Source of the DNA: Octopus bimaculoides
Lineage: Eukaryota
Direction: 5' to 3'
Length of the DNA stretch: 39,519 bases
Assembly: GCF_001194135.2 (NCBI RefSeq)
Contig: NC_068984.1
Span: forward strand, 143,678,817-143,718,335
The notes below the pieces were generated by a model. That model worked only from the letters and a program-made list of their open reading frames with translations. It did no database searches and was not told the DNA's origin. Below, piece by piece: positions 1-39,519 of the stretch. The translations under genes were made by a program, and so were the position numbers. Each line of letters begins with the position of its first letter. Position 1 is the first letter of the stretch.

Positions 1-1
1 C

Positions 2-34
<33 letters not shown>

Positions 35-601
35 CATATATATATATATATACACACACACGTATACGTAGATGCATATATATGTATTTGTGTGTGTATG
101 TATGTATTATGTATGTATGTATATTATATGTGTTTGTATGTGTACGTGTGTTGCAGAGTGGGAATGTATGTATGTATGTATGTATATATGTATGTACATA
201 TGTGTGTATGCATGTATGTATGTTACGTAGCTTATGTGTACGCGCCTTAGATGCGGTATATGCAGTTGTGTGTATATGTATACGGTCTGTGCGTATAAGC
301 AAGTGCTATAGTATGCGTGTGTATATATATATATATATATATATATGCGGCTCTCAGTGAGTGTACGTGCGTATGTATGTGAGTGCGTGCGTGTGTGTGT
401 GTATGCGTATATGTATTATTATTGTCTTTCTTTGTCACCGTGTCTTTATGTGTGTGTGTGTGTGTGTGTGAGTGTGTGTGTGTGTTGGTGTGTATGTGTG
501 CTTATGTGTATGTATGAGTGTGTGTGTAGACGTATGTCAAGGCATTTCTTTCTCTCCCAACGTATACGTCTTTCTGCGTGTGTATGTGTGTATGCATTTG
601 G

Positions 602-683
<82 letters not shown>

Positions 684-829
684 GAGAAAGAGAAAGGGAG
701 ACAATGTACGTTACTGTCCCCCTTGCATGTGGGTGCATTTGTTTGTGTGTGTGTATGTGTATGTTTTTGCCGGTGTATTTCAGAGTTTAAATATCTATGC
801 GTATGCACTGTGTATGCGTGTGTTTCTTA

Positions 830-863
<34 letters not shown>
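1..863. repeat. Compound (TA)n/(TG)n/(TATG)n microsatellite field
   Basis: Direct reading; includes a pure (TG)n run at about 606-680. Confidence 0.97.
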
Positions 864-1407
864 NNNNNNNNNNNNNNNNNNNNNNNNNNNNNNNNNNNNN
901 NNNNNNNNNNNNNNNNNNNNNNNNNNNNNNNNNNNNNNNNNNNNNNNNNNNNNNNNNNNNNNNNNNNNNNNNNNNNNNNNNNNNNNNNNNNNNNNNNNNN
1001 NNNNNNNNNNNNNNNNNNNNNNNNNNNNNNNNNNNNNNNNNNNNNNNNNNNNNNNNNNNNNNNNNNNNNNNNNNNNNNNNNNNNNNNNNNNNNNNNNNNN
1101 NNNNNNNNNNNNNNNNNNNNNNNNNNNNNNNNNNNNNNNNNNNNNNNNNNNNNNNNNNNNNNNNNNNNNNNNNNNNNNNNNNNNNNNNNNNNNNNNNNNN
1201 NNNNNNNNNNNNNNNNNNNNNNNNNNNNNNNNNNNNNNNNNNNNNNNNNNNNNNNNNNNNNNNNNNNNNNNNNNNNNNNNNNNNNNNNNNNNNNNNNNNN
1301 NNNNNNNNNNNNNNNNNNNNNNNNNNNNNNNNNNNNNNNNNNNNNNNNNNNNNNNNNNNNNNNNNNNNNNNNNNNNNNNNNNNNNNNNNNNNNNNNNNNN
1401 NNNNNNN

Positions 1408-1769
1408 GGTGGTGTTGGTGGTAGTTATTTTATAGTCGGTTGTAGCGGTGATCTGAAGAGAAAGGGTGGGAGGAAAAATGAAGGGGGTAGGAGAAGGAAG
1501 AGGTGAAGGTGCAGAAGAAGGGAGGGTGAGAGGAGGAAATAGCTGTGATAAAATAAATGAGATTTTATGAAAAAAATATTACTGTGGTGGTTGTAGTAAG
1601 AGGTGATAGAGGTAGGGAGTGGTTAAGCTATTGAGAGAGAAAGAGAGAGAGAGGTAGATGGAGAGATTGTTTGAAAGAGAGTGAAAGAAAGAGTGTGTGT
1701 GAGAGAGTGAATGTCAGAGACAGGGAGGCGCAGTGAGAGTAGAGAGGTATATAGAGAGTTGAAGAGAGA

Positions 1770-1806
<37 letters not shown>

Positions 1807-1848
1807 NNNNNNNNNNNNNNNNNNNNNNNNNNNNNNNNNNNNNNGAGG

Positions 1849-1884
<36 letters not shown>

Positions 1885-2147
1885 GAGAGGGAGAGAGAGA
1901 GAGAGAGTTTGTGAGATGGACAGAGAGAATGTAACATAGAGAGTAAAAATAGGGAAAACTGAATGTATGCGTGATGGGAGAAAGAGAGACGAGAGAGAGA
2001 AAACGAGATAAAATGGCAGACATGTTTTGACAGAGAAAATGTGATCGAAATAGAGAGACAAACCTATGTAGAGAGAATAAAATTGAAAGATTGGGAGAAG
2101 GAGGAGGAGCGGTAATGACGGAGGGACAGAGAGAGATTGGAGTCGTA

Positions 2148-2189
<42 letters not shown>

Positions 2190-2576
2190 ACGAGAGAGAA
2201 ATATAGAGTGAGAGTGTGAGAGAGAGAGAGAGAGAGAGAGAGGAGACACAACACTAGGGAGAAAGGGACAGACAGACAGACAGACAGAGAAAGAGAGAGA
2301 GAGGAGGCACAACGCTAGAGAAAGAGGGGGATGAGAAGTTAGGTTTAGAGAGAGAAAGTGTGCGATAGACTGACAATGAGAGAAAAAAGAAAAAGAGTGA
2401 CCAAAACAGAGAGAGGAAGAGAGAGGAGAGGGAGAGCAGAAGGAGAGCATTATCTGAGTGAGAAGAGAGAGAGAGGGAAAACAGTGAGAGAAAGAGAGAG
2501 GGAAAACAGTGAGAGAAAGAGAGATCGAAATGCATAGAGAGGAGAGAGATCGTACCTAAAGAGATTATGTGGTTGG

Positions 2577-2621
<45 letters not shown>

Positions 2622-2645
2622 GGGGGGAGAGAGGGAGAGAGGGAG

Positions 2646-2676
<31 letters not shown>

Positions 2677-2752
2677 GGAGGTGAAATAGAGAGTAAAGGA
2701 ACTGAGAGAGAGAGATATAGGGTGTGAGAGAGAGAATGAGTTAAACAGTGAT

Positions 2753-2788
<36 letters not shown>

Positions 2789-3240
2789 AGAGAGTGCGCG
2801 CGCGCGAATTGATGTTTAAGCAGACACAGAGAGAGACCGATATAAGGGAAAGAGTAAAGAGGCAAAATAAAATAGTATGAGAGAGAGTAAAGGATAGAGA
2901 GAGGGAGAAAGAGAGAGAGAGAGAGAGAGAGCGAAAAGGAGAGATAAGTAGGAGAGAAAGGGAAGAAAAGATCAGACAGTGAGAGTGAAATATAAACAGA
3001 GAGAGAGAGAGAGAGAAAGAGAGAGATGGAGAAGGAAGAACTGAGAGTGTGAAAATGGCAAAGGAAGAATTAGAAAGAGATAAAGTGACGTAAAGAGAAT
3101 GTGAGACAAAAAGGGAGAAGGTATATGAATGAGAAAAAAGTGGAGTGAGAGGAAATAGAAACAAATTGTTAAGAAGAGGGGGGTTGAGGAGGAAGAGGAG
3201 GAAGGGGAGAAAATGGTTGAAGCAGACGAGATAGAGTGTC
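1408..3240. repeat. Purine-rich (GA)n-dominated low-complexity tract
   Basis: About 1.8 kb of GA/GAGG/GACA repeats on the + strand with embedded (TA)n and (TG)n; GAGAGAGGGAAAACAGTGAGAGAAA occurs twice in tandem at about 2469-2518. Confidence 0.95.
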
Positions 3241-3809
3241 AGCTATATATTTTGTATATATTTTAGTTCAATATTATATATTATATATTCATGTGATATT
3301 TCTTATTTATGGTTATTTATTTTAGACCGTTTATTGCACACATTGTGTTTGTGTGCATATATATACGTGTATATATAGATATATAGATATATACACATAC
3401 ATACATACCTACAGACATATGTAATATATGTATAAAGTTTTGTGTGTGTCGGTATATTTGCATGAGTGACTGCGTTATTATTATTTTTATATTTATAAAT
3501 AAATTTAATACATATATTTGTATGGGTGTGTTTATGTTTCGTCTGTGTGTTTGTGTGTTTGTATGCGTGTATGTGTGTGTGTGTTAATAACATTTTTATA
3601 TTCATGAAAGAAATATATTTCTCTGTATTTGCTTAAATAGATTTATATTGATAAATCTATTTTAGCTATGTATTATTTTGTATTCGAATATATTACGTTA
3701 TATTACTTTGTACACCAGCTCATCAATTCTAATATTGATTTTGTATTACTATACCATTTATATATCTCTAAATGTTTGTCTCCGTTAGTCTATTTAATGT
3801 GTTGAATGT

Positions 3810-4070
3810 CTGGAGTCCTTGTGGCAAATAAAGTAACTATTCGAGCCGGATCGTAAGGTCAGTGACCCTGGACGTAAACAGCTGTCTAGCTTGCAGTGCT
3901 GTCCGGCAGGTGGTCATTTATGCTCCAACAGAGCTAGAACGGCTGATTTCTCCAAACATTTTGAGGCATTCGAACGGACATAGCATTTATTAATGCTAGT
4001 GAGTGACTGGAACGGAATTGTAGACGCACGCTGGGGTTATGCGGGAGGAGATGTTAGAAAATAGGATGCA
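3810..4070 (+). pseudogene. Decayed apurinic-type endonuclease fragment of a Tx1/L1-like non-LTR retrotransposon
   Basis: Frameshifted translation VTLDVNSC..SAVRQVVIYAPT / DFSKHFEAFERT*HLLMLVSDWNGIVDARW retains the APE motifs (V/I)YAP (3919-3927) and GD(W/F)N-like SDWN (DWN at 4005-4013). Confidence 0.7.
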
Positions 4071-4094
4071 AACCTCTTTCAAATGTGCTATCGT

Positions 4095-4278
4095 TTAGCT
4101 TCAAGTCAACTCTGATCGAAATGATTTATGATCAACTAATTCCCATCCGTGACCATCCCGTCCATTTTTATCAGACAAGTGTATCGGTGACTACTTTACC
4201 CAGTCTTTATCTCCCTTTTTAAAGACAGTTATGTGTGATTTGAGGACGCTTGAGTTACTGTTTCTGGTCGATAACTGA
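4095..4278 (+). mobile_element. Unclassified interspersed repeat, family C, copy 1
   Basis: Shares CAAGTCAAC.CTGAT.GA...GAT.TATGA...CCGTGACC.TCC with the reverse complement of 31801-31975. Confidence 0.6.
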
Positions 4279-4483
4279 TTGCTAATATGTCTTGCGATTC
4301 TTATTTTCATTCTAATATTTTGCAGTTAATGTCGCCGTTCTACTTAAGATTTGTGACGTAGTCTGTGTTACTGTCATACTTACATCTGTTGCTATCATTG
4401 TTGCTCTTGTTGTTGGAGAGGTCGTCGAATTGCTGCTTTCATTCGTCGTTTTTGACGTAGTACACTCCCGGACTGCATATCTT

Positions 4484-4632
4484 CTGGTGGTGGTGGTGGT
4501 GGTGGCGGCGCGATGGTCGTAGTGGTCATGGTGGTGGTGGCGCGATGGTCGTGGTGGTGCTGGTGGTGGTGGTGGTCGTCGTCGTCGTAGTTGTTGTGGT
4601 CGTCGTAGTTGTTGTGGTCGTCGTGGTGGTAG
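4484..4632. repeat. Compound (GGT)n/(CGT)n/(GTT)n trinucleotide tract
   Basis: Direct reading. Confidence 0.9.
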
Positions 4633-4698
4633 TAGAATCTAGTCTCACAAACAGCAGTATCATTTGCAAATATAAAACAATCTTGGTATAAAACTTAC

Positions 4699-4743
4699 CA
4701 ACGGTGGCCAGACTGGCTCGTGAACCGGATGAGCCTCTCCAAG
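4699..4743 (-). CDS. Candidate 45-nt internal exon of an unidentified minus-strand gene
   Basis: Minus strand reads ttctactccttcttcccAG|CTTGGAGAGG...CCACCGTTG|GTAAGT: strong acceptor, consensus donor, length divisible by 3, open in all frames (phase-1 frame WRGSSGSRASLATV). No homology recognised. Confidence 0.45.
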
Positions 4744-4759
4744 CTGGGAAGAAGGAGTA

Positions 4760-5153
4760 GAATTTGTACCTGTAATTATAGAGGCATTAGGGTATGTAAC
4801 CAACTACCTCAATCTGTTGAGAAATTAGACTTCTCAAAACCAGAAAGGAGAAAGTTAAGTAGATTACAAACACAAGGCATCAATAGAACGGTCAAAATCT
4901 GTAAAGCTTTCCAAAAGTTCAGCATATAGGCATATATGCACATGTCTAGACGTGTAACGATATGTATGACAATATATTCATAAACGAAAATGTACAGATC
5001 TACACATGCACTGACTCCAAATACTTGCACACACACACACACACACGCATACACTGTTGAAGTTTAAATTCCAATGGAGATTTGAATCTAGGTTAGAAGC
5101 TGGCTCTTTCTTCATTCGTAAGGTATCTCGAAGAAAATACTAAACGATAGCAC
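4760..5153 (+). mobile_element. 5'-truncated R4/Dong-like (RLE-type) non-LTR retrotransposon 3' end, copy 1
   Basis: Frameshifted EFVPVIIEALGYVTNYL / QSVEKLDFSKPERRKLSRLQTQGINRTVKICKAFQKFSI* (stop 4927-4929), homologous to the C-terminus of copy 2; the 3' UTR runs into (ACAT)n at 5154. Confidence 0.75.
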
Positions 5154-5180
5154 ACATACATACATACATACATACATACA

Positions 5181-5800
5181 TACCTATGCAGCACGATGTT
5201 GTTGCTAAAACAATTTACGATGCCATCCGCAAGAAAGACTGTCGTGAAATAAACTTAGAAAATTCTTCTGTTATAGAATACATTCATAAACACCAACTCA
5301 AGGAATACTGGTGGAATATTGCCATCGAAACTTCTGTCAAATGTAAACATAACAGACCAGATATTGTTGTTTGGGACAGAGGGACAAAGATATGCGTCAT
5401 CATAGAGGTCAGCTGCCCTGCAGATATAAATGTCTCTTTGAAAATATAAACAAGAAAAGAGGATGGCTATGGACAACTTCTTTGAAACCTCCAGCTTCTA
5501 TATCCAGACTATGAATTCATATTCATACCAATAATAATTGGAGCGCTAAGTTTTGTTAGTAAATGCTTAAAGGAGAATCTGGATAAACTGGGATTTTCAG
5601 AAAGAGAAATTGACCAGTTAATTCGTACATTACAAGTCCAATCTGTGAGTGGGACATAGTAAAAATATGCAAGACTTTTCTCAAGTTCCAAATGTGAATT
5701 TTTCTGTGTTAACTACATCCCAAAGACGGAGCCTTGTATCTTTGTTGGAAACCGGCTCCCTCCTCAGCGGAAGATTTATAATAATTAAAAAATAGAAGAG
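5181..5800 (+). mobile_element. 5'-truncated R4/Dong-like non-LTR retrotransposon with restriction-like endonuclease domain, copy 2
   Basis: MQHDVVAKTIY (end of the CCHC knuckle region), HNRPDIVVWD..C.IIEVSCPAD (PD-(D/E)xK core), K...Y..L, FIPIIIGAL, ending KICKTFLKFQM* (stop 5695-5697); disrupted by in-frame stops and a frameshift; flanked by (ACAT)n on both sides. Confidence 0.88.
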
Positions 5801-5882
5801 ACATACATACATACATACATGCATACATTCAGATTACAAACATACATACATCTCTTTAAATACATACTTATATACATACATA

Positions 5883-6290
5883 TTAGTACGGTGGTGGTTG
5901 TCTATGCCTTATGCAGAGTTTGACCACCTCCTGTATCTACACCTTAGCACCATCATGGCGTCTGATGTGGATTTTTAAACCAGACAATGTTCTGGAAAGA
6001 CACCCACACAGATTCCACCTCTGATTTGGACTACCAAGAGCTGCAGATAAGTTCTGCTCTTTTGAGGCCTCCGTTAGATTTGCAAACTTCCTGGCATACA
6101 TTGCATTCAAAATTGTGCACAGACATATAGGCAGAATAGTTGGTGGAGGTTCGTTTTCCAGGGATTCACAAATGAGATTTGAGGCCAGCAAAACACAGGA
6201 ATTGTCTGTCACAGACTGTGCGCACAAACAGTCATTGTCATTCGCCTTTTCGATTGTTGCTATTTTAAGTTTAAATAAAAACTATTTGTC
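5883..6290 (-). mobile_element. 3' end of an RTE-like LINE with three decayed C2H2 zinc fingers
   Basis: Minus strand gives VRTVCDRQFLCFAGLKSHL* (6166-6225), FECNVCQEVCKSNGGLKR (6058-6111) and NLCGCLSRTLSGLKIHIRRH (5955-6014), a stop at 5937-5939, a short 3' UTR, then (ATGT)n. The RTE assignment rests on the GL.SH.R.H-type C-terminus and is an inference. Confidence 0.6.
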
Positions 6291-6526
6291 TTTAAATTGA
6301 AAGATTACCCCATATTTTTGTAGAGAGAGCTGAGAAGGCGAACGACACCGCCATCTTTATATTGACAAATAACTACTTCTTTCCCACAGAAATTTTAAAA
6401 AGCATTGTTCTTTTTTTGCTTTTTTGTTTGTTTTTTTTTGTTTTCTTTGTTGTATTTTCCGTCTTTTCATGAGATGCAACAGCTATAACGAAAGAGACTT
6501 GTCAGTGCGCTTCGTGGTCCCAGTGG

Positions 6527-6576
6527 ACAAGAACTGTATTGACCGTGACTTCGAAGTTTGGGCCAGCTAAGCCATC
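6527..6576 (+). mobile_element. Family D repeat, short terminal fragment
   Basis: TGACCGTGACTTCGAAGTTTGGGCCAGCTAAGCCATC matches the reverse complement of the ends of 18843-19060 and 36874-37100. Confidence 0.6.
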
Positions 6577-6932
6577 ATCAGATTGTCATACATACATATA
6601 TACGTATGTGTGTATATGTATATTTTGTTAATATCTTTTTAAAGAAATATGTTATGTTAGCGCTCTTGAACGCAAAAAAAGAATATGGTTTTTCTTATCA
6701 AACAACTCGGCCACCCCAGATCAATGCAGTGACCCTTCAGGGACAATACAGTACAAGTCGATACGAAGAACTTGGTCAATATTACTGACATAATCATTTA
6801 TCAATAGAATTCAAATCTGTTCGCTATGTAATTTCAACATCAGCAGACATCAGACCCGGATACATACATGAATGTCTTTGAAATTTTTATATGTTTCATG
6901 ACGCATTTATATATTTGTTTAGATTTTCTTTT

Positions 6933-7045
6933 TTACATTCTGAGTTCAAATGCCGTCAGAGACGACTTTACCTTTCATCTTTCTAGGGTCGATGAAATAA
7001 ATTATCAGTCAAGGAATAATGATCGATACACTAAAGCGACCCCCA
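6933..7045 (+). mobile_element. SINE family B fragment (B-box plus central domain), diverged
   Basis: TTCTGAGTTCAAATGCCGTCAGAGACGACTTTACCTTTCATCTTTCTAGGGTCGATGAAATAA aligns to the family B copies at 25797-26058 and 28543-28764. Confidence 0.7.
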
Positions 7046-7069
7046 ATGATTAAATATTTACCAATTTTC

Positions 7070-7845
7070 TTCTTATTCTCTCTCTCTCTCTCTCCTTCTC
7101 ATTATCTCTCTTTCTCTCTCTCTCTCACTCTCTCTCTCTCACTCTCTCTCCCTCTACTATAATACAACTGATTCTGTCTTTCTCTCTCTCATTTCTTTTA
7201 TTATACCAATGTTCTTACCATCTTTCTCTCTCTTTCAACATTTAGCTCTTTGGCTATCTTATTATTCCACTATCGTTGCGTCTATTTCAGCAACTCACTC
7301 TGCATCTATATATCATTCTCTCTGTTATTCCAGGGGTCTAACTCCCTCTCTCTACTTCAACACATAACTCTGAGTCTATCTATTATTTCGTCTGTTATTC
7401 TCGACGTTTTATATCCTTTCTCTTTGTTTTATAATCTAATTGAATCTATCATACCCTATGAATTCTTCTGAACCTGTGGATATTCTCTCTTCTGTCTTTG
7501 GACCCAATTCTCTATATATCTATCTCCATAAATATATTTCTCTCTTAAAATTAAATCACTTGGTTCACTTACTCAGAGACGCCATTGCAATGAATAAATA
7601 AATATAAAATAGTTAAGTACTGCTAGTTAAGTAATTGAAGAAATTATTAAAATTTCATTAAATTAATGTTATCTTTACCTCTCTGTATAATTAGCCACAA
7701 ATTAAATTACTTTGATTTGATATATTTACTGTATTAAAAATATTAACACTAACTTAATTACATCTTTACCTAATGTCAATAGATACTTGTGTGTATATAA
7801 ATATATATATATATATGCGTGTGTATGTGTGTGTGTACGTGTGTT

Positions 7846-7919
<74 letters not shown>

Positions 7920-7985
7920 TGTATATGTATATAAATGTATACATATATGTATATGTATATATGTGTGTGTGTACGTGTGTTTATG

Positions 7986-8016
<31 letters not shown>

Positions 8017-8293
8017 GTATATATGTATATGTATATATATGTATATATATATATACATACATATATATATATACGTATATATGCATATATACATATAGAT
8101 AGATATATTATACGAGCAGCCACACACATTGTTTAACTCAGTACACACACACGCCATCATGCACACTCCCACACCCATACAAGCACAGACAATATATGCG
8201 CGCGCGCGCATACACAGTCACACCATTCTCCCATACACACACACACTTGCACACCTTCGTTCGTCGGGGTCACCATTAACTTTACTATTGTTG

Positions 8294-8345
<52 letters not shown>
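7070..8345. repeat. (TC)n-rich tract, (TA)n/(TATG)n field and (ATT)n run
   Basis: (TC)n-rich at about 7070-7400, (TA)n field at about 7790-8100, (ATT)n at about 8295-8344. Confidence 0.9.
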
Positions 8346-8450
8346 GTCTCTCATTCAACCTCTTTTTCCAGTCATGTCGCCATGGTGGCCGTTGAACTGT
8401 GCATTTCTTTTTTTTTCTTTTTTTTTGTTCCACCATTTTTTCCCTCTTAA

Positions 8451-8591
8451 TCCTTTCTGTCGAAGAGCGTAGGCTCGAAACGTAAAGGACGTTGCCATTT
8501 TGCCCAAGCGTTAAACTAATACACCAGATTGTTTTTCCTCCACCTGTCTTCGTTTATTGTTGTCTGTAAATTTGAAATATATATATATATA
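8451..8591 (+). mobile_element. Probable Penelope-like element terminal fragment with a degenerate hammerhead-like motif
   Basis: TCCTTT-CTGTCGAA-GAGC(GTAG)GCTC-GAAA-CGT-AAAGGA, followed by about 90 nt ending in an (AT)n tail. Confidence 0.5.
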
Positions 8592-9465
8592 ATTATGATT
8601 CTGAAAAAAATTGGTATAATTTCAATTTTTAATAAATAAATGAATAAGCATCCCTTCCGTCAGTGCATCTGTGACAGAAAGTAAACATGTTGTGGTTGAG
8701 GCTGTTTTGGAACTGAGAGAGGTATGTAAAAAGAGGTATGGCCACGGATGTTAGTATCTGTTGAGGGTCTCAATTGTGGGGCAAACAGCAGACGTTCCTG
8801 TGATTACAGCATAGAGGAGAGGAAGGAGGGTTAGTTCACAGACATGTGTCACACAGGCCCACAAATCTGTGGGCATTCTCTGTTTTGTCGTCAAACAACT
8901 AAGAAGCCACCCACTGTGTAAGGGTTAAACGGGTCCCCTAACTCAAGTACAAGCTTGGAAGGATAGGAAACTAGCAGAGTAAATAAACAGGAAACCACTG
9001 GTTTAGCATTTCCAAGAAAAATCACGAATCTTCAAAATTTGACACGGAGACACGTGATCGATACCGGTTATAGGTATGGCGCATAGAGAGAGTGAGAGAG
9101 AGAGAGAGCAACAGCGAAAGAGAGAGAGGGGGACAGAGAGGGGGTGAAAGAAATTGGGAGAGAAAGAAATAAAATGTGGGAGAGAGGAAGAAGATAAGAC
9201 CGTTGTATTGTGTGAGTTGTGTTCTTTCACTGGGTTATTCACGGACATAAAATCCATTGTGTGCTCTGTGTAGTATCAATGGATTCTTCACGTACAATGT
9301 ATGCGTTATGTGTTTTGGAGCAGAGACTCAATTGTGTGAGTGAAACTTTATGGCAAAGAATTTTGTCCGTACATGGCTGTATTTTCGTGCAGAGATATAA
9401 GTCCTTGCATGTTTTTATACATATATTTTTTCTTCGCGTTTTTCTTCACCACATCTTATGATCCA

Positions 9466-9500
9466 ATTATCATCGTCATCATCATCATCATTATTATTAT

Positions 9501-9556
<56 letters not shown>

Positions 9557-9677
9557 TTATTATTATTATAGTTTCTTTTTCATTTCAATTTTGTATGTTT
9601 TTGTACTTTAAGGGTACACATTTTCAGCTTATTCCCATTTCAAAACCATTGTACATCCGTAGCCTCTTTTATTATTA

Positions 9678-9721
<44 letters not shown>

Positions 9722-10382
9722 GTTATCACCATGACGAGGAAAATCCATTAAAAACCTTCCCAACAGTCTTTTAAGAACAATGTTGGTAACATGTCCAAGA
9801 AAATGGTGGAACGACGTAAGATGCTGTCAAAATGACGACCGTTCCATTAACTACAGAATCGCCATTACCAGCAAAACTTTCTCTTGTAATCTTCTCTCTT
9901 TATTCTTAATTTGGTGACATAACGACCTACCCCCGCCTCTGCTACACCCACAAGCCATTCCTCTAACTTATCCCCCTATCTCCTGCCTTCTCTTTCTTTC
10001 TCTTTTCCCTTCCTCTTTCTCTCTCTCTCTCTCTTTCTCTCGTCCTCTCTCTATCTTCTTTATATTTCTTGTACCTTTTTCTCTCTTTTCATTTCTCCTC
10101 TTCTGCTTTTCACCTTCTCTCTATTTCTTATCATCATCATCATCATCATCATCATCATCGTTGGCATCATTTCAATGATCATAGCCCTCACGCACTTTCT
10201 AGTTTTCTCACTCTCCCTCTTATACTCTCACTCTCTCTCCCTATCTTTCCCTCTCCCAATCTTTCTCTCTCCCTCTCTCTTTCTCTCTCTCACTCACTCT
10301 CTTATCCTTTACCCCTTTACCGTCTTCTCCCTTACATTCTTATCTCGAAACAAAACACGATAAACAATTGATCTTTCATATA

Positions 10383-10430
<48 letters not shown>

Positions 10431-10694
10431 GCGACGATGATGATGATGATAATGATCGTCCATTTTTTTTATTTGACACAAGGGTGAAGGGTGAGGGGGC
10501 ATTGCAAGTGCAACTACATAAATATTTGGAGCTTTACATAGAATCGAGAAGAAAAAGAACAACAACAAGGGCAAAAATAAGACAAACATAGAGACAGACA
10601 GACAGACAGACAGACTGACAGACAGACAGATAGGTAGGTAGGTAGGTAGGTAGGTAGGTAGGTAGGTAGGTAGACAAACAGCTAGCTGGCTGGC

Positions 10695-10770
<76 letters not shown>

Positions 10771-10790
10771 CAGACGGATAGATAGATATG
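9466..10790. repeat. Trinucleotide (CAT/ATT/ACT/GAT)n and tetranucleotide (GACA/GGTA/GATA)n arrays
   Basis: Arrays at about 9466-9570, 9670-9722, 10129-10159, 10382-10452 and 10590-10790, with intervening (TC)n-rich sequence. Confidence 0.93.
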
Positions 10791-11202
10791 AAGGAAGCAG
10801 GCACGAGAGAAAAAGTAGAAATCCAATGAAAGACGGTTGGACGAATAACGGAAGAAGAGATACGAGAAAGGCAAAGAGGCAACAAAATTGAAACGTTCAC
10901 CATAAGAAGTGCAATGCGAAAGACGAGTTGTGTGACTTCATGCCAGCACTTAACTCATTAAGTCACTTCCACAGGGGACTAATGTCATCTATCACCGGTC
11001 ACGAGTTCTACCATTGACCAAATTACTTCTACTCTACAACTACTCCACCTCCTCCCACCACCCGCCCACTCTTTCCTCCACTACTTACGCTCTCTTCTTC
11101 TCCTTTTCTTTCTCTTTCCTCCATTTTCTAGCGACATTCTTCCCATTATTGTTGTCATTGCCGTTGTGATTTTGTTGTTGTTGTCATTTTAACTTTTAGG
11201 TT

Positions 11203-11610
11203 TTATTCTTTTGCTTGTTTCAGCCATTGGACTGCGGCCATGCTGGGGCACCGCCTTGAAGAATTTTTAGTCCAATGAATCGAAACCAACGCTTATGTTC
11301 TCTTTTGTTTTTGTTTCCTTGTTTTTGTTTTTTTTAAGCCTGGTACTTATTCTATTGTTCATATTTGCCGAGCTGCTAAGTTACGGAGACATAAACACAC
11401 CAGCATCGGTTGTCAAGCGGTGAAGGATACAAACACACACACACACACACATATGGGCTTCTTTTCAGTTTCCGTCAACCAAATCCACTGCCAAGGCTTT
11501 GGTCAGCCCGAGGCTATAATAGAAGGCACTTGCCCAAGGTGCCATACAATGGGACTGAACTTGAATGCATGTGGTTGGGAAGCAAGCTTCTTACCACACA
11601 GCCACTCCTG
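11203..11610 (-). mobile_element. SINE family A, full length (tRNA-derived head, CORE-like CCTTGGGCAAGT segment, internal (TG)n)
   Basis: Minus strand starts CAGGAGTGGCTGTGTGGTAAGAAGC (A box), has a decayed B box and ends GCAGTCCAATGGCTGAAACAAGCAAAAGAATAAAA; homologous to six other copies in the window. Confidence 0.9.
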
Positions 11611-11664
11611 TGACTTTTCTTATTATTGTTGCTGTTGTTGTTGTTGTTGCTTTTGGTGCTTGTT

Positions 11665-11752
11665 TGGCAGAATTCTTGGAGCGTCGGACAAATTGCTTTC
11701 GGAATTCCCTCCGGCTCCTTTAGTTCTGAATTCAAATCCTGCTGAACTAAAC
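11665..11752 (+). mobile_element. SINE family B head fragment, diverged
   Basis: TGGCAGAATTCTTGGAGCGTCGGACAAATTGCTT...TTCTGAATTCAAATCCTGCTGA aligns to the family B head TGGCAGAATCGTTAGC.CGCCGGGCGAAATGCTT...TGAGTTCAAATTCC. Confidence 0.6.
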
Positions 11753-12240
11753 ATATGCGCTAGCCACTGCTCGGCTTCCCCATGCAACAGGCAACAATCC
11801 TATTCAGCAGGGCGTCTTCTACTCGAAGTACAAGTAACCACTGGTCTTACCTAAGTCAAAGCGCAGTTCTATGTTCGAGAGGATGCAGAATATTTATGAT
11901 AATGGTGGTCACCCGTTCGCCATATTTGGTGTTGGTGTATGCGTGGGGTGGAGCTGGGAGTCCCAGACAGCAAATAACTTCGGTGTTCTGGATTAATATT
12001 TTTGTGTTAGTGGCGGAGGTGTTTGTGGTAGTGTTGGTGGTAGTTGAGGTCATACTCGTAGACGTAGTGTTGGTGGTGGTTTGTGTTGCAGTAGCGTCCT
12101 GTTGAGATGATTGAAGTTGTAGTGACTGCGTTGGTGGTGGGTTATGTTGTAGTGGTAATATTTTATTATAATTGTAGTCAGGGACGGATTGAGACTCACA
12201 GAGACCCTAAGCACTTAATAAATTTTGGTGCTCCCATATA

Positions 12241-12890
12241 CAGGGGTTGGACAAAACAATGGAAACACCCTAAAATTTCAAACAAATTTATTTTAATATG
12301 GGGTAGGACCGCCTTTGGCAGTAATTACAGCTTGAATTCTATGAGGCAAGGACTCATACAAAGTATGAATTGTTTCCAAAGGAATTTTTCTCCATTCTTC
12401 AACTAAAACAGTCTCCAGTTCTTGTAGTGATGATGGTGGAGGATATCGATTCCTTACTTGTTTTTTTAAAATGCACCATAAATGTTCAATGATATTGAGA
12501 TCTGGGGACTGTGGTGCCCAGATAAGATGTTCAACTTCACTAGAATGTTCCTCGTGCTATTCAGTAACAACTTTAGCTGTGTGAATTGGTGCATTATCAT
12601 TCTGAAAGATTGCATTTCCCTCCGGAAACAGTTCTACAACCATAGGATGAATTTGATCAGATAAAATGCTTAAATAGTCTTGACTATTAATTCTGCCATG
12701 AAAGGAAACCATTGGGCCGGTGGACTTCCAAGATACAGCCCCTCAGATCATCACAGATCCTCCTCCATGTTTAACAGTTGGAAGAAGGCAGTCTGGGTCA
12801 AATGCTTCTTTTGGCTGTCTCTACATGTATACTCGGCCGGTGGTCGGAAATAAGGTAAAGGATGTCTCGTCCGAAAAACTATGATGAACT
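12241..12890 (-). mobile_element. Tc1-like DNA transposon relic with DD36E triad (right TIR plus C-terminal transposase)
   Basis: TA then TIR CAGGGGTTGGACAAAACAATGGAAACACC (12241-12269). Minus frame FSDETSF...KHGGGSVMI*G...FQNDNAPIH...WAPQSPDLNIIEHLW...AKGGPTPY* (stop 12293-12295). D at 12869-12871, D at 12596-12598, E at 12485-12487, with 36 codons between the second D and E; three in-frame stops at Trp-like positions. Confidence 0.92.
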
Positions 12891-14009
12891 GTAATACAGC
12901 CATGAATATGCTTTACTCATTTCGAAGCATGGTACTTCATGGAGTACATTGACCAATGTGTCCTTTTCCTTGCAGCTCCAGCAACTACTAGCTGGTTCCC
13001 TGGTGGTTTTTATTTGTAGTGATGTTACCAGCGGGGGCAGTAGTAATAGTAATGGTGGTGGTGGTGGTGGTGGTGGTGGTGGTGNNNNNNNNNNNNNNNN
13101 NNNNNNNNNNNNNNNNNNNNNNNNNNNNNNNNNNNNNNNNNNNNNNNNNNNNNNNNNNNNNNNNNNNNNNNNNNNNNNNNNNNNNNNNNNNNNNNNNNNN
13201 NNNNNNNNNNNNNNNNNNNNNNNNNNNNNNNNNNNNNNNNNNNNNNNNNNNNNNNNNNNNNNNNNNNNNNNNNNNNNNNNNNNNNNNNNNNNNNNNNNNN
13301 NNNNNNNNNNNNNNNNNNNNNNNNNNNNNNNNNNNNNNNNNNNNNNNNNNNNNNNNNNNNNNNNNNNNNNNNNNNNNNNNNNNNNNNNNNNNNNNNNNNN
13401 NNNNNNNNNNNNNNNNNNNNNNNNNNNNNNNNNNNNNNNNNNNNNNNNNNNNNNNNNNNNNNNNNNNNNNNNNNNNNNNNNNNNNNNNNNNNNNNNNNNN
13501 NNNNNNNNNNNNNNNNNNNNNNNNNNNNNNNNNNNNNNNNNNNNNNNNNNNNNNNNNNNNNNNNNNNNNNNNNNNNNNNNNNNNNNNNNNNNNNNNNNNN
13601 NNNNNNNNNNNNNNNNNNNNNNNNNNNNNNNNNNNNNNNNNNNNNNNNNNNNNNNNNNNNNNNNNNNNNNNNNNNNNNNNNNNNNNNNNNNNNNNNNNNN
13701 NNNNNNNNNNNNNNNNNNNNNNNNNNNNNNNNNNNNNNNNNNNNNNNNNNNNNNNNNNNNNNNNNNNNNNNNNNNNNNNNNNNNNNNNNNNNNNNNNNNN
13801 NNNNNNNNNNNNNNNNNNNNNNNNNNNNNNNNNNNNNNNNNNNNNNNNNNNNNNNNNNNNNNNNNNNNNNNNNNNNNNNNNNNNNNNNNNNNNNNNNNNN
13901 NNNNNNNNNNNNNNNNNNNNNNNNNNNNNNNNNNNNNNNNNNNNNNNNNNNNNNNNNNNNNNNNNNNNNNNNNNNNNNNNNNNNNNNNNNNNNNNNNNNN
14001 NNNNGGGGG

Positions 14010-14016
14010 GGGCGGT

Positions 14017-14047
<31 letters not shown>

Positions 14048-14576
14048 TGGATGGCTGGCTGGTGGATGGCTGGCTGGTCTGTTGGTTCATTGGGTGGCTG
14101 GATAACTGGTTGTGTGGGTGAATGGTTCGTTGGTTGCATGGCTAGATGGTTGTGAAGCATTTTGGTTCGTTGTTTGTAGATGGATGGACGGACGAACGGA
14201 TGGATGGGTGGATGGGTGGATGGATGGACGGACGGACGGACGGACGGACGGACAGATGGATGGACGGGTGGATGGATGGATAGATAGATAGGTAGATGGA
14301 TGGATGGATAAGCGTGTGTGTGGTTGAGTAGGTGGTTGTTTGGATGGTTGGGTGGCTGGTTATATAACTGAGTGGGTCACTGAATGGTTGGATGGTTAGG
14401 TAACTGGGTGGTTGATTGAATGTTGGGACAGTTTAGTGATTGATTATTTATCTATCTATCTATCTATCTATCTATTTATCGATCTATCTATTTTTCTATC
14501 TGTCTATCTTTATGTCTATTTATCTATCTATCTATGCCTATCCATTTATCTAGCCATCTTTTTCCCTCCCTCTCTA

Positions 14577-14607
<31 letters not shown>

Positions 14608-14608
14608 A

Positions 14609-14650
<42 letters not shown>
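14010..14650. repeat. (GGCT)n/(GGAT)n/(GGAC)n, (TATC)n, (TC)n and (TA)n compound microsatellite
   Basis: Direct reading. Confidence 0.92.
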
Positions 14651-15083
14651 NNNNNNNNNNNNNNNNNNNNNNNNNNNNNNNNNNNNNNNNNNNNNNNNNN
14701 NNNNNNNNNNNNNNNNNNNNNNNNNNNNNNNNNNNNNNNNNNNNNNNNNNNNNNNNNNNNNNNNNNNNNNNNNNNNNNNNNNNNNNNNNNNNNNNNNNNN
14801 NNNNNNNNNNNNNNNNNNNNNNNNNNNNNNNNNNNNNNNNNNNNNNNNNNNNNNNNNNNNNNNNNNNNNNNNNNNNNNNNNNNNNNNNNNNNNNNNNNNN
14901 NNNNNNNNNNNNNNNNNNNNNNNNNNNNNNNNNNNNNNNNNNNNNNNNNNNNNNNNNNNNNNNNNNNNNNNNNNNNNNNNNNNNNNNNNNNNNNNNNNNN
15001 NNNNNNNNNNNNNNNNNNNNNNNNNNNNNNNNNNNNNNNNNNNNNNNNNNNNNNNNNNNNNNNNNNNNNNNNNNNNNNNNNNN

Positions 15084-15254
15084 ATGTTGGTGTGTATACA
15101 TCCCCGTAAATTAGCGTTTCGGCAAAAGAGACCGATAGAGTAAGTACTAGGCTTACAAAGAATAAGCCCTGGGTTCGATTTGTTCGACTAAAGGCGGTGC
15201 TCCAGCATGGCTGCAGTCAAATGACTGAAACAAGTAAAAGAAAAGAATGAAAGA
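15084..15254 (+). mobile_element. SINE family A, 3' half (5' part in gap)
   Basis: CGATAGAGTAAGTACTAGGCTTACAAAGAATAAG...GGCGGTGCTCCAGCATGGCTGCAGTCAAATGACTGAAACAAGTAAAAG matches the family A 3' region. Confidence 0.92.
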
Positions 15255-15482
<228 letters not shown>

Positions 15483-15571
15483 ACAAATTTATGTGACTTT
15501 CTCTGCGTCCCATCCATTCTGAAACTGCATACTTTTTCTTTCTTTTTTTACCCTTCCGCTTTGTTCTTGCA

Positions 15572-15682
15572 TCTTTCATTCTTTTCTTTTACTTGTTTCA
15601 GTCATTTGACTGCAGCCATGCTGGAGCACCGCCTTTAGTCGAACAAATCGAACCCAGGGCTTATTCTTTGTAAGCCTAGTAC
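15572..15682 (-). mobile_element. SINE family A 3' end, exact inverted copy of 15144-15254
   Basis: 111/111 identity to the reverse complement of 15144-15254. Confidence 0.93.
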
Positions 15683-16474
15683 CTCTCTTTTTCTCACTCT
15701 CTCTTCCTTCCTATCTTCACCAATCTCTCTCTCTTTGTCCCCTGTGTTCTTCCATTCTTCTCTCTAATGAACATCGTCATGTTGCAGACTTTCATCCTAC
15801 CCCCTACCCCTGTCAATCCACGGAGGTGACTAATCTAGAAACAAGTCAAATGTTACAACTAATCTTGATTCCTGTTCTTATTTTTTTCGCTTCGTTTTTC
15901 CATCCTTTTCTATGTCGCCTGTAATTTTCTACCGCTTCTACGGTTTTGCTTTGTTGTTATTGTCATTGTTATTGTTGTTATTGGTATTCTTTCTGTATTC
16001 CCCTCGGACGTGTGACCAAAGGAACGAAGAACGAGATTAAACGGAGACGGGTTTAGCTAAAAGGAAATTACACGAACTGGGAACAGCTCAATCAAAATGG
16101 AGACGTAATAAGTTCAGTTGGGCTTTTTTCACACGTGACTTTAAGGTGAACCGCTGAGCCTAGAAGATGAACCGAGTTACTAAATGAAGCTTCTAATTTA
16201 AGACGTGGAGGTGAGACAATGATTTAGTTACTGCAAGAATGACATATACATGTGTGTGTATATATATATATATATATATNNNNNNNNNNNNNNNNNNNNN
16301 NNNNNNNNNNNNNNNNNNNNNNNNNNNNNNNNNNNNNNNNNNNNNNNNNNNNNNNNNNNNNNNNNNNNNNNNNNNNNNNNNNNNNNNNNNNNNNNNNNNN
16401 NNNNNNNNNNNNNNNNNNNNNNNNNNNNNNNNNNNNTATATATGTGTGTGTGTGTGTGTGTGTGTGCATATATC

Positions 16475-16850
16475 CATACATATATGTACATACCTACATA
16501 CATATGTATATATACATGCATACATAGGTACAGGACGTAAAAAAAACGTGAATGAAATGAAAAACGAGAACATAAAAAAAAAAAAACATGGAAAACGAAG
16601 ATTTTTTTCGAACAACGAAAGAAACAAATAGAAAAATGAGACAGGCAACATAAAGAACAATCCCTTCATCGCATATAATAATATATAATAATAATATAAA
16701 TACTATATCTATATATGTATATATACATACATATATGTACATACCTACATATATATGTATATATACATGCATACATGGGTCCAGGACGTCAAAAAAACGT
16801 GAACAAAATTAAAAAACGAGGACATAAAAGAAAAGACATGAGACAAGACA
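16475..16850. repeat. Family F: two direct copies of about 120 bp, 251 bp apart
   Basis: CATACATATATGTACATACCTACATA...GCATACAT.GGT.CAGGACGT.AAAAAAACGTGAA starts at 16475 and 16726; a related GCATA...GGTACAGGAC...AAAACGT lies at about 38897-38945. Confidence 0.8.
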
Positions 16851-17038
16851 TGCAGTTGAGTATTAACTGTAATGTTCAACATTCTTTATATTAGCTAACC
16901 AATATAAAGCCTACCTATCGTTAGTTACTGAATAAACGCCACAACATCCTCCTGACAATGTGTGTGTGTATGCCTATGTTTGTGTGTGGGGGTGTATGTG
17001 TACCAGTGTTTCTGTATAATCAAACACAGCAGCATTAT

Positions 17039-17395
17039 GGGCAGCGTGGTTGTGTCGTAAGAAGCCTGTGTGCTAAGAACGACATGGTTCTGGGTTCAGT
17101 TCCACTGCGTGGCAGCTTGGGCAAGTGTTTTCTGCTATAGCTCCGGGTCGACCAATGCGATGTGAGTGGATTTGGTAGGCGGAAACTTAAAGAAGCTCGT
17201 CGTATACATATATGTGTGTGTGTATGTGTGTGCTTGTCCCTCCACCATCGCTTGACAACTGATGTTGGCGTGTTTACGTCCGCGTAGTTTAGCGGTTCGG
17301 CAAAAGTGTCCGATAGAATAAGTACCAAGCTTACAAAGAATAAGACATTGGGGTCAGTCAAAAATGACAGAAAAAAGTCAATGAAATAAATGAAT
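17039..17395 (+). mobile_element. SINE family A with internal 3' deletion
   Basis: Head GCGTGGTTGTGTCGTAAGAAGC, B box GGGTTCAGTTCC, CTTGGGCAAGT and central (TG)n; the GGGGTC...CAGTCAAA segment is collapsed. Confidence 0.9.
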
Positions 17396-17559
17396 AGCGA
17401 TGAGACGATCAATTATATACGTTGACAGTCCAGTCAGGTTGTTGCAGTGGACACGTGACAATCAACCAATCAATCGATACAATTCGAATGATGATGTTGT
17501 TGTTGTTGTTGTTTTACTCTAATCCAACTGAGGAAGATTAGCAGTAAAATATTATGTCA

Positions 17560-17885
17560 CGTATATATATATATGTGTGTGTGTGCGTGTGTGTGTGTGT
17601 ATGTGTGTACGTGTGTGTGTGTGCCTGTATATTTGTGTGTGTGCATGTGTGTGTGTGTGTGTGTGTATGTGTGTGTGTGCGTGCGTGTGTAGGAGAGTGT
17701 CTCCTGACACTGCAACAACCATTGTAGAATTTGTCATGATTTATCTATTGGCGTCATTCTTGTTTTATTTCGTTTTCTGTGTGAGTTTTTGTACGTGAAA
17801 GGACAGTGCGGGAATTTCTTATGTATGTACATACGTGTGTATATATATATACGCAGATACATATTCTTACATGTATGTGTGGATG

Positions 17886-17956
<71 letters not shown>

Positions 17957-18240
17957 GGTTATATATATACATATGTATGATTTATAGGTGTATATATATA
18001 TATACATATATATATATATGTATGTATATGTGTGGCTGTATTTATGTAAGCATCAACTGACATATACGACCAGTTCGCAACACTAATTATACATAAGTAT
18101 ATAGGTACATACATACATACATACATACTTACATACATACATACATATGTGTGTGAGTCTATGTGTGTGTATGCCTGTGTGTCTGTGTATATATATACAT
18201 ACAAATATACGTATAACCATGAATATGTACATGCATGAAT
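17560..18240. repeat. (TG)n/(TA)n/(TACA)n microsatellite field
   Basis: Direct reading. Confidence 0.93.
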
Positions 18241-18612
18241 ACCGATGTATTTGTAAATATATTTCTTCTTGTGAGCGATGTCCGTTGTTCTTCTCTCCAT
18301 CGCAGCTATTAAACGGTAGCGATAGAATGATGTCGCTGATTGTCTTCTTTTGTTGGGAAATGCAACGCCAGAACATATTTTATTGCAAGTTTATATTCCT
18401 TGAATCGTAACTCTATGTTTTATGTCACCGATCGTTCAAACGATTGATGTATGAAAACTGCGTATCAGAATTTCAGCAGGAATTTTTGCCGAAAATATCA
18501 GTCAAGAATGCATCCACTTCTAGCTGGTTGCAGAAAACGAGTTTGAATCGGTGGCATGCATTTACCTAATCAATGAACGTATGCAGAACAAGTTATTTTC
18601 TCATTTACTCAC

Positions 18613-18652
18613 CTGCGAGAAACACATTTTCTATTTTCTTTCCATATAATAT
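18613..18652 (-). CDS. Candidate 40-nt exon (ILYGKKIENVFLA+G) of an unidentified minus-strand gene
   Basis: Minus strand: ctttcctttcatgaatttatAG|ATATTATATGG...TTTCTCGCAG|GTGAGT; the donor is a perfect consensus. Confidence 0.5.
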
Positions 18653-18724
18653 CTATAAATTCATGAAAGGAAAGTGGCATTATTTATAGTTATACGAATA
18701 TCTGACTAAAAAAACTTCCTTTAC

Positions 18725-18746
18725 CTGCCTACATCCTTTTGGTGAA
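18725..18746 (-). CDS. Candidate 22-nt microexon (SPKGCRQ) of the same gene
   Basis: Minus strand: ggattttcttttcttaatAG|TTCACCAAAAGGATGTAGGCAG|GTAAAG; a 72-nt intron (18653-18724) joins it in frame to the 40-nt exon. Confidence 0.45.
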
Positions 18747-18842
18747 CTATTAAGAAAAGAAAATCCCATGACCTGAAGCTGACACTCCTAAATATACACA
18801 CATACTTATAAAGTTCTACGGACATGAATAAATTCTGAAAAT

Positions 18843-19060
18843 TAACCTAACCCCAAACTTAATCAATAGAATTTTTTTCCAAAACACCTCTCAACCCACT
18901 CTACAACTTAATTACCACTCCACTGATACTCCCACACACAACGAAGACTTTAACTCCACAAAGATTTATGAAGCCAAGATTAATTTCAATGTACCACAGT
19001 GAGACGATGGTTTAGCTCTCCAGAACTTCGAAGTCACTGTCATTAATACTCTTGTTCAAG
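18843..19060. mobile_element. Family D unclassified interspersed repeat, copy 2
   Basis: Colinear with 36874-37100 over more than 200 bp (AACC/ATAACCCCAAA.TTAATC.ATA.AA...ATTAATTTCAATG...TTCGAAGTCACTGTCA). Confidence 0.75.
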
Positions 19061-19098
19061 TATTATATATATCTATCTATCTATTTGTCTGTATATAT

Positions 19099-19405
19099 AC
19101 ATGAGGTGTGGTCAAAAAGTATCCGATCTTTGGCCAAAAAACAAGTAATATTAAAAAACTCACCATTTTGATTCAGTCTCCTTCAAATTATTCCCCTTGA
19201 GAGTCTACACACTTCTGCCAGCGGACCTGCCACTTTTTGGGATGCTGTAGAGCTGTGCCGTCGAAATTTGTTTAATGTCCTCTGTTGACTCAAATCATCT
19301 CCCTTTGGGTGTTTGTTTTTTTAGTTTTAGGAATAACCAAAAGTCACACGGAACCAAGTCTGGGGAATAGAAAGCCTGACGAACAAGTGGTGTGTTTTAT
19401 TGGCC
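19099..19405 (-). mobile_element. Mariner transposon relic (right TIR plus C-terminal transposase)
   Basis: TA then CATGAGGTGTGGTCAAAAAGTATCCGA. Minus strand PLVRQAFYSPDLVPCDFWLFLKLK / FESTEDIKQ...WQVRWQKCVDSQGE*FEGD* (stop 19173-19175) contains the mariner YSPDLAPCDF motif and the C-terminal signature. Confidence 0.88.
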
Positions 19406-19508
19406 GCTGGCAAATTTTTCTGCAAAATATGGATATTTTATTCTGTTCCTATTATTCTGCTAGCATTATTCTGCGTTTGAGAATAAATTATTTCCTTGTG
19501 TGTATCTT
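19401..19508 (+). mobile_element. Family E element, headless copy
   Basis: About 98 nt with 8 differences (hand alignment) from 19701-19798. Confidence 0.7.
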
Positions 19509-19631
19509 TCTACACATCTCAACCCATCTAAAGCAAACTTTATTTGTTCATTTTCATCGTAGTTTGAATGTAACATCAGCGTCTTATGAGCTAAATTTAT
19601 AAGTTCAAAAATTGTATATTAATTTATAGGT

Positions 19632-19806
19632 GGGCAGTTTAGCTTAATGGTAAAGCACTAAGACCGGTAATCAGAGGGATGTGAGTTCGAGTCTCATGGC
19701 TGGTCGCTGGCAAAATTTTTCTGCAAAATATGGATACTTTATCCTGTTCCTCCTATTCTGTTAGCATTATTCTGCGTTTGAAAATAAATTATTTCCTTAT
19801 CTGTGT

Positions 19807-19838
<32 letters not shown>
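19632..19838 (+). mobile_element. Family E tRNA-headed SINE-like element with (TA)n tail
   Basis: The head 19632-19705 has A box TAGCTTAATGG, D stem GCTT/AAGC and T arm GTGAG-TTCGAGT-CTCAT; the anticodon stem is broken (loop CCGGTAA); about 100 nt of body and (TA)n follow. Confidence 0.7.
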
Positions 19839-19843
<5 letters not shown>

Positions 19844-20495
19844 AGCAGAACGAGGAATATGAATATCATCGAACACATATGCACCAAGTTATGTGATTTG
19901 TCAGTTCATGAGCAGCTGCGATTTATAGGCAGGAGAGAAAACCTTCTCGTCAAAACATCTGGTTTTAAAACACCTCGAAATCATAAGCTAGTGACGTAAC
20001 TCGGATCAGGTCCCATTACAGGAGTGTTAGGCATTAATGTTTCTTCATCTTTGTGACTTGTCAAAACCAAAGATGGCGAAACATTACGTGTATTCCATAT
20101 ATGCATATATATATATAAATATAAATATATATATATACATATATAATTAAGGAGGAGAGAAGACAAATTCAAAAGTTGATGTAAATATTCATTCAATCCA
20201 TATTAACGAAATTCACTATGGTGTACAAAATACATACATAGATGCGTTCATCTATATGATATATAACAAAATACATATACACGAAAATTTATAAATATTT
20301 ATAAATATATAAAAATTCATAGACATATAAAAAAAATATAAGCACATAAAAATTTATAAATATACAAATATAAGTCCATAGATGTACTTGCGAAGTCCGA
20401 GTGTTCGAATTTGAGTCAATGAAGAGGAGGATAAAAAACATTCGATTTTTAAAAATCATTTTACCCATCATTTCTTTTAAAACTTTGACCTTGTG

Positions 20496-20605
20496 AATCT
20501 ATTAACTCTGATGAGAGAAATATAGAGTATTGCTATGGTTGAAGTTAGCTCACCCATAGCAACCTATATCTTTTCGAAACGGCCGTAAAACTTTATACAT
20601 AGATT
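20496..20605 (+). ncRNA. Type-I hammerhead-ribozyme-like motif with extended helix II
   Basis: CTGATGA (20508-20514), helix II GAGAAATATAG/CTATATCTTTTC with inner TTGCTATGG/CCATAGCAA, GAAA (20576-20579), palindromic helix III ACGGCCGT and a GTA triplet; the proximal part of helix I pairs poorly. Confidence 0.55.
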
Positions 20606-20681
20606 TTATACATGTTTCAGATTCCTTATGAATCATTTTACATTTGCTTTATCCTCCTCTACATTGATTCAAATGCGAACA

Positions 20682-20910
20682 TTCTATTGGACTCTTTTGC
20701 CGAATCGCTAAGTTACGGGGACGTAAAGACACCAACATCGGTTGTCAAACGATGGTAGGGACAAACACAGACAAACATAGACATAAATAAATATATATGG
20801 ATATACGACGGGCTTCTTTCAGTTTCCGTCTACCAAATCTACTAACAAAGCTTTGGTCGGCCCGAGGCTATAGTAGAAGACGCTTGCCCAAAGTGAACCC
20901 GGAACCATGT
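20682..20910 (-). mobile_element. SINE family A, partial, with internal deletion
   Basis: Aligns to family A from the B box to ACCGATAGAAT-like sequence; about 18 nt are missing between the B box and TTGGGCAAG; the 5' end runs into a gap. Confidence 0.88.
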
Positions 20911-21506
20911 NNNNNNNNNNNNNNNNNNNNNNNNNNNNNNNNNNNNNNNNNNNNNNNNNNNNNNNNNNNNNNNNNNNNNNNNNNNNNNNNNNNNNNNNNN
21001 NNNNNNNNNNNNNNNNNNNNNNNNNNNNNNNNNNNNNNNNNNNNNNNNNNNNNNNNNNNNNNNNNNNNNNNNNNNNNNNNNNNNNNNNNNNNNNNNNNNN
21101 NNNNNNNNNNNNNNNNNNNNNNNNNNNNNNNNNNNNNNNNNNNNNNNNNNNNNNNNNNNNNNNNNNNNNNNNNNNNNNNNNNNNNNNNNNNNNNNNNNNN
21201 NNNNNNNNNNNNNNNNNNNNNNNNNNNNNNNNNNNNNNNNNNNNNNNNNNNNNNNNNNNNNNNNNNNNNNNNNNNNNNNNNNNNNNNNNNNNNNNNNNNN
21301 NNNNNNNNNNNNNNNNNNNNNNNNNNNNNNNNNNNNNNNNNNNNNNNNNNNNNNNNNNNNNNNNNNNNNNNNNNNNNNNNNNNNNNNNNNNNNNNNNNNN
21401 NNNNNNNNNNNNNNNNNNNNNNNNNNNNNNNNNNNNNNNNNNNNNNNNNNNNNNNNNNNNNNNNNNNNNNNNNNNNNNNNNNNNNNNNNNNNNNNNNNNN
21501 NNNNNN

Positions 21507-21907
21507 TCTTCTTCTTCTTCTTCTTCTTCTTCTTCTTCTTCTTCTTCTTCTTCTTCTTCTTCTTCTTCTTCTTCTTTTATTCTTCTTCTTTATCTTTTCA
21601 AAAATCACAGACTTCGTTCTGGCTTCTTATTTCATTTCATTTCATTTCTTTGATTTTATTTTAATACTTTTTCTTCTTTTTTTCCCCACTTTATTTCTCT
21701 TTGCTCATGTTGTTGCTTTTGCTTCTTCTGTAGTTGCCATTTTTGTTGTCGTTGTTGTTGTTGTTGTTGTTGTTGCTTGCCGTCTTCTTCTTCTTCTTCT
21801 TCTTCTTCTTCTTCTTCTTCTTCTTCTTCTTCTTCATCGTCGTCGTCGTTGTCATCATTCTAATCCTCGTCCTTTTCATAATCATCACCATCACCATCAC
21901 CATCATC

Positions 21908-21939
<32 letters not shown>

Positions 21940-22254
21940 CATCATCAACATCATCCTCATCGTCATCAGCATCGTCGAAACCTCTTTTCCTTCTCCTCTT
22001 CCCCTCCTCTTCCTCTTTCTCAGCTTCATCTTCACCCCACCCCCACCAACACCATCCACCCTTCACTCTCTTCTCTTCTTTTCCCCTTCGTTATCTCTCT
22101 ATTTCACAAAACCCCTTCTTCTATTTATTCTGTATTATTTCTAAACATTTATTCTTGTTTACGCTCTATCCATATCTGTATATACATGCATCCGTATACA
22201 TGCATACATACACACATTACATACACACATTACATACATACGTACATATATATC

Positions 22255-22323
<69 letters not shown>

Positions 22324-22920
22324 GTGTTTATGTATATGTATGTATGCAGAGAGGTGTATGTGTGGGGGGGGGGGGGTATGTACGTGTGCGCACATTAAGT
22401 CTTATCTCTCTATCTCTGTCACTGTTTCGGTCTTTAATTCTTAAATCTTCTCTATAGACACTAATAAGACATCTGGGAATGGTATTCGTCTTTTGATTTA
22501 CTGATCGACGTAGATACACACACACACACACACACAGACGCACATACATGTACATGCAACACATACACACACACACACATACATAAATATACATACATAC
22601 AAACACAGCACAAATGCACAAATCATACACAGAAACAGACAGGCATATAGTTACATATATGCATAGATAGACACATAGACACACAAATATTCACATACAT
22701 ACACATACATCCAAGTATCTGCACACATATACATATTAGCACACATACACACATACATAGGCGTAAAGCCCCCGAAGAGACACAGATATATACGCATAAA
22801 AACACACACATCTATATACACGCATTCTTGAACACACACACATATCTATATATGTATACAAAGATGCATACACACACGCGCGCACATACATACACACACG
22901 CGCGCACACACACACACCTA
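21507..22920. repeat. (CTT)n/(GTT)n/(CGT)n/(CAT)n compound tract followed by (TA)n/(CA)n/(TACA)n field
   Basis: Direct reading. Confidence 0.93.
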
Positions 22921-22922
22921 TT

Positions 22923-23460
22923 ATTTTATTCTTTTGTTTCATTCATTTGACTGTGGCCATACTGGAGAACTGCATTCAAGGGTTATCTTAGTCGAAGAAA
23001 TCGACCCCAGGACTTATTCTTTGTAAGCCTAGCACTTATCCTATCGTTCCNNNNNNNNNNNNNNNNNNNNNNNNNNNNNNNNNNNNNNNNNNNNNNNNNN
23101 NNNNNNNNNNNNNNNNNNNNNNNNNNNNNNNNNNNNNNNNNNNNNNNNNNNNNNNNNNNNNNNNNNNNNNNNNNNNNNNNNNNNNNNNNNNNNNNNNNNN
23201 NNNNNNNNNNNNNNNNNNNNNNNNNNNNNNNNNNNNNNNNNNNNNNNNNNNNNNNNNNGATACAGAGAGAGAGAGAGAGGGAGAGAGAGAGAGAGAGACG
23301 ACAGGCTTCTTTCAGTTTCCGTCTACCAGATCCACACACAAGGCTTTGGTCGGCCTGAGGCTATAGTAGAAGTCACTTGCCCAAGGTGCCACGCAGTGGG
23401 AATGAACCCGGAACCATGTAGTTGGGAAGCAAGCTTCTGCCACACAGCCACGCCTGCGCC
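22923..23460 (-). mobile_element. SINE family A, full length, spanning a gap
   Basis: 5' part 23296-23460 begins GGCGCAGGCGTGGCTGTGTGGCAGAAGC and 3' part is 22923-23050; the central microsatellite here is (TC)n. Confidence 0.88.
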
Positions 23461-24490
23461 TATATGCATACATACATACATACACACATACATACATACA
23501 TAATACATACATACATACATAATACATACATACATACATACATGCATGCGTACATATAAATACACGTTCACGAGCAGATGGGTACACAAAACTTAGTGTA
23601 AATATAGCGACATACACAAGACATATTCACAATCATGCATGCAATTATGCGCATTTCTGCATAGACACACACACAAATACGTATAGACATACACACACAC
23701 GTGTATACGTACAAACACACACACACAAATATACGTATAGGCACATACACGCAAATACATAAAGATACACACGACCTATACACACACACACATACACACA
23801 CAAGTGCAATCTCATACACGCACACTTAAATATCATACATTCATGTACGTAGAGATCGACAGAAACATTTCACATACACAGAGAATGACACACAACGATC
23901 GAGGCGTTCGCAGGCGCAAACGCACATACCTTTCAGCACACAACACCGCACCAACTCTATCTCTTCACAACTTCACCAACATACCAAGTTGCCAAGACAA
24001 TACTACAGCATTAAGCAATCACTAAAGCAGAACACTACAACACTGCTATACACTACGCCTCTTCAGTGCTGTGCATAACAATTCGTATTTACATCAGTAC
24101 ACTAATAAAATACTAGCACCAATACAACAACACCACTTTGCCTCACCGATGCAGCAACACACAACCACAAGTAATTCACACCATACTAACGAGCCAAGAA
24201 GTGGGGACTCCACACGGTCGATTGACCTACTAAAAACAGCAGCTGACATCAACCAAAATTGGCCTCAATTCAGATCGTAGTTAGTCTTAAACATGAATGA
24301 TAACGCCAGCACTGTGTCATAGCACCGTGACTAAATACAGACTCCACCGTTCACTTAGTCTGGAAATCTTTCTGGGAGACAATATCTCGTTAAGGAATTG
24401 TTATCTTATACGTGACAACGTAGATGGTGGTGGTGTTGGTGTTGGTGGTGGTGGTGTTGGTGGTGGTGGTGGTGGTGGTGGTGGTGGTGG
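23461..24490. repeat. (TACA)n/(CA)n field, decayed CA-rich sequence and (GGT)n
   Basis: Direct reading. Confidence 0.85.
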
Positions 24491-25232
24491 NNNNNNNNNN
24501 NNNNNNNNNNNNNNNNNNNNNNNNNNNNNNNNNNNNNNNNNNNNNNNNNNNNNNNNNNNNNNNNNNNNNNNNNNNNNNNNNNNNNNNNNNNNNNNNNNNN
24601 NNNNNNNNNNNNNNNNNNNNNNNNNNNNNNNNNNNNNNNNNNNNNNNNNNNNNNNNNNNNNNNNNNNNNNNNNNNNNNNNNNNNNNNNNNNNNNNNNNNN
24701 NNNNNNNNNNNNNNNNNNNNNNNNNNNNNNNNNNNNNNNNNNNNNNNNNNNNNNNNNNNNNNNNNNNNNNNNNNNNNNNNNNNNNNNNNNNNNNNNNNNN
24801 NNNNNNNNNNNNNNNNNNNNNNNNNNNNNNNNNNNNNNNNNNNNNNNNNNNNNNNNNNNNNNNNNNNNNNNNNNNNNNNNNNNNNNNNNNNNNNNNNNNN
24901 NNNNNNNNNNNNNNNNNNNNNNNNNNNNNNNNNNNNNNNNNNNNNNNNNNNNNNNNNNNNNNNNNNNNNNNNNNNNNNNNNNNNNNNNNNNNNNNNNNNN
25001 NNNNNNNNNNNNNNNNNNNNNNNNNNNNNNNNNNNNNNNNNNNNNNNNNNNNNNNNNNNNNNNNNNNNNNNNNNNNNNNNNNNNNNNNNNNNNNNNNNNN
25101 NNNNNNNNNNNNNNNNNNNNNNNNNNNNNNNNNNNNNNNNNNNNNNNNNNNNNNNNNNNNNNNNNNNNNNNNNNNNNNNNNNNNNNNNNNNNNNNNNNNN
25201 NNNNNNNNTATATATATATATATATGCTTTCG

Positions 25233-25569
25233 TGCTTTCGGTGCGAATTGTTTTGTTATACGGCGCCGTATTTCACAATCCTCTAAATAATAATAATGGT
25301 ATTTTATATACGCTTCTGGCGATCACCGTGCAATGGCTAAGGAAAAGGAGTCTAATAACGGGGCATATAAGCCATCGACAGAAAAAAGACGGCTTTCCTA
25401 TTCGCGTGGGACTCGAACCCACGTTCCTTTGTGCTACCTTTACACCAACGAATTTACCTCCCTCTTCCTGTCAAATTTAAAAACTATATTAGTTCGTATT
25501 TGTTTTTATGCAAACAAACTTTCTATATATGCTTTCAGTGCGAATGGTTTTGTTAAACGGTGCCGTATT
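25233..25569 (-). mobile_element. Unclassified element bounded by 40-bp direct repeats and (TA)n, carrying a tRNA-like core
   Basis: DR1 25233-25272 and DR2 25530-25569 are 36/40 identical; the tRNA-like structure lies at 25400-25453 on the minus strand. Confidence 0.65.
25400..25453 (-). ncRNA. tRNA-like structure lacking the anticodon arm (putative Pol III unit)
   Basis: Minus strand ATTCGT-TG-GTGT(AAAGGTA)GCAC-AAAGGAAC-GTGGG(TTCGAGT)CCCAC-GCGAAT; A and B boxes are present and a T6 run follows (plus 25382-25387). Confidence 0.55.
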
Positions 25570-25590
25570 ATATATATACATATATATGTG

Positions 25591-25621
<31 letters not shown>

Positions 25622-25796
25622 ACAAACCTCACTCAGGGATAGCAAAATCCTATGAAAGTACTGGTTAGTTTACCTATACAAACAATGTTGAACTTTACAG
25701 TTAATACTCAACTGCAAGGTAACTATATAAACCGTGGTTTATATATATTTAATTATAATGATAAGAAAATAAAGTGGTAATTAATGAATTATTACT

Positions 25797-26058
25797 GTGT
25801 GCTAACGTCCGGTGTGCTAACGTTTCTTATTTCTTTACTGCCCACAAGGGGCTACACACATGGGGGACAAGCAAGGACAGACAAAGGGATTAAGTCGATT
25901 ATATCGACCCCAGTGTGTAACTGGTACTTAATTTATCGACCCCGAAAGGATGAAAGGTGAATTCGACATCGGTGGAATTTGAACTCAGAACATAGCGACG
26001 GACGAAATACCGCTAAGCATTTCGTCCGGCGTGCTAACGTTTCTGCCAGATCGCTGCC
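25797..26058 (-). mobile_element. SINE family B (tail type 1), full length plus repeated head fragment
   Basis: Minus strand: head GGCAGCGATCTGGCAGAAACGTTAGCAC, B box GAGTTCAAATTCC, central GCC/CACCTTTCATCCTTTCGGGGTCGATAAATTAAGTACCAG, tail CCCCTTGTGGGCAGTAAAGAAATAA, then GAAACGTTAGCACACCGG. Confidence 0.92.
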
Positions 26059-26785
26059 TTAATCGGTTAGAAATAATAGCAGCGCCACTCCTTTTACATC
26101 AAACCTTTATCTCTTTAAAGGATGAAGAAAGCACTGCGGACGCTGAAAATCCGGAATAAAATGATTGATAAACATCTATGAATCTTTTAACAAACGCTTT
26201 CTGTTTTTCTTCGCAAATTTTGCAAAATTCCATCATATTTTAAGAATATTATTCTGGGTTGTTTATTCTTTAACACCTGTCAGTGTCTCTAATTATCACT
26301 TCATTTAGCTCTCTTCTCATCATAGATTTCAGGTTTTTTAAATACATCCAGGTATTATCTATAATTTTATCACATTGGCAGAGAGGGAGAGAGGGAGAGA
26401 GAAAGAGTGAGAGGGGGAGGGACAGAGTGAGAGAATAGGACAGAGAGAGAGAGATGAGCACAGACACCGAAATAATCTGTATGAAATAACTTCAGTCATT
26501 AATTGATAATTTTCTCTAATTAGAGTTAATTTCGAATGTCCAATTTGGCTCATCACTGTCTCAACAGTGTTCTAAGAATAGAAAAGCGATTTGCATCAAG
26601 AGAAATGACAAGACATGGTGAGAGAACAGAGAGGAATATTCTGAGGAATTTTTGTCTGAGAACTAAAAGAATGGCAACAACACATTCATTATTGATTGTT
26701 GATGACGAAGAAGTGTGAGTGTTTATATATGAGTGTGTGTATAAGTGTACATATAAAGAGAGATTGATATAAATATAGATATAAG

Positions 26786-27030
26786 TAATCACGTGAGAGA
26801 CCAGACTATCGGATGGTATTCTACATCGCTAGTCACAATGCGATTTGTATCGTTTTTAGTTTTCGACTAATGCTACTCCACAGGCTAGACGAGTAGGCCA
26901 ATATTCCGCCTGATCGGAAGGCTACTCCGGCGCAGGGTGTACCTATTTACAGCCGAGTGAACTGGAGCAACGTGAAATGGTGTGTTTTGCTCGAGAAAGC
27001 AATGCACCACCCGGTCCGAAAATAGAACGC
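26786..27030 (-). mobile_element. SINE-like family G, single diverged copy
   Basis: Minus strand TCGAGCAAAACACACCATTTCACGTTGCTCCAGTTCACTCGGCTGTAAATAGGTACACCCTGCG resembles conserved central domains of metazoan SINE superfamilies (from memory); there is no second copy in the window. Confidence 0.45.
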
Positions 27031-27249
27031 ATGACAGAATGATGGATTGGAACAGCTGTTGAATACACCATTCTCAACGGAGATTTCTATGTATTCTTTT
27101 TGTCACGTTTTCCAAATAATACAAGCCTTACCGACTTGCGCCAGTCTCCGTAGATTCTGTCTTATCTCATATACACACTTGCGCGCGCGCATGTGTGTGT
27201 GTTTGTGTGTGTGTGTGTGTGCTTGAGAGTATGTATGTATTCATGTATG

Positions 27250-27463
27250 TACGAGTTGCCTTCCAGAAGTTTTGAGACAAGGCTCCAGCATTCTTGCACG
27301 TTGGACGGCTTCCATGATGTCTTCTTGAAGAGGCAGAAACGCTTGAACAAATACATTGAAAACAGAGGATTCTCCTTTGAGGGAGATTGGAATTTTGTAC
27401 TTCATTGAAACGAATAAATGGCTTTCTCGAAAAGGTCTCAAAAACACTGGAATACACTTTTTA
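27250..27463 (+). mobile_element. Short non-autonomous mariner derivative (MITE-like)
   Basis: TA-bounded degenerate TIRs (20/29 identical: TACGAGTTGCCTTCCAGAAGTTTTGAGAC versus rc TAAAAAGTGTATTCCAGTGTTTTTGAGAC); internal TLDGFHDVFLKRQKRLNKYIENRGFSFEGD resembles the mariner C-terminus. Confidence 0.6.
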
Positions 27464-27512
27464 TATTATATCTATATGTATGTTTGTATGTGTATGTATG
27501 CATGTATACATG

Positions 27513-27570
<58 letters not shown>

Positions 27571-27939
27571 GTGGAGAGTGTGAACACATGCACACAAACA
27601 CACATGTGTGCGTGTGTGATTATGTGTTTCTCTCTGTGTGTGTCTGCGTATGTATGTAACGTATTTGTATACTTATAGCTATCGTATAAGACACCCAAGA
27701 TTCCAAATAGTGAAACCAAAGCAGAAACCATTGAAAGTCGAAGCGAACGTAACAAGAGAACCGTGCCTCTCCTCCTACGCTCCTCCACCCCCCACCCCAC
27801 CTCATAAGAACAACTAAGCAGTGTTGCAATGGCTGAACAACAACAAACCTTTCTCTCTAGATTACAGGTGTAATATTATACACCTTACTTATCGTGGATG
27901 TCTGTATACGCTAAAAGTACTTCTGACGTCAACCATTGC

Positions 27940-27942
<3 letters not shown>

Positions 27943-27970
<28 letters not shown>

Positions 27971-28012
27971 ATAATAATAATGATAATGATAATAATAATA
28001 ATATTAATAATA

Positions 28013-28096
<84 letters not shown>

Positions 28097-28117
28097 GTAA
28101 TAATAATAATAATGATA
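27943..28117. repeat. (AAT)n microsatellite
   Basis: Direct reading; (TG)n/(TA)n also at about 27480-27570. Confidence 0.97.
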
Positions 28118-28542
28118 ATGGTAGAAAAGAAGTTGTGTATTGTTGCGCGCAATAGTTTCTCCAGGTAAAGAATTTGTTTGTTGTTTTGGTGATATACTGT
28201 CGTGTGGAAATATTCTCGCTTGTAAAATTGTCATAAATACGAGACAGGTGAATGGAAGAATTTGTAACTTTTTTGTTCAATTGATAATGACGGTTGGTGA
28301 AACCATAACTATTACTATTGTTGTGAACGCAGATTGGTGAATCGAAGAATCCGTGAGGATCCGGAATGAATGGTTATGTATTAACAAGTATTGTCTGATG
28401 TGAAAGAGGAGGAGGACGAGTTATGATCATCACCTTTTGCTCTCCCCACCCCCACCACCACCACACTCCATTAAACACTACCAGTGCTGACGCAGCTCAT
28501 TTGTTCTTCTTCCTTATCGTTTATATTCTCTGTTCAAATTAC

Positions 28543-28764
28543 TATTTCTTTATTGCCCACAAGGGACAAAAACATAGAGGGGACAGACAAAGAGATTAAG
28601 TCGATTACATCGACCCCAGTGCGTAACTGGTACTTAATTTATCGACCCCGAAAGGATGAAAGGCAAAGGCGACCTCGGCGGAATTTCAACTCAGGACGTA
28701 ACGGCAGACGAAATACCGCTAAGCATTTCGCCCGGCGCGCTAACGATTCTGCCAGCTCACCGCC
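28543..28764 (-). mobile_element. SINE family B (tail type 1), full length
   Basis: Colinear with 25827-26058; 5' end GGCGGTGAGCTGGCAGAATCGTTAGC. Confidence 0.92.
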
Positions 28765-28781
28765 ATTGTTCAGTTCTTACG

Positions 28782-28980
28782 TCGGACAAAAGTATTCGGC
28801 GGCATTTCGCCAGTCTTCACGTTCTCAGATCAAATTCCGCTGAGGTCGACTTTCACTTCCATCCTTTCACAATCGATAAAATAAGTACCATTTGAATTTT
28901 GGAGTAGACGTAAACGACTTGCTTCCCCCCTCACAAAATTTCAAGCCTTGTGCCTACAGTAGAAAGGATTATTATTATTA
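28782..28980 (+). mobile_element. SINE family B (tail type 2), head-to-head with the preceding copy
   Basis: Family B head and central domain, but the tail is CCCCCCTCACAAAATTTCAAGCCTTGTGCCTACAGTAGAAAGG(ATT)n. Confidence 0.8.
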
Positions 28981-29221
28981 CTGAGTGAGAGAGCCGCACA
29001 TGCTGCCAATGTGACGCTGGAGTACAAATGCACGAGGCCCAATATACCCATCATGACTACCCATCTGATAAAGGTGCACCAGGCACATGCATCACAACCA
29101 TAAGTGCGTGATGTGGTGACCTCATATCAAGAAAAACAGTGCGTAACCTTGCCTGTAGGGCCTGGTTACCATATTCTTCTGGTCATCATCTAGGCAATGA
29201 CCTGGCAGGATTGATAGAGCA

Positions 29222-29672
29222 CTGAACAAAATGCGTAGCAGAGCACTAGGGTCGATGGAATCGACTTCTTGCACCTTTCCTCTAAAAGGGCCAGCCCTGT
29301 ACCAACATTTGAAACCGTTATTATCACGATTCGTAGAATCTTGTATGCAAACCCGGCTGAGCTCAGCTTTGTTTACTTAACCATTCAGCCATCCATGTTC
29401 GTTAAAATACCAATCAAATACTGGTGCCAATGTTAACGACCAACCCCCCACTCCCATCAAAACTGCTGGCCTTCTGCCTAAATCAGAAACAACAACTCGT
29501 GTATTTGGTAGAAAATTTAGGTCTCCGGAACTCATGCTTGTTTGTGTTCTGGGTTCAAATCTCACCATGACCAATTTTACTTTACGTCTCTTTGGAGCGG
29601 AAACATAAACTGCCAGGCGTAAACTGAGGTCGACGGTTGACCAGTCTCCTCCACTCGAAATTGCTGGCCTTC
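29222..29672 (+). mobile_element. Three diverged family B-related fragments
   Basis: About 29222-29325, 29385-29495 and 29500-29672 each retain parts of CTGGGGTCGAT..ATCGAC and a CCC-rich/AAA(C/T)TGCTGGCCT tail. Confidence 0.55.
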
Positions 29673-30339
29673 AATATTTACAGTAGAATATGCCTTAATG
29701 TTTACATTCGTATGATTCTTTTGCAGATTACTTTAAATCGAAGACGTGAAATAGAGATAGAACGAAGTTTTAAATGAAAAACACGAACATCTTATTTGAA
29801 TGAGAGATAGAAAATTTATAGAGTACTAAAATACAATAACATTAGAGAGAAATCTAGAAAAAGAGGATAAAGGAAAAATGAACGAAAATTGGGAAGAATA
29901 ACGTAAAAAATATAAATGGAATGGAATAAAGAAAATATAGAGACAACAAAAAAGGAAAGAAACGGGGAGAATAAGAAAAGAAAAAAAAATGAAACGGAAA
30001 ACGAAAGTAGAAAAAATGTGATAGTAAAGTGATACAAAAGACAAATAAAAGAGATACTAATGGTGGCCTCAGATTGCAGGCAATTTTCCAAAACAGTATT
30101 ACCAATTCCAAGAGGAGTCCTTAAACGGAAATTGGAGCAAAATTAACGTTTTCAAAGCGGGGGGTAATCCTTCGTTTGGCAAGTTCTGTCAAATAATCGT
30201 TTGAGAAACAATGGGCAGTGTACTGACATCGTTCTGCGACCAAAATTTGGCAAAGTCATATTTTAGTGCTTAGATATCTTATCTCAAAGCTGCCAAAAAT
30301 AGGCTGAACCGGAAAGAAGGAATGGTTCATTTTGATGTT

Positions 30340-30780
30340 TGGAATATTTATGTATGCGTGAGTGTGTGTGTGCGTGTGTGTGTGGGGGGGGGTATGTATG
30401 CGTATGTGTCTGTGTGTTTGTATACATTTATGAGTATAAGTTTACGCAAAGGAAGAGAAAGAGAGAGAGAGAAAGAAAATTTATGTACGTATGTATATAT
30501 TTGCGTATGTGTATATATGTATGTACATGTGTGAGTGTGCGTGAACATAGCAAAGAATGCCTACATACATACATACATAAATACATACATACATGCATGC
30601 ATACATACAAACATATTACTACATGCATGCATACATACATACATATGTACGTACATACATGCATAAATATATACATAATTACATACATGCATGCATAAAT
30701 ACATACATACATACATACATACATACATACATGCATACATACATACATGCATACATACATACATACATGCACACATGCAG
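30340..30780. repeat. (TG)n/(GA)n/(TACA)n-(TGCA) microsatellite field
   Basis: Direct reading. Confidence 0.92.
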
Positions 30781-31214
30781 GCCTATTCAAACAAATGTTT
30801 GGCATGGAACAAATAGCTGGCTGGCGGGCCGGTTGGTCGGTTGTCCTGTTGCTCATAAAAATTGTGACACACACATATATCATATGAACAATGTCACGTG
30901 ACACTGCTAGTGAGCACGAGACATGTGAATCAGATTGGTATTTTTACTTGCTTCGCTCTTTATTTTTTCTATTGTATTATTTACTCTTCCTCGTCTTCCC
31001 ATCATTTCTCCGTTGATAACGGGTGCAATTAAAATATTGATCTTTCTTTCTATTTGTTATGAGTGTTGGGGTGGGGGTTTAATAGAGGTTATGTGTGTAT
31101 TGTATTTTATTTAATGAAACGGGTGGTTATCTTGAAGTGAAGGAAAAATTTGTTGGGTCGCCGATTCAAAGAGATGGTGTTTCCGTTTCCATTGTAATCA
31201 TTTGATTCCACGTC

Positions 31215-31570
31215 GATTATTAATAATCCCTTATACTATAGGCACAAGGCCTGAAATTAAGTCGATTAGCTCGACCCCAGTACGCAACTGGTACTTAATT
31301 TATCGACCCCGAAAGGATGAAAGGCAAAATTGACCTCAGCGGAATTTGAACTCAGGACGTAAAGACAGACGAAATACCACTAAGCATTTCACCCGGCGTG
31401 CTAACGTTTCTTATTTCTTTATTTCCCACAAGGGGCTAAACATACAGGAGACAAACAAGGACAGACAAAGGGATTAAGTCGATTGCATCGACTTCAGTGT
31501 TTAACTGGTACTTAATTTATCGACCCTAAAAGGATGAAAGGCAAAGTCGACCACGGCGGAATTCGAACTT
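31215..31570 (-). mobile_element. SINE family B tandem dimer (tail-type-1 unit 31411-31570 joined to tail-type-2 unit 31215-31410)
   Basis: Two central domains in tandem; minus-strand junction GGGAAATAAAGAAATAA|GAAACGTTAGCACGCCGG; terminal tail TTTCAGGCCTTGTGCCTATAGTATAAGGGATTATT. Confidence 0.9.
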
Positions 31571-31800
31571 ACAGTCTCCCTGTGTTTCTCTCTAATAAAA
31601 TACTCCACTCATTTATTGAGCAAGTTTTTTTTCACTAAATGTTACCGGCATTTTGTTTAATTTATTAAAACATTATCTTCAAATATGTGTTTGTGTGTTA
31701 TATGCATAAATGTATTAATGTGGCATATATACATGTGTAGAAACATACAAACACACAGACACGCGCGCGTGCTCACAAAAACTGAACACAGGCTAATTGA

Positions 31801-31975
31801 GAAGGCCCTACCGAGTCGTCCAACAGCATTCAAATCTCTCCCAAATCAAATCTTACTTTGAGCTAAATATAGAAATGTAACATTAGATAATGAAATCCTA
31901 GGCATATCCCTCAGGACGGTCACGGTTGGATTTCCTCTAGTCATAGATCTACTCAATCAGTGTTGACTTGGATTT
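31801..31975 (-). mobile_element. Family C repeat, copy 2
   Basis: The reverse complement aligns with 4095-4278. Confidence 0.6.
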
Positions 31976-32075
31976 GAGGTAACCAGAGAATAAGCACTAG
32001 CGCATGTTCTGGTGTTCGTCAGGATTTTACCAACCAGTTTTCATCCTTTTTCATTCCCTCCAGGGTTTGATACAG

Positions 32076-32178
32076 CTGGTCACGTGCCTTGTCGGAAATA
32101 CCCTTCAATGACGTGATTGGACTCGATAAAGCCGTCGGTGAAATCTTTGCACGAGAAGAATATAAACGAGCTTTTGAA
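32076..32178 (+). CDS. Weak candidate plus-strand exon (WSRALSEIPFNDVIGLDKAVGEIFAREEYKRAFE)
   Basis: Long pyrimidine tract at 32038-32061, donor GAA|GTGAGC and a protein-like open frame; however, it needs the second AG (32074-32075) because the first AG brings an in-frame TGA. Confidence 0.25.
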
Positions 32179-33076
32179 GTGAGCATAACAGTCCAAGAAT
32201 AATTTAGACCATTCTAATATTCGATACCCGTTGCTTGCTTGACGGCAAAATGATAAAATTTGAAATCCGGATTATTTGTCCAATTAAAATGCTGATTTTT
32301 TTTTTTTTCTATAAAGGATATTCGATTTAAATTCAATGAGTCTTCAAAGAATTGACATTAGTGCTGTTTTCATTTTTCACGAGAGCAGAAGTTGTATTAG
32401 GTGTTTTTTGATTGAGCAAAATATTGAAATTTAAATTGACTTTCTCAAGGAAAGCTTAAGTAACAATTTTTAAAAAGTGTTTAACTTAAATAATTCATTT
32501 CTTAAATATTATGCTTCGTATTCTGTAATTTCAGTATATAGATTTCTGCGCGTTCGCCACCACAACCTCGTTTAGGCATAGCAGCCCTTCCTGCTTGTTT
32601 TCACTGTCCTGTTTTTGTCACCAATCGTGACCCTCCGCAAGATCGCAATTTTTTTTAAATTTGCTTTGCAGAAGCAACTGTTTTATAGAAGGCGTATCTT
32701 GTCGTGAATTGCTGCATCTGGCTCAGTCAAAATGGTTTCTTTGTATTCCTCCTTTCTACTTGGAGAGTTTAGATTTAATTATAAAAATATGTCCTTTTAT
32801 TCAAATGCAATTTCAGTAAATTTCTATATCTTTGTGCAGCTGAAGATTGCTCTACATTTTATTTATGATGTAATTTCATTTCAAAGTTTCAGCTCAGAGC
32901 TGCGGCCATGCTGATGCAAATGGAGTCGTATGAAACGATCGTACTGTATTACCTTTGGATATCCTTGTTGCTTATTTTGACTTTATATATATATATCTGT
33001 AAATATAATATGAGACAATTATTCGGTAGCCATGATAAAACTCCGAGTTTCGGATGTCGTGGCGTAAAGCTGCAAT

Positions 33077-33142
33077 GGCATCTCTTCAGTTTATCGGGCC
33101 GTCAAAAAAATTTTTTGATGGCCCGATAACTGAAGAGATGCC
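33077..33142. repeat. Near-perfect 66-nt palindrome
   Basis: GGCATCTCTTCAG-T-TTATCGGGCCGTCAAAAAA-A-TTTTTTGATGGCCCGATAA-CTGAAGAGATGCC: 32 pairs including one G.T, with one bulged T. Confidence 0.9.
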
Positions 33143-34966
33143 GGTGATGATGATGATGATGATTATGATGGTGATGATTATGGTGACGACGATGATGATG
33201 ATGTTCATGATGACGATGATGATGATGATAGACGAGGATGATGATGACGATGATGATAACGATGGTGACAACAATGATGATGACGATGACGATGATGATG
33301 AAGAGGAGGGGAGGAAGNNNNNNNNNNNNNNNNNNNNNNNNNNNNNNNNNNNNNNNNNNNNNNNNNNNNNNNNNNNNNNNNNNNNNNNNNNNNNNNNNNN
33401 NNNNNNNNNNNNNNNNNNNNNNNNNNNNNNNNNNNNNNNNNNNNNNNNNNNNNNNNNNNNNNNNNNNNNNNNNNNNNNNNNNNNNNNNNNNNNNNNNNNN
33501 NNNNNNNNNNNNNNNNNNNNNNNNNNNNNNNNNNNNNNNNNNNNNNNNNNNNNNNNNNNNNNNNNNNNNNNNNNNNNNNNNNNNNNNNNNNNNNNNNNNN
33601 NNNNNNNNNNNNNNNNNNNNNNNNNNNNNNNNNNNNNNNNNNNNNNNNNNNNNNNNNNNNNNNNNNNNNNNNNNNNNNNNNNNNNNNNNNNNNNNNNNNN
33701 NNNNNNNNNNNNNNNNNNNNNNNNNNNNNNNNNNNNNNNNNNNNNNNNNNNNNNNNNNNNNNNNNNNNNNNNNNNNNNNNNNNNNNNNNNNNNNNNNNNN
33801 NNNNNNNNNNNNNNNNNNNNNNNNNNNNNNNNNNNNNNNNNNNNNNNNNNNNNNNNNNNNNNNNNNNNNNNNNNNNNGTGGTCGGGGCGGTGAATATGGT
33901 GGTCGTGTTTGTAAAGATGGAGTCGGTGGCGGCGGCGATGGGGTAGGAGGCGGTGGTGTTGTATTTTTAATGAGTAAATGTACGGACATGTGCACGTGCC
34001 TCTATATGTGCTTGTATGTATGTGTTTCTGTGTGTGTGTGTGTATGTGTGTGTGTGTTTACTCATATATATGCATATATATGTGTGTATTTACATGTGTG
34101 TACATATGTATATATAACCATATATATTTATATGTATTTGTATATATGTATATATATATATATATATATATGCTTGTATGTTAGCATATATATTCACATG
34201 CAAATATATGTCCGTGTGTATGTATATGTATGTTTCACAAATATATCCATATATACGCATATACAAACATTCACATGTGTGTGTCTGCGTCAGTGAGGCC
34301 GGCCGATATATTTTTGATGACAGGGTATGTGTTCGTGTGTGTGCATGTGCCTGTGTGTAAGCGTGAGTGTGCCTGTAAGCGCTAGTATATATATATGTGC
34401 ACGCACGCCTGTATATGTGTGCGTGTGATTGTGTGTGTGTGTGTGTGTGCGCGTGTGTGTGCGTGTATGCGTGTGTGTATATGTGTGTGAGACAAATCCA
34501 ACCTTCCCGCCCCCGCCAGGTCTCCGTAAATTCCAGACGTGGTCTCGCCATTAGTCACCTTCTAAAACACATGCAATGTGCCAACAGTCTCCATGGTCCT
34601 CTTAGCCATACATCCCATACAACATACTCCATACGCATACATGTATACACAGTTACACACGTACACTAACAACATATACTACACACACACGCTCTGTTTT
34701 CTGCTTACGTTTGCATATTTATGTAGGCAAGGATGCATACTTAACATTTATGCGTAACAATATGTATGAATGTGCATATGTACTGATGTATTTACGTGTA
34801 TATGCATGTATTATATACATGTGCATGTAGGCATGCATATAACGTGTGAACATGTATGTGCGTGCGCTTATGTATGTATTTCTATGTGTGAATGTGTAAA
34901 GCTTTTGGCCTCTGTTTGGAAATTCATACATATTTTAAATCGTATGTGTATATATANNNNNNNNNN

Positions 34967-34999
<33 letters not shown>

Positions 35000-35166
35000 A
35001 CATATATACACACATATATACATACATATATATATACACACATATACATATATACATGTGTGGTGTGTATATATATATATATATATATATGTCTGTGTGT
35101 ATGTATATATACATATATATGTGTGTGTATGTATATATACATACATATATATGTGTGTGTGGTGTA

Positions 35167-35202
<36 letters not shown>

Positions 35203-35332
35203 NNNNNNNNNNNNNNNNNNNNNNNNNNNNNNNNNNNNNNNNNNNNNNNNNNNNNATATATATAAATATACATACATATATACACATACGTGTGTGTGTG
35301 TGTGTGTGTGTGTGTGTCTGTGTGTGTGTGTG

Positions 35333-35367
<35 letters not shown>
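33143..35367. repeat. (GAT)n/(GAC)n tract and (TG)n/(TA)n/(TATG)n fields
   Basis: Direct reading; interrupted by three gaps. Confidence 0.92.
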
Positions 35368-35370
<3 letters not shown>

Positions 35371-35618
35371 GCAAGAGAAATCATTGGAGTTTATTCATAA
35401 AATATTTAGTACCTAAATATTTTATGACCAGTCTTCTTTGCTGTTTTGTAGTTCACCTTCATGTACTCTGTGACCTTATCCGGCGATAGAATCCAGTCAA
35501 ATGAATCTCGGATGACAAAGGCAATCATTACTCGGAGTATTCTTACAGGGTGTGTAAGAATACATTGACAGCTGTAAATGCTGCCTATTTGCTATACAAT
35601 TCAATATTTAAATCACAC

Positions 35619-35652
<34 letters not shown>

Positions 35653-35982
35653 AAGAGAGAGAGAGAGGGGGAGGGAGAAAGAGAGAGAGAAGGGAAGGAG
35701 AGAGAGAGAGATAAACACACAGAAACAAACACATATATGTGTGAAGGGATGATTAGCTGGCTGAAATGCCCACATATAACATCCAATGGTACATCTTTTT
35801 TCTTCTGATGAAATTATAGTCATATAACATGTTACATAAAAGTAGATTTAATATACAAAATTGTAATTAAATTATTGAGTATTAATTGAAACAGCTGTAA
35901 AAAGCAAAGATGACTAATTTGTTCATCATAGACAATTATTATCTTCCTTATCTCCATTCTCTTTTCTTTCCCTCTTTAAAAT

Positions 35983-36032
<50 letters not shown>

Positions 36033-36129
36033 CACAGGGTGCGTAAGATATTTGATGACATAACTTTTTGGGACCATTGCTGTATTTCTTGCTAACTCAA
36101 TATAATCTTTGTCTTGGAAAATAACAATA

Positions 36130-36610
36130 ATAGCAGGCCCTCAGCTTACTCAAGAAACGAAGAGGCATGCTGTTATTGTGGTTATATAGGCTGAGTATAG
36201 CGATTTAGAAATACCTCGATTTTAAAAAGTTGCCAGATCTTTCCTCTACAAAGTTTGTAAGAAGCTAAAGAGTGAAGATGGAAACGTATCACCAGTATCA
36301 AAGCATAAAAAGCATTCAAAAGGCTCTGAGATCATCAGAATACTACCTGAATTTATCCAGCAAGTTCAACAGACCATTGATTACAATCCAACAAAGTCCA
36401 TGAGGTCAATTGCAGAAGATCTCCATTTGTCAGAAGGAACAGTCCAGAATTGTTGTCCACGAAGATATCAGATATAAGTCTTATATGATGAGGAAAGGTC
36501 AATTTGTCAGAAAAGAAACGAAAATCATTACATCAGATTTAAAAAGTTCTTAAACAAACTAAAAAATCCAGCAGAAGAAGATTTGATTAGATTTTTCTCA
36601 AACGAGACAA
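36130..36610 (+). pseudogene. N-terminal transposase relic, maT/DD37D-like (Tc1/mariner superfamily)
   Basis: Frameshifted QLTQETKRHAVIV..SDLEIPRF*KVARSFLYKV...PEFIQQVQQTIDYNPTKSMRSIAEDLHLSEGTV / VHEDIRYKSYMMRKGQF / KFLNKLKNP..DLIRFFSNET contains HTH regions and the first catalytic motif (FFSDE mutated to FFSNE). The family call is from memory of maT-like proteins; the triad spacing is not visible. Confidence 0.75.
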
Positions 36611-36873
36611 GCGTGGGGGTGAGGATATTGTGATTTCAGTCACTTATATGCCACGGAAACCGAATATGATATTATGAGGCTCAGAATCCGGGGGAATTCT
36701 CAAGGGAGTTATTTTTTTATTATAACAGTTATAATTCGGGCAAGGCGCCCTGCATCACTAGAATATTGTCAACAATGACTGTTTTGGCTAGTTAAGCAAT
36801 CGTCAGACTGCTAGGCAGTAGAATTAATTTTGACTTTATATAATCTGGTTGAGGTTAAATAACCTCTAAAGAA

Positions 36874-37100
36874 TAACATAACCCCAAATTTAATCGATAA
36901 AAATTTCTCCAAGATACTTCTCCATAACAGCCCATCCTAAAACCTAATTACCACCCACACTCGAATCGACATACATAAGGAAAATTTTAACTTAACAGAG
37001 ATTATATAAAGCCCATATTAATTTCAATGAAGCGCAGATTCGGAGATGGCTTAACTGGCCGAAATTTCGAAGTCACTGTCAACTATAGTCTGGTTGAAAG
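36874..37100. mobile_element. Family D unclassified interspersed repeat, copy 3
   Basis: Colinear with 18843-19060. Confidence 0.75.
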
Positions 37101-37209
37101 GTTATAAATTTGTACTCTTCAAAAGTATGGAGGAACATATAATATTAATGAAACATTTTTTATATTATTTGGTTTGATTATAACTCAATATGAAAGAAAC
37201 ATTAACATA

Positions 37210-37600
37210 CACGGAGTGGCTGTGTGGTAAGTAGCTTGCTTGCCAACCACATGGTTCCGGGTTCAGTCTTCAGTCCCAGTGCGTGGTACCTTGGGCAAGT
37301 GTCTTCTACTATAGCCTCGGGCCGACCAAAGCCTTGAGTGGATTTGGTAGACGGAAACTGACAGAAGCCTGTCGTATATGTGTGTGTGTGTGTGTGTGTT
37401 TATGTGTCCTTCCTACCATCGCTTGACAACAGATGCTGGTAAGTTTACGTCCCCGTAGCTGAGCGATTCGACAAAAGAAACCGATAGAATAAGTATGAGG
37501 CTTACAAAGAATAAGTCCTGGGGTCGATTTGTTCGACTAAAGGCGGTGCTCCCGCATGGCCGCAGTCAAATGACTGAAACAAATGAAAGACTAAAAGAAT
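37210..37600 (+). mobile_element. SINE family A, full length
   Basis: GGAGTGGCTGTGTGGTAAGTAGC head, B box carrying a 7-nt duplication (TTCAGTC twice), CCTTGGGCAAGT, central (TG)n, A-rich tail running into (TA)n. Confidence 0.93.
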
Positions 37601-37607
37601 ATATATA

Positions 37608-37659
<52 letters not shown>

Positions 37660-38757
37660 TAAAAGTGAAAAGAAAATGTAGATTTATGATTGACACATAT
37701 TAATTGATTAACGTAATATTATAATCCAAAGTTTTTCTCTGCTATAATGAGTATAACACCGTCAGCCAATGAAAAATTGGATGTTTCCATCCCTATAGAA
37801 GAGACTGTTTTCCTAGCATTGGATTTTAATTGTTTTTGTATGTGTGTGTGTCTATACACACACACAGCTCCCATACACATATATACATGCACACACAGCT
37901 CCCATACACATATATACATACACACGCATCTCCCAAACACACATACACGCACACTCAAATATTTAAGTACACGATCATCTAACTGGAAATAGAAAAATGT
38001 TGCACTTAGAGAACAAAAGCGCGCTATTGCCAACATGGCATTGTCTTACGCCAAACATGAATTGCCTAGCAATAAGTCATGTTACCAAACGACAAAATAG
38101 GTATTTTCTATTTTAATCTCAAATCTATTTCTCTATCGTTGTACTCTCAATCAACTACTCCCATGGAAATAGAAAAGCGTATTTGCGGGCTATATTTTCT
38201 ACAGATAGTCTTGTTTTCTGTATGTTCTACAACTCAATGGAATCCGTCAGTGTATGTCTACAGCGAGCTTTTTACGCAACCCGAAGTTGGCCGTTATAAA
38301 CAGACGATGAAAGAAGAGCGCAAAATGACAGCTTCTGTAGAGGATTATTGTGTGTTAATAGGTACGTGTGCATGTGTGTGTATGAGAGAGAGAAAGAGTG
38401 AGTGAACGCGTGTGCTCTGATGTATGTGAAAGTGGTATTCCTCTCTTTAACTCTCACTCTCCCTCTATCTCTCTCTCTCTCTTTCTCTCTCTCTCAAATC
38501 CATTTCATATATACGTTCATACATCTTTCACTTTCTCCTCTCAATTTAAAACAAAAGTAACAGGTGATTTTCAGGACAAAAATTCTTAAAATAAAAAAGC
38601 TTCTACTGATGTAAATTAATTACTATTATTTGGATAGATGTGTGTCAAACTTTGCACAGATGTCTGTATCTCGCTTTACGTACGAATATATGCACATATT
38701 TATCTATGCTATGTACGTATATTTATGTATATATACGCATCTACCTGCATATACGAG

Positions 38758-38824
<67 letters not shown>

Positions 38825-39364
38825 CAAATAATAAATGAGTATATGCATATATACGTACAGGTATGTGCATGCCTACGTCTACCTGTATATATAGGTGCAT
38901 ATCTGGGTACAGGACATTGCAAACAAAACGTAGACAAGAAAATAATAATAACCAGAGTACAGAAAACACATGTATGCATGTATGTATTTGTCCATACGTG
39001 TGCGTGTATCTAGTTGTATGTATATACCCATATACTTGGATGTGCGTGTGTGAGCTCCTATGTATATATATATATATATATATATGTAACTCTGTATGTA
39101 TATGTGCATCTAAGCACGCACACAAAAAATTTTCGTCTAAGTATTATCTTCCATTCAACTTCTACTTCCATTTCCTTCTCTCAACAGCGAAGGCTTATTA
39201 CGTCATTTACTCTAAACTAGAATTTATAATTTTCACGTTCATATTTGAATTTTTTGCGTTTCAATTTTTCTCTGTCTTTTACTTATTCTTATTCTCGAAG
39301 TTGATGGACGTATAGCGGTATGTAAAACCGAATCAGAAAATCTTTCGTAAAACTTTTTCTTGAT

Positions 39365-39406
39365 GTACCCGAAGAGACCCAGAACGGGTCGAAACATGTG
39401 TCGTAC
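39365..39406 (+). ncRNA. Minimal type-I hammerhead ribozyme of Penelope-associated type (U4C variant)
   Basis: Helix I GTAC/GTAC, core CCGAAGA, helix II GACCC(AGAAC)GGGTC, GAAA, palindromic ACATGT, GTC cleavage triplet (39400-39402); AATAAA at 39409-39414. Confidence 0.72.
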
Positions 39407-39519
39407 CCAATAAAATCTTTTCTCCTTCCATCTATTTTATTAATAATGTTGGCCCAACATCCACTACGAAGTTCCTGCAATAAATCTACGGCTAACAACA
39501 GGTGATCGAAACTGTGCCG

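What the first reader, a model, noticed from the sequence alone, without database searches (positions are those of the whole stretch)
4760..5882. Two different R4/Dong-like retrotransposons stacked head-to-tail in (ACAT)n: candidate tetranucleotide-targeting RLE system
Seen: copy 1 ends in (ACAT)n (5154-5183), copy 2 starts inside that run with TAC microhomology (..ACATAC-CTATGCAG) and itself ends in (ACAT)n (from 5801). Their C-termini are homologous but clearly diverged, so this is not a tandem duplication. Established: R4-clade elements use a PD-(D/E)xK endonuclease and can be target-specific (silkworm Dong inserts in (TAA)n). Inference: this lineage cleaves (ACAT)n/(ATGT)n, subfamilies pile up at the same target, and the process may feed the many TACA arrays in this window.
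Basis: partly seen in the sequence, partly recalled or inferred. Interest (0 to 1): 0.8.

Follow-up and report, generated by a model that had tools for sequence, protein, structure and literature searches.

The report
Octopus LINEs that target ACAT repeats
Two dead, independently inserted fragments of a LINE retrotransposon that carries a restriction-like endonuclease lie head to tail in an (ACAT)n microsatellite. Relatives elsewhere show that this lineage inserts into that repeat, which is a new target for an already known kind of site-specific jumping gene.

Summary
Window 4760-5153 and 5184-5800 are two 5'-truncated, decayed 3' ends of LINEs that encode a restriction-like endonuclease (RLE). 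Each ends in (ACAT)n, and the second starts inside the first one's ACAT run. They share 49% protein identity over 57 aa and no detectable DNA similarity, so they are not a duplication.

Related copies support targeting. Of five ACAT-type copies with a readable 5' junction, four have (ACAT)n directly upstream on the same strand. These include a clean Octopus vulgaris copy and two full-length elements with no upstream element. A sister group does the same with (ACTT)n and forms pile-ups of up to six copies. More distant relatives sit in (TAA)n, as Dong does.

All share a covarying 3'UTR hairpin about 40-70 nt before the tail.

Three side claims are not supported:
- Copy 1's own 5' flank has no ACAT.
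- The "TAC microhomology" is 1 nt.
- The window's other ACAT arrays show no recognisable element remnant.

The R4 versus HERO clade question could not be resolved. Sequence-specific cleavage was not tested.

Verdict: a new member (new target) of the known class of microsatellite-specific RLE LINEs. Moderately interesting.

The parts
4760..4929 (+). Copy 1: remnant of the ORF C-terminus (last 57 aa), with a frameshift near 4800-4812 and the stop codon at 4927-4929
   Evidence: tblastn against P0001/P0002/P0003. Alignment A1. Coordinates. DNA similarity to the copy-1-like contig L009 begins at 4762.
4930..5153 (+). Copy 1 3'UTR. It is CA-rich, as in the related contig L009.
5076..5107 (+). Copy 1 3'UTR hairpin (outer stem, UU bulge, inner stem, loop)
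   Evidence: Covariance model R1 gives 26.9 bits, E 9.5e-6.
5154..5183 (+). (ACAT)7.5, perfect. It is the tail of copy 1 and the 5' flank (target remnant) of copy 2.
   Evidence: TRF. Junctions.
5184..5697 (+). Copy 2: remnant of the ORF C-terminus holding the RLE domain (RHD, NRPD, E, K..Y, IIGAL). It starts just after the CCHC knuckle. Stops at 5447 and 5483, frameshift near 5657, ORF stop at 5695-5697.
   Evidence: It is 79% DNA identity to L011 and 74% to the O. vulgaris copy.
5698..5800 (+). Copy 2 3'UTR
5728..5759 (+). Copy 2 3'UTR hairpin: GGAGCC-UU-GUAUCU-UUGUU-GGAAAC-C-GGCUCC
   Evidence: R1 gives 40.6 bits, E 2.7e-10. The MFE fold recovers it. Covariation.
5801..5882 (+). (ACAT)n, decaying. 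It is the tail of copy 2 plus whatever remains of the target array.
   Evidence: TRF. Sequence.

Best explanation
The region holds two old, 5'-truncated, non-functional insertions from two subfamilies of one LINE lineage. The lineage has a single ORF with a reverse transcriptase, a CCHC knuckle and an R2-like restriction-like endonuclease. It integrates specifically into (ACAT)n microsatellites in one orientation.

Proposed mechanism. Only the anatomy is shown; the steps are inferred from R2 and other site-specific LINEs.
1. The protein binds its own RNA through the conserved 3'UTR hairpin.
2. The endonuclease nicks the (ATGT)n strand of an ACAT array.
3. The freed ...ATGT-3'OH pairs with the (ACAU)n tail of the RNA and primes reverse transcription.
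4. The cDNA is often incomplete, which gives 5' truncation, and is joined upstream within the array or with loss of it.

Every insertion brings a fresh ACAT tail, which is itself a target. Later insertions therefore stack head to tail, as copy 2 does in or next to copy 1's tail.
For: Protein:
- Copy 2 carries the RHD...(R/K)PD...E...K..Y...GALG domain, shared by thousands of proteins (6051 hits at E<=1e-3).
- Full-length members are 1069-1225 aa with RVT_1 and zf-RVT.
- The best solved relatives are R2 proteins, both for the RT (E 1e-21) and, colinearly, for the CCHC and nuclease end.

Target, ACAT-type copies:
- O. vulgaris L002: (CATA)21 directly 5' of a truncated copy, with no element upstream.
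- L008: full-length 4418 nt between (CATA)103 and (CATA)26.
- L012: intact 1158-aa ORF between (ACAT)13 and (CATA)n.
- Window copy 2.
- Tails alone are seen in window copy 1, L010 and L013.

Sister lineage with (ACTT)n:
- Eight independent junctions, all in the same orientation. Seven adjoin (ACTT)n and one adjoins the (CTGA)n variant.
- Pile-ups of 2 to 6 copies.

Other evidence:
- More distant relatives lie between (TAA)n arrays in L002 and L003.
- Repeat type follows the C-terminal tree.
- The 3'UTR hairpin is 77% paired against 28-48% when the partners are slid. Ten of 12 pairs show double-sided changes, and 0 of 500 shuffles reach the score. Held-out copies are found at E 1e-4 and 4e-6.
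Against: - Copy 1's 5' flank (4640-4759) has no ACAT, and no homology extends upstream of 4760.
- L003f abuts (CTGA)n rather than (ACTT)n.
- L006's 5' side is not a microsatellite, although that scaffold looks chimeric.
- Only five ACAT-type 5' junctions could be read, and only two of them are from octopus.
- No empty site, no polymorphic insertion and no biochemical test is available.
- The junction register is not strictly fixed.
Confidence: 0.8

Rival explanations
1. Tail only. (ACAT)n is merely the templated or slippage-generated 3' tail of the family, as in many CR1/L2-type LINEs. Insertion sites are essentially random, and the stacking in the window is coincidence.
For: Copy 1 has ACAT only at its 3' end. 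L006 and L013 show only a 3' tail within their contigs.
Against: Long same-strand arrays lie directly 5' of copies that have no upstream element: L002 (CATA)21, L008 (CATA)103, L012 (ACAT)13, L001A (TACT)59 and L007a. ACAT runs cover under 1-2% of the sequence, so 4 of 5 exact adjacencies cannot be chance.
Confidence: 0.07
2. The outcome is the same, but specificity is set mainly by base pairing between the RNA's tetranucleotide tail and the nicked DNA. The endonuclease and DNA-binding parts would have little sequence preference. A change of tail (ACAT to ACTT) would then retarget the element.
For: Closely branching clades use ACAT or ACTT while keeping the same 3'UTR hairpin architecture. The tail and the flank are always the same repeat on the same strand. 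Full-length members have no N-terminal zinc finger or recognisable Myb.
Against: Repeat type is stable within clades that differ by 50-65% in protein sequence, which fits protein-encoded specificity equally well. In R2, target choice is made by protein-DNA contacts (established knowledge). A conserved N-terminal three-helix domain exists and could bind DNA. Nothing here separates the two mechanisms.
Confidence: 0.25
3. The two window copies arose by duplication or unequal crossing-over of a single insertion.
For: Such tandem duplicates do occur in relatives: L007b=c and L007e=f have identical truncation points and identical arrays.
Against: The window copies share no DNA similarity. They are 49% identical in protein. 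Their truncation points and 3'UTRs differ (224-nt CA-rich against 103 nt). Each is closer to a different outside sequence: copy 1 to P0003/L009, copy 2 to P0001/L011.
Confidence: 0.01
4. Passive accumulation. Insertions are random but survive preferentially in repeat-rich, low-recombination DNA, so they end up near microsatellites. This has been proposed for Drosophila Waldo-A/B near CA repeats (PMC3812793).
For: The window is extremely rich in simple repeats (105 TRF rows in 39.5 kb).
Against: The junctions are exact, with no spacer. The repeat is always the family's own tetranucleotide and always on the same strand, although many other microsatellite types surround the copies.
Confidence: 0.03

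Closest known systems
Dong (R4 clade): (TAA)n-specific RLE LINE of Bombyx, Anopheles and the snail Biomphalaria (PMC3812793, PMC4640811)
   Same: Single-ORF LINE with RT and a C-terminal CCHC plus PD-(D/E)xK nuclease. It inserts into a microsatellite and ends in the same repeat. It occurs in molluscs. (TAA)n-flanked relatives of the present family lie in L002 and L003. Octopus repeat annotations list abundant 'Dong-R4' LINEs of about 4.2 kb (PMC13282606).
   Different: The target here is a tetranucleotide, (ACAT)n, or (ACTT)n in the sister group. The (TAA)n-flanked relatives are only 20-26% identical in the C-terminal domain. Membership of the R4 clade by RT phylogeny was not tested.
HERO clade families with microsatellite specificity (leech Helobdella; Kapitonov & Jurka, Repbase Reports 2014, cited in PMC4640811)
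   Same: RLE LINE in a lophotrochozoan that targets microsatellites.
   Different: I could not reach the sequences or the target repeat of those families, so identity with them, or distance from them, is unknown.
Waldo (R1 clade): (ACAY)n-specific LINEs of mosquito and earwig (PMC3812793)
   Same: Essentially the same target repeat (ACAT is an ACAY), with orientation-specific insertion.
   Different: Waldo uses an apurinic-like endonuclease at the N-terminus. The present family has an R2-like RLE at the C-terminus and no APE domain. The resemblance is convergent.
R2 (28S rDNA-specific RLE LINE, solved structures 8gh6, 9nl3, 9dou)
   Same: Closest solved proteins (RT E 1e-21). The C-terminal profile aligns colinearly: C..C...H...C, RH, KPD, D/E, K..KY, GA.G. 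Both have a single ORF and a structured 3'UTR that the protein presumably binds.
   Different: The target is a microsatellite, not rDNA. No N-terminal zinc finger or recognisable Myb was found. The element has a tetranucleotide tail.
Togen (NeSL-related, (TG)n-specific, fish; PMC4640811)
   Same: RLE LINE specific for a microsatellite.
   Different: The target is a dinucleotide and the clade is different. No comparison of sequences was possible.

Membership tests
RLE-encoding non-LTR retrotransposons (R2 group) | C-terminal PD-(D/E)xK restriction-like endonuclease homologous to that of R2 | tested here: met
   Copy 2 has ...RHD...NRPD...IIEV...K..(K)..Y...IIGAL. These columns are invariant in the family. 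The profile's best PDB hits are the R2 C-termini, aligned colinearly, though weakly (E 0.055).
RLE-encoding non-LTR retrotransposons (R2 group) | Non-LTR reverse transcriptase in the same ORF, upstream of a CCHC knuckle | tested here: met
   Both are absent from the two truncated window copies. They are present in family members: RVT_1 and zf-RVT in proteins of 1069-1225 aa, P0186 against R2 RT at E 1e-21, and an RT fragment in the O. vulgaris copy.
Microsatellite-specific (target-specific) LINEs | The same repeat on both sides of independent insertions, on the same strand, with exact junctions | tested here: met
   ACAT type: 4 of 5 evaluable copies. ACTT type: 7 of 8, plus one with the (CTGA)n variant. 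In five loci the outermost array has no element upstream (L002, L008, L012, L001A, L007a).
Microsatellite-specific (target-specific) LINEs | Empty (pre-insertion) sites that are uninterrupted arrays; sequence-specific nicking | not testable with these tools
   No octopus genome could be searched by similarity, and there is no biochemistry.
R4 clade (R4 / Dong / Rex6) | Placement within the R4 clade in an RT phylogeny with reference elements | not testable with these tools
   No R4, Dong or HERO reference sequences were reachable. The OCR'd alignment in the supplement of PMC7650587 lacks them.
Dong | (TAA)n target and tail | tested here: not met
   The window copies and their clade use (ACAT)n. 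(TAA)n-flanked copies are a separate, distant branch.
HERO clade | Placement within HERO in an RT phylogeny | not testable with these tools
   Same reason as for R4.
Waldo (R1 clade) | N-terminal apurinic-like endonuclease | tested here: not met
   No Exo_endo_phos domain in full-length members. They have an RLE instead.

The most novel reading that the evidence does not exclude
This widespread animal RLE-LINE superfamily may choose its target mainly by pairing between a 4-nt-repeat RNA tail and the nicked microsatellite. The conserved 3'UTR hairpin would act as the protein handle. A simple change of tail (ACAT to ACTT, and locally ACAG or ACTG variants) would then retarget the element. That would make it a naturally RNA-programmable target-primed reverse transcription system whose insertions also create new targets and so build head-to-tail arrays.
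Probability: 0.2. Interest if true: 0.7.

Novelty: new member of a known kind. Interest (0 to 1): 0.4.

Why it matters
Site-specific RLE LINEs (R2 and its relatives) are the models for target-primed reverse transcription and are now being engineered for gene insertion. A lineage that targets a tetranucleotide repeat, has switched to another tetranucleotide at least once and keeps a compact covarying 3'UTR hairpin gives a natural comparison set. It can be used to ask what sets target choice: protein, RNA tail or both.

For cephalopod genomics it offers a possible explanation for why 'Dong-R4'-type LINEs, reported as the most numerous recently active LINEs in Octopus vulgaris (PMC13282606), can be abundant without hitting genes. 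Whether those annotated families are this lineage was not checked. It also shows that such elements break up and rebuild ACAT arrays. It does not change the known picture of how such elements work.

Tried and rejected
1. SINE partner. One SINE copy (23300-23466) is followed by (CATA)n and its end loosely resembles the LINE hairpin. The other five copies have unrelated 3' flanks. Rejected.

2. Further element remnants at the window's other ACAT arrays. tblastn, blastn at word size 7 and the covariance model with filters off found only the two known copies.

3. Clade assignment. Database hits are unnamed. The only supplement that cites R4 and HERO reference sequences is an OCR'd figure that lacks their RT blocks. 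Abandoned.

4. N-terminal domain as a Myb-like DNA binder. A conserved three-helix domain is predicted (pLDDT 77). Foldseek against the PDB gives nothing below E 2, and the sequence profile gives only chance hits. Left open.

5. Extension of copy 1 upstream of 4760. No protein or DNA homology was found.

6. Pfam on copy 2 alone. Only a sub-threshold HSDR_N_2 hit, another PD-(D/E)xK fold. Not used as evidence.

7. (ACTG)n as a separate specificity. In L007 it is an internal variant within ACTT arrays between duplicated copies, so it is not counted as a separate target.

Full report
WHAT IS THERE. The window is very rich in simple repeats (105 TRF rows). It is probably from an octopus. The only named protein hit is an Octopus vulgaris hypothetical protein. 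A SINE in the window is 91% identical to one in an O. vulgaris locus.

Translating 4640-5830 shows two stretches on the + strand that resemble the C-terminus of one protein family.

Copy 2 (5184-5800) reads MQHDVVAK...KHNRPDIVVWD...IIEVSCPAD...IIGALSFV...GTVKICKTFLKFQM*. It has two in-frame stops (5447, 5483) and one frameshift (about 5657). The ORF stop is at 5695-5697, a 103-nt 3'UTR follows, and then (ACAT)n at 5801-5882.

Copy 1 (4760-5153) keeps only the last 57 residues, EFVPVIIEALGYV...RTVKICKAFQKFSI*. It has a frameshift near 4800-4812 and its stop at 4927-4929. A 224-nt CA-rich 3'UTR follows, and then a perfect (ACAT)7.5 at 5154-5183.

Copy 2 begins at the last unit of that run. Both copies match the family significantly: copy 2 at E 3e-74 and copy 1 at E 9e-8 against P0001 (alignment A1). 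The two copies are 49% identical over 57 aa and have no DNA similarity at word size 7.

Each is closer to a different outside sequence. Copy 1 is closest to P0003 and its contig L009, which has the same CA-rich 3'UTR. Copy 2 is closest to P0001/L011, at 79% DNA identity. They are therefore two insertions from two subfamilies, not a duplication.

WHAT THE PROTEIN IS. An exhaustive profile search found 6051 related proteins at E<=1e-3. Full-length members are 1069-1225 aa. They carry RVT_1 and, after it, the zf-RVT knuckle, and no endonuclease of the apurinic type.

The closest solved structures are R2 retrotransposon proteins, matched through the RT (E 1e-21). A profile of the C-terminal domain also finds the R2 C-termini first. 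The score is weak (E 0.055), but the alignment is colinear over C..C...H...C, RH, KPD, (D/E), K..KY and GA.G.

This is an R2-like restriction-like endonuclease (RLE) LINE. Copy 2 retains the RHD, RPD, E and K columns, which are invariant in the family.

I could not decide between the R4/Dong and HERO clades. The one supplement that cites reference elements does not hold their sequences.

Octopus repeat annotations list 'Dong-R4' as the most numerous recently active LINE class in O. vulgaris: 5 families and 1129 insertions, about 4.2 kb each (PMC13282606). That size fits the full-length relatives found here (4035-4418 nt). It is not a test.

IS (ACAT)n A TARGET OR ONLY A TAIL? I fetched the DNA around relatives and read both junctions.

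ACAT-type copies:
- O. vulgaris L002: a 1.6-kb truncated copy starts directly after (CATA)21 (...ACATAC|TTATATG). Nothing resembling an element 3' end lies upstream of that array.
- L008: a full-length 4418-nt element lies between (CATA)103 and (CATA)26.
- L012: an element with an intact 1158-aa ORF lies between (AT)n(ACAT)13 and (CATA)n.
- Window copy 2 lies between two ACAT runs.
- Window copy 1 has ACAT at the 3' end only.
- L010 and L013 show the tail, but their contigs do not reach the 5' end.

So 4 of 5 evaluable copies have the repeat exactly at the 5' junction, on the same strand as the tail. ACAT runs occupy about 1-2% of the local sequence.

A sister group behaves the same way with (ACTT)n. 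It gives eight independent junctions in L001, L003 and L007. One of them is against a (CTGA)n variant of the array. It forms pile-ups of two, two and six copies in one orientation. Some of those copies are secondary tandem duplicates.

More distant relatives, 20-26% identical in this domain, lie between (TAA)n arrays in O. vulgaris and in L003, which is the Dong pattern.

In a neighbour-joining tree of the C-terminal domain the repeat type follows the clades:
- An ACAT pair (L008, L013) branches first, with 100% support.
- The crown group (100%) holds the octopus ACAT clade (96%) with L012, together with the ACTT clades.
- The TAA copy lies outside.

ACAT is therefore probably the older state and ACTT a later switch.

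A CONSERVED RNA ELEMENT. About 40-70 nt before the tail, all these elements carry a hairpin of fixed design: outer stem, UU bulge, inner stem, loop (often UUGUU), a C bulge on the return strand. The stems differ between lineages while staying complementary:
- Copy 2: outer GGAGCC/GGCTCC.
- L008: outer ACTATTCT/AGAATAGT, inner GAATCTC/GAGATTC.
- L005: outer TGCC/GGCA, inner GCTTCC/GGAAGC.
- L007: outer GGTC/GACC, inner GATCTT/AAGATC.

On a MAFFT alignment of 12 copies, 77% of cells pair, against 28-48% when the partners are slid. Ten of 12 pairs show changes on both sides, and no shuffle of 500 reaches the covariation score.

A covariance model built from that alignment finds the hairpin in two copies that were not used to build it: L010 at E 1e-4 and L012 at E 4e-6. 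In the window plus L002 it finds only the three known copies.

HOW IT MOST LIKELY WORKS. This is inferred by analogy with R2 and other site-specific LINEs.
1. The protein binds its RNA at the hairpin.
2. It nicks the ATGT strand of an ACAT array.
3. The 3' end of the nick pairs with the ACAU tail and primes reverse transcription.
4. The cDNA is often incomplete, and its 5' end is joined within the array or with loss of upstream array.

Loss of upstream array would account for copy 1's non-ACAT flank. Each insertion adds a new ACAT tail that can be hit again, which explains head-to-tail stacks.

The upstream and downstream repeat phases differ by 2 nt in window copy 2 and L008. This would fit a 2-bp staggered cut, as in R2, but two junctions are too few to count.

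What reads the target cannot be told from these data. Full-length proteins have no N-terminal zinc finger. They do share a conserved N-terminal three-helix domain that matches no solved fold or sequence.

WHAT IS NOT SUPPORTED.
- The 'TAC microhomology' at copy 2's 5' junction is a 1-nt overlap when the junction is aligned to three family members.
- The idea that the process feeds the window's other ACAT arrays has no support here. None of those arrays has a coding remnant, DNA similarity or a hairpin next to it. Very old remnants could of course have decayed.

COMPARISON AND NOVELTY. Microsatellite-specific LINEs are an established class (PMC3812793, PMC4640811):
- Dong, (TAA)n, RLE type, including a snail family.
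- Some HERO families in a leech.
- Togen, (TG)n.
- Among APE-type elements, Waldo (ACAY)n, Mino (AC)n, Kibi (TC)n and Koshi (TTC)n.

The present lineage works like Dong but targets a tetranucleotide. That tetranucleotide is in effect Waldo's target, reached with a different nuclease.

I found no paper that reports ACAT or ACTT targeting by an RLE LINE, or any target specificity for cephalopod 'Dong-R4' elements. Repbase Reports are outside the library, so prior deposition cannot be excluded.

I class it as a new member of a known kind, of moderate interest. The target switch and the compact covarying hairpin are the parts most worth following.

Noticed in passing
L002 3446-4277 (minus strand); L003 16800-19839: A more distant RLE-LINE copy (20-31% identity in the nuclease domain) lies between two (TAA)n-type arrays. 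One is in Octopus vulgaris and one is in the unknown organism of L003. This is the classical Dong arrangement.
   Followed up: partly
L007 5482-20810: Six head-to-tail copies sit in one (ACTT)n array. Two pairs (b=c, e=f) share truncation points and array composition. Pile-ups therefore also grow by unequal crossing-over between the microsatellite spacers. (ACTG)n and (TACC)n variants have expanded inside the arrays.
   Followed up: partly
L006 1-210; protein P0011: Eukaryotic LINE sequence appears in 'bacterial' records. The scaffold L006 joins an intact element to what reads, by my own inspection and not by a search, like a bacterial nuoH N-terminus. P0011 is named as a protein of a Pseudomonadota MAG. 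These look like chimeric or contaminated assemblies.
   Followed up: no
window 23300-23466, 37213-37373 (-), 11456-11610, 17044-17196 (-), 20807-20895; L002 19889-20053 (-): Five copies of an octopus SINE (80-89% identical to the 23300-23466 copy; 91% to an O. vulgaris copy). On the strand used as the query, four of the six copies have CA-rich runs on their upstream side. The true orientation may therefore be the reverse, with a (TG)n-type tail. This SINE is not a partner of the ACAT LINE.
   Followed up: partly
L002 6100-7080: Several copies of another SINE-like repeat in the O. vulgaris locus are followed by ATT/ATC-rich runs. That is the repeat type of the Dong-like (TAA)n elements, so this is a possible LINE-SINE partnership.
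   Followed up: no
window 10580-10788; L010 974-1028: The window holds an (AGAC)13(AGAT)42 compound array. A close relative of copy 2 (L010) has a tail that changes from (ACAT)2 to (ACAG)n. No element remnant was found next to the window array.
   Followed up: partly
window 4485-4630: An imperfect (TGG)n / 32-nt repeat block lies about 130 nt upstream of copy 1. Its nature (coding on either strand, or a plain minisatellite) was not examined.
   Followed up: no
window about 20823-20900 and 23150-23254: Runs of N (assembly gaps) lie next to a SINE and next to a (GA)n/ACAT region, so some repeat arrays in this window are incompletely assembled.
   Followed up: no
full-length relatives P0186, P0187, P0188, P0194, P0123 (N-terminal 25-85 aa): A conserved N-terminal motif, W.YEL..D...CY......GY..R.K..W...HP.......L..Q, is predicted as a three-helix domain. 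It has no match among solved structures. It is a candidate nucleic-acid-binding module of these LINEs.
   Followed up: partly
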